From Candidatus Aenigmatarchaeota archaeon (GTDB lineage Archaea > Aenigmatarchaeota > Aenigmatarchaeia > PWEA01 > JACQIF01): 64,000 nucleotides of DNA. The position numbers and the translations under genes are program-made. The notes below the pieces were generated by a model that saw nothing but the letters and a program-made list of their open reading frames with translations, did no database searches and was not told the origin of the DNA. The DNA lies in contig CP066684.1 in assembly GCA_016432325.1 (NCBI GenBank), positions 192,001-256,000 of the forward strand, read 5' to 3'. Below, piece after piece: positions 1-64,000 of this stretch (the first letter of the stretch is position 1; every line of letters begins with the position of its first letter).

Positions 1-177
1 GCCCTTCCATAGCAAGTAGCGCTTCAGAAGGTCTTCGTTGACGTACGTTCGTAAATTCCCTATGTGCGCGTAGTCGTAGACCGTCGGACCGCACGTGTAC
101 ATGCGCACGGTCTTCCCCTTCAACGGTTTGAAAATCTCTTTCTTGCGGGAGAGCGTGTTGTAAATCTTGAAAGCCAT
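1..177 (-). CDS. cysS: cysteine--tRNA ligase, N-terminal part (runs off window)
   Basis: Manual translation [18 protein letters not shown]...[20 protein letters not shown]; CGPTVY and HIGN motifs. Confidence 0.93.
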
Positions 178-378
178 GGCTACCCACCTCGTTGCGTTAA
201 GAACCGAGATATGGGAGAGGCTAAATAAAAGGCGTTACTTTCCGGCGTGCGTGCAAAGGCCCTCACCGAGCATCTCCATCACGGGACTAGATGCGACGAG
301 CGATTATTTAAACGCAGTCCTGACCGTTTAATCCTCGAATACAACCATTTCACCAAGCCCTCCAAAACGCATAAATAA

Positions 379-1104
379 GTGTCGGGCGCACCTTTTACGA
401 TGGCCATGGTTCCCATAGAAGCGATTGTCACGGAGAAGACGCTTGTAACGCCGTACCTCGGGTTGTTCAAGATAGCGCCAGAAGGTGCTATTCCAAAGTT
501 CGAGCCGGGCCAGTTCATGATGGTGGGCACGGACGTCGACGGCAAGTATCAGAAGCGCGCCTATTCTATCGTGTCGCCGCCGTACGCAATAGGACACGTC
601 GAATTCTGCATAAAGGCCTACGAGGAAGGGAAGGTCGCGAAGCACTTGCTTGCGCTACCAAACGGCGCTCGCGTAAAACTCGAAGGCCCTTACGGCAAGT
701 TCGTCCTGAACGGTTCGCCCAAGGACAAGCTCTTCATCGCGGCCGGCACAGGCATAGCCCCCGTTCTCTCAATGATAAAGACGCTCTTCCACAGGGGCTT
801 TGGCGGACGCGTGCGTCTGTTCTACGGCGCAAGCTATCCGCACACTCTCGTTTACGCGGACGAGCTGCATGCGCACACGAAGAAGCACGATAACTTTACT
901 TTTGTGCCGACGGTAAGCAGGGACGTCCAGGGTTGGGCAGGCGAAAAGGGTCGCGTAGAAACCGTATTGCCGAAACACATAAAAGACGCCGAGAACTTCG
1001 AGGCCTTCATCTGCGGACCTCCTCCGATGGTGCAGAATTCCGCAGCGTACCTGAAGTCAGTGGGCTTCGCCGACGCCGACGTGCACATGGAACAGTACTG
1101 GTAG
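379..1104 (+). CDS. ferredoxin-NADP+ reductase-like FAD/NAD(P)-binding oxidoreductase
   Basis: RAYS, GPYG, AAGTGIAP and CGPP motifs; start may be ATG 400. Confidence 0.85.
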   Translation: MSGAPFTMAMVPIEAIVTEKTLVTPYLGLFKIAPEGAIPKFEPGQFMMVGTDVDGKYQKRAYSIVSPPYAIGHVEFCIKAYEEGKVAKHLLALPNGARVKLEGPYGKFVLNGSPKDKLFIAAGTGIAPVLSMIKTLFHRGFGGRVRLFYGASYPHTLVYADELHAHTKKHDNFTFVPTVSRDVQGWAGEKGRVETVLPKHIKDAENFEAFICGPPPMVQNSAAYLKSVGFADADVHMEQYW

Positions 1105-1815
1105 CTATGCCTTCGCGGGCTGTTTCATCGCATTCCGTATCCTTGCTTTCGTGTCATCTGTGCAACACGCGGCGAAAGCGTTGCGTTCTTCGGTAACAGA
1201 CGCGCCTGCGACGAGTCGCTTGATGTCGCGAACGGCAGGCGGCGCGCGTATCAAGGAGGAAGCCATCTTCGCCGCGCGCTCCATGGGATTCTGCACAACT
1301 TCGTCCACGAGGCCAAGCCACTGCGCCTCTTCTGCGTGCAGTAGGCTTCCCGATACGAGCAGTTTCTTGCCCTTGCTGCTGCCCAAGAGACCGGGGAGCC
1401 TTTTTGTAGTACCAAACGCCGTTGACAGACCGATCCTTACTTCAGGGAAGCCGAATATGGCCGTGTCCGCCGCGATGCGGAAGTCGCACGCCAGCGCGAG
1501 TTCAAGTCCCGGACCCAAAGAATATCCTGTAAGGACTGCGAGCGAAACCTTGTTCGAATTCTCCAGCAGAGAGCATACCTCCTGGCCTAAAGTCGAAATG
1601 TCATAGAAGCCCTGCTTGTCCGCATGGAACAGTTCGTCGGTATCGTATCCAAGAGAAAAGTTCTCCTTGGCCGCGAGCACGATTACGGAACCCTGCGCCT
1701 TGTTGAGGGCGTCTCGCAGTTCGATTAGCAGGCCTGCCGCGATTCTGTTGGAAGGCGATGCGAACGTTATTGTCGTAACTCCGTCGCTCTCAGAGACGAG
1801 AACGTTATCCCCCAT
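1105..1815 (-). CDS. enoyl-CoA hydratase/isomerase (crotonase) family protein
   Basis: FSLGYD, GPGLELALACDFRIA, FPEVRIG. Confidence 0.85.
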   Translation of the reverse strand: MGDNVLVSESDGVTTITFASPSNRIAAGLLIELRDALNKAQGSVIVLAAKENFSLGYDTDELFHADKQGFYDISTLGQEVCSLLENSNKVSLAVLTGYSLGPGLELALACDFRIAADTAIFGFPEVRIGLSTAFGTTKRLPGLLGSSKGKKLLVSGSLLHAEEAQWLGLVDEVVQNPMERAAKMASSLIRAPPAVRDIKRLVAGASVTEERNAFAACCTDDTKARIRNAMKQPAKA

Positions 1816-1845
1816 ACGACGGTTTTGTGCGTTCTGGTATAAAAA

Positions 1846-2688
1846 TCATTCGCCGGCCAGTTTCCTCGCATACGCTATGTTCGCGGCGTGGTCGCGTTTA
1901 TCGTCTTCTGGCGTTTCGAGGATGAACGGAAGCTTGCGCAGCTTCTGATGCGTCAGCACGCCGCGCATGCCGTCGTGGCCTATTTTTCCCAAGCCGATGT
2001 GCTCGTGACGGTCCAGCTTCCCACCGAGCGGTCCTTTTGAGTCGTTCAGGTGTATCGCATGCAAACGATTCAGCCCGATGAGTTCGTCGAACGTTCCCAG
2101 CGTTTCATCAAGCCCTTTCTTCTCTGCGATATTGTAGCCTGCAGCGAACGTGTGGCACGTGTCCAGCAAGATGCCCGTACGCTTGAACTTCGTGTTGTTG
2201 AGTATGTACGCCAGATGCTCAAACTTGTAGCATGTCCACGAACCCATCCCGGCCGTGTTCTCAAGAAGCAAGCCAGCGTGCTTCGACGCGTCGGCGAGAG
2301 CGTCCAGCGCGCGCACGATGTTTTTCAGAGCGGCCTCCTCGCCTGCGCCGCCGTGCGAACCCGGATGCACGCACACCCAAGGAAGGCCCAGACGTTCGGC
2401 CGCTTCGAGCTCCTTCCTCATCATCGCGACAGACGCGTGCCAGAGCTTCGCGTCAGACGAACCGAGATTTACCAGATACGTCGCGTGGGAGATCATCGGA
2501 TATTTCAGAAGCGATTCGACGTTCTTCCTGTACGCGGCCGCGTCTGCGTCCGTGAACCGCGGCGAATCCCACATGCGGGGAGAGTGCGTGAATATCTGGC
2601 CGCAGTTGCCGCCTATATCCTGCTCGCGCTTGGGAGCCTCTGTTATAGAGCCGGCGATGCTCACGTGCGCGCCTATTGGTCGGCTCAT
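1846..2688 (-). CDS. nfo: endonuclease IV (AP endonuclease 2)
   Basis: IGAHVSIAG, HATYLVNL, LENTAG, DTCH, HLNDS, DRHEHIG, ETP. Confidence 0.95.
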   Translation of the reverse strand: MSRPIGAHVSIAGSITEAPKREQDIGGNCGQIFTHSPRMWDSPRFTDADAAAYRKNVESLLKYPMISHATYLVNLGSSDAKLWHASVAMMRKELEAAERLGLPWVCVHPGSHGGAGEEAALKNIVRALDALADASKHAGLLLENTAGMGSWTCYKFEHLAYILNNTKFKRTGILLDTCHTFAAGYNIAEKKGLDETLGTFDELIGLNRLHAIHLNDSKGPLGGKLDRHEHIGLGKIGHDGMRGVLTHQKLRKLPFILETPEDDKRDHAANIAYARKLAGE

Positions 2689-3914
2689 CGGGTAGCCTCC
2701 GGGCGTTTCTTCCCTTTGTCGGACTCTATTTTGAAGATTGCAAGGCTGGCGACAACGTTCGAGATGAATATGACAAGGAACGCCACCTGCAGGAAGACGT
2801 CCTCCCCGCCGAACGTAATTCCAAACGCGGCCGGGTACGCGGCCATCGCGGCCGCGGCAAGACCGTTGGGAAGCATGGCCGTTATGATTTTTCTGTCAGT
2901 GGCGACAGGCGCGAACCTCTCCAGAATCCCGGCAGAGCCATAACGGGCCGCCGCCTTGGAAGCTACTACGAGAAGAGCCATGGCGACGGTGGCGATTGTC
3001 AGCGTGGCTATCTCGAGTATGACGCCCATGAAGACGAAGAAGAAGGTGCGCACGAAGAACGTTATCTCCTCCTGCGCGACCTGCAGCTCCGGTTTTAAGA
3101 TTGCTCGTTCCCCTGTGCCCAACATTCCTTTGAAAAGATAGGAGTTGCCCAGCACGATGCCGAAGACGAGAGCGGCAAACGCGCCGTTGCTGCCCGCGCC
3201 CTCGGTGAAGACGTACAGCAACAGACCCGCGGCGAGAGTCAGGAGATAGTTGTACTTCTCCGTCTTTAGGATGTCCAACGTTTTCAGCCAGAGCGCGCCG
3301 GCGAGCAGCGCGAACAGCGACGATATCGTGAACGCTCCGAAGAAGTCCTGCGCCGCTTCGCTGATTGGCAAGGCGTCGCCTGTGGCTATGAGCTGCAGCA
3401 GAAAGATGGACGATATTATGGTCAGCGAGTCATTGATGGACGATTCAAGGCTCAGTATCGTCCGCGTCTCCTCCCCGATATTTATTCGTCGAACAAGAGA
3501 CATCACTACCGAAGAACTCGTTCCGCCGAGGATTGAACCGAGGAGCAAGCCGTGCAGAAGAGGCCAGCCGAACAGGACGGCCACGCCGGAAACCAGCAGG
3601 ACGCTGCCGACGAACGAGGCGAGCGCGAATAACGTCGCAGGAGCCGCTTCCTGAAGGACCTTCTTGTAGTAGAGGGACATGCCGCCCTCTATCAGCAGTA
3701 TTATCAGGACGAGCGTCCCGAAGAACGGCCCCAAAGCCTTCATGCCGGCCAGCGCGGTCGGACCAAATACGCCGAACACAGGGCCTATCATGAGGCCCAG
3801 CAGCATCAGGATGAGGATGTCCGGTATCTTGTACCGCTCGAAGATTTTAGAGGCGAGGAAACCGACGAATATTATCGCGGCTATGAGGGTAAGAGCCGTG
3901 TTGACGTCGACCAT
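2685..3914 (-). CDS. CPA1/NhaP-type Na+(K+)/H+ antiporter
   Basis: About 12 hydrophobic segments; LESSINDS motif; C-terminal PNGLAAA (PRG-like). Confidence 0.85.
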   Translation of the reverse strand: MVDVNTALTLIAAIIFVGFLASKIFERYKIPDILILMLLGLMIGPVFGVFGPTALAGMKALGPFFGTLVLIILLIEGGMSLYYKKVLQEAAPATLFALASFVGSVLLVSGVAVLFGWPLLHGLLLGSILGGTSSSVVMSLVRRINIGEETRTILSLESSINDSLTIISSIFLLQLIATGDALPISEAAQDFFGAFTISSLFALLAGALWLKTLDILKTEKYNYLLTLAAGLLLYVFTEGAGSNGAFAALVFGIVLGNSYLFKGMLGTGERAILKPELQVAQEEITFFVRTFFFVFMGVILEIATLTIATVAMALLVVASKAAARYGSAGILERFAPVATDRKIITAMLPNGLAAAAMAAYPAAFGITFGGEDVFLQVAFLVIFISNVVASLAIFKIESDKGKKRPEATR

Positions 3915-3947
3915 GCCTTGTAGAAGGGGCCCATGCTATAAAAACGC

Positions 3948-4580
3948 TCAGTACTGCTCCTGCTTGACGACTTCTTCCTTCTGCTCGAGCCAGCGAGTCC
4001 ATTTATCATAGAATCGCTTTGCTATCTCCCTGCCTTTCTTTGACTTTATCTGCTTGTATTCGGCCTCGACCTTCTCGCGGCTCGTGTCTATCAGCATCTC
4101 CTTGGACTGTCCCATCCACAGGCCGACCTCGAACCATATGGGCAGGGTGTTTTCGAGGAACGCGATGCCGTCGGCTTCTACCAGAATCTGGACTTCCTTG
4201 GTGCCGCCTTTCTCGTGCAACTTGATGAACTTCTTCACCCTGTTTATGACGTCCGGCTTTACCTTCTGTTTCCTGAGGAAGTCGGCTGCGATTTCAGCGC
4301 TTTTGTCCGCGAGCGCGAGCTTGTCGAACTGCGGATAACGGTTGTTCTTTATGTACGCGCGGCCGATGTTGTGCAGGAGCGCCGCGACTTCAAGGGCCTC
4401 AGCGTCCATTCCCTTTTCCACGAGTTCTTTCACATGCTCCCTGCATTGCAGGTTGTGGCGGACCATGCCTTCTCCTATGACACGCGGTATCTTGGAGCGG
4501 AAGTCCGAGAACGAGTCGAGCATGAAGTTCTCTGCCTTCTGGACGAGCGCGCTGGACTTGACTACCGGCTTTGGAGGCAT
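3948..4580 (-). CDS. HD-domain-like protein (HD motif reads HN)
   Basis: RH...AALLHNIG...H...ILVEAD spacing typical of HD fold. Confidence 0.6.
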   Translation of the reverse strand: MPPKPVVKSSALVQKAENFMLDSFSDFRSKIPRVIGEGMVRHNLQCREHVKELVEKGMDAEALEVAALLHNIGRAYIKNNRYPQFDKLALADKSAEIAADFLRKQKVKPDVINRVKKFIKLHEKGGTKEVQILVEADGIAFLENTLPIWFEVGLWMGQSKEMLIDTSREKVEAEYKQIKSKKGREIAKRFYDKWTRWLEQKEEVVKQEQY

Positions 4581-4642
4581 TATAACACCGTTACATTGAA
4601 ATGTGCGGGAGACTATTTAAACCCTACGTCAGTAGACGTACC

Positions 4643-5221
4643 ATGCGAACGTTCGTCCTTTACAGCCAGGGCTCCACAGGGACCTTCAATCTCAACGACC
4701 TGCCTTCGTCTGGGCACAGGATTGACACGGTCGCCCGCTGCGTGAACGCCTCGCTGTGGCTGTCGTATGCGCTGCGCCACGACACGCGTTTTTATGTCGT
4801 GCTCAACGGCCCGCCTGACCCGCCGAAGACGCTGCTCTTCGAAGGAGGCGGCCTTGAAGGAGTGACGCCTGACGAACGCAACATAGGCGCGTGGATACTC
4901 AAGGCCAACGCGGTGCCCGTGCGCGGCAAGGATTGGGCGCGCGCGCAGAAAGGCCTGCATGTCTCGAAGAAGAGCTTCCACGAACTCATGCGGGAATTCA
5001 AAGGGTCGCTCTGCTTGCTGAGCGAGAAAGGCAAGGACATACGCACGGTAGAACTGCCTGCGAACCCGGTTTTTGTCCTCGGCGACAGCCTCGACATTCC
5101 GAAAGGCGAATTGAAACTTCTGGACAAATACAAGCCGCTGCGCGTCTCGCTGGGCAAGCGTTCTTATCTCGCGTCGCACTGCATAACGCTCGTCAACAAC
5201 GAGATGGACAGGCGCGGCTAG
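4643..5221 (+). CDS. trmY: tRNA (pseudouridine54-N1)-methyltransferase
   Basis: FNLNDLPSSGHRID, PDERN, FVLGD, SLG..YLASHCI (SPOUT); start moved to MRTFVL. Confidence 0.92.
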   Translation: MRTFVLYSQGSTGTFNLNDLPSSGHRIDTVARCVNASLWLSYALRHDTRFYVVLNGPPDPPKTLLFEGGGLEGVTPDERNIGAWILKANAVPVRGKDWARAQKGLHVSKKSFHELMREFKGSLCLLSEKGKDIRTVELPANPVFVLGDSLDIPKGELKLLDKYKPLRVSLGKRSYLASHCITLVNNEMDRRG

Positions 5222-5916
5222 GCGTATCGTTTGGATTCGGTTACCGCGTCCTCGGCGATTATCTGTAATGCATCGAAAAGTTTTGTTTCCGTGTCGTCCT
5301 GTCTCAAGATAACAGACAGCTCGGTGCAGCCAACTATGACGGCTTCGGCACCCTTTTCTACCATGCTGCCAACGATCTTAAGAAGCGTCTTCTTGTCCTT
5401 TGCCGATTCGTTGCCTCCCATTACGTTGAGTATGACCGCGGTCAGAGCCTTGATATCTTCTTTCGTCGGTGTCATGCAAAAAACCCCTTGTTCCTTCAAA
5501 GCGCTGTCGTACATCTTTGATGCGTAGGCGCTCTCAGACGCGAGGAGGCCTACCTTCTTCAATCCTGCGCGCGATACCCTCTTCGCAGTCTCTTCTGTCA
5601 TATCCAGCACAGGAATGGCTAGATGTTGGCGCAGTTTCATGATAAACGTATGAAGCGTATTGCAGGGGATTATAATGAAGTCTGCGCCCCCTCTCTGCAG
5701 TTTTGTGATGCCCTCGATAAACTCTTTGTAGGCGAGGTCTGCGTCTGTTATTCCTGTCTCGTCTGTTCCTTCGAGGGCCTTAGAGTACAAGACTATATCC
5801 GGGTAGTCGGCGTCTTGGATCGCGTTGTATTCGCGCTGGCATCGTTGTATTATGCGCCTGTAAAGTTCTTCGGTGGCTACGGGTCCCATTCCACCCATTA
5901 TGCCTATGACCTTCAT
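5218..5916 (-). CDS. aspartate/glutamate racemase family protein
   Basis: IGIMGGMGP, catalytic IPCNT and GCTE. Confidence 0.9.
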   Translation of the reverse strand: MKVIGIMGGMGPVATEELYRRIIQRCQREYNAIQDADYPDIVLYSKALEGTDETGITDADLAYKEFIEGITKLQRGGADFIIIPCNTLHTFIMKLRQHLAIPVLDMTEETAKRVSRAGLKKVGLLASESAYASKMYDSALKEQGVFCMTPTKEDIKALTAVILNVMGGNESAKDKKTLLKIVGSMVEKGAEAVIVGCTELSVILRQDDTETKLFDALQIIAEDAVTESKRYA

Positions 5917-5977
5917 GGAGTGAATTGGGAACATTCCTTATTTAAGTCCTGCGCTTCGCATTACAGGCAGTGATTAA

Positions 5978-7213
5978 ATGCAAGATCGTGTCTTACAAAA
6001 GGCAGTTCGCATTCTCGAGCGTCCGGTCTGCGACCACTGTTTGGGACGCCAGTTCGCCCAGCTGCTGAGCGGGCGCACGAACGTCGAGCGCGGCCGCGCG
6101 ATCCGCGACGCCGTGGCGATGGCTCTGGATTCGGAAGAGAACCTGAAGGTCGACATGAGCAACTTCGCCGGATACAGGTTCCACCACAGCGAGCTGAAGA
6201 CTCCCGAAGCGCGCGTCGCGTGCTCTGCCTGCGCGGACGTTTTTGAAGACGTGGAGACGTATGTCAAAAAGGTCGCGCGCGTCCTGACGAAGCTGGATTT
6301 CAACACCTTTTTGGTTGGCACGCAGGTCAGCGAAGAGCTTATAGGCGCCGAGGAAGAGCTCTGGGAGCGCTCTGGAATAGAGTGGTGCGAACCCATCAAG
6401 GGCGAGCTCAACAGAGAAGTGGGTTCGCGCGTCGAGAAGGTCGTCAAAAAGAAGGTGGACTTCAAGAAACCCGACGTGCTCGTGCTCCTGAATCTCGCCA
6501 AGCGGCGCGTCAGCGTCGAGATAAACCCGCTGTGCATCTACGGCGAGTACAACAAACTGAAGCGCGGCATTCCGCAAACAAAATGGCCGTCGGGAAAATA
6601 CAAGATTTCAGTCGAACAGATTATCGCAAAGCCTTTCATGCGCGCTACAGGAGGGACTAACCACAAACTCCACGGCATGGGCCGCGAGGATATCGACGCG
6701 CGATGCCTCGGCTGGAGGCCGTTCATCCTGGAGATTCTAGAACCGAACAAGCGCAACGTGCGCGTCGCGCAGCTCCAGAAAGCCGCCAACAAGGACAAGC
6801 GCATTCGCGTCAGAAACATGGCTTTCATCGATTCGTCGGCGATAGAGCGCCTGAAGCGCGCGCAGCCCGACAAGAGCTATCGCGCGCTGGTCATACTGAA
6901 CAAAACAGTAGCGCCGGCCCGGCTGAAGAAGCTCGCCGTTCTGAACAACAAGGAAATCTACCAGGAGACGCCCACGCGCGTGATGCACAGGCGCGCAGAC
7001 AAGGTCCGCCGACGCGTGGTCAAGGAAGTCAAGTGGCGCCGTCTCGGCCCCAGAAAAATAGAGATACGTGTCCGCGCGCAGGCCGGCACGTACATCAAGG
7101 AACTGATTTCAGGGGACGGCGGGCGCACGTATCCGTCCGTTTCGGAGCTGCTCGGAGTGAAGGCGCGCGTCAAGGAGCTGGACGTTATAGAGATCCACGG
7201 GAAGAAGTTCTAG
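5978..7213 (+). CDS. pus10: tRNA pseudouridine(54/55) synthase Pus10
   Basis: CDHCLGRQFA Zn site, RGIPQTKW, GREDIDAR catalytic motif, GTYIKELISGDGGRT. Confidence 0.95.
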   Translation: MQDRVLQKAVRILERPVCDHCLGRQFAQLLSGRTNVERGRAIRDAVAMALDSEENLKVDMSNFAGYRFHHSELKTPEARVACSACADVFEDVETYVKKVARVLTKLDFNTFLVGTQVSEELIGAEEELWERSGIEWCEPIKGELNREVGSRVEKVVKKKVDFKKPDVLVLLNLAKRRVSVEINPLCIYGEYNKLKRGIPQTKWPSGKYKISVEQIIAKPFMRATGGTNHKLHGMGREDIDARCLGWRPFILEILEPNKRNVRVAQLQKAANKDKRIRVRNMAFIDSSAIERLKRAQPDKSYRALVILNKTVAPARLKKLAVLNNKEIYQETPTRVMHRRADKVRRRVVKEVKWRRLGPRKIEIRVRAQAGTYIKELISGDGGRTYPSVSELLGVKARVKELDVIEIHGKKF

Positions 7214-7246
7214 GCATCTAGCTTCCGCTATTCGTGGTTAACGTGC

Positions 7247-7387
7247 CTAGCCGCCTATCCTGTACATTCCTGTGCCGCAGACGGGGCAGACGCCCTTCGT
7301 GGCCTTCTTGCCGTTCTTCATCGTCACGGCCTTGGCGTCCTTCATTTCGCGCTTCTGCTTGCACTTTACGCAATACGCTTCTGTCAT
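7247..7387 (-). CDS. small Zn-ribbon protein (DUF5679-like), 46 aa
   Basis: Not in ORF track; MTEAYCVKCKQKREMKDAKAVTMKNGKKATKGVCPVCGTGMYRIGG. Confidence 0.85.
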   Translation of the reverse strand: MTEAYCVKCKQKREMKDAKAVTMKNGKKATKGVCPVCGTGMYRIGG

Positions 7388-7496
7388 GGGAAGGGCTTCG
7401 CCGTGGCGGATATAAAGGCGTGAAAAACGACGCTTTTAAATACCTTTTAAATAGGCGACTGTCCATTAGCAAGGCCGTAGTAGGAGTGCTGACGTT

Positions 7497-7778
7497 ATGT
7501 TGAAGACAAAAGGACCGAGACAGGGCACGCGCAACGCTTTCAGGAAGAACATACGGGAGAAAACAACGGTGAACCAGTTCCTGCGCGCGTTCGCGATAGG
7601 CGACCGCGTGGCCATCGGCGTCGAGCCTGCTTCGCACAGGGCCCTGCCGCACAGGCGCTTCTTGGGCAAGGTCGGCATAGTGATAGGCAAGCGCGGAGAC
7701 GCGTATCTTGTTGAAACGAAGACAGGGGACAAGACGAAGAGAATATTCATAACTCCCGAGCACATCAAGAAATGTTAG
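7497..7778 (+). CDS. rpl21e: 50S ribosomal protein L21e
   Basis: GPRQGTR, PHRRFLGKVG, PEHIK; pus10-L21e-rpoF-DUF655 synteny. Confidence 0.93.
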   Translation: MLKTKGPRQGTRNAFRKNIREKTTVNQFLRAFAIGDRVAIGVEPASHRALPHRRFLGKVGIVIGKRGDAYLVETKTGDKTKRIFITPEHIKKC

Positions 7779-7791
7779 GCGGTGCATTCTA

Positions 7792-8115
7792 ATGGCAGTC
7801 CTATCTGAGCGAGCAGTTTCCGCGCCTGAAGCGCGCGCAGTTCTCGAGAAGAAAGCGTCTTCCGAAGGCGCCACGTACGAGCAGAAGATAGCGCTCGAAC
7901 ACCTGAAGAAGCACGTCAAGTTGTCAGCAGAAGACGCGAAAAAGATGTGGGTAGAGCTTGAAAGTGCCGGACGGCTGACGCCCGAACAGATAGCACAGGT
8001 CATAAACGTCCTTCCCCAGAAACCCGAGGAGGTCAAAGCGTTGTTCTCCAAGGACCGCAGCCTCACAGACGAAGAGATTGCCAGGATAATCGAGGCCGTC
8101 AAGAAGTTTGTTTAG
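7792..8115 (+). CDS. rpo4: RNA polymerase subunit Rpo4 (F)
   Basis: YEQKIALEHLKK, INVLP..PEEVKAL; synteny. Confidence 0.88.
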   Translation: MAVLSERAVSAPEARAVLEKKASSEGATYEQKIALEHLKKHVKLSAEDAKKMWVELESAGRLTPEQIAQVINVLPQKPEEVKALFSKDRSLTDEEIARIIEAVKKFV

Positions 8116-8124
8116 GGGTTGTGT

Positions 8125-8688
8125 ATGATGAACGAAAAAGACGAGTGGGCCATAGTTCTTGACTTTCTGCCGCACGGGCACTCGGGGTACGGCAGGCCAG
8201 AGCCTGTTGCAGAGGTTGTGGGAGAGAGGTTCTTCTCGCTCCTCGAAATCGTGCCCAGAGAAGGCGTCGTTCTTACTCTCGGCGACCGCGTGTACATAGG
8301 AGACGGTCCCAGGGACAAGGTGAAGTACGTCAAGCGCGCCCTCAAGCACAGCGACCTGTCGACATCCGCGTCTTCAGAGCTGGAAGAGGTCATCAAGGAC
8401 ATTGTGCGCGAGGCCGAGGAGCGCTTCATTGAATTCTTCAACAACGCGGGCCCTCTCTCCATACGTATGCACTCCCTTGAACTGCTCCCGGGAATGGGCA
8501 AGAAGCACACGTGGGAAGTTCTCGAGGCGCGCAAGGAGAAGCCCTTCGCGTCTTACGAGGACATGAAAGCGCGATGCCCGGCGCTGCCGGAACCGAAGAA
8601 GATGCTGGAAAAAAGGATAATAAAAGAGGTGCGCGGAGAAGACCCTCACCACGCCCTGTTCGTGCGCGCACACGAGATGGAACGATAG
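8125..8688 (+). CDS. DUF655 family nucleic-acid-binding protein
   Basis: VLDFLPHG, FFSLLE, RVYIG, HSLELLPGMGKK. Confidence 0.9.
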   Translation: MMNEKDEWAIVLDFLPHGHSGYGRPEPVAEVVGERFFSLLEIVPREGVVLTLGDRVYIGDGPRDKVKYVKRALKHSDLSTSASSELEEVIKDIVREAEERFIEFFNNAGPLSIRMHSLELLPGMGKKHTWEVLEARKEKPFASYEDMKARCPALPEPKKMLEKRIIKEVRGEDPHHALFVRAHEMER

Positions 8689-8689
8689 T

Positions 8690-8788
8690 TCAGCAGCATC
8701 CGCCTGAGCCGCAATTACAGCTCCCGCCGCATCCCTTGGCTTCGTTCGATTCTTCGGCCTGCTTCTTCTTCTGTTTTTGCGTAGCCAT
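8690..8788 (-). CDS. 32-aa Cys/Gly-rich peptide
   Basis: Not in ORF track; MATQKQKKKQAEESNEAKGCGGSCNCGSGGCC with GGAGGAG SD upstream. Confidence 0.65.
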   Translation of the reverse strand: MATQKQKKKQAEESNEAKGCGGSCNCGSGGCC

Positions 8789-8822
8789 ACGTCTCCTCCC
8801 CATCCGCTTCCTTAAATAACCA

Positions 8823-9443
8823 TTAGCGCACGACGCGCGCTTTCTTCAGGCTTTTTTCTATCAGCGCATCAACGCCGATCTTTTCCTCCTCTTCCAGCAC
8901 GTCGTCCAGCTCGGCCTTGGTGTTCGGATGCTCAGGCCCCAGCGCGTCGCAGTGCTCCGGTCCTGCGGAGATTTCGAACGTCCCTATCTCGCGCGCGACG
9001 CGCACGATGTCGTTCTTCTCGTTCGTCAGCAACGGACGCAGAACCGGCATCGAGACGGCCTGCTCTATGACGCTGAGATTGTATAGCGTCTGGGAAGAGA
9101 CCTGTCCGAGGTTTTCGCCCGTAACAAGAAACGTGCACTTCTCCTTCGCGGCCAAACGCTCGGCCACGCGCAGCATGAGTCTCTTCTGCAATACGAAATA
9201 CAGGCTGTGTTGCGCTTCAGACGCGAGCTTGGCGAAGGCGTCGTTGACGTCTACGACGTACAGGCGGACGCCGAGTTTCTTTGCAAGGCGTTTCGTCTTG
9301 TCCGTGGGCTCTTTGGACGTGAACGCTTCGTGAGCGAAATGAACGGCCGTGAGCGCGTAGCCCTTTCTCAGCATCGCGTGCGCGGCCACAGGAGAGTCTA
9401 TTCCGCCGCTCAGGAGGACGAGTCCGCGGTCTTTCTTTTGCAT
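8823..9443 (-). CDS. thiI: ThiI-like PP-loop ATPase (s4U synthase catalytic domain, no THUMP)
   Basis: LLSGGIDSPVA, GENLGQVSSQTL, LRPL, GTFEIS. Confidence 0.8.
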   Translation of the reverse strand: MQKKDRGLVLLSGGIDSPVAAHAMLRKGYALTAVHFAHEAFTSKEPTDKTKRLAKKLGVRLYVVDVNDAFAKLASEAQHSLYFVLQKRLMLRVAERLAAKEKCTFLVTGENLGQVSSQTLYNLSVIEQAVSMPVLRPLLTNEKNDIVRVAREIGTFEISAGPEHCDALGPEHPNTKAELDDVLEEEEKIGVDALIEKSLKKARVVR

Positions 9444-9467
9444 AGGAAGAACTGTCAGGAGGCCTTC

Positions 9468-10328
9468 TTAAACCTGCGCTAGCTGAGGGTCTATCTCTGC
9501 CCTGTACGTGACAGCCCTGCCTGCCTCGAGGAGTATGTAACCCGGTCTTTCCGACAGTTCGCCGTCGTGTTCAGAACTCGACAGAGCAGTGACAGGCTCA
9601 ATGCATACCTGCTTCTGCCCTTCGGGGGCCCATACCATCGTGTTGCCGAAGTCCGAGGATATCTCGACTGTTCTATCGACTCCCTTGTACAAGGCGCTAT
9701 TACTTCCCGGGAACTTGATGCATCCATTGGCTGCAGTCTTGCGCCTCGTATTGAGAAGAGTCCAAGGACCCGTTCCTGCGTCTATGGTCTCTTGCAAGTC
9801 GCGTCCTGACGTTCGGAACGCAGGATGCCAGCCCGCGGCGTAGGGCATCGGTTCTCTCGATGTGTTCGTTATCTGCAATTTCATCGAGAGCTCTCCACTA
9901 CGCAGGGCGTACTTCTTAGTCGCCGCGAAGCTGAAAGGGAAGATCGAGTGCACGTTAGGATTCTTCCTGCTCGGTACAGGCGTGCCGGCATCGTAGTGCG
10001 CCGCGAATATTGCATAATCGTCTCCTGTGTCGTCCGTGTCAGGTATCCAGTCCAAATCCCTCAAAAGGCCGTGCTGCTGCATCGGGTAGCGCGTGCCGCC
10101 TATCGTTATTGCGTCGTCGCGGCTCGGCCCGACTGTCGGACCCATGAGAACCTCGCTGTTTTGCCATCCCGTGCGCTCTTCGGCGGTCGGGTCCGGAGAG
10201 CCTCCGCCCCACATGAACTCGACGGGTTTGCCGTCTGCGTTCCTGCGCGCAAGGCTGTACAACTGCGCGTTCAGCTCGTTAATCTCCGCCGCCAGGTCGC
10301 CCTTTTCCAATCTAATCGCACTTAGCAT
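9468..10328 (-). CDS. aldose 1-epimerase-like (galactose mutarotase fold) protein
   Basis: QHGLLR, FPFSF, GWHPAF, VCIEP; start moved to MLSAIRL. Confidence 0.75.
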   Translation of the reverse strand: MLSAIRLEKGDLAAEINELNAQLYSLARRNADGKPVEFMWGGGSPDPTAEERTGWQNSEVLMGPTVGPSRDDAITIGGTRYPMQQHGLLRDLDWIPDTDDTGDDYAIFAAHYDAGTPVPSRKNPNVHSIFPFSFAATKKYALRSGELSMKLQITNTSREPMPYAAGWHPAFRTSGRDLQETIDAGTGPWTLLNTRRKTAANGCIKFPGSNSALYKGVDRTVEISSDFGNTMVWAPEGQKQVCIEPVTALSSSEHDGELSERPGYILLEAGRAVTYRAEIDPQLAQV

Positions 10329-10444
10329 ACCCGCACCCGTTACTGTTACATGGTGACTAATAACTATATAAACCCCTGCCGGGTCCAGGCGGCCTCGTCG
10401 CGGGCTTTTGCAACCTTTATAAAACCCTTCCTGCATGAGACTGC

Positions 10445-10912
10445 ATGGGACGCGTAAAGGACAACAAATACGTCGAGATGATGATGCGGGACATCACGAC
10501 GTTCGGCGGCGGCTTCTTCACGTTCTTCCTCGCTGTTCTGCTGTTCATAGTGGGCAAGGGCACGGTGGCAGAGCGGCTCGTGCTTGGATTCCCCTTAATC
10601 TATCCTATTACGGCGCTGATACGGCTCGTCTACTACAAGAAGAGGCCCAAGCCGGAAACGCACACGAACTTTATAGAATGGATAGATTCGTCGTCCTTCC
10701 CGAGCATCCACGCGGCCAACTCGTTCTACATGGCTTTCGTGCTGCACAGCGCGTTCGCCTCGAACCCAGCCTCGCTGTTCCTGTTCTTTTTGGCCGCGTT
10801 TGTGGGATACACGCGCATCTACTTCAAAAAGCACTATCCCGTCGACGTCGCGGGCGGAGCCGTTCTCGGCTTGGCGCTGTCGTATTTAACCGTCAACTAC
10901 GTAGTCCTCTAG
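10445..10912 (+). CDS. PAP2 family membrane phosphatase
   Basis: KKRP, SFPSIH, TRIYFKKHYPVD. Confidence 0.88.
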   Translation: MGRVKDNKYVEMMMRDITTFGGGFFTFFLAVLLFIVGKGTVAERLVLGFPLIYPITALIRLVYYKKRPKPETHTNFIEWIDSSSFPSIHAANSFYMAFVLHSAFASNPASLFLFFLAAFVGYTRIYFKKHYPVDVAGGAVLGLALSYLTVNYVVL

Positions 10913-10915
10913 GGT

Positions 10916-11395
10916 GTGGCCATGGAGATAGAACTCAGGAGAAGAATCTATGCTACGTTTGCCAATACGGCCGCCGGGCTGGGCTACTCTGAAGTCCACG
11001 GCAAGATAATCGGATGCTTGCTGATAACCCCGAATCCCGTTTCGCTGGCCACGCTCGCGAAGGAAACGGGCTACTCGGCCTCGATGATATCTCTGAGCCT
11101 TGATTTTCTGGAAAATCTCGGCATGATAGAACGCGTAAAGCACCACGGAGACCGTCGTTTGTTCGTCCGCACGAAGGGCGACCTCATGCAGGCCGTGAAG
11201 CGGGCCGTACAGGTCAAGCTCGAACGTTCTATAACAGACAGCCGGAAGGAGTTTGAAGCCTACAGGCGCGAGATAAAGGGACTGCCGGATTCTGAACAGA
11301 AAGGCCTGATGCTCGAGCGCGTGAGCGTTCTGGAAAAAGAAATGAAAAGGTTCGAGAGGTATGTCCGCCTCGTGGGCAAGATACGCCCTCCGTGA
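10916..11395 (+). CDS. GbsR/MarR-like wHTH regulator
   Basis: LGYSEVHGKIIGCLL, HTH, GDRRLFV wing, coiled C-terminus. Confidence 0.8.
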   Translation: MAMEIELRRRIYATFANTAAGLGYSEVHGKIIGCLLITPNPVSLATLAKETGYSASMISLSLDFLENLGMIERVKHHGDRRLFVRTKGDLMQAVKRAVQVKLERSITDSRKEFEAYRREIKGLPDSEQKGLMLERVSVLEKEMKRFERYVRLVGKIRPP

Positions 11396-11399
11396 CGTA

Positions 11400-11816
11400 T
11401 CAAAGAACCGCGGGTGCCCAGACGAGTATGTAGCCCATCAGGAGCAGCGCAACCAGATGGAAGGCCACGTCCAGCGCGTACAGCTGAAGAGGCTTGCCCT
11501 CCCATAGGACTTTGCCCAGCTGCACAGGCGCGATGAAACCGAGCCATGCCCACGCGCCTATCATCATGCCGCCGGCCGCGCTCGTGACGCCGGTAAGAGT
11601 GATGAACAGGCCGAGAACGAATGCCATCACGACAGAGCCTAAAATGGACGCCACGTACGCGGGGCTCATGTTTTTCTTCTTGGCGACCTTTACTTGCTTA
11701 TTCGTTATGCCGCTGAGTTTCATCCAGATCTTGCCGAAGAGCGGTCCGTACCACAGCATGCCAAGAACGAAGCTTGCCAGAGCGGCTATCGCAACCGCCA
11801 CGTATGTTATTGCCAT
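11400..11816 (-). CDS. DUF1761 family membrane protein
   Basis: LGMLWYGPLFGKIWM, WLGF, four TM segments. Confidence 0.85.
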   Translation of the reverse strand: MAITYVAVAIAALASFVLGMLWYGPLFGKIWMKLSGITNKQVKVAKKKNMSPAYVASILGSVVMAFVLGLFITLTGVTSAAGGMMIGAWAWLGFIAPVQLGKVLWEGKPLQLYALDVAFHLVALLLMGYILVWAPAVL

Positions 11817-11876
11817 GGCCTAGGTGCGGAAGGGCGGTATATAAATATCATTAACGGCAATCTCATCTGTGATATT

Positions 11877-12173
11877 ATGGCAATTCTGGACCCTGCAAAG
11901 GCTCTGATAGAGCTGAAAGAGAAAACCATGAATGATATAGAACGCGCCACAGCGACGACGTGGGGAGGTCGTGCCCTTGCGAGCTTCAAGCTCGTTGCCG
12001 AACAGGCGAGCCTCATGGAAAAATTCAGGCACTTCTACGAAGCAGAGAACTATCGTCAAGAGGCCCTCGAACACGCGTCGATGACAGAAGACCGCGGCGC
12101 GCTGCTCGTCCAGATACACGATGAAATCGAAGAGGAGCGCCAGAAGGCCTTGAAGCTTCTGAAAGGCGAGTAA
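11877..12173 (+). CDS. hypothetical helical protein
   Basis: ORF after TATA-like TATATAAATA; host-like codon usage. Confidence 0.6.
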   Translation: MAILDPAKALIELKEKTMNDIERATATTWGGRALASFKLVAEQASLMEKFRHFYEAENYRQEALEHASMTEDRGALLVQIHDEIEEERQKALKLLKGE

Positions 12174-12220
12174 GCGTCCCCCAAAGGTATTTAAGTCATA
12201 TTCACGTTCTCGGGTTTGGA

Positions 12221-12404
12221 GGGGCCATAGGATAACCCGGCAGTCCTGCCGGCTCCAGTTGGCGCAACTGGCGCGCTGAGTCTCCGGACGATGACAAGGA
12301 AGATACCGGCTAGTCCCGGTTCAAACCGGGCTTTCTTTAAAAAGAAAGCACGGGTGCAAAGAAACTCCGCTTTCCAGCACATGAGAATCCGGGTGGCCCC
12401 ACCA
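12221..12404 (+). tRNA. tRNA-Trp(CCA) with two introns (37/38 at ~12259-12304; T-loop at ~12326-12387)
   Basis: Acceptor GGGGCCA/TGGCCCC plus ACCA; anticodon arm GCCGG-CT-CCA-G|A-CCGGC; T arm CCCGG-TTCAAA|T-CCGGG; BHB-like junctions. Confidence 0.93.
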
Positions 12405-12471
12405 AAACGACGGGATATAGATATCTGCATGTTTTTGAACGCTTTTATTTTCTCACTGATCTGATTTAGAT

Positions 12472-12906
12472 ATGTATATTTTTGTGAGTTATTCAAAAGA
12501 AGGACTGAATTATGCTTCTATAGTAAAAAATAAACTAGCAGGAAAACAGCATATCACATTCCTATCTCATGATGAATCTTATGGAGGGTCTGAAGCATGG
12601 ACGCAAATTAGCGAAGCGTTGTACAATGCTAGGGTTGTTATATTCGTTGTGACAGAGAGTAGTCAAACATCCGATGGTCAAACGGCTGAATTCAATGCTA
12701 CAATGAATAACGCCAAACCCTACATTCCATTTATCAAGGACGGTATTGTGTTAAAACAGTTCTATATTATGACAGCTCGAAATCATATTAAATTCAATGA
12801 TTCCAACATTTCTGACAAAACGGACGAGCTTACTAGTTCTATAGAACGAATGAATATCTCCGAAGGCGATGCAATGGCAGTAAAACTTTCAAATGGTGAT
12901 AACTAA
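12472..12906 (+). CDS. stand-alone TIR domain protein
   Basis: IFVSYS (betaA), GGSEAWTQISEAL, VVIFVVT.SS..S, conserved catalytic-position Glu (TAEF), IPF. Confidence 0.85.
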   Translation: MYIFVSYSKEGLNYASIVKNKLAGKQHITFLSHDESYGGSEAWTQISEALYNARVVIFVVTESSQTSDGQTAEFNATMNNAKPYIPFIKDGIVLKQFYIMTARNHIKFNDSNISDKTDELTSSIERMNISEGDAMAVKLSNGDN

Positions 12907-13661
12907 TGGATTCTGTTGATGTTGGCAAGATAGAAACTTTTGTACATCAGATGTTGCAAGCGTACAATCACACTGCATTGTTGGATAGTATCGCCTCTGT
13001 CATAAGTTTTAATCCGGAAATACATGAGCAACTTGAATTGTCTCAAATAGGTAAGCGAACAGGTATACCGCGTAGATTCTTTTTTACTAATGACAACGTC
13101 GATAACAGTATGGTAGCAGCAGATTTTGCCCGTGCTATTGTTGCAGGAGAAAGAAACTTCTTTTTACACGAAATAGAAAAAAGCTCAGTTGTTGTTAATA
13201 TTTCAGGTTTCACCTACGAATCGATATTAAATGTAATGAGAACAATAGATAATCCAACGGATATGTTCATTCCCATAGAACCATTTTTTAACAACTTCTA
13301 CACGTGGAATAAACCCAACCATGAAAGAATACGTTTCGAATATATGAAAGAGCCAATACTACTAGCCGGTAATCAAGAAATAAGAGTACATTGGCTAACA
13401 ACAGACACTGGATTTACAGAGATTTTTATTACGAATCGCAAAGGTATTTCTTTGGCACGTAAGGAGTTCAAAGACGCCTCAACTCCGAAGGATTTTGATA
13501 TTATACCCGAGATGAATTATATCTCTCCTAAGGAGAAGTTGATGGTTTACTTCGGTAAGTCTAAGAAAACCGCAGATGACTTTGACCTAGTGATAAGAAC
13601 GATTGTCTCAAATCCCGTTGTTAATCCCAACGCCGCACTGAAAATAAGTGTTGATTCTTAA
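12906..13661 (+). CDS. uncharacterised 251-aa protein, possibly a truncated HK97/encapsulin-like fold
   Basis: TAATG overlap with TIR stop and GGTGAT SD; fold call is inference. Confidence 0.6.
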   Translation: MDSVDVGKIETFVHQMLQAYNHTALLDSIASVISFNPEIHEQLELSQIGKRTGIPRRFFFTNDNVDNSMVAADFARAIVAGERNFFLHEIEKSSVVVNISGFTYESILNVMRTIDNPTDMFIPIEPFFNNFYTWNKPNHERIRFEYMKEPILLAGNQEIRVHWLTTDTGFTEIFITNRKGISLARKEFKDASTPKDFDIIPEMNYISPKEKLMVYFGKSKKTADDFDLVIRTIVSNPVVNPNAALKISVDS

Positions 13662-13784
13662 CATCTTCTTCCAATACCAAAGCTTACTCCTAGAGATCCC
13701 TAGTGCCCGCGCCTCTGAGGACAAATAAATACCTTACTCTAGGGTGGGGTAACCTTTATATATTCCAAAGTTCGTTTAACCGGT

Positions 13785-14171
13785 ATGAAGTTAGAGCTGA
13801 TCATACCGGAGATATACAAAAACTCGACTGAGATACATGAACTCCAACAACTGTCGGATGACGTCAAATCCAACAAAATTAAGGTGTCCGTTAAGATCGT
13901 GGATGTCCCCGAAGCGGAGACTATTAAAATGCAACGAATGATGACTCCATCCATTCTACATAAAATTGGGATTAAACAAACGCAGAAAACAAAGAACCTT
14001 TATCCTACCCTTCTCGTTTGTGACGACGATGGAAAAGTGATCACGTTCTATCCGCAGAAAAGAAGAGGACGAGATGGCGGCGAGATAAGCATCAAAGAAT
14101 TTCTTAGGAGCTTCGTTAAAGGTAGGATTGTTGCGTTGCATGAGAAAAATACGTTAGAATCGTTGATGTGA
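13785..14171 (+). CDS. hypothetical protein, possibly thioredoxin-like fold without CxxC
   Basis: YPTLLVCDDDGKVITFY...SIKEFL; upstream CTTTATATA box. Confidence 0.5.
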   Translation: MKLELIIPEIYKNSTEIHELQQLSDDVKSNKIKVSVKIVDVPEAETIKMQRMMTPSILHKIGIKQTQKTKNLYPTLLVCDDDGKVITFYPQKRRGRDGGEISIKEFLRSFVKGRIVALHEKNTLESLM

Positions 14172-14172
14172 T

Positions 14173-14799
14173 ATGACTTGGAATTCCATAATTGAAGCTA
14201 CGGTTAGCGGGGTTGCCGCTGCGCTAATCTCTGCCATAATCATATTTGTAGCTAAAGCTACTCTGGGAAGAAAGTTAAAAGAAAGGTCAATTAAAACAGA
14301 GGTTCCCGACGTCTCTGGTTCTGTGTTAAACAATCCATTTTTAATATCTTTGTCCCTTACATCATTCGCTGTTGTACTAACCTTTTTTAGCATGGTCTAT
14401 TCGTGGCAAACTTTTAGTTATATTTATCTAACTGTTGCAGATTTTGTGCTTGGTATTGTAACTTATTGGATATACAATAACCAATGTCCGAACTGCAATA
14501 GAATTTTTACAAAGCGGTTACTTAACAAGGAAATATTGAAAGAAGAAAGAAGACCATATACATATAGAGATTATACGATTTATCTGTATGCAGATGGTTC
14601 CGAAAAAGACCGAAAATATCATGGCGCAGAAAAAACTAAAATGGAAACATGGAGAACCGAGAGAGAGTTTTATGAATGCTATGGGTGTACTCACGAATGG
14701 GAACGCTTATTCGAAAGAAACTTAGATCTCAGCAATAGGCCTAGACCGAATCTCATTAGAACTAAATACAATCAGCCAACCATCTTTGACAATTATTGA
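14173..14799 (+). CDS. membrane protein with a split Zn ribbon
   Basis: Three TM segments, then CPNC...CYGC. Confidence 0.6.
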   Translation: MTWNSIIEATVSGVAAALISAIIIFVAKATLGRKLKERSIKTEVPDVSGSVLNNPFLISLSLTSFAVVLTFFSMVYSWQTFSYIYLTVADFVLGIVTYWIYNNQCPNCNRIFTKRLLNKEILKEERRPYTYRDYTIYLYADGSEKDRKYHGAEKTKMETWRTEREFYECYGCTHEWERLFERNLDLSNRPRPNLIRTKYNQPTIFDNY

Positions 14800-14811
14800 G
14801 TTTCGGCAGTT

Positions 14812-15189
14812 TTATTTGAAAGGCAACTCCTTTACATTATTGCCGTAAACCATTCCATCATTATCAATAAACGTGGCATTGATTAATATCGTGGACCCCT
14901 TAAACTTTTTCAAGTTACTGCAGGGAAACACGCCATTGGGACTTTCCATTACATTCAACTCGCCAGAACAGACAATCACAGATTCGGAAGTGGCCTCGAC
15001 ATTAACTTTACATATGGGGGTTTGTGCAATCGCTGCTAGCGGGGGCGGTACTTTACTAAACCCCATTATCATTTTGTCTGAACAGGAAATGGCTATACCG
15101 GGCGTTGTGAATAAGATTGTGTATGAAATTCCCAATAAGGTCACCAGTGCAAATAGCACCACCAATCTCATTTCAGATTTTTTAGCCAT
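14812..15189 (-). CDS. secreted or membrane-anchored hypothetical protein
   Basis: N-terminal hydrophobic helix, four Cys, AGGAG SD. Confidence 0.55.
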   Translation of the reverse strand: MAKKSEMRLVVLFALVTLLGISYTILFTTPGIAISCSDKMIMGFSKVPPPLAAIAQTPICKVNVEATSESVIVCSGELNVMESPNGVFPCSNLKKFKGSTILINATFIDNDGMVYGNNVKELPFK

Positions 15190-15199
15190 AGTATCTCCT

Positions 15200-15517
15200 T
15201 TAGGTAAACGCTCCTAATATAAGAAATGTCCCGTACACGGATAAATTTAAAACAAACGCTAAAGCCGTGGATATTATACACACATCTAGCATTCTATAAT
15301 ATATGCTTAGAAGACTTTTACGATAAAGTCTTTTGCTATGGAGAATTATTTGGATGAAAATTAATAACATCCAAAGGAAAACTAAAACAAATAAACTTCC
15401 TCTGATTAGCCCGAATGAAAACAAATTCGAAGTGGCTGGCACGATTCCTAAAATTCCGATAAAAAGGCTTATCAATATGCCAAACCGTTCGGTCGGTTGT
15501 TTTTCAGCGTTGCTCAT
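15200..15517 (-). CDS. small three-TM hypothetical protein
   Basis: Hydrophobic ORF directly upstream of and co-oriented with 14812..15189. Confidence 0.5.
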   Translation of the reverse strand: MSNAEKQPTERFGILISLFIGILGIVPATSNLFSFGLIRGSLFVLVFLWMLLIFIQIILHSKRLYRKSLLSIYYRMLDVCIISTALAFVLNLSVYGTFLILGAFT

Positions 15518-15666
15518 CTACTGATCACATATGACTAGGAATCTTATACTTAAAGAATTCAAAAACATGGAGATGTCTATATCCCCACCAATTTCCCAGC
15601 CCTCCATAGCCCCCGCTAAATCAATCAAAAATAAAGAAAAAGCTAGAGTCAACGCTGAGCGCAACT

Positions 15667-15831
15667 CTAGAAGCGCTGCCTGGGAACGAAGCACGCCTTG
15701 CAATAGACGGGCTTTCCTTCCGTTGGCTTGAAAGGCACTTCGCATTCCTGTCCGCATTTGCTGCAGACGGCCTTGTGCATTTCGCGTGGACCGCGGTCAA
15801 AGCCGCGTCCGCCACCAAAACTTCTTTCCAT
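15667..15831 (-). CDS. CxxC-x17-CxxC domain protein, 54 aa
   Basis: Different frame from the track ORF: MERSFGGGRGFDRGPREMHKAVCSKCGQECEVPFKPTEGKPVYCKACF; AGGTGA SD. Confidence 0.9.
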   Translation of the reverse strand: MERSFGGGRGFDRGPREMHKAVCSKCGQECEVPFKPTEGKPVYCKACFVPRQRF

Positions 15832-16028
15832 TTCATTTCACCTGTTTGTTTTTCTAGCGAATTAAGATCTCGAGAATTCGGAACGACACGCTCTTTCGAA
15901 ACGCTCTACTCCCACACTCTCTACTGTCTGACTTCGCTGCCCCAGATGGGGATACACACCTATTTAAGCTTCGTTTGAGGCTCTTTTGCAGGCTACTTTT
16001 AAGGGGGATGCGGCATGAAAAAGGTCTT

Positions 16029-16541
16029 ATGCGAAGGGCGTACCTATTGGCAATTCTGTTGGTGAGCGGTTGTATGGCTGTACAGGCGGCGAAGAACGGG
16101 GACACGGTGAGCGTCGACTACGTAGGAAAGCTCCAGGACGGAACGGTCTTTGACACTTCTATAGCGGCCGCGGCGAAGGCGGCAGGCGCTTACAATGCGC
16201 AGCGCGACTACGCGCCGCTCACAGTCAAACTGGGCTCAGGGGGCGTCATAAAGGGCTTCAATGACGGCATCGTCGGGATGCGCGTCGGGCAGACGAAAGA
16301 CGTCACGATACCGCCGGAAGAAGGATACGGTGAAAGCCAGGAAGAGCTCATCATTAACGTCTCTACAGAAGAGCTGCGCCAAGCCGGCATAAACGCCACA
16401 ATAGGCATGGAAGTGGGCTCCAGAAGCGGCGCCCGGGGAAAGATCATGGCCGTCGCCGACGGAAACGTGACCATAGACTTCAACCACCCTCTTGCAGGCA
16501 AGACCCTGATATTCACGATAACCCTGGTTTCGATAAAGTAG
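16029..16541 (+). CDS. FKBP/SlyD-type peptidyl-prolyl isomerase with lipoprotein-like signal
   Basis: VDYVGKL.DGTVFDTS, IPPEEGYG, DFNHPLAGK; LLVSGC. Confidence 0.9.
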   Translation: MRRAYLLAILLVSGCMAVQAAKNGDTVSVDYVGKLQDGTVFDTSIAAAAKAAGAYNAQRDYAPLTVKLGSGGVIKGFNDGIVGMRVGQTKDVTIPPEEGYGESQEELIINVSTEELRQAGINATIGMEVGSRSGARGKIMAVADGNVTIDFNHPLAGKTLIFTITLVSIK

Positions 16542-16568
16542 TTTAATACAGGCTTGGTAAGGATTGCC

Positions 16569-17363
16569 ATGCTCGATTCCGCGTTGACGCAAATCAGGGT
16601 GCGCATTCTGGAGAAGGTGAAGTACTTCACTGTCCTGCCGCAGCTCAACGGCCAGAGGGCGAAGTATCTCAAATCCGTGATGGACTACTGGACTTCAAGG
16701 CGCGTCACATTCCCTGCAACGACTCTCAGGCTTCGCGGCTCGGTGTTCGCGACGCGCCAGAACAGCATGGACATACCGCACCTCTCGAATCTCTATGAAC
16801 CGCAGACCACCTCGTTCATTCTGGGAGCGAAGCCGAAGATGTTCGTGGACGTGGGCGCGCACGTCGGCCGTTTTACCGTCACGGCCGCGGCCGGAGGCGC
16901 GCGCGTTCTCGCGCTGGAGCCGAGCAGGGAAAATTACAGAACGCTCATGCGTAACATATCGGCGAACGGCCTTGGACGAAAAGTCAACGCGCTGAACATC
17001 GGCTGCTCGAACAGGAAAGGAACCGCGACGCTGTACTTCGTTCCTTCGCAGGAAGGCACGTCTTCCATGAAAAAACAGCGCGGCGTCGGAGAGGCGTGCC
17101 GCGTCGACAGGCTGGACAGTATAGTGCAGAAGGCGGGACTGAAAGCGGAGGACGTCGGCCTGATAAAGATAGACGTAGAAGGCCTCGAAGCGATCGTTCT
17201 GGAAGGTTCGGCAAATATTCTGAAGAGGGGGAAGCCTACGCTCGTGTTGGAGATAATGGAAGACGCGAGAAACAGGAAGATAACGGCGTTTTTGTCCAAG
17301 TTCGGCTATCGTTGCGTGAAACGTTTGGACGGCAAGAACTCCGTCTTCTCCGCGCGGTCATAG
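16569..17363 (+). CDS. FkbM family methyltransferase
   Basis: DVGAHVG, LEP, IKIDVEGLE. Confidence 0.88.
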   Translation: MLDSALTQIRVRILEKVKYFTVLPQLNGQRAKYLKSVMDYWTSRRVTFPATTLRLRGSVFATRQNSMDIPHLSNLYEPQTTSFILGAKPKMFVDVGAHVGRFTVTAAAGGARVLALEPSRENYRTLMRNISANGLGRKVNALNIGCSNRKGTATLYFVPSQEGTSSMKKQRGVGEACRVDRLDSIVQKAGLKAEDVGLIKIDVEGLEAIVLEGSANILKRGKPTLVLEIMEDARNRKITAFLSKFGYRCVKRLDGKNSVFSARS

Positions 17364-18479
17364 CACGAGCAGCACGCTCAACAGCGACGCCAGATAGAAA
17401 CCGAACCCCAGCGTGTCAGCGGCCAGAGCGACTACAATCAGACAGGTCAGCTTGCCCATGTTCATGAGAGTCTCGCGGAAGAGCGTGTAGCCGACGACAT
17501 CGTTTTCCTTGGCGTGGCGAATGAAACTGCGGTATACGGGCAGGTCCGCGCCCAGGGCGACGATTCCCATCGCAAGCGATGCGGCGAGCACGAGGAACTC
17601 CGTTCGGGCGAGAGGCAGCAGGTAGTAGAATGCTGCGAGAGGCACCGCCGTTATTCTCAAGACCTTCGTCGTGCCTATTCTGTCGGTGATGCGGCCGAGA
17701 TAGTTGGAAAAGAATATGGAGCCGACTATCGCGAGGGAACCGGCCACTCCGACTCCGAAGAAATCGCCAAGGACGGCGAAGATGAAGACGGGCCACAGAA
17801 TCCCCTCAATCACCGCACGGAAACCGTCCACGAAGAAACGTATCGCGTAGCGCATGTTCTCTGTCGTTGCATACGAAGACCACGACACTATCTCCGGTTT
17901 TTTGACGTCCTTCGTCGCAAGCAAAGGCAGGGTGGAGAGAGCCACCAGCGTCAGCGCGGAAAGGAAGAGGGCCGGGAAGCCGTAGGTCGTCAGGATGAGT
18001 CCTCCGAGCAAAGGTCCGAATATGGCGGCCGCGCGCACCGCGCTGAAAAGCACGCCCGACTCGGCGCCTTCCTTTCTCTTGTCCGTGGACAGGGAAAAGT
18101 CCGTGTGCAGGCCCATCCAGTAGAGGGAGAGCGCAACGCCGCCCAAGGCCGCTATGACGGACGGGTTGACAGGACTGGTGTCGTAGACGTTCAGCAACAC
18201 GAGCTGCAGCATGAGGAACGGCGCGGAAGCGGCTATGGTGTGCTTGAGACCTATCACGGGCATCAGGCGGACAGTGATGAAGTTGGCGACCATCGACGTC
18301 AGGTACATGACGCCGTAGTATTGCAGCAGCATCAGGGGCAGCGGCATTCCCTTGCCGAGGAAATACAGAGGCACGAACACTCCGACCATGGAAAGCCCGA
18401 ACGAGCGCAAAAACATGTTGGCGAATATTTCGTTCAGCTCGATGTTGAAATGCCAGTACTTCCGTATGGGTTCGAACGT
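17358..18479 (-). CDS. MFS transporter
   Basis: About 12 TM segments, GPLLGG, GRITDRIG; frame open to an ACG at 18479 downstream of GGAGGTGA (first ATG 18416). Confidence 0.8.
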   Translation of the reverse strand, partial: TFEPIRKYWHFNIELNEIFANMFLRSFGLSMVGVFVPLYFLGKGMPLPLMLLQYYGVMYLTSMVANFITVRLMPVIGLKHTIAASAPFLMLQLVLLNVYDTSPVNPSVIAALGGVALSLYWMGLHTDFSLSTDKRKEGAESGVLFSAVRAAAIFGPLLGGLILTTYGFPALFLSALTLVALSTLPLLATKDVKKPEIVSWSSYATTENMRYAIRFFVDGFRAVIEGILWPVFIFAVLGDFFGVGVAGSLAIVGSIFFSNYLGRITDRIGTTKVLRITAVPLAAFYYLLPLARTEFLVLAASLAMGIVALGADLPVYRSFIRHAKENDVVGYTLFRETLMNMGKLTCLIVVALAADTLGFGFYLASLLSVLLVL

Positions 18480-18543
18480 TTACACGTCACCTCCTTCGAT
18501 TCGTCGCCTAACGTATATATTCTTCGCATAAAAACGTCTTGTC

Positions 18544-19101
18544 ATGGACGGCTGTGTGTTCTGCAAGATAGCCACGAAGGAGATAGCGTCAGAGATAATC
18601 TACGAAGACGACAAGACCCTCGCGTTTCTCGACATCAATCCGATTACTCCCGGCCATACCGTGGTGATTCCCAAGGGCCACGCCTCAAGCATCGTGGATA
18701 TGGACACCAAAGGAGTGCAGGCCGTTTTTACCGCGGTGAGAAACGTCGTGCAGCAGATACAGAAGGCCATGTCTCCTGTCGGTTTCAACTACGGCGTCAA
18801 CCAAGGGCGCGCGGCGGGGCAGGCCATAGACCACCTGCACGTTCACGTGCTGCCGCGCTTTGAGAACGACGGCGGCGGCTCGATACACATGATAGTGAGA
18901 AATCCTCCGCGCAAACAGACGGTCGAAGAGATAGGGGGCACGATACGCGCGGCCTCGGGGTTTGTCCAGAAAGACGAGCCCGCGGAGGAGGCGCCGGCGA
19001 AGAAAGAGGAGCCGAAGGAAGACCTGGAAAAGAAGATGAAAGCGCTTGAAGAAGAGATGTCCAAGCATATCGCGACTCTGAAGAGGATGAGGCGGCCTTA
19101 A
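18544..19101 (+). CDS. HIT family hydrolase with charged C-terminal extension
   Basis: CVFCKI, HTVVIPK, HLHVHVLPR. Confidence 0.92.
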   Translation: MDGCVFCKIATKEIASEIIYEDDKTLAFLDINPITPGHTVVIPKGHASSIVDMDTKGVQAVFTAVRNVVQQIQKAMSPVGFNYGVNQGRAAGQAIDHLHVHVLPRFENDGGGSIHMIVRNPPRKQTVEEIGGTIRAASGFVQKDEPAEEAPAKKEEPKEDLEKKMKALEEEMSKHIATLKRMRRP

Positions 19102-19185
19102 AGCGAAGCTTCAGATCTCCCTGCTGGGAAGGATGCGAGGAGGTCGTAATCGTGTTTTTATTCTTGTGTCGCACACTCGAACCAA

Positions 19186-19466
19186 GCGGCGATAGTCTAG
19201 TGGTTTCCGCGGCAGCTTCATGGCGTACACCGCCCCGCGGAAATTGTAGGACCTTAGCCTTCCATGGCGCCTTTTTGAGCACGTCCGCTCAAAAACCCGC
19301 GGGAATGCACGGAACAAAGTTCCGGCACATCGGGAGCACACTCCCGAATAAAATCCGCTGGCGCACGATGAAAGCTAATGACCCGGGTTCGAACAAGTGG
19401 CACGTGCGCGCGCCCCTTGAACCCCTACGACGTAGGCGTTTCATGAAAATCCCGGTCGCCGCACCA
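19186..19466 (+). tRNA. tRNA-Gly(UCC) with three introns (~19205-19247 D-loop, 19265-19372 at 37/38, 19394-19449 T-loop)
   Basis: Spliced: GCGGCGATAGTCTAGTGGT|AGGACCTTAGCCTTCCA|AGCTAATGACCCGGGTTCGAA|TCCCGGTCGCCGCACCA, a complete cloverleaf. Confidence 0.92.
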
Positions 19467-19499
19467 ACGTTTATATCCACATAATCATCTCTTTATCGC

Positions 19500-20192
19500 A
19501 TGCCCATAGAACGATGTACGCTCGGAGTGTCCGGTCTTGACCAGTGCATCGAAGGCGGCCTTCTGAGGGGAAGTTCGAACCTTGTTGCCGGAGGGCCCGG
19601 TTCGGGAAAATCCATCCTGTGCATGCAGTTCCTGGTGGACGGCGCCGTGAAAGGGGAAAACGGGATGTACGTCTCTTTCGAGGAGGACGAGACGCAGATG
19701 GCGCAGAACTTCTCCCCTTTCGGATGGGAACTGGACAAGCTGGTGAAAGGCGGCAAGATAATGCTGAAGTATTTCTCTCCGGAGCACGTGGCGACTTACC
19801 TCAAGGCGCCTGTAGACCCCCTGCTGGACACGGTTCGCCAGTACAACGTCAAGAGAATCGTGATAGACTCGGCAAGCGGCTACGAGATACTCTTCGACAG
19901 CGACTACAGCCGCCGCGTCGGCCTCCTGAAGCTCCTCGAAAGCCTGAAAAAATACGGCGCGACCATACTGATAACTTCTGAGCGCGACCTGTCCACGGAG
20001 GCCCCCAACTTCATAGAGTTCCTGGTCAACGGAGCGATAGTGCTGTACAACACCCGGCAGGGCAGCCAGCGCGGCCGCGGAATCGAGGTGCTGAAGATGC
20101 GCGCCACGAACCACACGCAGAAGATAATGCCAATGAAGATAGACAAGAAGGGGATAACGGTCTACCCGGACGAGCTGTTCTTCCAGGCATAG
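19500..20192 (+). CDS. single-domain KaiC/RAD55-like ATPase
   Basis: GGPGSGKS, YVSFEE, IVIDS, EVLKMRAT. Confidence 0.9.
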   Translation: MPIERCTLGVSGLDQCIEGGLLRGSSNLVAGGPGSGKSILCMQFLVDGAVKGENGMYVSFEEDETQMAQNFSPFGWELDKLVKGGKIMLKYFSPEHVATYLKAPVDPLLDTVRQYNVKRIVIDSASGYEILFDSDYSRRVGLLKLLESLKKYGATILITSERDLSTEAPNFIEFLVNGAIVLYNTRQGSQRGRGIEVLKMRATNHTQKIMPMKIDKKGITVYPDELFFQA

Positions 20193-20410
20193 TTCCTTGA
20201 CGTCAACCGTGTCAGAGGACAATCGATCGTTTCGGCAGAAAATGAGACCGGCGTTCTTCCAGAAAAACATCTTCGACTGTCGAACTTTATGGGGGTTCCT
20301 AGCCTGTTGACATAGAATTTTTGAGCGACTGTCGAAACATCTGCTCGACAATACGAATTCTTTATATATCAGCGCGTTGAAAAGAGAAGCGCAAGATTTT
20401 TCTTGCGATG

Positions 20411-20530
20411 AAAGTTGTCGAGGACAGAATGAAACCTTCGGTTTTCAAACGTCCCCGCGGGAACGCCGTTGAGGGCAAAATGAAAACCCCGGTTTTCAAA
20501 AGTCCCTGCCATAAAATTGTCGAGGACACG
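20411..20530. repeat. degenerate 51-bp tandem repeat (about 2.4 units) with GAAAC/GTTTC hairpins
   Basis: TTGTCGAGGACA recurs 102 bp apart; hairpins at 20430-20447 and 20481-20498. Confidence 0.75.
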
Positions 20531-20536
20531 ACAAAC

Positions 20537-20974
20537 ATGGACTCCGTTGACACGAGAGGAAAAATAATAGATCTGGAAGAGCTTCACAACCAGAATGAAG
20601 GAACTGTGACGCTTCATTTCACTCCCACGACTATCGAAAGCATAGACAAGGTCTTTCTGCTGGATTTCGTTTCTGAAAAGAGGCGCGCCTCGCTCTATCT
20701 GGAGGTCGTGAAGAACGAACCGTTCCTGTCTGTGCGCGCGGAGCACGGGGACTTCGTCGAATGGAAACAGAAGGTTGAATGGAAGAACAACCAGAAGGTC
20801 TTCATCGCAGTTTCCTGGGACATGAAAGAAGGCTACCTGAAGGTTTTTGTAGACGAGCAGCCGTTCAAGGCGATAAATTTGAAGTCTCTTGGCTTTGACA
20901 ACATCGGACAGAAGTTAGTCATCGGTTCGGACTACGAGAACCACTATCCGGGCAATTTCAATATTTCTATGTAG
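20537..20974 (+). CDS. LamG/concanavalin-A-like domain protein with no signal peptide
   Basis: EGTVTLHFTP, W....VFIAVSWD, LKVFVD, LVIGSD. Confidence 0.6.
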   Translation: MDSVDTRGKIIDLEELHNQNEGTVTLHFTPTTIESIDKVFLLDFVSEKRRASLYLEVVKNEPFLSVRAEHGDFVEWKQKVEWKNNQKVFIAVSWDMKEGYLKVFVDEQPFKAINLKSLGFDNIGQKLVIGSDYENHYPGNFNISM

Positions 20975-21023
20975 ACAGCGTGTCCTGACTGCGTCTTATA
21001 AGCAACACGCGCGTACGTAACGC

Positions 21024-21347
21024 ATGATACCTCCGCGCTGGCGCCGCATCGCCCGCGAACGCGTCTCGATACTCGTGCGTCTGGCCAGGGAAGAGGCGCG
21101 CGCCCATCCGGAACGCTCCAAACGTTACATCGAACTGGCCATGAAGATAGCGGAAAAGTACAAGGTCCGCCTGCCCAAGAGCGCGAAGAGAAAGTTCTGC
21201 AAGCGCTGCCGCGCGTATTGGATCCCCGGCGTGAGCGTAAGCGTGCGCTTGAAGAGCAGAGAACGCATCATCGCGTACATTTGTGCGTCCTGCGGCTACG
21301 AAAAGAGGTATCCTTACGCCAAAAAGGCCCGGAAAGCGCCAAATTAA
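21024..21347 (+). CDS. rnp4: RNase P protein component 4 (Rpp21)
   Basis: IARERV..L, FCKRC, CASCG..KRYP. Confidence 0.92.
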   Translation: MIPPRWRRIARERVSILVRLAREEARAHPERSKRYIELAMKIAEKYKVRLPKSAKRKFCKRCRAYWIPGVSVSVRLKSRERIIAYICASCGYEKRYPYAKKARKAPN

Positions 21348-21385
21348 AGCATATAAACCTGTGAGAGCGCTTTAGGACGGGTATT

Positions 21386-21802
21386 ATGATAACAGCACAC
21401 GAAGCAAATCCGCAGAGGCTCGTCGACGCCGCAAAAGAAGAGCTGAAGAACGTCGCAGCCGTCAAGCCTCCCGCGTGGTCAGCGTACGTGAAGACCGGCG
21501 TCTCGCGCGAACGGCCGCCGCAGCAAATAGACTGGTGGTACTCTCGCGCGGCGTCCGTATTGAGAAAAATATACATCGAAGGCCCTGTAGGCACGCAACG
21601 GCTCCGGAACGTGTACGGCGGTCGCAAGAACAGAGGGGCGCGTCCCGAACATTTTTACAAAGGCAGCGGTTCGTCGGTAAGAAAGATACTCCAGCAGCTC
21701 GAAACAGCCGGCCTCGTCAAGAAAGAAGGCACGAAGGGCCGCGTTGTTACGCCGCAAGGCAAGAAGATGTTGGACATGCTCGCCAAGAAACTGGTCGGGT
21801 GA
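21386..21802 (+). CDS. rps19e: 30S ribosomal protein S19e
   Basis: PPAW..YVKTG..RERPP, WWYSRAASVLRK, YGGRKNRG. Confidence 0.96.
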   Translation: MITAHEANPQRLVDAAKEELKNVAAVKPPAWSAYVKTGVSRERPPQQIDWWYSRAASVLRKIYIEGPVGTQRLRNVYGGRKNRGARPEHFYKGSGSSVRKILQQLETAGLVKKEGTKGRVVTPQGKKMLDMLAKKLVG

Positions 21803-21806
21803 GCGC

Positions 21807-22064
21807 ATGGACACGAGCGTGCAGGCAGCGCAGCTGGAAAAGATGAAGAAGGAGATGCTGCGAACGGTCCTGACGAAAGAGGCGATGGAGCGTCTCGGCC
21901 GCGTGCGGCTCGCGAACGCGCTGCTCGCGTCGCAGCTGGAGCTGACGCTTGTGCAGATGGTCCAGACGGGTCAGGCCCGCGGACAGATAACGGACGAGCA
22001 GTTGAAGCACATCTTGGATTCGCTCGCGTCGAAGAAGAAGCCGACAAGAATAACGCGGAGATAA
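21807..22064 (+). CDS. PDCD5/DUF122 DNA-binding protein
   Basis: LRTVLTKEAMERLGRV, ITDEQLKHIL; synteny. Confidence 0.9.
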   Translation: MDTSVQAAQLEKMKKEMLRTVLTKEAMERLGRVRLANALLASQLELTLVQMVQTGQARGQITDEQLKHILDSLASKKKPTRITRR

Positions 22065-22101
22065 TGGGGAACTCAACAGGAGCCCCGGAAGAAATTGGTG
22101 T

Positions 22102-22121
22102 CCTGAAACTGCGGTTTCAGG
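22102..22121. repeat. CCTGAAAC-TGCG-GTTTCAGG hairpin flanked by GAAAT(T)GGTG direct repeats
   Basis: Read directly from sequence. Confidence 0.7.
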
Positions 22122-22148
22122 TTTCCAAGCGCGGAAATGGTGAAGTTC

Positions 22149-22322
22149 ATGGGAACAATAAAGCATCGCGGTCTGAAGAAGAGGTTGCTTAGCCGCGCGC
22201 GCGTTACATCCGCTCCTCTCTGGGCCAATTTGCGCAAATTCGGCATCAAGCGCACGAGAACGCGCAGGATACGCGTGGTAGGCCAGAAGCACTGGAGACG
22301 CGACTCGAAGGTGAAGGCATGA
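22149..22322 (+). CDS. rpl39e: 50S ribosomal protein L39e
   Basis: KKRL, APLW, HWRR; synteny with L31e. Confidence 0.85.
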   Translation: MGTIKHRGLKKRLLSRARVTSAPLWANLRKFGIKRTRTRRIRVVGQKHWRRDSKVKA

Positions 22323-22729
22323 GCGAACGCGTATACACGATAAACCTTAGCGCCGTCAAGGGAGTGGCGAGAATAGACCGCGCGAAGAAGGCAGTCGTTC
22401 TCATACGGCGTTTCCTCGAACGCCACATGAAGGGCACTGTCATGATAAGCCCGGCTCTCAACGAATATGTCTGGTCCAGAGGCATCAAGAAGCCTCCTGT
22501 CCGCGTGAAGGTCAAGGCAACCAAGGACGGCGAAATCGTAAAGGCCGAGCTCGTTGAAACTGAACAGAGGGTTAGGGCCACCAAGAAAACCAAGAAAGGC
22601 AAGATAGGGTCAAAGAAAGAAACAGCGAAGACAGAGGCGCCTGCAGAGACAAAGGCAGGAAAGAAAATCGAGAAAGCAAGCGACGAGAAGCCTAAAGACG
22701 CCAAGCCCGAAACAGAGAAGAAGGAGTGA
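22319..22729 (+). CDS. rpl31e: 50S ribosomal protein L31e with Lys/Glu-rich tail
   Basis: [27 protein letters not shown]. Confidence 0.93.
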
Positions 22730-22923
22730 TTGTTATTCCTAAGAAAAAGCCGTCCAAATCAAAGCACAAGCACATCCAGATATGGAAGAAGTACAAGGTG
22801 TCTGGGAGCACCGTCGAACGCCCGGTTTCGTGCCCAAGATGCGGTACCGGTACTTTCCTCGCGCAGCACAAGAACCGCTCCACATGCGGCAAATGCGGAT
22901 TTTCAGAGACCAAGAGTAAGTAG
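22726..22923 (+). CDS. rps27ae: 30S ribosomal protein S27ae
   Basis: [19 protein letters not shown]. Confidence 0.93.
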
Positions 22924-22932
22924 GTGTAACAA

Positions 22933-23205
22933 ATGGCAAAAGCCATTTTGAGAAAGGTCGAGTTCAGAAAGATTCCAGAGACGGATAGAGCATTAATAGA
23001 AGCCGAGCTGAATAGACACGCGCCAGGAGAAGACGAAGCTCGTTCAGGCTGGATATTCGATAAATACGGCGAGGTTTACTGGGTCGACAGGCAACACTGG
23101 AACTGGGGCCAGGGCTTCAAAGATGCCGGGGAAGTGGTGGGCTACATCGGCAAGTACTATGAACAGAACGGCGACAAGACGCCAATCAAAAAACCAAACG
23201 CTTAA
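22933..23205 (+). CDS. hypothetical protein
   Basis: AGGTG SD; co-oriented ORF. Confidence 0.6.
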   Translation: MAKAILRKVEFRKIPETDRALIEAELNRHAPGEDEARSGWIFDKYGEVYWVDRQHWNWGQGFKDAGEVVGYIGKYYEQNGDKTPIKKPNA

Positions 23206-23244
23206 ATACGAACGGACGGAACAGAAACTTCTTCCGGTGAGGAC

Positions 23245-25212
23245 ATGGCAATGATAGAAATCGGTGTTTCGTTACTCGCTCTTCTTGTCGCTGGAATATT
23301 CGCGTGGAGCATCCTCAGAATGAGTCCGGGCAACGCGAAGATGGTCGAAATCTCGCGCGCAATACAGGAAGGATCGTTCGCGTACCTCAAAAGACAGTAT
23401 ACGGTTGTTTCAATATTTGCCGTCGTGCTTGCGGCCGCCCTGTGGCTCGCTCTGGGCCCGACCATCGCCATAGGATTCGTCTTCGGCGCTTTCCTTTCCG
23501 CTCTCGCAGGTTTCGTGGGTATGAACATTTCAGTGCGCGCCAACGCGCGCACGGCGCACGCCGCGCAGAACGGCCTGAACGCCGCGCTGGGTGTCGCATT
23601 CCGCGGCGGCGCAGTCACAGGGCTTAGTGTCGTGGGCCTCGGTCTTTTCGGAGTCTCTGTAATGTATATGTGGACCGGTTCCCCGCTTGCAATGGTAGGC
23701 TTTGGTTTCGGCGCGTCGTTGATTTCTCTCTTCGCCAGAGTCGGGGGCGGCATATACACGAAAGCCGCGGACGTAGGCGCAGACCTCGTGGGAAAGGTTG
23801 AGGCAGGCATACCCGAAGACGATCCAAGAAACCCCGCAGTCATAGCAGACAACGTCGGCGACAACGTCGGAGACTGCGCGGGAATGGCCGCGGACCTTTT
23901 TGAAACATACGCCGTTACGATTCTCGCTGCCATGATACTCGGCGTCTCGAAAGGCGGCGCTTACGTGACGTACCCGCTGATGCTGGGCGCGGCCGCGATC
24001 GTGGCGTCCATAATAGGAACGTTCTTTGTCAGGGCGAGCGGCAAGAAGATAATGCGCGCGCTTTACATGGGTCTGCTCGTGTCTGCGGTGCTCTCGGCGG
24101 CTGCGTTCTATTACATAACGATGACGTATTTCGCGAACGCCTCGCTCTTCTACGCGTCGCTCGCGGGCTTGGGCGTCGCCGTAGCGCTGAACTTCATAAC
24201 GGACTACTACACGTCCAAGAACTACAGGCCCGTGATAAGCATAGCAGAAGCTTCTGAAACAGGTCCGGCGACAAATCTGATAAACGGTCTCGGAATCGGT
24301 ATGAAGGCCACGGCAGCGCCTCTTCTCGTGATTGTCGCGGGAATACTGCTCTCGTACCACTTCGGCGGCGTTTACGGAATCGCTATAGCAGGAGTCGCCA
24401 TGCTCTCGCTCACAGGAATAATAGTCGCTATCGATTCGTATGGCCCGATAACAGACAACGCAGGCGGCATAGCAGAGATGGCCGGCCTGCCCAAGCGCGT
24501 GCGCGAGATTACGGACGCGCTGGACGCTGTCGGCAACACCACAAAAGCAGTCACTAAAGGATATGCGATAGGCTCGGCCGCGCTTGCGACGCTCGCGCTG
24601 TTCGTCGCGTACGTCGAGGAGGTCTCGAAGGCAGGAGGTTCCGTAACGCTTGCGCTCACCGACCCTCTTGTCGTGGCCGGACTGTTCATCGGTGCGATGA
24701 TACCGTTCCTGTTCTCATCGTACTTGATGAACGCCGTCGGAGTCGCGGCCAAGGAAGTCGTTAAAGAGGTGCGCCGCCAGTTCAGGACGATGCCTATAAT
24801 GAAGGGCAAGGCCAAGCCCGATTACGCGAGATGCGTCTCAATCGTAACGGCGTCGGCGCAGCGTGAGCTCGTTATACCGGGTCTCATCGCAGTCGCGTCG
24901 CCGATTCTCGTGGGCTTCGTGCTGGGGCCTGTCGCGCTCGGCGGCATGCTCATAGGCTGCATAATGTCAGGACTGCTTCTTGCGATACAGATGACCACAG
25001 GCGGCGCGGCGTGGGACAACGCGAAGAAGTACATAGAAGGCGGCAAGTTCGGAGGCAAGGGTTCAAATGCGCACAAGGCCGCCGTCGTTGGAGACACCGT
25101 GGGAGACCCGCTCAAGGACACTGCAGGTCCGGCGATAAATCCGCTGATAAAAGTGATGAACATCGTGGCGCTGCTGCTTGCGTCGTCGTTCGTCATGTAC
25201 TCGCTGCTGTAA
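23245..25212 (+). CDS. hppA: membrane H+-translocating pyrophosphatase (K+-independent signature)
   Basis: [39 protein letters not shown]. Confidence 0.96.
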
Positions 25213-25247
25213 AAAGGCTTTAAAAACCCCCGCGCCAAATCCGGTTC

Positions 25248-25751
25248 ATGGCGTTCGAGCGCACGAGAGCCTCTGTCGACAGAAAACTCGAAGCCTTGGG
25301 CCTGAGTGCCAAGTATAAGATGTACAGGCTTGGAAGAGGCGAGAGTTGGTGTTCTGAAAGAAGGCGCGTTTTGCACATCAACCAACGGGACGCGGATTCA
25401 AGAATGATGGCCCGGCAAAGCATCGACCATGTCGTCCTGCACGAACTCGGGCACGTATTCTCATACGAAAACAAGGCAAAACTTGGGCGCAACGCAAAGG
25501 CGCGCCGTCTGTTCGGCAACATATACAAACATTACAGGCGCAACATGAAACCGAAGCGCAACAGCCCGGACTTCATCTCCACCTACGCGCAGGTCCATCC
25601 GGCGGACAACTTCGCCGAAGTGTTCGGCGTTTACGTCCACTTCGGGGGAGACATGAAGAAGGTAGGGAAGTTCCTGCGTTCCGGGGGAAAGAGCGGCGTT
25701 GTCATGAAACAGTTCAGATGGCTTGCCGGATTCGTGAAACAGGCCGGATAA
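25248..25751 (+). CDS. putative zinc metallopeptidase (HExxH)
   Basis: VLHELGH and FISTYAQVHPADNFAEVF. Confidence 0.65.
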   Translation: MAFERTRASVDRKLEALGLSAKYKMYRLGRGESWCSERRRVLHINQRDADSRMMARQSIDHVVLHELGHVFSYENKAKLGRNAKARRLFGNIYKHYRRNMKPKRNSPDFISTYAQVHPADNFAEVFGVYVHFGGDMKKVGKFLRSGGKSGVVMKQFRWLAGFVKQAG

Positions 25752-25784
25752 CATGTTTTTAAACAGGCCCGGCAAAGCTTGTTC

Positions 25785-26936
25785 ATGGCTTTCGACGTCG
25801 TCGTTCTGGGGGCCACCGGAATTCAGGGAAGGATATCCACCAGAGACCTGCTCGAGAGCGGCTACTCCGTCCTGATGTGCGGACGCGACAGGAAACGGAT
25901 TGAGCATCTGCTCAAGAAATACGGCAAGACGGCCTTCGAATACGTGGACCTGAGACTGATAAACTACACTACAAGCGTCATCAAGAAGTCCGGCGCGTCT
26001 GTCGTGCTCAACTGCGCGGAAGGGGACTGGAACCTTCATGCGCTCAAGGCTTGCATGAAGGCGAAGGCGCACTGCCTGGACCTCGGTTCTGAGATTGGGA
26101 TGACCAAGAGCCAGTTCGCTCTCCATGACAAACTCGTCAAGCTCGGCCTCGTGTCGATAACAGGCTGCGGCTCCACGCCTGGAATCAACAACGTCATGCT
26201 CCGCTACGCGGCGCAGAAGCTCGACCGCGTGCACAGCGTGGATGTCGGCTTCGCATGGTCGTCCAATATGGAAACGTTTGTCGTCCCGTTCTCGATAAGG
26301 AGCATTCTCGGAGAGTTCATCGAGCCGGCCACACTTTTAAAGAACGGCAGATTCGTGCACGTAAAGCCGAGGGACGTCTTCATCGAACAGAACTGCAGGG
26401 ACGTTGGCGTGCAGAAATCCTTCTTCGTCAAACACCCCGAGGTATACACGTTCTACAGGTTCCTCAAGAGCCGCGGCCTGAGAAACTCGCGCGTGTTCGC
26501 GGGCTTCCCAGAACATTCCTACAGGAAGATAATGGATTTGATAGAGCTGGGCATCGAATCCAAGAAGAAGATCGTCGTTGAAGGCAAGGACATCAAAACG
26601 GCTGACTTCCTGGCTGAGCTTCTGAAGGAACTCAAGATACCCAAGGGCTACAGAGAGAAGGAGAACCTCTGGCTCAAGGTTACGGGCACTCATAGAGGCA
26701 AGGAGAAAACAATACACATGGAGTGCGTCGTCTCCACGCTCAAGGGGTGGGAGGACGCCACGTGCAACGTCGACACAGGAATGCCCGCTTCTGTAATGGC
26801 GCAGATGGTCCTTGACGGAACGATAAAGGAAAGGGGTTCGTACGCCCCTGAAATGGTAGTGCCTCCGAAACCTTTCTTCAGGGAGCTGGCCAAGCGCAAG
26901 ATGGCGGTCTACGAGAACGGCAAGCGGATAAACTGA
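25785..26936 (+). CDS. saccharopine dehydrogenase-like oxidoreductase
   Basis: VLGATGIQG, CGSTPGINN, HPE, TGMPA. Confidence 0.85.
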   Translation: MAFDVVVLGATGIQGRISTRDLLESGYSVLMCGRDRKRIEHLLKKYGKTAFEYVDLRLINYTTSVIKKSGASVVLNCAEGDWNLHALKACMKAKAHCLDLGSEIGMTKSQFALHDKLVKLGLVSITGCGSTPGINNVMLRYAAQKLDRVHSVDVGFAWSSNMETFVVPFSIRSILGEFIEPATLLKNGRFVHVKPRDVFIEQNCRDVGVQKSFFVKHPEVYTFYRFLKSRGLRNSRVFAGFPEHSYRKIMDLIELGIESKKKIVVEGKDIKTADFLAELLKELKIPKGYREKENLWLKVTGTHRGKEKTIHMECVVSTLKGWEDATCNVDTGMPASVMAQMVLDGTIKERGSYAPEMVVPPKPFFRELAKRKMAVYENGKRIN

Positions 26937-26969
26937 ATCTTAATATAGATTGCTCCTGCCGATACAATC

Positions 26970-27986
26970 ATGCTCTGCCTCGGTATCGAATCAACGGCCC
27001 ACACGTTTGGAGTCGGCTTTGTCAGCGAACGCAAAGGCAAGTCCGAAATCCTCGGCGGCCACAAGGAGATGTACGTCCCCCCGAAAGGCAGCGGAATCCA
27101 TCCTCGCGAAGCCGCAGACCACCACGCGGAGCTGTGTGCGGACGTGCTGCAAAGGGCTCTGGAAAATGCAAACGTGCGTCTGGATGACGTCAACGTAGTT
27201 GCGTACAGCCAAGGACCCGGACTGCCTCCGTGCCTGCGCGTTGGCGCCACTTTCGCGCGCATGCTCGCCGCGCGTTTGAAGAAACCGTTAGTCGGAGCGA
27301 ACCACTGCATTGCGCACATTGAGATTGGCAAGCTCACGACAGGCGCAGAAGACGCCGTGGTCGTGTACGTCTCCGGAGGCAACACGCAAGTCATCGCTTA
27401 CGCAGAAGGAAGATACCGCATCTTCGGGGAAACGGAAGACGTTGCGATAGGCAACGCGCTGGACACGTTCGCGCGCGCGGCCGGGCTGCAGGAACCAGGC
27501 GGCCCAAAGATAGAGGCTCTCGCGAAAGGCGGGGCGTACATAGAGCTTCCGTACGTCGTCAAGGGCATGGACCTGTCTTTCGCAGGGCTGATAACCGAGG
27601 CAGAGAAAAGATTGAAGCGCGGCGCCCGTCTGGAAGACCTCTGCTTCTCTTTGCAGGAAACGTGCTTTGCGATGCTCACGGAAGTAACTGAACGCGCTCT
27701 CGCCCATACAGGGAAGAACGAAGTGTTGCTTACCGGAGGAGTCGCGTCGAACAGGCGCCTTATAGAGATGTTGCAAACAATGTGCGGCGAGAGAGGCGCA
27801 ACTCTTCGCGTAGTCGAACGCGCTTATTCTGGAGACAACGGAGTAATGATAGCGTACGCCGGACTGCTCGCGTACAAGGCAAGGCAGATTCTCAAACCGA
27901 AAAACAGCAAGATAATACAGATGTGGCGCACGGACGAAGTCGAGTGCGGATGGCTATCAGAAAAGGCCAAGAGCGAGCACGATTAG
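26970..27986 (+). CDS. kae1: KEOPS t6A synthase Kae1
   Basis: GIESTAHT, GIHPREAADHH, NHCIAHIE, YVSGGNT, DNGVMIA. Confidence 0.96.
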   Translation: MLCLGIESTAHTFGVGFVSERKGKSEILGGHKEMYVPPKGSGIHPREAADHHAELCADVLQRALENANVRLDDVNVVAYSQGPGLPPCLRVGATFARMLAARLKKPLVGANHCIAHIEIGKLTTGAEDAVVVYVSGGNTQVIAYAEGRYRIFGETEDVAIGNALDTFARAAGLQEPGGPKIEALAKGGAYIELPYVVKGMDLSFAGLITEAEKRLKRGARLEDLCFSLQETCFAMLTEVTERALAHTGKNEVLLTGGVASNRRLIEMLQTMCGERGATLRVVERAYSGDNGVMIAYAGLLAYKARQILKPKNSKIIQMWRTDEVECGWLSEKAKSEHD

Positions 27987-28223
27987 AAGCACAACGACAA
28001 TGAATGCCGCCACGTACACCAATGCGTCTATATGCGCGGGCACGGAGACCGGCTTCTGCGGAACTCCGATGGGTTTTCTTACAGGCATCTTTGAAGCTTC
28101 CTTCTCGTCGAGAAACATGAACGGCCCTGTTGAACCGCAGTTCTTGCATTTCATCGTTTCGTTATCGACGGCGACGTCGCTGCTGTGGCAAGAACCGCAG
28201 ACGTTCACTCGAGCCATGCCCAT
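27957..28223 (-). CDS. Zn-ribbon protein with C-terminal TM anchor
   Basis: CGSC...CKNC plus hydrophobic tail; start trimmed. Confidence 0.6.
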   Translation of the reverse strand: MGMARVNVCGSCHSSDVAVDNETMKCKNCGSTGPFMFLDEKEASKMPVRKPIGVPQKPVSVPAHIDALVYVAAFIVVVLLIVLALGLF

Positions 28224-28367
28224 AGGTTGTGTTTCGAAAGGCTTTAAGGTCGCGTCGATGAGGATTATATCGATTGTTACGAAATAAACAAATGAGCTAA
28301 ACGTATGTTCAACAGATGACGACGAAAGGTATTTATTCGTCCACTTGCATAATGTGCATAGGAACTG

Positions 28368-28733
28368 GTGAGCAAAACGAGGACACGGGTACCATTGACG
28401 AACGGACAAGCCTGCGCAGAGGTTTTTGCATTCACGGCCAACGAGGGCAAGCTGCGCGAGAGCGTCGGGCTTGAACGCTACGGAGAACTCGACAGAAACG
28501 GTTACGTTGAATTCATGAACACAGGCCGCATCGCCTGGTATATGGAAAGGTTTGAAGGCGGCATGTATGCGGTCTACGCCGTGAGTTCTCTTCACACTTC
28601 TGACGACGACTCGTGCGAAGACACCAAGCTGTCTATGGAACTGGACGACGGCTTCAAGGCGATGCGAACGAAACTAACGCCGTTCGCATCCAACATGGCG
28701 TCGTGGCGCGTCAAGGGAGGCGTCAAGAGATGA
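28368..28733 (+). CDS. hypothetical protein
   Basis: ORF after TATA-like box; ATGA overlap with the next gene. Confidence 0.5.
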   Translation: MSKTRTRVPLTNGQACAEVFAFTANEGKLRESVGLERYGELDRNGYVEFMNTGRIAWYMERFEGGMYAVYAVSSLHTSDDDSCEDTKLSMELDDGFKAMRTKLTPFASNMASWRVKGGVKR

Positions 28734-28993
28734 GCGGGTTCAAACGGCATGAGAACGCATACCCGCGCGTGCCTTTGGTGGATGACGAGATCGACAGGAT
28801 GAGGCACGAGGAACTGTTCGAGCCAATCGGTCCCGATGACGAGGTTACAGAAATGATGGCGATCGAAATGGAGTCTCTGAAAGACATGAAAAGGACCATG
28901 GATAAAATAAGACACAACGTCAGAGCGTACGAACTGCAACAGCGGGATTACACTACTATCGGGGGCGAAGAAGGCGAGCGCGCGTCTACTTGA
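28730..28993 (+). CDS. hypothetical acidic protein
   Basis: GGAGG SD, coupled start MSGFKRH. Confidence 0.5.
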   Translation: MSGFKRHENAYPRVPLVDDEIDRMRHEELFEPIGPDDEVTEMMAIEMESLKDMKRTMDKIRHNVRAYELQQRDYTTIGGEEGERAST

Positions 28994-29432
28994 TATCTAT
29001 CTTCGGCGAGTCCTTGTAGACGTTCGTGACGACCTGCGTTATCGTTTTCGTGACGAAGTTCTTTGCTAGCAAGCGCTCCTTGACGAACGACTGCATCTCC
29101 TTCATGTCGCGGAACGCTCCTATCAGCACGACGTCCGTATCGCCCGTAACTTCGTAAACAAGCTTGATGTTATCGAACTTGGAAACGTCTTCCTCCAGTC
29201 GCTTGAGACCCGCGCCTTCTGCGATGACTCCTATGATCGCCGTGATTCCATAACCGAGCTTCTCGTAGTTGATGTCCGCGCAGTAGCCCTTAAGAATTCC
29301 CGCTTTTTCCATGTTGCGCACGCGGTTTATGACCGTGACGGGCGTCGCGCCCACTTCCTTCGAAATCTCGCGGAAGGAGCGGCGACAGTCCTTCTGCATT
29401 ACTCTCAGAATCTTCTTGTCCAACTCGTCCAC
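28986..29432 (-). CDS. Lrp/AsnC family regulator
   Basis: MDELDKKIL, HTH, VYEVTGDTD. Confidence 0.92.
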   Translation of the reverse strand: MDELDKKILRVMQKDCRRSFREISKEVGATPVTVINRVRNMEKAGILKGYCADINYEKLGYGITAIIGVIAEGAGLKRLEEDVSKFDNIKLVYEVTGDTDVVLIGAFRDMKEMQSFVKERLLAKNFVTKTITQVVTNVYKDSPKIDIK

Positions 29433-29598
29433 ACCAACACCCCGCGATTAAACGATTGTTTGACCGTACGAAATACGAATGAACAGGTATTTAAAAGCTA
29501 CGTTGCAGTGGACCTAATGATTTGGGGGTACTATAAATAACTTGGCGCGTACGGATGGACGTTTTAAGTAAGGAGCGCGTATTCTAAGCGGTGTGCGA

Positions 29599-30210
29599 AT
29601 GGAGCAGATAGCAAGAGGCGCGGAGGCCGTTCTTTACAGAAAAGATAACGAATTGGTCAAGGCGCGCATCGAAAAGGGCTACAGGCTGCGCGAACTGGAC
29701 GCGAAGTTGCGAACCGAGCGCACGAAGACAGAGGCGCGCCTGATGGACGCGGCGCGACGCGCTGGCGTTCCCGTTCCCATGATACGCGAGGTGCGCGAGT
29801 CCACGCTGAAGATGGACTTTCTGGAAGGCGAACGCCTGAGGGACGCGATAGACCTCGTGGATTCAAAACAACGCATCATCATTGCCAACACGATAGGCCG
29901 GCACGTGGGCAGGCTTCACAGAAACGGAATAGTCCACGGGGACCTGACGACAAGCAACATGATAATGCACGAAGGCCGCGTCTACTTCATCGATTTCGGG
30001 CTGGGAACGTTCTCCACGTCCGTGGAAGACCGTGCCGTTGATTTGTACCTTCTTCACAACGCTTTGAAGAGCACTCACTACAAAAATCTGAAACCGTTGT
30101 GGGCCAACATAACAAAAGGCTACAAGAAGGAATTCAATGAAGGCGCGCGCGTGCTGGACAGACTGAAGAAGGTCGAGGTGCGCGGCAGATACGCGAGGCG
30201 GCTGGGATGA
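29599..30210 (+). CDS. bud32: KEOPS kinase Bud32
   Basis: GAEA, KGYR..ELD, HGDLTTSN, IDFGL, AVDL. Confidence 0.94.
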   Translation: MEQIARGAEAVLYRKDNELVKARIEKGYRLRELDAKLRTERTKTEARLMDAARRAGVPVPMIREVRESTLKMDFLEGERLRDAIDLVDSKQRIIIANTIGRHVGRLHRNGIVHGDLTTSNMIMHEGRVYFIDFGLGTFSTSVEDRAVDLYLLHNALKSTHYKNLKPLWANITKGYKKEFNEGARVLDRLKKVEVRGRYARRLG

Positions 30211-30536
30211 AGGCTAACGCAACCGTTGGATTGATAGTATTCGGGGTCTTGTTTCTCATCGTAGGCTATCTTGTCGTTGGCCAGGCCCTCGTCAACCTCG
30301 GGGCAGGAGGCGACCCGAAGTACTGCACGACAGACGAAGACTGCGTGCCGGACGGATGCTGCCATCCGACAGACGCGGTGAACAAGGCGTACGCGCCCGA
30401 TTGCTCTGGAACGTACTGCACTGCCGTATGCGCGCCCGGTACGCTCGACTGCAACCAAGGACGCATCGCGTGCGTTGCGAACCGCTGCACGGCGATTATA
30501 AATAACCCGATAGACCAGCAGGAAGTGGTTTCATGA
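30207..30536 (+). CDS. membrane-anchored Cys-rich extracellular protein
   Basis: N-terminal TM plus 10 Cys (CTTDEDCVPDGCCH...). Confidence 0.7.
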   Translation: MKANATVGLIVFGVLFLIVGYLVVGQALVNLGAGGDPKYCTTDEDCVPDGCCHPTDAVNKAYAPDCSGTYCTAVCAPGTLDCNQGRIACVANRCTAIINNPIDQQEVVS

Positions 30537-30919
30537 AGAACTGGTTCAGGATAAAAGGAGAGACGCTGGCCGACACCATTGAAAACGTTTCCTCCCTGCT
30601 TATTGCAGTGTCTGCAATTTTCATCTTCTTCGGCATCGCTGTCGGAACGTTCGTACCGGGCATCCCTGTCGCCGTGGCCATAACAGGAGCTCTCACCGCG
30701 ATTCTCGGCGTAGGGCTGTACGTATTGGGAGAACTGTCCCGCGTGGAAGGCTCTTACCTTATATTATCCGCGGCAGGGGGATTGACGATATTCGTGTCCA
30801 TCCTCCAACTGCTGGGAGTCGTCGCGCTCTTCCCCGGATTCGTCAGGGAAGCCATCGCCATCGGGGCCATACTCCTGCTTTCTGGAGCAGTTGCGCGTGC
30901 GGCGGAGAACCGCAAGTGA
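30533..30919 (+). CDS. four-TM membrane protein
   Basis: Hydrophobic ORF with ATGA overlap. Confidence 0.6.
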   Translation: MKNWFRIKGETLADTIENVSSLLIAVSAIFIFFGIAVGTFVPGIPVAVAITGALTAILGVGLYVLGELSRVEGSYLILSAAGGLTIFVSILQLLGVVALFPGFVREAIAIGAILLLSGAVARAAENRK

Positions 30920-32110
30920 TCAACGCCAGTCAGACCATGCGTTCGTCGCCTTCTCTGACTTGCCGCCGCCTTTGTATGTTTTCCATTCCCTGTCCAGACC
31001 TTCAGGCGCGCACGTCCTGCACTTCGCAATGACGCGTTCCTTTGCGATGCGCAACGCCGCCGCGCGCGGATCGATGCGCAGCTCGTGCGCGTCATCAAGA
31101 ACGAGCTTGGCGTTCTTCACTATCGTGTTTTCAACGCGCCTGAACATCTCCTTGTCCGTGCCTCCTATGTACTCAATATACGAAGAGATGACGCCGCCTG
31201 CATTCGCAACGAAGTCAGGGACGAACAAGACGCCGCGCTTGAACAACGCGAGTTCCGTTTCGTAGGTCATCGGAATATTCGAGCCTTCAACGATGAGCTT
31301 TGCTTTTACTTTGCCAGCGTTCTTCTTGTTGATTAGGTCGGGGATGGCCGCAGTGACGAGGATATCGACATCCGCCCCGACAATATTTTGCGCGGGCAGT
31401 GTCTTGCATTTCGGGTAGGCCGTGACAGTACCTTTGGTTTTCTTTATGTCTGCCAGGCGTGCGAAGTCCATTCCCCCTTTCAGGTATGCAACGCCTTTCG
31501 AGTCTGAAACCGCGACGAGCTTTGCGCCGGCCTCTGCGGCGAACTTTGCCACGAACCAGCCGACGTTGCCGAAGCCTTCTATCGCTATGGTAGCGCCTTT
31601 CAGGTCCAGCCTCATGTCCTTTGCCGCAACGCGAAGCGCGTGAAAAACCCCGAAACCCGTGCTGCCCAGTTCGTGGGGTATTCCGCCCATCTCCCTCGGC
31701 TTGCCTGTGCACGCGCGGGGCGTTCCGACTGCCTCGGCGAGCTGGCCCATCTCTCGTTCCGTGGTGTTGATGTCAGGCCCGGCGACGTACATGGAAGGGC
31801 ATATCGGCTTTATCGCCTCGCCGAACGCGCGTATCAACGCCTCCTTTTTCTGCGGCGTCATGCCAACGGGCATCTGTATGCCTGCTTTCCCGCCGCCGAA
31901 AGGCAGTTCGGCCATCGCGTTTTTCCATGTCATCGTCCGCGCGAGTTTGGAAACCTCCTCCACGCTGACCGTGGGCGTCATGCGTATGCCGCCTTTTGCC
32001 ACGCCAAGAGCGAGATTGTCCAGAACCACAAAGCCGCGCAGGCCGAGCTTCGGGTTATATATGTCGTATATTCGTTCAGGACCGAAGCCGTCGTAGGCGA
32101 TTCCGTTCAT
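30920..32110 (-). CDS. gdhA: Glu/Leu/Phe/Val dehydrogenase (glutamate dehydrogenase-like)
   Basis: AKGGIR, MTWK, GGGKAG, GFGNVG, PDFVANAGGV; start trimmed to MNGIAY. Confidence 0.88.
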   Translation of the reverse strand: MNGIAYDGFGPERIYDIYNPKLGLRGFVVLDNLALGVAKGGIRMTPTVSVEEVSKLARTMTWKNAMAELPFGGGKAGIQMPVGMTPQKKEALIRAFGEAIKPICPSMYVAGPDINTTEREMGQLAEAVGTPRACTGKPREMGGIPHELGSTGFGVFHALRVAAKDMRLDLKGATIAIEGFGNVGWFVAKFAAEAGAKLVAVSDSKGVAYLKGGMDFARLADIKKTKGTVTAYPKCKTLPAQNIVGADVDILVTAAIPDLINKKNAGKVKAKLIVEGSNIPMTYETELALFKRGVLFVPDFVANAGGVISSYIEYIGGTDKEMFRRVENTIVKNAKLVLDDAHELRIDPRAAALRIAKERVIAKCRTCAPEGLDREWKTYKGGGKSEKATNAWSDWR

Positions 32111-32189
32111 ACGAACCCGTTCGCGTGAGGGGATAAAAAGGTTTTGCGCAGGCCGAAAGTACAAATAGCGCTGCGTGCCAATACGGCGC

Positions 32190-32405
32190 ATGAACGATGC
32201 GGAGAGATGCGACAAGGCCAAGCGGATAATCCAGGAATGGACGGACAAACAAGGCCATGAGAGGTGCTGGTACTATCCAGACCTGTTCAACAGGCTGGCC
32301 GTTCTGTTCAGCGTCAAGCCGACCAAGAATCCGTCGCTTCCGACGCTCGAAGAGTTCAGGGAAGGATGCAGGAGATATCAGCAAGAAGAGTACGCGAAAA
32401 AATAA
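32190..32405 (+). CDS. small hypothetical protein
   Basis: WTDKQGHERCWYYP...EF..GC. Confidence 0.55.
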   Translation: MNDAERCDKAKRIIQEWTDKQGHERCWYYPDLFNRLAVLFSVKPTKNPSLPTLEEFREGCRRYQQEEYAKK

Positions 32406-33425
32406 TCACGTGCAGACAATCTTCTTGCCGCCCAGATAGCTGTACGCCGAGAACGCCGCGAAGACGCCCTCTGCCGCGCCTGTTATGGCCTGCTTGAAAC
32501 GCGTGTCGCAGACGTCGCCGGCGGCGTAAATTCCTTCGACGTTGGTACGCGCCTCGCGGTCTATGGTTATCTCGCCCTTCTCGTTGATGGCGACGCCTAT
32601 CTTCTTCGCCAAGCCGCTCTGCGGGATGCCGCCTATCTCTATGAAGACGCCGTCGGTTTTGAATTCGTTCGAACCTTTGTATGGCTTGTCGAAGGTGACT
32701 GACGCAACGACCTTCTCGCCGTTTATCTTCACCACATTCGTCTTGTTGATAATCTCTATTTTGCCCTCCTTCACGCGCTGCTCCACCAGCAGCCCGTTGA
32801 CGGGTTCCGGTCTTATCGCCTCTCCCCGGTAAACGATGTAGACTTTCTTGCAGTGTTCGGACAGGAGCAACGCCTCCTTTGCTGCCGAGTCGGAACCGCC
32901 TACCATGATGACGACCTTATTCTTGAAGAACGCGGCGTCACAGGTGGCGCAGTAGGAGACGCCTTTGTTTGCAAGCTCCTTTTCTCCGGGGACTCCTAGC
33001 TTCTTGTGTTCCGTCCCTGTGGCGAATACGACCGTTTTGCCGACGAACTCGCCGTGGCGTTTCGTGGCGACCTTCCAACAGACGCCTTTGCCGTTTACGT
33101 CCGTGACCTCATCCTCGAGAACGGGAATCTCAAACATCCTGATGTGCTCGTAGAACATGTCCATCATGTCCGGTCCGCTCACGGAGCCGAGAGGAGGATA
33201 GTTCTCCACGAGGTGCGTAGTCGTAATCAGGCCGCCGCGGAGCTTGCCTATGACGAGAACGGACAGGTTGAAGCGGGCGGCATATATGGCCGCCGAGTAA
33301 CCGGCGCATCCGGCGCCGATGACTATCATGTCATACTCTTTTGCAAGTTCTTTCTTGGCCTCGCCGCGCAGCAGCTTCAGCTCTTCGATGGAACCGGCTA
33401 TCGGTTTCTTGGATTTCTCTGCCAT
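32406..33425 (-). CDS. trxB: thioredoxin reductase
   Basis: GAGCAG, SYCATCD, GGSDSA, AAGDV. Confidence 0.9.
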   Translation of the reverse strand: MAEKSKKPIAGSIEELKLLRGEAKKELAKEYDMIVIGAGCAGYSAAIYAARFNLSVLVIGKLRGGLITTTHLVENYPPLGSVSGPDMMDMFYEHIRMFEIPVLEDEVTDVNGKGVCWKVATKRHGEFVGKTVVFATGTEHKKLGVPGEKELANKGVSYCATCDAAFFKNKVVIMVGGSDSAAKEALLLSEHCKKVYIVYRGEAIRPEPVNGLLVEQRVKEGKIEIINKTNVVKINGEKVVASVTFDKPYKGSNEFKTDGVFIEIGGIPQSGLAKKIGVAINEKGEITIDREARTNVEGIYAAGDVCDTRFKQAITGAAEGVFAAFSAYSYLGGKKIVCT

Positions 33426-33486
33426 AAGAACGCTGTGGTTATGGTCTCATCGTATAAAAAGGCTCCAGCCGCCGCCGTTCGGGAAT

Positions 33487-33529
33487 TAACCACCGCCGGT
33501 GGTTACGAATCCATCACCACCGCGGTGGT
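33487..33529. promoter_or_regulatory. two tandem ACCACCG(C)CGGTGGT palindromes in the divergent trxB/rSAM intergenic region
   Basis: 33487-33505 and 33516-33529; operator role is inferred. Confidence 0.45.
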
Positions 33530-33577
33530 CGAAAAAGCTTGACCTTCCCGACGACAAACAAACGGCGAGGTGGTTTT

Positions 33578-33739
33578 GTGGAGGCGTACGTTGCGAAAAT
33601 GGGCGAGTGTCCGAGACCGATGGAGGATCTCTTGAGGGATTATGACCCGGGCCTGCGGTTCGAAGAGATGCCGGAAAGGCCTTACGTCAAACGACAGCTC
33701 GGTTGGCTGTCGATAATCGCGCGGTGCATGTGCGATTGA
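33578..33739 (+). CDS. small peptide, 53 aa, ending ARCMCD
   Basis: GAGGTG SD plus GTG; MEAYVAKMGECPRPMEDLL...WLSIIARCMCD. Confidence 0.55.
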   Translation: MEAYVAKMGECPRPMEDLLRDYDPGLRFEEMPERPYVKRQLGWLSIIARCMCD

Positions 33740-33748
33740 GGTGGTGGT

Positions 33749-33904
33749 GTGGACCATGTTGCAGACGAGGAAGCAGAGAAGAAAACCCAGGAATACGTGG
33801 CGGATGGACGAAAAAAACTCTTCGGCCTGATACCGATTCCGTTGTTAGAGTGCGAGAACGGCAAGTGTTACATCTTCAGGAGGAAGAAGGATGAAGCTCG
33901 TTGA
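33749..33904 (+). CDS. small peptide, 51 aa
   Basis: Not in track; GAGGTG SD plus GTG; MDHVADEEAEKKTQEYVADGRKKLFGLIPIPLLECENGKCYIFRRKKDEAR. Confidence 0.55.
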   Translation: MDHVADEEAEKKTQEYVADGRKKLFGLIPIPLLECENGKCYIFRRKKDEAR

Positions 33905-34850
33905 CATCGTGCCTGTCCTCGAGGACAACCAGTATAAACTGAAGAGCACAGTTGACGCGTACGAAGTATTGATAAACGAGGCGACTTGGCGAAGGCTCAG
34001 GGCGATGGGGACGAAGCCTCTGGACAGGTTGAAGGCCGACGACTATCTTCTCCACCTGATGCTGAGCGAACGCGGCCACATGGCGGAAGGCGTCTCGGAG
34101 CCGGTCCTGAGGGGCACGGAAGGCCTGCACGTGGTTGGAATAGAGACAACGGACATGTGCAACCTGCAGTGCGAACACTGCTATCTCGGCCCGAAGAAGA
34201 ACAAGACGCTGAGCAGGGAGGCGTTCAGGCGCGTCGTGGACGGCGCATACGAACTTGGCGCCTCCGCCATATCCGTTACAGGCGGAGAACCGAAGCTTGA
34301 CCCGGAACTTTTTGAAAAAATGGCATACGCGCGAAGCCGTGACTTCAAGGTCACGATGGTGACGAACGCGACTCTCTGGACGAGGGAGGACGCAAAAACG
34401 CTGCGCGATCTGCGCCTCGAAGCCGTCGCCGTGTCGCTCAACGGCCCCAAGAAAGAGCATGAGGCAATATACGGCGAAGGCCAGTACGAGCGCACCGTCG
34501 AACGCATGAAATGGCTCATAGAGGAGGGCAACAACGTCTACGTGAACTTCAACATCTACGACGGCAACGCGCACGTGCTCCCGGAGTTCGAGAAGTTCTG
34601 CAGAGAACTTGGCGTGAAGGGAATGAACGTCGGGCACATCAAACCCATCGGATGGGGAGCCAACATGAAAGACCGCATAGTCGAAGAGACTCCCGTCTGC
34701 TGCGGCCGCGGAGGAAAAGAGCAGATATTCGTGAAGGCCGACGGCCGCGTGATTCCGTGCGGCTTCCTGGACGACCAGACGATGGGAAACGTATACGCCG
34801 AGGGCCTGCCTGCGATATACAGGAGGCGCAGGGCCGCGGCTAAACCCTGA
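33891..34850 (+). CDS. radical SAM protein with SPASM/twitch-type C-terminus
   Basis: CNLQCEHC, TGGEP, TNA, C...DGRVIPC...GNV. Confidence 0.9.
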   Translation: MKLVDIVPVLEDNQYKLKSTVDAYEVLINEATWRRLRAMGTKPLDRLKADDYLLHLMLSERGHMAEGVSEPVLRGTEGLHVVGIETTDMCNLQCEHCYLGPKKNKTLSREAFRRVVDGAYELGASAISVTGGEPKLDPELFEKMAYARSRDFKVTMVTNATLWTREDAKTLRDLRLEAVAVSLNGPKKEHEAIYGEGQYERTVERMKWLIEEGNNVYVNFNIYDGNAHVLPEFEKFCRELGVKGMNVGHIKPIGWGANMKDRIVEETPVCCGRGGKEQIFVKADGRVIPCGFLDDQTMGNVYAEGLPAIYRRRRAAAKP

Positions 34851-35397
34851 TGACCTTGTCGCAGAGCTGTGCGATTTCAGAGCGCACGGTTTTGTCGGTC
34901 TCCTCTTCTATCGATATCATGATGCCGCTTATCCCGGATATCCGTATCTTGGTGAGCGTCGAGTGTATGAACCTGGCGAAGATCTCCGGTTTGTTGTGGA
35001 CCAGCATTGTCGTTATAGAATCTATGAAAAGGAACTTTTTACCTTCAATCATCTTTATAGCCTCGCTTGTCGCGAGCGATATCTCTGTCAGCGCCGTCGA
35101 GCCTTCCACGTGCACGACGTTGTCGGCTTCTGGCGGGTTTGCCATCATGCCTTTGCAAACCGTGTCCAGCAGGAAGACTTTTGAACGGGCGACGCCCTTC
35201 TTTTCGTACATGTCGAGCAGGTTGCGGCACGGCCTGCTGGCGGATATCACGATGCCCGTATAACTGCCGGACGTCATTATTTTTATCGCGGCCACTCCCA
35301 CGTCAGTCGATTTCTCGGCGTCTGTCTCGATGAGCGCTATCCAACCCTCCGGCAAGTCTTGGAGCTCCTTCTCCAGCGTCTCGGCGTAGCTCATCAC
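34840..35397 (-). CDS. degenerate KaiC-like (DUF835/DUF7504-type) protein
   Basis: ISASRP, FLLD, FLFIDSITTM, QLCDKVI; no Walker A. Confidence 0.7.
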   Translation of the reverse strand: MMSYAETLEKELQDLPEGWIALIETDAEKSTDVGVAAIKIMTSGSYTGIVISASRPCRNLLDMYEKKGVARSKVFLLDTVCKGMMANPPEADNVVHVEGSTALTEISLATSEAIKMIEGKKFLFIDSITTMLVHNKPEIFARFIHSTLTKIRISGISGIMISIEEETDKTVRSEIAQLCDKVIRV

Positions 35398-35948
35398 GTC
35401 ACCTTCACGACTTCGTCCACCTGCATCGCGATGTCACGGATGAACTTTTTATGCGTCAGGTCAGCGGCTACATTGAACACGAGGACAACCTCCTTCACCT
35501 CTCCCTTGCGCACCGTCCTTATGAGGAAGTCCGAAAAGCGCATGGTATCCGAGAGAGGCTTGTGGAGGGTCATGGTCGTCAGGGAGTCTACGAAGATGAA
35601 CTTCTTGCCGTCGAGCTTGTCGAGAGACGTGTATATGGCGCGGACGAGTTCGTCGATTTCCACCTCTTCTGAAACGGGCACGCACGTCTTGGCCTCGTGC
35701 GCGTCGGCTCCGCTGCAGGCGGAAGCCGCGTCCACGACGTAGATGCGATCGTTCTTTATCGCCTTCTTCTTGAAGAACGAGGAGAGGTTTTTGAAGGGGC
35801 GCTGGAAGCTCACGTACACTCCGGAGAACCCCTGACCTACAAAGAACTTGACCACGTCCGTGGCCTTGTCAAGATAGACATCCGTCGGGAGTTCTGTCAT
35901 TATCACGGCGCTCTCGTGCTTCGCGATTGCTTCCTGAAGGGTTGTCAT
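35394..35948 (-). CDS. degenerate KaiC-like (DUF835/DUF7504-type) protein
   Basis: VYVSFQRP, VVDA, FIFVDSLTTM, VDEVV; no Walker A. Confidence 0.7.
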   Translation of the reverse strand: MTTLQEAIAKHESAVIMTELPTDVYLDKATDVVKFFVGQGFSGVYVSFQRPFKNLSSFFKKKAIKNDRIYVVDAASACSGADAHEAKTCVPVSEEVEIDELVRAIYTSLDKLDGKKFIFVDSLTTMTLHKPLSDTMRFSDFLIRTVRKGEVKEVVLVFNVAADLTHKKFIRDIAMQVDEVVKVT

Positions 35949-36050
35949 AGAAACCAGACTAGCGGAGCGCGATATAAATAGTTACTGCGCCAGCGCGATA
36001 ACTTTAAAACAGCGCTCTGTTTTAAATATGTCTGCCGCCTAAGCGCGCTT

Positions 36051-36590
36051 ATGCACGGCATAATATTCATCGAACTGAAGAAGTACGCCACAGAGAAGAT
36101 GGGAAGCGACGGATGGGAGAAGCTCCTCCGCGAAGCAAAGCTGGAAGACCGCCTCTACGTGCCTACTGAAGCGTATCCGGACGAGGAGGTGTCGGCGCTC
36201 GTAGGAGCCGCCGTCAAAATCTCAGGAGCGTCGGTCGATGCGATTCTCGAGGACTTCGGCCGGTTCATAGCCAAGGAACTCGTGTCCGTTTACGGCGCGC
36301 TCGTGAATCCGGACTGGACGACTCTGGACCTGATAGAGAACACCGAAAGCGTCATACACACGGTCGTGCGTACCACGACGCCCGGAGCGACTCCGCCTGA
36401 GATAAAGGTGGAGAGGACGTCCACAGACGCCGCCGTTGTCACCTACACGTCGAAAAGGAAGATGTGCTCTCTTGCAAAAGGCCTTATGAAAGGGCTTGCA
36501 GACCACTACGGCGAAGAGCTGGAGATAAAAGACGAGGCTTGCATGCTCAAGGGCGACGCGCTGTGCGTGATGCGCGTGAAGCGCGTCTGA
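36051..36590 (+). CDS. H-NOX (heme NO/O2-binding) domain protein
   Basis: MHGII, YPDEE, FG, proximal His (IHTVVR), PP, YTSKR (YxSxR), C-terminal C...GD..C. Confidence 0.9.
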   Translation: MHGIIFIELKKYATEKMGSDGWEKLLREAKLEDRLYVPTEAYPDEEVSALVGAAVKISGASVDAILEDFGRFIAKELVSVYGALVNPDWTTLDLIENTESVIHTVVRTTTPGATPPEIKVERTSTDAAVVTYTSKRKMCSLAKGLMKGLADHYGEELEIKDEACMLKGDALCVMRVKRV

Positions 36591-38717
36591 CTATTTCTTC
36601 TTCAGCCGTTCCGCGTACTCCTTGAGTTCCGCAACGGTCATCTGCAGTTGCTGGTTCTTTATCGCAAGCTCCTTCTTGGCCTCTTCCTTCTCGCGAACGG
36701 CCTCCTCGAGTCTCTCCTTCTCTTTCGTGATTTCCGGAGCTGTCATCTGCATGGCGAGCTTTAGGCTGATAAGCACGCGGTCAAACGCACGGGCAAGGTC
36801 GCCTATTTCGTCTTTCGACATCTTCAGCTTGTCGTCTATCGTAACGTCCGTCTTGCCCTGCGAGAGAGCCTCGACCGTCTGCCTCAGAGCCGCGGTCCGC
36901 GCGCGGAAGCCGTTGTAATAAGAATAAACAATGCTGAACAGCAGCAGGCTGGACGCCACGCCTGCAGCCAATATAAAGAGAGGTATCGCGCTCGCAGTTT
37001 CTGCCGCCGACCCTTTGAATACGACTATCCAATCCCTGCCTGCTACGGGAACGGCGGCAGTTCTCGTGAACACCGGCACCGTGCCAGAGCCGGATTCGTA
37101 GAGCAGGTTCTCCGGCCTGATGGCGCTGTCGTATATCTCTATTCCGACTCCCGGGTTCTCTCCTATCGCGCTTACTATCAAATCTTTCACGATTATCGGC
37201 CCTGAGACGAAACCGGTTATCGCATTGTTCCTTTCTTCAATCGTGGAGGGTTCGCCATCATAGACAGGCACGAATATTACAACATCTTTGAAGGGGACGC
37301 CTGCGACGTCCTGCACGATCGTCAGGGGACCGGTTATCACGGGCTGTCCTGTTTCCAGCGCCTGTTCCAGCGCGCGGCGCCTTGTCGGTTCAGAATAGAC
37401 GTCGTATCCTATCGCCTTTTCGTTGGCTTCGTCAAGAGGCTCCAGGTACGCAACAGGCACGTACGTCTCGCGGTCGCCTGCCGGCGTTACAGAGAATCCG
37501 GAGAGGCCTTCAGAACGCAGGCGCGCGACGAGCTCGTTGCGTTCGACGGCGCCCCGCACGTACGGATCGAACCCTATTCCCTGTATGCCCGGGAGGCGCC
37601 TCTTCAAATCCTGCGTTGCGGCGAACTTGCGCCACTTTGAACTATCCACCTCGACGCCCTCGGCGAACGCCTTGGCGTCTATCATCGCCTGTTCGTAACT
37701 GGCCATCCTCGTTCCGATGGACGATTCCAGTTTTCCGGTAAATGCGTTGAACGAATCGTGCGCGCGGGAAGCTTCTGCGGCGTCAGCGCTCTGCCACACG
37801 ATGAACGTAACTATCAAACCAACGACAAGAATGGCAAACGGCGCCAGCGTAGTCCAAGACGCGCCGACCAACACGTCTTCCTTGCCGCGGAGACGGAAGG
37901 CAATGGTAAGCAGCATAACGGCTAACGCCACGAATGCGCCAGGAATAGCCGTGTCATACCATAGCACCCTGTCACGCCGGATTTTCGCTTCCGCGATATG
38001 CGTCGCTATGCTTTCCTGCGTGTACTCGTTGTGGAACGAGTTCCACGGAGCTATTCTCTCGCCGGTACGGATGTTATAGTAGTAGGCGATCGTGCGGTCC
38101 TCGTACTTGACCAGATAACCGGAAGTCGGCTCTATCCATACCCGAAGGTTTATGTCCAGATTTACTCCGCGGGATTCCGGGACGCCCGGCAGATGGCCGA
38201 GATTGGCCGTCTGGTCTGCACGATAATCAGTCTCGTACCTGTATACCATGAGGCCGTTCAGCGTCTCCTCCCCCTTGAATATCAGATTGGCGGGCTCGTC
38301 GTAGTTGACGTGCCAGTAGACGTAGCCGCTTTTGTCGGCATGGCGCGGGCCGAAGAGATATCCATTGCGAACGCGGTCTCCGGCGTCCGCAACATGGCGT
38401 CCGCTCTTGGCGTCTATGCCGTAGAGGCGCTCCACGGAGAATATCTTCTCTCCGGTAGGCTTGCGCACGTTGAAGTTGTTTTTTATCGTGCGCACGTCTC
38501 CCTTGCTCGAGACGGTTTCGTAGGAGAACCGCGTCACAGAGCCGACCTTTCCATTATATGCGTCTGTTTCTTCATTGTAGAAATTGTCCGTCGACGCGAC
38601 GTCCGCGGAATAATGGAAGTTGTTCTGTATTTCAAGGGCTTCTGGCGTGACTGCGAAAGTCCACGCCAGCGCGACAGCCGCGAATATCGCGGCCGCGAAA
38701 ATCAGAGTCTTTTGCAA
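36591..38717 (-). CDS. membrane sensor: DUF3068-like extracellular domain, CHASE, HAMP and coiled coil; no catalytic output domain
   Basis: WIEPTSG; YVPVAYLEP...NEKAIGYD..SEPTRRRAL..A (CHASE); DEIGDLARAFD (HAMP). Confidence 0.8.
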   Translation of the reverse strand: MQKTLIFAAAIFAAVALAWTFAVTPEALEIQNNFHYSADVASTDNFYNEETDAYNGKVGSVTRFSYETVSSKGDVRTIKNNFNVRKPTGEKIFSVERLYGIDAKSGRHVADAGDRVRNGYLFGPRHADKSGYVYWHVNYDEPANLIFKGEETLNGLMVYRYETDYRADQTANLGHLPGVPESRGVNLDINLRVWIEPTSGYLVKYEDRTIAYYYNIRTGERIAPWNSFHNEYTQESIATHIAEAKIRRDRVLWYDTAIPGAFVALAVMLLTIAFRLRGKEDVLVGASWTTLAPFAILVVGLIVTFIVWQSADAAEASRAHDSFNAFTGKLESSIGTRMASYEQAMIDAKAFAEGVEVDSSKWRKFAATQDLKRRLPGIQGIGFDPYVRGAVERNELVARLRSEGLSGFSVTPAGDRETYVPVAYLEPLDEANEKAIGYDVYSEPTRRRALEQALETGQPVITGPLTIVQDVAGVPFKDVVIFVPVYDGEPSTIEERNNAITGFVSGPIIVKDLIVSAIGENPGVGIEIYDSAIRPENLLYESGSGTVPVFTRTAAVPVAGRDWIVVFKGSAAETASAIPLFILAAGVASSLLLFSIVYSYYNGFRARTAALRQTVEALSQGKTDVTIDDKLKMSKDEIGDLARAFDRVLISLKLAMQMTAPEITKEKERLEEAVREKEEAKKELAIKNQQLQMTVAELKEYAERLKKK

Positions 38718-38755
38718 TCCATCACCTTGTCAGTGGTCGGGGCAAAGGAAACAAC

Positions 38756-40480
38756 CTAAGTCTTGAGGAATTTCCCAACGATGTCGCCTTCGCCGACGGC
38801 GTGTTCGCCCTTGAGGATGCGTCGCACGCTGTCCTTGAACTGGGCGGCGGAAGCGCTTGTCATCACGCCTTTCTTCGACAGGCCGTCTATGTAGGACTCT
38901 ATGTTTTCGAGCGTGAGGCCCTTCTTCGCAACCTCGGCATATGACTGGGTTCCCATGGGGCCTATGGCCTTTGAGAATGCGGTCTGCAGCTCCTCCTCCA
39001 CGGTCGCCGACACCTTTCGCGTAGAGCCGCTGAGGACTCCTTCATATCCGCTGAGAGCCGGTCCTATGACGTATCCGTCGTCCCCTATTGAAAATGTCCG
39101 CAACCCCTTGCTGTGGGCCGTTCCGCGCACCTTGATTATGGAAAGTACGTGACGCAGCTCGCCGGAGATCTCAACGAACCTGAGAGAGATTATGTTGTCG
39201 AGCATGGTGGAGATGTTGGCCTCTGTGAGTTTCGACGTTCCCACGAGCTCGGACGTTGCCACAGTGAAACACGCGGCCACGCCCTTCTGTTTCATGAGGC
39301 TGTTCAGCCTGCGGGCAAAGTCCACGAAATGCCTCTGGGGGAAAGAGGCTTCGAACGCCGACAGGGAGTCGACAACGCATCTCTTGACGCCGCGCTCTTC
39401 CATAATCTTCTTTATGTCGGCCAGGTGCTCCTCGGGCATCATCTCGCCCGGATACAGAGTGCGTATCGTGAGGAGTCCGCGGCGCTCGTACTCCGCAAAG
39501 TCCCATCCGAGGCTTCTGGCGTTCCTGATTATCTGGTCCCTGCTCTCCTCGAATCCCGCGTAGAGGCAGGGCTCTCCCTTGGCGACGCCTTCATTAACGA
39601 ACTGCATGCACAGAACGGTCTTTCCGGTGCCTGTGGGCCCGGAGACGAGTGTTGTGGAGCCGCGGAATACCCCGCCTAGAAGCATGGCGTCAAGCTCTTC
39701 CGAACCGGTGGAAACGCGTTCTGTGCTGGCCTGATATAGAAGAGTCGTGCGCAGCTTCGGGAAGATGATGATTCCGTTCTTGGTTATGCGGAACGACATC
39801 TCTTCCTCGTCGTAGCCGCGGCCTCTTACCTTGACTATGCCGACGGTCCTGTAAGGGCCGGTTTCCATCGCCGCGTGGTCCAGCACGAGTATTACGTCAG
39901 AGATGAACTCCTCCACGCCGTGGACGGACAGTCTGGACTTCTCCGTTATCTCGCCTGTCATCACTGTCGTGCAGCCGAGCGCCGCGAGCGACGTGCCAAG
40001 CTCGAAGATGAACTTGCGTATCTCGGCCTTGCTGTCAAGTCCGTACGTTATCGCAGTCATTGAGTCGATGCACAGGCGCTTGGCGTTGTTTTCTTTGACA
40101 TGCTTTTCCAAAAAAGCGATTACTTCGTCCGTTTTGAAGACGTCCGCGGCGCTCAGCAAAGAACGCATGTCGAGTATCTTTACCTTCTCCTGCTCGAGGA
40201 CGCTCCTGTCGTAAAAGGACAGCGTCTCGAGATTCTTCACGGACTTGAAGAGCGGTTCGGTGAGCGTGACGTAAACGCCGTTCTCGCCGTTCTTCGCGCC
40301 TTCGAAGAGCCACTGGAAGGAGAATACGGTCTTCCCGGTGCCTGAAGTGCCGGCCAAGAGCACGGCCGATTCCTTCGGGAAGCCTCCTCCCAGCACGCGG
40401 TCCAGTTCGACGATGCCTGTCGGGGAACTTTCCGAGACAGGCTCGGGTTTAGGAAACGAAGGTTTCTTCGGGGCCGGCAT
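38756..40480 (-). CDS. kaiC: double-domain KaiC family ATPase with C-terminal extension
   Basis: GTSGTGKT and GPTGTGKT, FEES, VEEFISD, ISTMLD (S-T phosphosite pair), KVRG twice. Confidence 0.9.
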   Translation of the reverse strand: MPAPKKPSFPKPEPVSESSPTGIVELDRVLGGGFPKESAVLLAGTSGTGKTVFSFQWLFEGAKNGENGVYVTLTEPLFKSVKNLETLSFYDRSVLEQEKVKILDMRSLLSAADVFKTDEVIAFLEKHVKENNAKRLCIDSMTAITYGLDSKAEIRKFIFELGTSLAALGCTTVMTGEITEKSRLSVHGVEEFISDVILVLDHAAMETGPYRTVGIVKVRGRGYDEEEMSFRITKNGIIIFPKLRTTLLYQASTERVSTGSEELDAMLLGGVFRGSTTLVSGPTGTGKTVLCMQFVNEGVAKGEPCLYAGFEESRDQIIRNARSLGWDFAEYERRGLLTIRTLYPGEMMPEEHLADIKKIMEERGVKRCVVDSLSAFEASFPQRHFVDFARRLNSLMKQKGVAACFTVATSELVGTSKLTEANISTMLDNIISLRFVEISGELRHVLSIIKVRGTAHSKGLRTFSIGDDGYVIGPALSGYEGVLSGSTRKVSATVEEELQTAFSKAIGPMGTQSYAEVAKKGLTLENIESYIDGLSKKGVMTSASAAQFKDSVRRILKGEHAVGEGDIVGKFLKT

Positions 40481-40566
40481 ACGTTGCTATCCTCGCGACC
40501 CGTTATTAAAGGTTTAACGCGGGCGCGGTAAACTTAAAATGGCGGTTTTAAAGGTTTTGGCTGGCC

Positions 40567-40893
40567 CTAGTGGAGGTTTCTTTTGGCAGTTTCCAGGAAC
40601 TCCACCAGCTTCTCGTCCGAGTCCACGTATGTCCATGCGACGTTCATGGCCTTCGTGAGCGCCGCGAGCTCGCGTTCTATGACGCGGCGCGTGACTTCGT
40701 CGTCACTGACAAGCACGTGGACGCATTTGTCGTCTATCAGCGCCGCGGGCCCGTTGTCGTCTTCGGGGTTCATCGACGCTACCGTCAGGACGATGTCACC
40801 GTCCTCATTGACGAGGTCTATGGAATCCGCAGGAAGCTCTCCGAGAGGCCACACCTTTATACTCCTGAGATTCTCGTCTCCGTGGAGGCTCAT
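40567..40893 (-). CDS. hypothetical acidic protein
   Basis: ORF co-oriented upstream of kaiC. Confidence 0.55.
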   Translation of the reverse strand: MSLHGDENLRSIKVWPLGELPADSIDLVNEDGDIVLTVASMNPEDDNGPAALIDDKCVHVLVSDDEVTRRVIERELAALTKAMNVAWTYVDSDEKLVEFLETAKRNLH

Positions 40894-40979
40894 AGTGTGT
40901 TTGCGCGTCCAAAAGATATAACCCGGACGCCGGAAAAGATATTTATTGACAAGCTTGCGAATTTCAGTCCAGTCGGCCG

Positions 40980-41618
40980 GTGTTTTGTGTGGTATTCTTT
41001 CCCCTGCGCGATGAAGGCGGCTCAGGAGGCGACTGGGTCAACAAGGGAATCATTATTCTGTGCGTCTTGATATTTCTCGCCACGCTTCCTATACACGACT
41101 ACGTCGTCGGCAACTTCGGCGTCGTTCCTGTCGAGGTCGCGGCAGGCGCGTCGCTCCTAACGTTACTGACGTCGATGTTCCTGCACGGAGGCTTCGTGCA
41201 CCTTCTGGGCAACATGTGGTATCTGTGGATATTCGGCGACAATGTCGAGCGCTCGATGGGCCACGCGCGTTACGCGGCGTTCTACCTTCTGGTCGGTCTG
41301 GCCGGTTCGCTCGCTCACATCGCGTCTGACCCAACGTCTACCATTCCAACCATAGGCGCGTCCGGCGCCATTTCAGGCGTGCTCGGCGCGTATCTTCTCC
41401 TGCACCCGCACAACAGGATAGACGCGATAACGACGATGGGCGTTCTCGCTCACGTGCAGATAAACGCCAAGTGGGTAATCGGTGCGTGGTTCGTCATACA
41501 GCTGTTCTTCTCCGGGTTCTCGCTGCTCGGCGCTGAAACGGGCGTGGCGTATCTGGCGCACGTCGGAGGATTCGTCGCGGGTTACGCGCTGGCGAGGCTG
41601 TTCGTTAAGAGGGTTTGA
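40980..41618 (+). CDS. rhomboid intramembrane serine protease
   Basis: FLHGGFVHLLGNM, GASG, AHVGG. Confidence 0.93.
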   Translation: MFCVVFFPLRDEGGSGGDWVNKGIIILCVLIFLATLPIHDYVVGNFGVVPVEVAAGASLLTLLTSMFLHGGFVHLLGNMWYLWIFGDNVERSMGHARYAAFYLLVGLAGSLAHIASDPTSTIPTIGASGAISGVLGAYLLLHPHNRIDAITTMGVLAHVQINAKWVIGAWFVIQLFFSGFSLLGAETGVAYLAHVGGFVAGYALARLFVKRV

Positions 41619-42162
41619 ATTTGGTCAGGTCGGTGGCTGATATGGATTCTTTGTAGTTCCAATTCCTGAGGATTTCATCCAGAGCCCTTACGACTTCCGT
41701 ATCCACAACGCGGCCCATTCTTAATACGGGCGCATAGCGGTTGCTTACACTTGCGGATGGAAACTCCTTGCCGGCCTCTTCCATAAAATCTACTATCGGC
41801 TTGGTTGGTATGATTGTTGTGCCGTAAGTGTAGTCGCTCAGGCGGCGCGTTCGCGCACCACACCCCTTGAGGGCCTCGCGGGCTGTCATGTAGTCCGTGA
41901 CGTCTGACCACGGTCTGACATACTCCTTGCCTCCCGCCTTGAAAATCTTGCCTGTCAGCGCATACGCTGTGAATCCGTCTGCCTTTTCTTCGTTTGTAAT
42001 AAGGTACACTGGCTTCTCTGACGCCATACCCACTGTGACGACAGCTGCCGCCTCGAGAAGCATGCGCTGTGCCGCCGGCGCAACGAGAAGTTCGCCGTCA
42101 GGCGCTATTCGTTCGTCCTTCGGCACAAGCCATTTGGCGTCTTTTCCGCGCGCCTTCTTCAT
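41605..42162 (-). CDS. hypothetical protein
   Basis: ORF with upstream TATA-like box. Confidence 0.5.
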   Translation of the reverse strand: MKKARGKDAKWLVPKDERIAPDGELLVAPAAQRMLLEAAAVVTVGMASEKPVYLITNEEKADGFTAYALTGKIFKAGGKEYVRPWSDVTDYMTAREALKGCGARTRRLSDYTYGTTIIPTKPIVDFMEEAGKEFPSASVSNRYAPVLRMGRVVDTEVVRALDEILRNWNYKESISATDLTKFKPS

Positions 42163-42194
42163 ACATTGTCATTTCTGGCAATCTTTAAATAGCG

Positions 42195-42476
42195 CTACAG
42201 CCAGCTCACGCGCGCCCCGCACTCACAAACTTTCTTGTCCGTCAGCGAACCACAGGAAGGGCACGAAGCGATGCGCACCGTCCGCACGTGGAACCTGCCT
42301 TTGAAGAATATTCTGGAGATTGCGTAAGCCGTTGCAAGCAGGCCTATGAGGGCCAGCCCGACGATTAACCCCGCTCCCAAAAGGGCAACCCCGAGAATGG
42401 CCAGAGCTACCAGACCAACGACGGACAATATTCTGTTCGCGGCGTCCTTGACTGCGCGCATGGATGGAATTGCCAT
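42195..42476 (-). CDS. small membrane protein with C-terminal Zn ribbon
   Basis: Long hydrophobic stretch plus CPSCG...CECG. Confidence 0.55.
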   Translation of the reverse strand: MAIPSMRAVKDAANRILSVVGLVALAILGVALLGAGLIVGLALIGLLATAYAISRIFFKGRFHVRTVRIASCPSCGSLTDKKVCECGARVSWL

Positions 42477-42520
42477 CTCAATCTTAAATAAGTTGCTGGT
42501 TCTTGACGTGTGGGCGTAAT

Positions 42521-42883
42521 ATGGCAAAGGACGATGCGAGGAAGCCGACTAGGACAAAAGACGTAATCTTCCACTTTGACCGCGGAGCCGTGCGCGGCGG
42601 GTTCGGCAACATGGTCTCCGCGCTGCCCCCGGAGCTCAGGGACGGCCACACGCCTCTTCTCGTGGACCGCTCCGGCTTCGGCGCCTACGTCGGTTCCTAC
42701 AGGCTGCCGGCCGCGCTGGTCGTCGAAACGAGGGAGAAGGCCGCAGGCCTCGAACCCCTGTTCGCACCCAATGGCATAGGACTCTACTATCTGGACTCGA
42801 AAGGCAACATAGTCTGTTACAGTAAGGCGTCCGCCCGGCCGGAAGAGACAAAGGAAAGAAAGCGCGTTCTGGGCCTGTTTTAA
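42521..42883 (+). CDS. hypothetical protein
   Basis: ORF after TTAAATAA box. Confidence 0.5.
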   Translation: MAKDDARKPTRTKDVIFHFDRGAVRGGFGNMVSALPPELRDGHTPLLVDRSGFGAYVGSYRLPAALVVETREKAAGLEPLFAPNGIGLYYLDSKGNIVCYSKASARPEETKERKRVLGLF

Positions 42884-42907
42884 TAATAGAGCGCATGATA
42901 TAGTCTC

Positions 42908-43315
42908 ATGCAAGTCTTGCCGATGGTGTTCGTGCTGGTTATCGTGTCCGGTTGCGTCAACGGCGAGGACTTTCGCGCGGGCCTGAACGTTCTCATCGGC
43001 GCGCCTGAAGAGAAGGAAAACGTTGAACAGACAGTGGCCTGCCTGGGAGTCTCTTTCGACGTGAACTCCGCGAGATGGTCTGGTACAGAACTTGACGTAA
43101 CGGTTGAGAACACGGGAAGCGACGATTTGGAAGGTTTCACGATAATGGCGTCCTCGTCTCGAGGAACGGTCACGACAACCACGGATGAGTTCATCCCCGC
43201 GGGCGGGCTGGAAACAATCGCGGTCGTTACGAGCGACATGCCCGATAACGTAACGGTCTATCACACGCCGTGCCCCGATTATAGGAAGAGCACAACAACA
43301 ATTCTAGCGGAATAA
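42908..43315 (+). CDS. small lipoprotein-like beta-sandwich surface protein
   Basis: IVSGC signal, VENTG motif, Cys pair. Confidence 0.55.
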   Translation: MQVLPMVFVLVIVSGCVNGEDFRAGLNVLIGAPEEKENVEQTVACLGVSFDVNSARWSGTELDVTVENTGSDDLEGFTIMASSSRGTVTTTTDEFIPAGGLETIAVVTSDMPDNVTVYHTPCPDYRKSTTTILAE

Positions 43316-43407
43316 TGAAACAGCGGTTTCAACAGCCGCTTGCTAGCGGCATAACGGCAACCTGTAACTGAGGTTCCAGTAGCCGTTATTCTAGCGGCAT
43401 AACGGCA
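43301..43407. repeat. short tandem duplication (39/48 bp spacing) with GAAAC/GTTTC hairpins
   Basis: CTAGCGG(C/A)ATAA at 43304, 43343 and 43391; hairpin 43316-43331 and degenerate copy 43361-43379. Confidence 0.75.
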
Positions 43408-43469
43408 TGCTCTCCTTGGCTCAGCTCTTTTTATCCCCCTGAGAATCTCGTGTTGCCCAAAGTGTGCAT

Positions 43470-43487
43470 TTGAAACCGCGGTTTCAA
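43470..43487. repeat. perfect 18-bp palindrome TTGAAACCGCGGTTTCAA
   Basis: Read directly from sequence. Confidence 0.8.
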
Positions 43488-43529
43488 TGGTCGCCTGTCA
43501 GCGGCAGGGTGTGTTATTGAGCGACAGAG

Positions 43530-44147
43530 GTGCCGGATATGAAAACATTGGTAATGGAAAACGGAAAGGTATGGGTGGGAGCGCCCAAACTCGAGCGCGT
43601 GATGGGAATAGAGCACGGTTTAATCGTGCTTCGCTCGCGCGACAAACGCCTGCTTCACAGGCTGGCCGCCACGGCGCTCCTGAAGAACCGTGACGCGGAC
43701 GCGAAGACGTTCTACCTCTACGCCGCGCCTGACTTCCTGAACGCGTACGCGGAGTTCATAACCAAGGCTTCACAGGACCTGGGAATAGACTGGGAGACGC
43801 TCATGCAAACCGCGCATTTTTCGAACTTTTCCACAGAAAGCCCGACAAAGATGGAGGAGCAGTGGATGCGCGTCGAAGAGAATGCCGAGGACACGAGGCT
43901 CGTCGTCCTGGATTCCGTGGGGTATCACGCCGGACGGGACGCGTATCTCGTGGACAGGCTAAACCGTCTCTGCTATTACAAGAATGCGATTGGACTGGTC
44001 CTTGATTCGTCTGAGGAGCCCAACCCGACACTTGAGCGGCTGGCGAGCGTTGTTGTTGACCTGAACGCACGGGACCATGGCGGCATAGAGGTTTTCCTCA
44101 GAAAGCATCCAAGGCTGCCGCAGACCATATTTTTGATGAGCGGTTAG
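43530..44147 (+). CDS. degenerate RecA/RadB-fold protein (no Walker A)
   Basis: VGAPKLERVMGIEHG resembles TG...LD..LGG; RLVVLDS Walker-B-like; LRKHP end. Confidence 0.5.
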   Translation: MPDMKTLVMENGKVWVGAPKLERVMGIEHGLIVLRSRDKRLLHRLAATALLKNRDADAKTFYLYAAPDFLNAYAEFITKASQDLGIDWETLMQTAHFSNFSTESPTKMEEQWMRVEENAEDTRLVVLDSVGYHAGRDAYLVDRLNRLCYYKNAIGLVLDSSEEPNPTLERLASVVVDLNARDHGGIEVFLRKHPRLPQTIFLMSG

Positions 44148-44455
44148 GCGTCAAAAGGAACGTAGCCGACGAAACGGCCTCCTTCGGGAAGCACCTCTCT
44201 TATCCTCTTTTTATGTTCTGCAAGAACGATCCCTCTCCTCACGATATGAGGGTGTATTTTCAATGGCGATTCCTTCAGAGCATCTGTAATGCCCGCCTCT
44301 ATAGTCTCGTATTCGACGGGCTTGGGATCTTTCGCGTATCGTTGCCTCACTATCTCGTCTACGTACTGCCAAACCGGCTTCTCTACGAAGTTTTTGCCGG
44401 GCACGCCTCTCCTGCTCATATCCCTGCCTTGCATCATGGCCTGTTTGGGCGGCAT
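44144..44455 (-). CDS. hypothetical protein, possibly wHTH
   Basis: ORF only. Confidence 0.45.
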   Translation of the reverse strand: MPPKQAMMQGRDMSRRGVPGKNFVEKPVWQYVDEIVRQRYAKDPKPVEYETIEAGITDALKESPLKIHPHIVRRGIVLAEHKKRIREVLPEGGRFVGYVPFDA

Positions 44456-44487
44456 AACGATTTAAAGCACGGCTCCGCACATTGGGC

Positions 44488-44697
44488 ATGCCTTCCAAAG
44501 ACGATATCAAAAAGACGATTGAAGACCTGAGAGGAATTCTGCAGCGCAACATCCCCGATGATGACAAGAGCGTATTGCGCGGAGTGATCGACTCGCTGGA
44601 GGACTTTCTCAAGATACCGTATGACGAAGAAGGCTCTCCGTTCCAGCAGAAGAAGCATTACGGAACGATTTACAAGAAGAGAGTTGGTAAAATATAA
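44488..44697 (+). CDS. small hypothetical protein
   Basis: ORF after TTTAAA box. Confidence 0.5.
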   Translation: MPSKDDIKKTIEDLRGILQRNIPDDDKSVLRGVIDSLEDFLKIPYDEEGSPFQQKKHYGTIYKKRVGKI

Positions 44698-44733
44698 CAC
44701 GACTATTTTAACAGGCTCGACCAACTCTTACGC

Positions 44734-45621
44734 ATGCTCGCATCCCGCGGCAAGCCCGACTGGCTCAAGATACGCGCGCCTACTGATACTAAGAAGTTCG
44801 ACCACATAAAGTCCACGTTAAGAAAGCACGGTTTGCACACCGTTTGTGAAGAGTCCCACTGCCCGAACGTGCCGGACTGCTGGGCGAACGAAGGAACGGC
44901 CACGTTCATGGTTCTCGGCGACGAGTGCACGCGAGGATGCAAGTTCTGCAACGTCAAGACACGCTGGTCGGCGAAGCCGCCGGACGCCGACGAACCTCAA
45001 AAACTGGCGCGCGCGGTTGCAGAAATCGGGCTGGACTATATCGTGATAACGAGTGTCGATCGCGACGACCTCAAAGACCAGGGCTCTGCGCATTTCGCCG
45101 CGTGCATCCGCGCCGTCAAGGCGCTCGCACCAGAGATGCTCGTCGAGGTCCTGACGCCTGATTTCCGCGGCGATAGGGAATGCATAAGAACCGTGGTGGA
45201 AGCGAACCCGAATGTCTATGCGCATAACATCGAAACCGTCAGAAGGCTGCAGAGTACGGCACGCGATAAGCGCGCCGGCTACGAACAGTCGCTTGGCGTA
45301 CTGCGCTACATCAAAGACCTCAATCCGAAAATCTATACAAAATCCTCGATAATCGTGGGCTTCGGCGAAACTCAGGAAGAAGTTCTTCAAACCATGGACG
45401 ACCTGCGCGCGTCGCGCGTCGACATCCTGACTATCGGCCAGTACCTGAGACCGAGTGAGTGGCACTTGCCCGTAACGGAATACGTCAAGCCCGAAGTCTT
45501 CGAACTCTACAAGCAGGAGGCTCTGAGGAGGGGCTTCCTGTTCGTTGCCGCGGGACCGTTCGTCCGTTCTTCATACAAGGCAGGCGAGCTGTTCATAAAG
45601 CATGCGCTGCAAAAAGCATAA
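44734..45621 (+). CDS. lipA: lipoyl synthase
   Basis: CEESHCPNVPDC, CTRGCKFC, VDRDDL, RSSY. Confidence 0.96.
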   Translation: MLASRGKPDWLKIRAPTDTKKFDHIKSTLRKHGLHTVCEESHCPNVPDCWANEGTATFMVLGDECTRGCKFCNVKTRWSAKPPDADEPQKLARAVAEIGLDYIVITSVDRDDLKDQGSAHFAACIRAVKALAPEMLVEVLTPDFRGDRECIRTVVEANPNVYAHNIETVRRLQSTARDKRAGYEQSLGVLRYIKDLNPKIYTKSSIIVGFGETQEEVLQTMDDLRASRVDILTIGQYLRPSEWHLPVTEYVKPEVFELYKQEALRRGFLFVAAGPFVRSSYKAGELFIKHALQKA

Positions 45622-45651
45622 CTTTATTACGACGAACGGCGTTCTCTTTCA

Positions 45652-45858
45652 ATGATGGTAGAGTTGGGCGTACTTGTGAAAGGCTACAAAGATCCTGCGA
45701 AAGGCACGCTTCTGGAAACACATGGATGCGGTTGCAACAGGTGGGAAGCCGGACGAGGATTCTGTCACGAACATTGGACCGGCGGCTATTTCGCGGGGTT
45801 AGAAGACGCGGAACACAAAAGGACGGACCTCCGCGTCACGCGGGTCGGCGGTCTGTGA
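45652..45858 (+). CDS. small Cys/His-containing hypothetical protein
   Basis: CGC...FCHEH. Confidence 0.4.
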   Translation: MMVELGVLVKGYKDPAKGTLLETHGCGCNRWEAGRGFCHEHWTGGYFAGLEDAEHKRTDLRVTRVGGL

Positions 45859-45911
45859 ACGACTCCTGACGAAGAGTCGCCTTGAAATATCTTATATCAC
45901 ATAAACAGTCC

Positions 45912-46175
45912 ATGTCTTGGTACGTCATGGTCGTCAACAACGGCGGCACCTACGCCACGCTCATGGGGGCGGACGACAGGTTCTACGAAGGTCTGAGGAA
46001 GCGCACAGAAGCCAGCGGGACAGAGGTGATGGGCGCGCGGACCGGTGTTCCGGATTCGCATATAGACGAACTCGGCCACGAGTGCAACACGATTGTGAAG
46101 CGTCTCGAGGACGGCGAGCACGTGGACGTGGCAAGCGAACTGGCTCGTTTCGATGTCGTAGAGCCGCTGTACTGA
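45912..46175 (+). CDS. hypothetical protein
   Basis: ORF after CTTATAT box. Confidence 0.45.
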   Translation: MSWYVMVVNNGGTYATLMGADDRFYEGLRKRTEASGTEVMGARTGVPDSHIDELGHECNTIVKRLEDGEHVDVASELARFDVVEPLY

Positions 46176-46209
46176 GAACCTTTTTATTCCAGACAAAGGA
46201 ACTTGAGTT

Positions 46210-47304
46210 ATGCGCAAGACCCTCGCCAAGTTCTCGGTGGAATATCTCCAGATTCTCGACGAGAACGGACGCGCAGACGAGACGCTGATGCCTGTTCTGG
46301 GCGACGCGCGCGTGCGCGAGTTCTACGAGCAGATGGTCCGCGGACGAGTCTTCGATGAAACCGCGCTCGCGTTACAGCGCGAAGGGCGCATGGGAACGTA
46401 CGCTTCCATACGCGGACAGGAAGCTTCGAACGTCGGGCCCGCGCTCGCGATGGACAAGGAAGACTGGCTGTTCCCGGCTTTCCGCGAAGACGCTTCTATG
46501 GTAGCCCGCGGCGTGTCAATGGAAGCGTTGCTGCGCTACTGGGGCTGGGACGAGCGCGGCAATGACGTACGAGACGTCAACGTCTTCCCCGTGGCCGTTC
46601 CTGTCTCCACGCAGATACCGCACGCCGCGGGCTTCGCGTGGGCGATGAAACTCCGGAAGAAGCGCGTCGCGACGCTCGTCTACTTCGGAGACGGAGCCAC
46701 GAGCAAAGGCGACTTCGCCGAGGCGCTCAATCTTGCAGGTGTTTTCAATCTTCCTGTGGTATTCGTCTGTCAGAACAACCAATGGGCCATTTCCGTGCCG
46801 CGTGCCAAACAGTCGGCGGCCGAAACGCTGGCGCAGAAAGCAATAGCATACGGTTTTCCCGGAATCCAAGTCGACGGCAACGACGTCTTCGCGACGTACG
46901 TCGCAACCAAAGAGGCCATAAGACGCGCAAAAGAAGGCAACGGACCCACGCTGATAGAGTGTTTCACTTACCGAATGTCGGACCACACGACCGCGGACGA
47001 CGCCAAAAAATACCGGGACGCGAAACAGGTCGCGGAGTGGGAGAAGAAGGACCCCATAAAAAGGCTCCAACTCTACATGAAAGCGAAGGGTCTGTGGAGC
47101 GAAAGCTACGAGCGCGCTCTGCGAGAACAGACGCGCAAGGAAGTGGACGAGGCCGTCAAAAAGTACGAATCGATGCCTCCTGCGCAAATCGAGGATATGT
47201 TCCGATACACGTATGCGGAGATGACGCCGCAGCTTAAGGAACAGCTGGGCTATCTCAAGAAGAGCATCGAAGAGACGAAGAGTACGGGTGGTGCCAATCG
47301 CTAA
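46210..47304 (+). CDS. pdhA: 2-oxoacid (pyruvate) dehydrogenase E1 alpha
   Basis: GQEA, GDGATS...NN TPP motif, HTTADD. Confidence 0.93.
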   Translation: MRKTLAKFSVEYLQILDENGRADETLMPVLGDARVREFYEQMVRGRVFDETALALQREGRMGTYASIRGQEASNVGPALAMDKEDWLFPAFREDASMVARGVSMEALLRYWGWDERGNDVRDVNVFPVAVPVSTQIPHAAGFAWAMKLRKKRVATLVYFGDGATSKGDFAEALNLAGVFNLPVVFVCQNNQWAISVPRAKQSAAETLAQKAIAYGFPGIQVDGNDVFATYVATKEAIRRAKEGNGPTLIECFTYRMSDHTTADDAKKYRDAKQVAEWEKKDPIKRLQLYMKAKGLWSESYERALREQTRKEVDEAVKKYESMPPAQIEDMFRYTYAEMTPQLKEQLGYLKKSIEETKSTGGANR

Positions 47305-48265
47305 ACTCACCATTGTCGAGGCAATCAACGCCGCGCTCAGGCAGGAGATGGAGCGCGACGCAAGCGTGGTCGTACTGGGCGAAGACGTGGGCCGAGATGG
47401 AGGCGTCTTCCGCGCCACAGACGGCCTCTGGGAGAAGTTCGGGGACGAGCGCGTAATCGATACGCCCTTGGCCGAGACGGGAATAATAGGCGCTTCGATA
47501 GGTCTCGCGTTGGGCGGCCTGAAGCCCGTGTGCGAAGCGCAGTTCGATGGGTTCGCTACTCCGATGCTCGACCAACTGATAAACCATGCGTCGCGCATCC
47601 GCTGGCGTTCGCGAGGCCGTTTCTCCTGCCCGCTCGTGTTGCGATTCCCGTACGGCGGAGGCATCCGTGCGTTAGAACACCATTCGGACTCGCCGGAAAC
47701 GTACTACGCGCATACACCGGGCCTGAAGGTCGTCGTTCCGTCAGGTCCTTACGACGCGAAGGGGTTGCTCGCTTCTGCTATACGCGACCCGGATCCAGTG
47801 ATATTCATGGAACCAAAGCGCGTCTATCGGGCAATACGCGAGGAGGTTCCTGAAGAAGAGTATACTGTACCGTTGGGACAAGCGCGCGTACTGCAAGAGG
47901 GCTCTGACGTAACGGTCATCGCGTGGGGCGCAATGGTTCGCGAGTGCAGAGAGGCTCTGGCGCTGACGTCTTACAGCATTGAGCTCATCGATCTGCGCAC
48001 GCTCTCGCCGATGGACACCAAGACGCTCGTTGAGTCCGTTAAGAAAACGGGACGCGCTGTTATCGTACAAGAAGCACCCCGCAACTGCAGCGTCTCTGCA
48101 GAAGTCGCGGCCGTGTTGAGCCGTGAGGCCTTCACGTCTCTGCGCGCGCCGATAAAACGCGTGACGGGTTTTGACACGGTGATACCCTATCCACGCATGG
48201 AAAACTATTATATTGCGGACGAGAAAAGGATTGCGAAGGAGATAGATAAAGTGATGAAATACTAG
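47288..48265 (+). CDS. pdhB: 2-oxoacid dehydrogenase E1 beta
   Basis: GEDVG..GGVFRAT, DTPLAE, EHHS. Confidence 0.93.
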   Translation: MVPIAKLTIVEAINAALRQEMERDASVVVLGEDVGRDGGVFRATDGLWEKFGDERVIDTPLAETGIIGASIGLALGGLKPVCEAQFDGFATPMLDQLINHASRIRWRSRGRFSCPLVLRFPYGGGIRALEHHSDSPETYYAHTPGLKVVVPSGPYDAKGLLASAIRDPDPVIFMEPKRVYRAIREEVPEEEYTVPLGQARVLQEGSDVTVIAWGAMVRECREALALTSYSIELIDLRTLSPMDTKTLVESVKKTGRAVIVQEAPRNCSVSAEVAAVLSREAFTSLRAPIKRVTGFDTVIPYPRMENYYIADEKRIAKEIDKVMKY

Positions 48266-48273
48266 GTGTGGTT

Positions 48274-49593
48274 GTGGCGTACGAATTCAAATTTCCTGAC
48301 GTGGGCGAAGGCATTCACGAGGGCGAGCTAGTCAAGTGGCGCGTAAGCGAGGGCGCGCACGTGAACGAACACGACATAATCGCCGAGGTGGAAACGGACA
48401 AGGCCGTCGTGGAAGTTCCTTCTCCGCGTGCGGGCGTCATCGCAAAACTCAACTTCAAAGTCGGTGATACAATCAACGTTGGCGACGTGATGGTCGTCAT
48501 CGCAGAGGAAGGCGACGCGCCTGTCGCAAGACCGGCGCTGACGCCAACAGCGTCATGTTCCGTATGCGGGCGTACGTTCATCACGCGCGAGCAGTTGGAC
48601 GCGCACGTCAAGGAACGCCACGCCTCAGGAGAGAGGAAAGGCGGAGCGTTTGCCGTCGGCGAACTCGAGGAAGCTCCTGCCGAAGAGACGCGTGCCGCAG
48701 CGCCAAAGGCCGTTCCTTCCGGACCTCACGTGTTCGCCACTCCGGCGGTGCGCGCTCTCGCAAAAGAACTGGGAGTCGATATCGAACGCGTCGATGGTAC
48801 AGGTCCTGACGGGCGCGTCACGGAAGAAGATCTTCGGAAAGCCAAGGAGAGCGGTCCACGAGAAACGGCGGCCGGCCCGCGCGTGCAGTTCGAGAAGTAC
48901 GGACGCGTGCTGCGCGTGCAGATGAGCGCGACGCGCCGCGCGATAGCGCGCCACATGCTCGAAGCGTACGCGGCTCCGCATGTCGTGACAATGGACGACG
49001 CGGACGTCACAGCGCTGTGGGACGTGCGTGCAAAAGAAAAGCAGAAAGCCGAAGAGAAAGGCGTCAAGCTGACGTTCATGCCCTTCATAGTAAAGGCCTG
49101 TCTGGCCGCGCTCAAGAAGCATCCGCACTTCAACGCGTCTCTGGACGGCGATGAAATAGTGTTCAAGAAATACTACAACATGGGAATAGCGGTTCATACT
49201 AACGATGGTTTGATGGTTCCTGTAGTGAAAGACGTCGACAAGAAGACGGTGCTGGAAATCGCGAAAGAGATAGAGGAACTCGCGGAGCGTGCGAGAACGC
49301 GAACGATAACGCTCGAGGAGATGAAGGGCCAGTCGTTCACATTGACGAACTACGGCTCGATAGGCGGAACGTACGGCGTGCCGATGATAAACTCACCGGA
49401 TGTCGCGATACTCGGCATCGGGAGAATAGATGACAGGCCTGTGGCGCGCGACGGAAAGATAGAAGTACGCAAGATACTCCCGCTTTCACTATCGTTCGAC
49501 CATCGCGTAGTGGACGGCGCGCAGGCCGCATATTTCCTGCAGGAAATCATAGCGCATCTGGAGGATCCGAACCTGCTGATGATAGACGAATGA
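48274..49593 (+). CDS. pdhC: dihydrolipoamide acyltransferase E2 with inserted C2H2 zinc finger
   Basis: ETDKA lipoyl site, ATPAVR...GTGPDGRV PSBD, DHRVVDG. Confidence 0.93.
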   Translation: MAYEFKFPDVGEGIHEGELVKWRVSEGAHVNEHDIIAEVETDKAVVEVPSPRAGVIAKLNFKVGDTINVGDVMVVIAEEGDAPVARPALTPTASCSVCGRTFITREQLDAHVKERHASGERKGGAFAVGELEEAPAEETRAAAPKAVPSGPHVFATPAVRALAKELGVDIERVDGTGPDGRVTEEDLRKAKESGPRETAAGPRVQFEKYGRVLRVQMSATRRAIARHMLEAYAAPHVVTMDDADVTALWDVRAKEKQKAEEKGVKLTFMPFIVKACLAALKKHPHFNASLDGDEIVFKKYYNMGIAVHTNDGLMVPVVKDVDKKTVLEIAKEIEELAERARTRTITLEEMKGQSFTLTNYGSIGGTYGVPMINSPDVAILGIGRIDDRPVARDGKIEVRKILPLSLSFDHRVVDGAQAAYFLQEIIAHLEDPNLLMIDE

Positions 49594-50323
49594 GTTCTTT
49601 CGCAGAGATCGTTTGTGTTTCTACTCCAAAGACTTTCGCATAGCTTTCGGCAGCGCGTGCTTTGACGCCGTCCATCTCTATTTCATCGTCCGTTATTATT
49701 GAAAGGCTTGTCGCGCCTCCGAACTTGGAGGCTATCTCCAGCGCCAGCGCGTCGGGTTTCTTGCCCAGCCGCTCCGCAGGCGTGCCTTCCTTTCTGAAGC
49801 CGCACGCGTCAATCCAGTCGTACGCCGTTAGCTCGTTGCTGACGTCCAAATCGAAACCGTGCATAGAGACAGGCACCGCGCCTCCTGAAACGTAGACGCC
49901 CCGCGCCCCGAATTTGTAGTATTTCCCGTCGCGCCAGTACCAAAGTCCCCTGTACTTTATCACGTTTGTCTTCGCGTACGATATTGCGGTCTTATAAATC
50001 GTCTCCTCGAGGCCGATGATGTGCGCCTTCAAATCATCCACGAAACGTATGGAATAGCCGACGAGCTGGCCAGGCGCATGCACGGTAGGATAACCGCCGC
50101 GCTCGACCTCCCTGTAGACCGCGCCGCGTTTCTCCATCTCTCCCGGCGGTATTCTGAGCATGGAAGGGTCCGTGCGCTTTCCTGACGTAATGACCAGCGG
50201 ATGCTCGAGAAGGAGAAGAACGTCTTCTATCAGGCCGCGCTGCCTCATCGCAACGAGGCGCTTCTGCAACTCCCAGGCTGTGTCATAGTCTATGATTCCA
50301 AGGTCCGCAACGAGAACGGTCAA
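49547..50323 (-). CDS. lipB: lipoyl(octanoyl) transferase LipB-like
   Basis: LLLEHP, ERGG..T.H.PGQLVGY, K.GARG, HGF, ACG; TTG start inferred. Confidence 0.85.
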   Translation of the reverse strand: MTVLVADLGIIDYDTAWELQKRLVAMRQRGLIEDVLLLLEHPLVITSGKRTDPSMLRIPPGEMEKRGAVYREVERGGYPTVHAPGQLVGYSIRFVDDLKAHIIGLEETIYKTAISYAKTNVIKYRGLWYWRDGKYYKFGARGVYVSGGAVPVSMHGFDLDVSNELTAYDWIDACGFRKEGTPAERLGKKPDALALEIASKFGGATSLSIITDDEIEMDGVKARAAESYAKVFGVETQTISAKELIRLSSAGSDPPDAL

Positions 50324-50384
50324 GGCGTGTCCCGATATACTATGCAGAAATGGCTTATTAAGGTTTGCCGGGCCATTCGCACGC

Positions 50385-51170
50385 ATGCCTTTGGTAGATA
50401 CGGAACAGCTGATGGAGTCGACGTACAGACAGATGGAGCTCTCGACCGAACGCATGCGCGAGAATTTGAAAGGCGTGCGTATAGTGGGCGTACACTCAGG
50501 CAAAGGCGGGGTCGGCAAGACGACGGTGGCTATAAACGTCGCGGTCCTTCTCGCGAAAAACAAACGCGTTGGCCTGCTCGATGCCGACATAGACTGTCCT
50601 AACGTGCCGAAGATGCTCGGAATAACAGGAACGCTCGCGACTGAAAACGGCCTCATACAGCCCGCCGAGAAGCACGGTATTAAGGTCGTTTCCACCGCGC
50701 TGATGCGCGCAGACGATACGAAACCTTTCATAATGCGCGGGCCGATGAAACATCACATTCTGATGCAGCTTCTCGCGCGCACAAACTGGGGGCCTCTCGA
50801 CGTTCTGGTAATAGACCTGCCGCCGGGCACGTCAGACGTTCCGCTCTCTGTGATGCAGCTGGTGCGCCCGGACGGCATCGTATGCGTCACGACCCCGCAG
50901 GATGTGGCTGTTCTTGACGCCAAGAAATCAATAAACATGGCCCGTTCGCTCGGCGTCCGCGTGCTCGGCATCGTGGAGAACATGTCAGGCGATGTGTTCG
51001 GCGCTGGCGGAGGCGAGCGCGCCGCGCGCGAGCTGGGCGTCACTTATATCGGTTCGGTCGCGTTGAACGGCGACATAGTAAAAGCATCCGAAAACGGAGC
51101 GCCTGCCGTGGAAGCGTCGCCGAAGGTCAGAAACGACTTCGAGAGAATTCTGGAAGCCGCGGCTCTCTGA
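50385..51170 (+). CDS. Mrp/NBP35/ApbC Fe-S carrier ATPase
   Basis: SGKGGVGKT, DADI, DLPPGTSD, VTTPQ, ENMS. Confidence 0.9.
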   Translation: MPLVDTEQLMESTYRQMELSTERMRENLKGVRIVGVHSGKGGVGKTTVAINVAVLLAKNKRVGLLDADIDCPNVPKMLGITGTLATENGLIQPAEKHGIKVVSTALMRADDTKPFIMRGPMKHHILMQLLARTNWGPLDVLVIDLPPGTSDVPLSVMQLVRPDGIVCVTTPQDVAVLDAKKSINMARSLGVRVLGIVENMSGDVFGAGGGERAARELGVTYIGSVALNGDIVKASENGAPAVEASPKVRNDFERILEAAAL

Positions 51171-51182
51171 CCGCGTTTGACA

Positions 51183-51458
51183 CTAAGGAGCGAGAACCTG
51201 CCCTGTCTGCAAGTCGATGACCTTGATTACGTTAACGGGGCACGCCTGCGCGCCTGCCACTAGATTCTTCGGATCGTCAAGCTCCACCTCGACTGCCCAT
51301 ATCTCGTCCTGACCGTCCTTCTCTTCCTGTATCTTCTTCCCGTTCACCAAGTCGGCCTTGTTGTCGTCGTTCATCGTCCAGTTGTCACTGTCTATCGAGA
51401 CGCAGGAGAACGCTCCTATGCACTTGTTGCGGGTGTATTCGATTCTGTATCTGCCCAT
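51183..51458 (-). CDS. ferredoxin (CxxAxxC...CP, probably [3Fe-4S])
   Basis: CIGAFSC and ACPVNVI. Confidence 0.85.
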   Translation of the reverse strand: MGRYRIEYTRNKCIGAFSCVSIDSDNWTMNDDNKADLVNGKKIQEEKDGQDEIWAVEVELDDPKNLVAGAQACPVNVIKVIDLQTGQVLAP

Positions 51459-51525
51459 GTGCTTCTGCTCCGCAAGAACGGATAAAAAGCTTTTGTTTCG
51501 GTCATTTACGGCAGGTGTGCGAGAA

Positions 51526-51780
51526 TCAAATCTTCTTCACGCCGTCAACGAACACGTGTATCGCGTTGACGGGACACGCCTCTGCGGCCGCCAGTATGGT
51601 TTTTAACGCGTTTTCGTCCATGTCGCTCTCCCATGACCACTTCTCCGGACGCGCCTGCGCGGAGCCGATTATGTGCGCCTTGCCGTCCTCCAACAACTCG
51701 AAGTGCTGCGGGTCCGCGGCCATGCAGGCGTTCGTACCCACGCAGACGTCGTGCTCGTACTCTATGCGAACCTTCATCAC
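51526..51780 (-). CDS. ferredoxin (CxxTxxC...CP, probably [3Fe-4S])
   Basis: CVGTNAC and ACPVNAI. Confidence 0.85.
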   Translation of the reverse strand: MMKVRIEYEHDVCVGTNACMAADPQHFELLEDGKAHIIGSAQARPEKWSWESDMDENALKTILAAAEACPVNAIHVFVDGVKKI

Positions 51781-52211
51781 GTCAACTCGTCTATCTTTTT
51801 CAAAATGTCTGCGCCGTGGCCTTCTGCACGTACGGCGGGGTCCGCGTATACTACGATACCGTCCGCTATTATGTACGTCACGCGCTTCGCGGACGGAACG
51901 GCAGGAACATCGAACGCCTTGCAGATCGCTCGGTCTTTGTCGACTAGCAGAGGGAAGTTAAGGCTGTATTTCAGGGCGAACGTCTGGTGCGATTCGACGC
52001 TGTCCGTAGAAACGCCGAAAACGCGCACGCCGCGGTCTATGAACTCCGGGAGGCTGTCGCGGAATGAGCACGCTTCCTTGGTGCAGCCCGGGGTGTCGTC
52101 CTTGGGGTAAAAGTACAGGACGGTGACGCCCTGGAAGTCGAGTTTGTGCGTACGGCCGTCTTGGCTTGGCGCTTCCATCGGTTCCACCTTCGCTCCGACA
52201 TGGAGGACCAT
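51777..52211 (-). CDS. bcp: peroxiredoxin BCP/PrxQ
   Basis: FYPKDDTPGCTKEAC. Confidence 0.92.
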   Translation of the reverse strand: MVLHVGAKVEPMEAPSQDGRTHKLDFQGVTVLYFYPKDDTPGCTKEACSFRDSLPEFIDRGVRVFGVSTDSVESHQTFALKYSLNFPLLVDKDRAICKAFDVPAVPSAKRVTYIIADGIVVYADPAVRAEGHGADILKKIDELT

Positions 52212-52261
52212 GCGTAAACATCGTTCGCGTGGTATTTATTAGCTCCATGCTAAATACGGCC

Positions 52262-52672
52262 ATGCGCAGTTTTGCGATATTCGCGGCGATGCTGCTGGCG
52301 ATGCCGGCGCTCGTGTATGCGGCGAATCCCTCGGCCCTCTTCGGAGGGGAGGTAGGCCAGAAACTTCCGTCTCCGTTGGATCAGCTCTTCGGCAACGAGA
52401 GGTCGAACGTCTATGTGACCGAGACGGACATAGTAGTCGGCGTGGTGACGAAAGACGCAAAGGTCGCCGCGATAGAGGAAGGCGGCGTGGAAAACCCGAC
52501 CGTGAACGTCTTCGTCTCGCAAGAAACGCTTGACGGGTTGGTCTCAGGCGAACTTACGTACAAGGAGGCCGTTTCAAAGGGCCTCATAAAGATCCAGGGA
52601 GTCGGGCTGTTGAACTCGACGAAGTTCATGGTCCTGGAGTTTGTTGCAAAGATTCTGCTCATCTTCTCCTGA
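52262..52672 (+). CDS. secreted SCP2-like domain protein
   Basis: Signal peptide; G...AV.KG.IKIQG pattern. Confidence 0.5.
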   Translation: MRSFAIFAAMLLAMPALVYAANPSALFGGEVGQKLPSPLDQLFGNERSNVYVTETDIVVGVVTKDAKVAAIEEGGVENPTVNVFVSQETLDGLVSGELTYKEAVSKGLIKIQGVGLLNSTKFMVLEFVAKILLIFS

Positions 52673-53345
52673 AGCCGTGATCGTCCAGGGGCTTGAGATA
52701 GGCGTGATAGACGTAGTGCGCGATGAGCAGGAGTGCGGCCACGACGGCTATGCCCAGATAGATGTTCTCCCTGAACGCCGTTATCACTCCGGACGCCGCG
52801 TAGGCGTAACCGAATGAACTTATCGTGGCTCCTATGGCGATTGCCGTAACGGTCTTGTTGGATTCGAGTCCGAGAATCCTGCCGAATACTGCGGCCGTTA
52901 TGGAACCTCCGGGCTGTATAGGCAACGCCATGAAAAGAGCGATGCCCGTGTACGCAAGCTCACGAACCCATACCCTGTGCTTCAGCAGGTCCGACGTCTT
53001 CAAGGCAAGCGACTTCAAGAGCGGGCCGACCAAAGGTATCTTCAACAGGAGGTTCCAGTTCCACGCGAAGAACAGGCCGATGATGACGTCTATGAGCGCT
53101 ATGTAAGACGCGATGACGAAAGGATCGAAATCAAGCGCCACTGCAAGAGGTATTATGGAACCCTTGCCAAGAGGCGTAAGTACGTATGCTCCTACGAGGC
53201 CGAGGAACTCTGTCGACCTGTCGCCCAGAAGAAACAGCGCCGAAATGATGTAGAAGGCCGTAAGAGCCCAAGGAAGAACGAAGAGCAACGCTTCTACGGC
53301 GGCCTGGTGCGATTTTTTTATTTTACCGACAATCGGGAGATGCAT
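52659..53345 (-). CDS. small multi-drug export family-like membrane protein
   Basis: IPLAV, LFMALP..PGG..TAA..G.ILG. Confidence 0.6.
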   Translation of the reverse strand: MHLPIVGKIKKSHQAAVEALLFVLPWALTAFYIISALFLLGDRSTEFLGLVGAYVLTPLGKGSIIPLAVALDFDPFVIASYIALIDVIIGLFFAWNWNLLLKIPLVGPLLKSLALKTSDLLKHRVWVRELAYTGIALFMALPIQPGGSITAAVFGRILGLESNKTVTAIAIGATISSFGYAYAASGVITAFRENIYLGIAVVAALLLIAHYVYHAYLKPLDDHGFRRR

Positions 53346-53378
53346 GCCTCTAATTCCGCGAGGCCGTATAAAAATGCT

Positions 53379-53591
53379 CTAACGCAGCGTTTCGAGCAGC
53401 TTCATTATCTTTTCCCAGTTGCTCAGTCCCCTGTCTCTCGTCACTATCGTGCGTCCCTCTTTCTTCGCGAGAGCGACGATTTCGTCATCAGAGAGATCGA
53501 GGCTCTTCGAATAAACCGTGTCGTAACCGATCATGCGCAGCCAGCGCACGAGACTGCCGAGCATGTCGTCTGCAAGGAATCTTTTCTTCAT
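53379..53591 (-). CDS. short Mut7-C/DUF5615-type PIN-like protein, possibly truncated
   Basis: FLADDMLGSLVRWLRMIGYD, D.EI...A..EGR.IVTRD; ends at 70 aa. Confidence 0.7.
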   Translation of the reverse strand: MKKRFLADDMLGSLVRWLRMIGYDTVYSKSLDLSDDEIVALAKKEGRTIVTRDRGLSNWEKIMKLLETLR

Positions 53592-53596
53592 CGGAA

Positions 53597-54112
53597 TTAC
53601 TGGATAACAACGACCGTGCGTCCAACAACAGGACTCTTCTTCGATATGGCCAGCTCGTATGCGGGTTCCGCTCCAGCGTCTGCTCTGTACGGCAGCTGCA
53701 CGCGCACGTCCACGCTCAGATTGCCTCCAACAAGCTCCCCCACATTGAGGAAGCATTCTTCTCGATTGACCAGGGCACGATTTCTTGTATTCTTGTATCC
53801 GTCTGCGTGGGCGTAGTCGAAAAGCACGTGTGTTCCCGCATCTGCTAGATTGGTCAGCACGAGCCCGTCGCCTCTGGAGCGCAGCGATATGTGCTCGTCC
53901 TCTATGCCGAAGTGGCGGGCTATCGGCGGAAGTTTTAGCAGCGTGCCATTGACGCCTACCGTCGGCGCTGCGTTTCCAATACTTTCCAACGGAAGCTTCT
54001 TTTCCGCGCTGAAAGGGGGCGCCCGTCCAAGGTTCGCCGCTTTTATCTGATAGAAGATTCTTTCTGTATCCTGCAAGACTGTCATTTCCATCCCGCCTAT
54101 ATTGTCGCGCAT
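53597..54112 (-). CDS. hypothetical protein, possibly a degenerate FHA fold
   Basis: GIEDEHISL...LVLTNLADAGTHV. Confidence 0.4.
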   Translation of the reverse strand: MRDNIGGMEMTVLQDTERIFYQIKAANLGRAPPFSAEKKLPLESIGNAAPTVGVNGTLLKLPPIARHFGIEDEHISLRSRGDGLVLTNLADAGTHVLFDYAHADGYKNTRNRALVNREECFLNVGELVGGNLSVDVRVQLPYRADAGAEPAYELAISKKSPVVGRTVVVIQ

Positions 54113-54160
54113 ATCTTCTTAAAGCCGCTTTCAGGATATCGTACCATGCAAGAGACTCCC

Positions 54161-54631
54161 ATGAAGTTGCATCCGACGCGGCTGGCCTTCCTGAAATACT
54201 ATGCTGGCGCGGTCGTTGCTCTGATAGTGTGGTATGCGTTGTACGCCAACGTTCTGGGCCTCGAACGCTCTGTCATAGAACTCTACGGTCCATACGTCAT
54301 CCTTCTCGTTGTCGTTGCCTTTATACTGGTCGTCGCGGCTGAGGTTCACGTTCTGACAGACGCGTACGCGATAACGGATCGCGGGATGACGCAGCGCGTG
54401 GGCATTTTATCCATCAAGGAATCGTCCGTCACGTGGGACCGCGTCGCAGACGTGCAGATGCACCAGAGCTTTTTCGAGCGAATTCTGGGAATAGGAACGA
54501 TAGTTGTGCAGAGCTCCGGAGGCGATGAGGAGCCGGAGGTTCTGATGCGCTCGGTCGGAGGAGCGGTGCGCGTGAAGCAGACGATAGACGACAAGATACA
54601 TGAATCAAAGGCGCCGCGGCAGGCGGCATAA
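54161..54631 (+). CDS. bacterial-type PH domain (bPH_2) membrane protein
   Basis: Two TM segments; YAITD...GILS...V.DV...QS..ERILGIGTI. Confidence 0.8.
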   Translation: MKLHPTRLAFLKYYAGAVVALIVWYALYANVLGLERSVIELYGPYVILLVVVAFILVVAAEVHVLTDAYAITDRGMTQRVGILSIKESSVTWDRVADVQMHQSFFERILGIGTIVVQSSGGDEEPEVLMRSVGGAVRVKQTIDDKIHESKAPRQAA

Positions 54632-54704
54632 GCCCGACTCTTAACAGCAGTTTCAACGGTCTTCGAACAGCGATTCGAAGTTTTCGAACTTGGTTCGGAA
54701 ATCC

Positions 54705-54830
54705 TCTCGATGAAGTATGTGGTGTACCGAAACAAACCTTCGGTTTGAAAGGTCCTAGCTTAGAAATATGTGGTGGACCGAATGAAACTGCGGTTTCAAT
54801 AGTCATCTCGATGAAGTATTGGTGGACCAG
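54705..54830. repeat. two degenerate ~50-bp duplications of the tRNA-Ala 3' end, each with a hairpin
   Basis: TGGTG(G/T)ACC three times; TCTCGATGAAGTAT at 54705 and 54806; hairpins 54733-54747 and 54783-54798. Confidence 0.8.
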
Positions 54831-55018
54831 GCGCGATTGCCGTAGGGGTTCTAGGGTGCACGAAACGCGCTGCGTTTCGGCATACCGCGGTAGAGACCGC
54901 GTGCAGCGCAAATAACGCCACATGGGGTGCCCCTTTTTTGAACGCGCGACCTCCTGCATGCCATGCAGGCGTCATACCGTTGCGCTTTGAGCGCACTTCC
55001 GGGCTAGACTACTGGCCC
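54820..55018 (-). tRNA. tRNA-Ala(GGC) with two introns (D-loop ~54975-54996; T-loop ~54837-54936)
   Basis: Acceptor GGGCCAG/CTGGTCC with G3:U70, ACCA; CCTGC-AT-GGC-AT-GCAGG; T stem GCGCG/CGCGC. Confidence 0.9.
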
Positions 55019-55147
55019 TTCGGGTTTCCCTATGACATCGGATTACTTAAATGCACAGGGACAACGATAAGCGCCCGATGATGAGCCTTACGGGCGGACT
55101 GAGGGCTCTAACAGCGATTTATATTACTTGGGACAACTCTGTAAAGT

Positions 55148-56329
55148 ATGTCAGAATTCGCCAAGACCGTCATGATAGGCCTTCTTCTTCTGGCCGCGGC
55201 AATCGTTTCCGTCAGCGGCGACATAGACTTTCTCGGCAGCCCTTCAGGCGCCGGCTACCGCTTCTCGCCTTCTGGCGGAACGCTGCGCGCGTCAGAAAGC
55301 GGCGATGGAGAGGACATATTCTTCGTAGGCACGGGACAAGTCGAGGACTTCGCGCGGAAGACGTTGGCGAGCCCGTTCGCCGTCAGCTACCTCAAGCAGG
55401 ACACCGTTCACGCCTCTTTCAAGAACCTGACCGTTGCCAGAGGCCTCTTCCGCAACCAGGAAGAACGCGTCTCCTTCGAGATAGGCACCACAAGGGACAT
55501 TAAGGGAGGCACTCTCAGTGGCAAGGTAATAAACACCAACCGCTACGGGGCTTTCATAGTCAAGCTCAATCAGAAAACTATATTCAACAAGGCGATGAAG
55601 ATAGGGGATACGTTCGAGACAGACGTTTCGCCTGACCTCTTCGTGAACGGCACCAACGAACTCGTCATCGGAGCGACTTCCAGCGGTTGGCGACTGTGGG
55701 CACCGACAGTTTTCATCGCAGACGTCGCTTTCACCAGCGGCCAGGAGGGCGCGATAAGCAAGAACATGGACTTCAGCATACCGTCGGACCGCATTCCCGC
55801 GAACAAGGGCCGCTTCGTGTTCAGGGCCGAGCGAACGTCGGGGAACGGCACGCTCTCGATACGCCTCAACGACGAACAGATTTTCAATCAGGCGCCCAGC
55901 AACAACAGCCTGACCATCGTCGACGTCGCCGGATCCATCGTCAAAACGGAGAACAACGCGACATTCAAAGCCAGCGGCAACGCCAGCTACCAGCTCTCGT
56001 CCTTGGAGTTCATTTACTTCTACAACCGCGGGCCGGCAATCAACGCCACGAAGACGTTCACGCTGACCAAGAAAGACGTGGAAGCTCTCCCCGGAACGCT
56101 TGAAATAAAGATAAGCAAGGTGGTCGGAAGCCCAACTGCTCTGTGGCTGGATGTCGTGCGCCCGGACCGCACGACAACGCGCGTCGTACCGCAGGGAATC
56201 CTGGAAACAGGCAATACGCTGTCCGTCACGCTGACCAAGGCGAACGTCGCCGAAGGCACGAACACCGTGAAGTTCTACGTCACAGGCCGCGGAGGATACG
56301 AGATAAGCAGGTTCGAAGCCAAGCCTTGA
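55148..56329 (+). CDS. secreted beta-rich surface protein
   Basis: Signal peptide; many N-x-S/T sequons. Confidence 0.65.
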   Translation: MSEFAKTVMIGLLLLAAAIVSVSGDIDFLGSPSGAGYRFSPSGGTLRASESGDGEDIFFVGTGQVEDFARKTLASPFAVSYLKQDTVHASFKNLTVARGLFRNQEERVSFEIGTTRDIKGGTLSGKVINTNRYGAFIVKLNQKTIFNKAMKIGDTFETDVSPDLFVNGTNELVIGATSSGWRLWAPTVFIADVAFTSGQEGAISKNMDFSIPSDRIPANKGRFVFRAERTSGNGTLSIRLNDEQIFNQAPSNNSLTIVDVAGSIVKTENNATFKASGNASYQLSSLEFIYFYNRGPAINATKTFTLTKKDVEALPGTLEIKISKVVGSPTALWLDVVRPDRTTTRVVPQGILETGNTLSVTLTKANVAEGTNTVKFYVTGRGGYEISRFEAKP

Positions 56330-56388
56330 GCGGCTTTTCAGGCTTAAATAATCTGGGAACGAAGTGCGAATAGACAGTAGGTCTTCAC

Positions 56389-59124
56389 ATGGCGAAGGAG
56401 AGATGTCGTTTTTGCAACTTGCTTATCGAAGACTATGACATGAACGACCACATGTCTGCGCTCCACCGCAACCAGATGGCGGCAGAAGTGGCTGCTGCGC
56501 GGGCGGAGAGGTCGGTCCAAACAGAGCGCACTGTAGGAGGAGAGATAATACGCGCACAGCGGCAGGCAGAGGCCGAAGCCGCCGCGCGTGAGAGAAGGCT
56601 CGTTGACGAGTCCCGCAGGCAGGCGGCCGTGGATGCTGCCAGACGACAGGCGGATAGAGATGCGATACAAGCACGCATAGACGAACAAAAACGCGAACAA
56701 GAACGGAAGCGCCGTGTCGCCGAAGCAGGAGATTATCTGGGTCCTGAACAACAACACCTTTATCAGTTGGCTGGAGGCACGAAACAAAGCCAAGATGAGG
56801 ATCGCCGCGTACGCGAAGCGCGCAGGCGCTCGGAAAGAGGCGAGGGTAGAGATATCCCGCAGGCACCAGAGGCATTGGGCGGCCTGTTTGGAAGGGCAGA
56901 GGAGGAAGCGGCACTCGAGCAGAGGCGCATTGCGGCCATCGGACAGGCGGCTGGATTTGCGACGGCTCAATTTGCGGCCCAGAGAACGCTCGGTGCCAGA
57001 GCCGCTCGCGCAAGACGCGCGGCAACAGGAGGCGTCATGAGGTTGGGCCGCGGCATCAAAGGCGGCGCCAAGTGGGTCGTGGGCAAGATAATCCCTCCGG
57101 GCGGCAGCAGCAGAGCGTCCAGATACAGCGTCGAAATCGTTGAAATATTGTTCGGCATCATAATATCCGCGGTACTCTACTTCGTCCTGAGCCGCTATCT
57201 TGGCGCGCCTTGGGCGGAGCTGTTCTTGGCGGGCGGCGTTTTGCTCACCCTGAGCTTCGTCTTCCCCAGCAAGGGGCAGGTTGGAGTCGCGGGTCTCTTC
57301 CTTAGGTTCGTCGGCCTGCTGTTGGTCGCGATGGCGTTTTCCACGCGGCAGGAAGTCATCACGTTCCTGATACTGTTCGCCGCGTTCTTTGCCTTCCCGC
57401 AGACCTATCTTGGCAAGGACGTCGCTGACAGGATAAAGCCTCTCCTGAGAGGCCTCTTCGGTGTTGCAATCGCCGCGTTCACTTTCTTGATATTCAGCGG
57501 CGGCTACGGTCTGCCTGCGATAACGGGCTTGTCGTGGGGAATGGGACTGATGACAGCCGGGCTCCTCATATCGACCCCGCAAGTCGAGGGCGCATTCCTC
57601 AAGATAAGGAAGTCTCCAAGCGTCTTGGCCACCGGAGCTGTCATAGCCGGGCTGGGACTGGGAACATACCACTTGCTTATCATAGAAGGAGCGTTGGTCA
57701 CGTCCATAATATTCCTGGTGATGGGTGTGGTCTCCGCGTACATCGCCTGGACGATAGACCCGATGGAACGCAGCATGGTCGGCGCGCCGCTCGTGATAAT
57801 CTTCATCGGGCTTTTGATAGTCGGTTCCGGCACGGCGCAACAGTCCGTGGGTCAGGCCGCATTCGGAGTCTACTGGCCCAACATACAGACGACTCTCGAA
57901 CCGATATCCGGCGCCCTGAGGGGCTTCGGAGGCGGAACGACAACGCTCCAGATAGGCGTCGAATGTTTAGCCGACCCGATAGGCTGCCAGCAGAGGTTCA
58001 AACCGCAAGCCAAGACGGCCGGAACGGTCAAAGCCGTCGAAATCGTGCAGATGTCTGTCCTCGGCGAGCAGACCATAAGCCGCGTCTATTCGGAAAACAA
58101 GGTGCTTCTCGAAATCAGGAACGACGGCACGACAGACGCGAAGAACATCGAAGTCACGTTCCTCAAGCCGACTCTCGGAGTCAAGGCTGACGGCGAACTT
58201 TGTGAAACCACTCTCGACTGCATACCGAAGGTGCAGTGCCCGACAGGCACTGGTCGGCTCACAGGAGAAGGAGTCTCCTGCACGATAGGAAACCTCTTCC
58301 CCGGAGAACCGGCGCAGATGATAGCCACGTACAAGATAGACCTCACGAAGGCCAACGTCGAACCGAGAGGCAACTCCGTCAGCTATAAGGCAGACGTCGC
58401 GTACGCTTATGACGCGTCGTCATCAATGGACGTCACGCTGCTGAGAAGCGACTTCTACGACGATCTGGCCAAGAACGGCCGCCTGAAGTTCACCACGGCC
58501 ACTAGTACAGACACGGGCGGACCTGTGCGCATCGCGCTGGCCATCTACAACAACCAGATGCCCATACGCGCCGGACTGGACGCGGCTCCGATACTGCTGC
58601 AGCTGGAGAACCAAGGCAGCGGCCGCGTGACTAATGTTGCGTCCGCTTCCGTGAACGTCGCGAATCTTGTCGACAGGGCTCCTGAAAACGGCTGGGGCGA
58701 CCTGAACAAGAACCTCTGCTCCACCGAAGGATACAACGGGGAGGAGCCCGAACTGAGCATCACCGCTCCCATAGAGTCGCCGTTAGAGGCGTCTGACCCG
58801 GAACAGACGACCAAACGCACGTCGTGCATAATCCCGTTGAAGGACGTGCAGGTCGAAAGCCAGACAGAGGGTCTTGTGGCAAACGTGGCGTACGTATACA
58901 CCCAGTCCAGAACGCTCCGCGCCAACATCGAGTTCGGAATGGGCAAGGTGTGCGAATGCAAGGCAGGTACGAACGCTCCCAACGCCGGCGCGAAAGTGAC
59001 GACCTACGGCAACGAGGACGAAACGTGCAAGGACTGCCAGACCTTCTGCGGCGGCAAGGAGAACGTTCAGAGCGCGCCCGAGGGGTCCACTAACGAACAA
59101 AAGGCGAGCTACGCCTGCGGATAA
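56389..59124 (+). CDS. large membrane protein: C2H2 Zn finger, coiled coil, ~9-10 TM segments, extracellular Ig-like domains
   Basis: CRFC...HMSALH; R/E/A-rich helix; hydrophobic core; IRNDG, GGPV, LENQGSG, Cys-rich tail. Confidence 0.7.
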   Translation: MAKERCRFCNLLIEDYDMNDHMSALHRNQMAAEVAAARAERSVQTERTVGGEIIRAQRQAEAEAAARERRLVDESRRQAAVDAARRQADRDAIQARIDEQKREQERKRRVAEAGDYLGPEQQHLYQLAGGTKQSQDEDRRVREARRRSERGEGRDIPQAPEALGGLFGRAEEEAALEQRRIAAIGQAAGFATAQFAAQRTLGARAARARRAATGGVMRLGRGIKGGAKWVVGKIIPPGGSSRASRYSVEIVEILFGIIISAVLYFVLSRYLGAPWAELFLAGGVLLTLSFVFPSKGQVGVAGLFLRFVGLLLVAMAFSTRQEVITFLILFAAFFAFPQTYLGKDVADRIKPLLRGLFGVAIAAFTFLIFSGGYGLPAITGLSWGMGLMTAGLLISTPQVEGAFLKIRKSPSVLATGAVIAGLGLGTYHLLIIEGALVTSIIFLVMGVVSAYIAWTIDPMERSMVGAPLVIIFIGLLIVGSGTAQQSVGQAAFGVYWPNIQTTLEPISGALRGFGGGTTTLQIGVECLADPIGCQQRFKPQAKTAGTVKAVEIVQMSVLGEQTISRVYSENKVLLEIRNDGTTDAKNIEVTFLKPTLGVKADGELCETTLDCIPKVQCPTGTGRLTGEGVSCTIGNLFPGEPAQMIATYKIDLTKANVEPRGNSVSYKADVAYAYDASSSMDVTLLRSDFYDDLAKNGRLKFTTATSTDTGGPVRIALAIYNNQMPIRAGLDAAPILLQLENQGSGRVTNVASASVNVANLVDRAPENGWGDLNKNLCSTEGYNGEEPELSITAPIESPLEASDPEQTTKRTSCIIPLKDVQVESQTEGLVANVAYVYTQSRTLRANIEFGMGKVCECKAGTNAPNAGAKVTTYGNEDETCKDCQTFCGGKENVQSAPEGSTNEQKASYACG

Positions 59125-59169
59125 AGGCTTTATATTGCTGTGCGACAAAAACGGACATACGGGATAAAG

Positions 59170-60162
59170 ATGAACAAACTTCCGCTCATCGCAGTCTTTT
59201 TTGTAATATTTATGGCCGGCTGCGTCGGCGGCTTCGAAGGCTTCAAGTTCGGGGGCTCGGCAACGACGATAGAAGCGCCGGATGACGTGCTTTTGATAAC
59301 GGACGCCAAGGTCGTTCCGACTCCTCCAATACCGGCAGATTCCACTTTTGACCTCACGTTCCTCGTCGAGAACACAGGAGACGCGGAAACCGGCAAGGAA
59401 GCGAAGGCAACTAAGATTTACGCCTTCAACTGGGGCAGGTGCGAGCCTGCAATGGGTGGGAAAGAAGGATACGGCAATGCCAACGAATGGAAGAATACAA
59501 CCGGAGAGGCGCTTATAGGCATACCAAACCAAGAAACAAGCGGCGGCCGAACCATATTCCCTGGCGGAGGCGCGTACCTTGTCGAGTGGACCTTCCGCTC
59601 GCCCACCAACGACGAACTGGGCCGCGTGCAGGGCATCTGCACAGTCCAGTACAAGGTCGGATACGACTTCACGGCGCTGACAGTAACGGACGTTAACGTC
59701 GTCAGCGAAGCGCGCCTGCGCGAAGCCAACCGCGCCGGCGAGACGATAACCGTCACGCCCATAACGAGCAAGTCCAAGGGACCGCTTAAGATAGATATCG
59801 CGATAGGGGCAGACCAACCCATACGCGAGGGCACGACCGTCCCTATACGTGTCTCCGTCGAAGACCGTGGGGCCGGGCTCACGAGAGAGGTTGGAAAGGA
59901 GGCGCTCACGATAACATTCCCCGACGCCTTCATAAAGATAGACTGTGAGAAAGGTGGTTTTAAGAGAGCTGTCGCCGAGAAGCCTGTATATACAAACGCA
60001 GAGGCGATGCCTTTCATCAGAAAGGAGACTCCTCCGCTCAGGTGCGACGTGACTATGCCGTCCGCAACGGATTTGAGGACGTACACTATCAACGCGCAGA
60101 TGGACTACCGTTATGAACTGTTCGACGAAACGGACGTCTCAATAACGCCGACGATTGGCTAA
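59170..60162 (+). CDS. lipoprotein-like two-Ig-domain surface protein
   Basis: FMAGC; VENTG, GPLKIDI, VEDRGAG, YRY. Confidence 0.65.
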   Translation: MNKLPLIAVFFVIFMAGCVGGFEGFKFGGSATTIEAPDDVLLITDAKVVPTPPIPADSTFDLTFLVENTGDAETGKEAKATKIYAFNWGRCEPAMGGKEGYGNANEWKNTTGEALIGIPNQETSGGRTIFPGGGAYLVEWTFRSPTNDELGRVQGICTVQYKVGYDFTALTVTDVNVVSEARLREANRAGETITVTPITSKSKGPLKIDIAIGADQPIREGTTVPIRVSVEDRGAGLTREVGKEALTITFPDAFIKIDCEKGGFKRAVAEKPVYTNAEAMPFIRKETPPLRCDVTMPSATDLRTYTINAQMDYRYELFDETDVSITPTIG

Positions 60163-60194
60163 AGCTTATATATCGGTTTCTTCTAACGCAGTTC

Positions 60195-60770
60195 ATGCGC
60201 TCAAAGAAAGGCATCGAGCTGCCCGTCAACATGCTCGTGATGCTCGCAGTAGCGGTCGTAGTCCTTTTGGTCGTCATCGCATGGTTCGTTTCAACTTCTT
60301 CAAGCACTACGCGAACGCAAACGGAGCAACAGCAGTTCCAGTCTTGCTGCTCGAAGTTCGTCACGGCAGGCTGCCCGACAGGCAGCGCAACAACGTTCCC
60401 GACAACAGGCGCATGCGGTTATAATGACGCGAACAGCAACGGCGTCCAAGACGCGGGCGAAGGTTCTGCCACTCTGGGCACGCTAGGCGCGAAGGTCGGC
60501 ATATCAGGAGACTCCGGAATAAGGAGCGCATGCGGCTGCCAGGCAACAACAGGCACGAGCCTTGCCGCTTGCGGTGACGGCGCAGATAACGACGGCGACG
60601 GAGCCATTGACACAAACGACCCGGGATGCTCCAGCGCGTCAGACACATCGGAGATTAGCCAGTGCGCCGATGGCATAGACAACGACGCGGACACCAAGAC
60701 AGACTTCGGAGCCGCGAACACGACCGATCCTCAGTGCAGCAGCCTCGCAGACAACTCAGAAGCATCGTGA
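60195..60770 (+). CDS. class III signal peptide (pilin-like) protein with Ca-binding repeats
   Basis: MRSKKG|IELPVNMLVMLAVAVVV; C.DG.DND.D...D...DP.C twice. Confidence 0.75.
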   Translation: MRSKKGIELPVNMLVMLAVAVVVLLVVIAWFVSTSSSTTRTQTEQQQFQSCCSKFVTAGCPTGSATTFPTTGACGYNDANSNGVQDAGEGSATLGTLGAKVGISGDSGIRSACGCQATTGTSLAACGDGADNDGDGAIDTNDPGCSSASDTSEISQCADGIDNDADTKTDFGAANTTDPQCSSLADNSEAS

Positions 60771-60812
60771 GGTCGTTTTAACCTTTTTATTGGTGCGCGA
60801 CGAAGAGTGCGC

Positions 60813-61730
60813 ATGAAGAACGTGCTTCTCGCCCTGCTGGCCGTCGTTTTGGTAGCAGGCTGCGTCAACTTCGGCGGCTCTCTCGCAGCGTTCACTCTCT
60901 TCCCCACGAAGACGACGTCCACGGTGGAGGACCTCAGGATAGACGTCCAAGCCGCGCCGGACGAGGTTCTGGAAGGCAAGAAGATGACGCTCTTTTTCAC
61001 GCTGACCAACGCCGGCAATACTACCATCAACGATGTTACGCTGACGGTTACGGACACGTGCGCTTTTGACCCTGTAACAGCAACATCGACTGTAAAGACC
61101 TTCGAAACCATCGCTCCAGACGAAATCAAGACACATGACGTGGAGCTGAAAGCGCAGGCCGTCGATACGGAACGCCTTTGCGCGCTGCGCTACGCCACTT
61201 CCTATCGTTCGACAGCCACGCTGCAGACAGACATCGCCGTCGTGTCAGAGGATGAACTCATCCGTCTCAACAGGAAGGGCGAAGAGAGTAACATAGAGAT
61301 AACGGAGGTCCAGTCCCTGGGCCCCGTTCTCATCGATCTGAGGTTTTCCAAGCCTCAGCCCATTCCTGAGAACACGCAGTTCTTCATGTACACCAAGCTT
61401 GTGAACAGCGGGAGCGGAGACGTAACGGAGATAGCGACGCGGGGATTCACAATAGACTATCCGAAGGACCTCATCACGCTGGAAACAAGCGAAGGAAGCG
61501 TCTGTGACGATCTGGACCCCCTCACGCTGCCCGGCGTTTCCACGTTTATAGGCCAGTTCGCCACGTATAAGCCGCTGAAATTCATAGACAAGGAAACCAA
61601 GACCATAACATGCAAACTCAGGACCGGGCCCGTCGGCAGTTCCGTGACGAGAGTCGGAACGTTCCACGCCACGGCGTCCTACAAGTACACGCTGAGAGGG
61701 GAAACTACAGCAACGATAAACCCCGAGTGA
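60813..61730 (+). CDS. lipoprotein-like two-Ig-domain surface protein
   Basis: LVAGC; LTNAG, GPVLIDL, LVNSGSG, YKY. Confidence 0.65.
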   Translation: MKNVLLALLAVVLVAGCVNFGGSLAAFTLFPTKTTSTVEDLRIDVQAAPDEVLEGKKMTLFFTLTNAGNTTINDVTLTVTDTCAFDPVTATSTVKTFETIAPDEIKTHDVELKAQAVDTERLCALRYATSYRSTATLQTDIAVVSEDELIRLNRKGEESNIEITEVQSLGPVLIDLRFSKPQPIPENTQFFMYTKLVNSGSGDVTEIATRGFTIDYPKDLITLETSEGSVCDDLDPLTLPGVSTFIGQFATYKPLKFIDKETKTITCKLRTGPVGSSVTRVGTFHATASYKYTLRGETTATINPE

Positions 61731-61782
61731 CGCTCAAAAAGGTTTATATATTGAAAACGGTTAAGCCTAGCGAGGAGTTCCG

Positions 61783-62733
61783 GTGATACTCAAAAAGCAC
61801 GTTCTGCTCTCAATACTTCTTGTAGTCGCGTTGTCCGGCTGCTTGGGCGGCGGACAGGCGACCGCGCTTTCAAACGAGGGAGTCGTGATAAAGGCGTTTG
61901 AAGCGGACCTGACAGCTCTCGACGGCGGAGACGCGTTTTCCCTGTTCCTGGACGCAGAGAACGTAGGGGGCGCTGAAGCCAGCAACGTGTACGCTCTTCT
62001 CTACGGCATACCAATGACCACGTCCTCGGGAAGCACGGACTCATTCGAGATAGAAACGGGCGAAGACAAGCCGGTGAAGCTCTCGGACAGCTTATTCGCG
62101 CCTGACTCAACGGCAAACCTGCGCGGCGACGTGGCAAGCAAGACATGGGACCTCACAGCTCCTGAGCTGCCGACAGGCGTGACGCAGCCCTATAATCCGC
62201 GCGTGCGGCTCTTCTACAAATACTCTACGATAGCTACCTCAACAGTAACCGCACTGACGTCCTCGGAACACAGAAGGTTGCGCGAGCGCAGCGATGCTAT
62301 CCCAGACCAGACGCAGACCATCGTAAGCGGCGGCCCCATTGGCGTCACTATAAACGCGCGTGCGCCGGTTGTCATAGACGACTTCGCCACCGACAGAATA
62401 CGGCTGATAATCAACGTGGAGGTTCTCCAGAACGGCAACGCCTTCAGTCCCGGCGCGACAGACTTCAAGGATAAGGGCACGGTGGGAGAGAGCGAACTCG
62501 ACAAGGTCGAGATAAAGATAACGGCGCCCGGAACGGACGCGGCAACAGGCGAATGCCAGGCAGTGAAGGATAAGGACACTCTGACGCTGCGCGCGGGCAC
62601 GTCCGCGACGTATTCGTGCGCCTTGAAAACAGACAGTTTCGTGGGCAGGAAGGACATACCTGTCCGCGTTTCGCTGACTTACCACTTCATGACAGACACG
62701 TCAACGACGATAACCGTCGCCGGCGTTTCTTAA
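61783..62733 (+). CDS. lipoprotein-like two-Ig-domain surface protein
   Basis: LSGC; AENVGG, YKY, GPIGVTI, YHF. Confidence 0.65.
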   Translation: MILKKHVLLSILLVVALSGCLGGGQATALSNEGVVIKAFEADLTALDGGDAFSLFLDAENVGGAEASNVYALLYGIPMTTSSGSTDSFEIETGEDKPVKLSDSLFAPDSTANLRGDVASKTWDLTAPELPTGVTQPYNPRVRLFYKYSTIATSTVTALTSSEHRRLRERSDAIPDQTQTIVSGGPIGVTINARAPVVIDDFATDRIRLIINVEVLQNGNAFSPGATDFKDKGTVGESELDKVEIKITAPGTDAATGECQAVKDKDTLTLRAGTSATYSCALKTDSFVGRKDIPVRVSLTYHFMTDTSTTITVAGVS

Positions 62734-62737
62734 ATCC

Positions 62738-63271
62738 CTATACAGAACCGTCCGCCGCGCCCTCGTCTTCTCTAAGAATGTCCGTATACGAAGCCAACGC
62801 TTTGTCCCATACCAGATTGCATGCCTTGTCCAGATCGCCGCATATCTCCCTTGCCATCTTCGCGGGCCTCTTGGCGTTGCGTTCGGTCTTATAATATTTT
62901 ATGATGCCGTCGGCGTCTTCCGGATATCTCCTGCGTATGCGGTCTTCTAGCGCGAACTGAAGAGCCTCTCTCCGCGCTTTCTTCGCGCGGCCGGCGAGAT
63001 TGGCCGATACGAGAAAGCCTACCAAACCTGCTCCGCCTTTGGCCGCCGCGTCCAAGCCTGAAGCGTCCGTGACCTCGAGAGAGCTTTTTATCCCGAGGCC
63101 TGCCGCCACCAAGGCGCCCGCCGAATAGGCGACGCACCTGCCGTTGAAGAATACCGTATTCAGCAGGCCCGCGCCGTCCTCTACGTTCCTCTCCATTCTG
63201 CCGAACCACTCCCTGTCTTCCTGCAAGTAGGGAATGGACCTGTCCGTCGCGACGTCCGATATAGGAGGCAT
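62738..63271 (-). CDS. hypothetical protein with hydrophobic hairpin
   Basis: ORF only. Confidence 0.45.
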   Translation of the reverse strand: MPPISDVATDRSIPYLQEDREWFGRMERNVEDGAGLLNTVFFNGRCVAYSAGALVAAGLGIKSSLEVTDASGLDAAAKGGAGLVGFLVSANLAGRAKKARREALQFALEDRIRRRYPEDADGIIKYYKTERNAKRPAKMAREICGDLDKACNLVWDKALASYTDILREDEGAADGSV

Positions 63272-63396
63272 TTATAGGTCCCTCATTGCGTTTCTGAGCT
63301 GTAAGTATGGAATCGCAATTCCATGCATTTTACCACTATTACGTTATGAACAGTAAGTTATTTAAGGGCGTCGTTAATGCCCTGTCTGGGGTTATA

Positions 63397-64000
63397 GTGC
63401 TCGTATACGCCGATTTTCACCTGCATTCGAAATACAGCCGCGCGACCAGCAAGGAGATGTGGCCGGACGCGCTGGAGAAGTACGCGAAGATGAAGGGTTT
63501 GAACCTTCTCGGAACAGGAGACATCACTCACCCTAAATACCTGCAAGTCCTCAAGGAGAGCCTGCACGAAGACGGGACAGGCATTCTACGAACAAAGGAA
63601 GGATTCACGTACGTTCTCCAAGGCGAAATATCGCTCGTATACACCCAAGACGGCCGCTCGCATCGCGTTCATCATTTGTTGCTGGCCCCGGACTTCGCCA
63701 CAGTGGACGCGATAAACGACTGGTTGGATACGAAGGGACGGCGCGACTATGACGGCCGCCCGATATTCGGCTTCTCGAGCATCGAACTCGCGGAACGCAT
63801 GCACCAGATAAACCCGCGGATAATGGTCATTCCTGCGCACGCGTGGACCCCTTGGTTCTCTGTCTTCGGTTCCAACTCGGGCTTCAACTCGTTGCAGGAA
63901 TGTTTCAAGGACCAGACGAAACGCGTGCACGCGATAGAAACGGGGCTGTCGAGCGACCCAGCGATGAACTGGCGCGTAAGCTCGCTTGATTCGGTGGCGC
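63397..64000 (+). CDS. PHP-domain endonuclease Q family protein, N-terminal part (runs off window)
   Basis: Manual translation VLVYADFHLHSKYSRATS...GTGDITHP...DGRP...PAHAWTPW...ETGLSSDP. Confidence 0.88.
   Translation, partial: MLVYADFHLHSKYSRATSKEMWPDALEKYAKMKGLNLLGTGDITHPKYLQVLKESLHEDGTGILRTKEGFTYVLQGEISLVYTQDGRSHRVHHLLLAPDFATVDAINDWLDTKGRRDYDGRPIFGFSSIELAERMHQINPRIMVIPAHAWTPWFSVFGSNSGFNSLQECFKDQTKRVHAIETGLSSDPAMNWRVSSLDSVA

Follow-up and report, generated by a model that had tools for sequence, protein, structure and literature searches.

In an archaeal genome, a TIR gene is coupled to the gene for a 251-aa protein that has the fold of the HK97 capsid protein and has lost the extended E-loop, and across the family of this protein the partner position is filled by TIR, nuclease or membrane proteins. 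The genes, their coupling, the capsid fold, the loss of the E-loop, the swapping of partners and the fusions were all established by computation, and swappable cell-killing partners on a capsid-fold protein point to an undescribed antiviral system. We consider it likely that the module has an antiviral role. The original prediction for the window (the whole stretch of 64,000 nucleotides that was analysed) had read here a stand-alone TIR with a Glu at the catalytic position, a TAATG overlap with a Shine-Dalgarno sequence and a protein following the HK97 order of elements with a very short E-loop, all within a tRNA-linked islet that has no portal or terminase nearby and none of the partners of known TIR systems. 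Both ORFs lie where it placed them (Table 1), the sequence elements that it quoted are present, and each of these readings was borne out. The antiviral reading itself is supported in outline: the model compared by AlphaFold and Foldseek with HK97 major capsid proteins and encapsulins is HK97-like, homologues occur next to, or in one chain with, TIR, Mrr, PIN-like or membrane effectors, and PADLOC assigned the pair to no known system.

Table 1. Features of the islet, with positions counted from the first letter of the window, followed by the partners and fusions of the capsid-fold family, given by locus or family member.
Feature	Position or member	Strand	Basis or remark
tRNA-Trp(CCA), two introns	12221..12404	+	islet left anchor; ARAGORN after in-silico intron removal
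28-bp site, left arm of inverted pair	12412..12439	+	60 bp 5' of TIR start
Stand-alone TIR effector, 144 aa	12472..12906	+	Pfam TIR_2, E 1.7e-11
TIR C-terminal tail, residues 126-139, predicted docking peptide	12847..12888	+	predicted complex
Shine-Dalgarno-like GGTGAT with TAATG stop/start overlap	12895..12908	+	sequence
HK97-fold protein, 251 aa	12906..13661	+	AlphaFold2 model, fold searches, 88-representative family
128-aa ORF	13785..14171	+	no family; islet cargo; none seen beside homologs
208-aa ORF	14173..14799	+	two predicted TM helices, two CxxC motifs; islet cargo
125-aa ORF	14812..15189	-	one N-terminal hydrophobic segment; islet cargo
105-aa ORF	15200..15517	-	three predicted TM helices; islet cargo
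28-bp site, second copy, inverted	15558..15585	-	26/28 identical; islet right end
TIR partners	window, L004, L005, L008		
Membrane partners	L007, L010, L015, L017, L018, L020, L022, L034		
Mrr-type nuclease partner	L019		
TIR fusions	P0076, P0083, P0087		N-terminal
PIN-like fusion	P0014		cluster mate named VapC family toxin
Mrr fusion	P0059		
DUF2254-like membrane fusion	P0068		
2TM fusion	L024		

The first gene of the pair has a TIR_2 match above the cut-off, the sole such match in the host genome. Its Glu73 (12688-12690) is at the TIR catalytic position and is invariant in the seven linked TIRs, and by analogy with other TIR domains the output of this protein would be NADase activity. The GGTGAT hexamer at 12895-12900 lies 5 nt before the start of the 251-aa ORF, and judged from this and the TAATG overlap the two ORFs are translationally coupled. 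The pair is small, with 395 residues in total.

The AlphaFold2 model of the 251-aa protein, made from an alignment with 76 family members, has a pLDDT of 96 and a pTM of 0.91. Fold searches of the PDB, viral and Atlas collections listed only capsid, encapsulin or phage-derived HK97 proteins. By a second, independent aligner the top structural match is the encapsulin of P. furiosus (2e0z_A, Z 14.6, rmsd 3.1, 203 aligned), with three other encapsulins and the HK97 prohead within one Z unit of it; 74 chains have a Z of at least 8, all of them HK97-type among those listed. An Atlas single-sequence model of the protein, with a pLDDT of 0.37, was too poor for its matches to be used. The relationship with capsid proteins and encapsulins is structural only, as the identity to any capsid protein is 6-15% and an hhalign comparison with three PF04454-positive proteins gave no significant match. 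Sequence searches of Pfam, PHROGs, NCBIfam, PADLOC and the PDB gave no match for the protein, while PF04454 (Linocin_M18) matched neither this protein, nor the 76 family members, nor any protein in the host genome.

The modelled chain consists of an N-helix (6-23), a strand (31-34), the stump of the E-loop (35-44), a P-domain strand (45-55), a spine helix (68-93) and an A-domain. It is the combination of A-domain and P-domain with the long spine helix that places the protein in the HK97-fold superfamily. The extended E-loop hairpin is absent: 12 residues separate strand 31-34 from Gln47, and the median in 74 homologs is 12. In L032, a capsid protein of a related genome that matches PF04454, the stretch from the N-helix to the spine helix is longer by about 36 residues, as counted by eye. 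Three features are universal in protomers that form shells, and the E-loop is among them (PMC11664910); in phage 80alpha it contacts the neighbouring subunit over about 1000 square angstroms (PMC5644958). From its loss we infer that the family does not close a normal shell. The 251-aa protein is probably a domesticated HK97/encapsulin subunit that forms no closed shell.

Word-indexed homolog searches were nearly empty, and the family was taken from a full HMMER scan; clustered at 50%, it comprises 88 representatives, almost all of them with an identity of 21-43%. The matches L009 (E 1e-3) and P0074 were set aside as spurious. There are four clear matches in 371 genomes of the host's phylum and three in 215 genomes of another phylum, and the gene for the 251-aa protein was not matched in a genome of the same genus that is 73% complete. 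The neighbourhoods of homologs contain integrases, type I, II and III R-M, AbiTii, AbiEii, HicAB, PIN and HNH genes. At L004:1711-3174 the TIR/capsid-fold pair is directly followed by a DUF8370/DUF8371 gene, whose 487-aa product has a C-terminus that is nuclease-like. The three PF04454 matches of the host's phylum (L031, L032 and L033) resemble proviral capsid genes, not encapsulin operons.

At all 14 loci read in which the genes are separate, a co-oriented partner lies directly upstream and ends -23 to about +14 nt from the start of the capsid-fold gene. The partner is a TIR in four, a membrane protein in eight, an Mrr nuclease in one and a truncated fragment in one. The membrane partners, which match no known family, are assumed to be toxic by analogy with the others. 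The commonest partner is an unnamed family of 120-130 aa with two TM helices plus a coiled coil (L007, L010, L015 and L020); the copy at L015 was overlooked by the gene caller and the 5' end of the copy at L007 may be broken. Longer family members are N-terminal fusions in which the capsid-fold domain follows a TIR (three cases), PIN-like, Mrr or membrane region. In the 407-aa fusion L024 (L029:8506-9729) the capsid-fold domain is combined with two TM helices and what is probably a winged helix; its gene lies just 5' of an R-M-like operon of type I, from which an HNH-like gene separates it. P0068, P0073 and L025 are large proteins with the capsid-fold domain at the C-terminus, one of them DUF2254-like, and P0069 has an unannotated N-terminal part in which a PD-(D/E)xK-like pattern was seen by eye. 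P0085, with 628 aa, is the sole case where the capsid-fold domain is N-terminal.

Partners swap inside well-supported clades. The TIR-linked L005 is 53% identical to the 2TM-linked P0004, and P0002 (TIR), P0089 (2TM) and P0014 (PIN fusion) make up a single clade with support of 99/97, in a tree whose deep branches are not settled and which has several long rows. A partner that stays the same while TIR, nuclease and 2TM effectors replace one another is the hallmark usually seen in defence systems, for instance CBASS and Avs.

The tails of the partners carry a possible docking signal. Within their last 25 residues, 7 of the 14 partners, both TIR and membrane, have the motif [IL]PE, compared with 1.3% of host ORFs, the seven carriers representing about three partner lineages and not seven independent cases. 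The tail of the window TIR has a loose version of the motif and no exact copy, and the motif is unlike known encapsulin targeting peptides.

A multimer prediction for the pair, which had been proposed along with the original reading, passed with a score of 0.77, the best of three controls reaching 0.35. The mark used for such complexes is one that 58 of 80 solved complexes and 2 of 110 mismatched pairs attained, a calibration that holds only roughly because our own alignments were used; the score may also reflect likeness to solved encapsulin-peptide complexes. Contact agreement between runs was at least 88% and the pLDDT of the partner at least 77. All of the 25 lowest-error contacts involve TIR residues 126-139, the tightest of them running to strand 46-49 and spine helix 69-85. 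On the 251-aa protein the predicted tail contacts cover residues 15-25, 44-55 and 65-88, with residues 15-25 of the N-helix in the interface. The body of the TIR enters the predicted interface through residues 43-55 and 72-85, around Glu73, so that its alphaB/alphaC face, next to Glu73, is posed against the 251-aa protein. According to this model, the TIR probably binds the 251-aa protein at the predicted interface.

Encapsulin cargo peptides bind at the N-helix plus P-domain (PMC11664910, PMC8346489), and the scaffold hook of 80alpha binds at the N-arm helix and the A/P cleft (PMC5644958). The predicted tail groove, between the N-helix and the P-domain, is the cargo-peptide site of Family 1 encapsulins and is near the hook site of 80alpha. 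Its positions are more conserved than the remainder of the protein (0.389 vs 0.309) and include 11 of the 25 best-conserved positions, by a test that mixes buried with surface residues, which are not independent of one another, and to which the buried ones contribute. The groove motifs are retained in the fusions. As a fusion needs no tail for tethering, the groove may there serve to fix the linker in an off state, or else to bind a ligand from outside.

The host genome is a single contig of 874,869 bases with a GC content of 56% and is 90% complete. Its small size and its archaeal housekeeping genes suggest an archaeon of DPANN type. The GC content falls to 0.30-0.42 across 12401-15600, against 0.56 genome-wide, which defines a low-GC islet that starts directly 3' of the tRNA-Trp(CCA) gene. 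This gene was missed in the raw sequence by both ARAGORN and Rfam. It contains a 46-nt intron at the canonical position (12259-12304) and a second of about 62 nt in the T loop (about 12324-12385), and once both are excised in silico ARAGORN accepts a 76-nt tRNA-Trp. ARAGORN finds 12 tRNAs only in the 875-kb genome, so that most tRNA genes of the host probably escape detection because of multiple introns. The tRNA-Trp 3' end has no att-like duplicate of 10 nt or more; there is a 9-nt match to it at 15583, which may be chance. Two more low-GC islands lie in the host genome (C1), at 282500-289000 and 780000-782000.

The islet is bounded by the inverted 28-bp sites, whose pattern (GGG-TATAG, an 11-nt spacer and TTTTTGAA) has only these two copies in the host genome, in a search of this genome and the homologous loci. 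The site is also present 5' of homologous modules in three other genomes (L015:6534, L027:9466 and L028:3798), and at L015 and L028 the 28-bp-like site is 60-61 bp upstream of the first gene of the module. In the window the left copy is followed by a BRE/TATA-like stretch. The site may be an operator plus a BRE/TATA promoter, a recombination site, or both. The four orphan ORFs that fill the rest of the islet (13785-15517) are convergent in layout, and three have predicted TM segments. The 128-aa ORF is probably outside the TIR/251-aa module.

Taken as a whole, these observations are best explained, albeit tentatively, by a capsid-fold decoy with an effector docked by its tail. The TIR and 251-aa genes would form an antiviral sensor-effector module, in which a capsid-fold subunit without an E-loop holds a toxic partner by the C-terminal tail of that partner. 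The tail would be seated in the groove between the N-helix, the P-domain strand and the spine helix, and in the fusions the linker would substitute for it. The pose of the TIR, with the face on the side of Glu73 against the partner, would suit an off state. When a head-tailed virus infects the cell, the capsid-like subunit would serve as a decoy for head-assembly proteins, and such viral proteins may be the trigger. The route that we prefer, though doubtful when taken singly, is that the tails of a viral scaffold or protease compete for the groove. Another, which we consider somewhat more doubtful, is that the subunit is pulled into the growing capsid lattice. Capsid assembly is sequence-specific, and with an identity to capsid proteins of 6-15% this counts against entry into the lattice. 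Either route would open and cluster the effector, and the TIR would then cleave NAD+, halting the infected cell.

A guard or toxin-antitoxin pair with some other trigger fits the same data almost as well, and we think of it as the less probable but serious competitor. The capsid-fold protein would here act only as an antitoxin or adaptor that binds a peptide, and the effector would stay off until this protein decays after host shut-off, is cleaved by a viral protease or is lost with the element, so that its capsid ancestry is a matter of history and not of mechanism. The translational coupling at 14 of 14 loci and the HicAB, AbiEii and PIN genes in the neighbourhoods are what such a pair would show, as are the covering of the TIR face around Glu73 by the predicted interface and the conservation of the surface, which is highest in the partner-binding groove and does not extend to the contact patch of the A-domain. 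However, many members are single-chain fusions, for which differential decay is excluded, the gene for the toxic protein is the first of the operon, and the whole HK97 fold has been retained where a short antitoxin would suffice.

A further idea, put forward with the original prediction, is that a self-assembling mini-shell or ring cages the effector until infection opens it. Encapsulins are the best structural matches, and an upstream cargo with a C-terminal peptide together with N-terminal fusions is the layout of Family 1 encapsulins. Yet the whole family lacks the E-loop, which is held to be universal in protomers that build shells (PMC11664910), and membrane proteins, which are unable to sit inside a shell, make up 8 of the 14 partners as well as several of the fusions. 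The cage is weakened on both counts and we regard it as improbable.

It is slightly more improbable again that the module is not for defence and works instead in signalling or stress, or as a degenerate encapsulin system whose TIR and membrane partners serve the host or a symbiosis. This would agree with the loci L005 and L007, which are amid housekeeping genes and without other defence genes, and with the lack of a known family for the membrane partners, but the TIR, Mrr-type nuclease and PIN-like partners are standard conflict effectors, the distribution is patchy and often beside integrases and R-M genes, and none of the loci showed a peroxidase, a ferritin-like protein or a desulfurase as cargo. 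Finally, a provirus or satellite remnant, with a true capsid gene beside a TIR gene by chance, is very unlikely and largely refuted: the HK97 fold, the low-GC islet at a tRNA and the integrases adjoining two homologs are in keeping with it, but the frames are intact, the coupling to effectors is repeated and independent, Terminase_6N (PF03237) and Phage_portal (PF04860) are absent from the 875-kb, 90% complete genome, and neither terminase nor portal was found in the islet or among the called genes of the homologous loci. PHROGs, viral contigs, and phage and plasmid records also gave no match, in sequence searches that reach close relatives only; the empty single-protein scans are only a weak test of absence from viral contigs.

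The preferred reading, the capsid-fold decoy, has no direct precedent among the systems compared. On the features tested the pair is not a member of the encapsulins, the viral major capsid proteins, or the known TIR and capsid-sensing systems. PADLOC gave no match for the six islet proteins, and ThsA, STING, SAVED, cyclase, Argonaute, reverse transcriptase and STAND NTPase were not found in the islet with Pfam and PADLOC. A literature search that took in few subscription papers gave no description of a defence system based on a protein with the HK97 fold.

Family 1 encapsulins (P. furiosus PfV 2e0z, T. maritima, B. linens; PF04454) have the same HK97 fold with an N-helix (Z 13.6-14.6), a similar arrangement with an upstream gene, whose product here has a C-terminal tail that is predicted to lie in the groove between N-helix and P-domain, and N-terminal fusions in archaea. 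In contrast to them, the 251-aa protein has no PF04454 match and no E-loop, its distribution is patchy and mobile, and its partners are TIRs, nucleases and membrane proteins rather than peroxidases or ferritin-like proteins, so that the redox, iron or sulfur enzyme cargo characteristic of Family 1 is not represented among them. Family 4 encapsulins are likewise truncated archaeal HK97 derivatives without an E-loop, but consist of the A-domain only, whereas the 251-aa protein retains the N-helix, P-domain and spine helix. Viral major capsid proteins (HK97 gp5, 80alpha, HFTV1) share the A- and P-domains and spine helix (Z 10-13.6), and the groove corresponds to the scaffold-hook region of 80alpha. 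The 251-aa protein differs from them in its 6-15% identity, in having no E-loop, in not being found in viral collections and in having no portal, terminase or protease nearby.

Thoeris, TIR-STING and TIR-SAVED CBASS, Pycsar, SPARTA and TIR retrons also use a TIR with a catalytic-position Glu that is interchangeable with 2TM and nuclease effectors, but the islet is without ThsA, STING, SAVED, cyclase, Argonaute or reverse transcriptase. Ccm of SaPIbov5 (7rwz) and CpmB of SaPI1 offer a parallel in that a non-viral element disturbs the assembly of helper heads by means of a paralogue with the HK97 fold or a competitor for the scaffold site. Unlike the module, these satellite proteins have no toxic effector attached, and their purpose is hijacking rather than suicide. 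In CapRel and Avs7/Avs8/Avs10, a viral head protein relieves the inhibition of an effector or clusters it (PMC12803255; bioRxiv 2024.10.26.620412). The likeness to these is in the proposed trigger logic only, since there a pseudo-zinc-finger antitoxin or a TPR sensor binds the capsid protein, while here the sensor itself would have the capsid fold. The TIR/251-aa module has no STAND NTPase or toxSAS domain. To our knowledge, the known capsid sensors have folds that are unrelated to the capsid fold. What goes beyond the original prediction is the swappable partner together with its predicted docking, by a C-terminal tail, in the cargo-peptide groove of encapsulins.

It is possible, if somewhat less assured than the decoy reading for this pair, that the family represents a novel class of immune receptor, a capsid decoy without an E-loop that bears interchangeable killing domains by means of a docking peptide or a fusion. 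Encapsulins were called the sole non-viral HK97-fold assemblies by a 2024 review (PMC11664910); if our reading is true, the fold would have a third role, in immunity. The module would then be a prokaryotic counterpart to the decoy receptors of plant immunity, and one groove would link the loading of encapsulin cargo, the binding of viral scaffolds and defence. It would also add a new system to the thin catalogue of defences in DPANN archaea.
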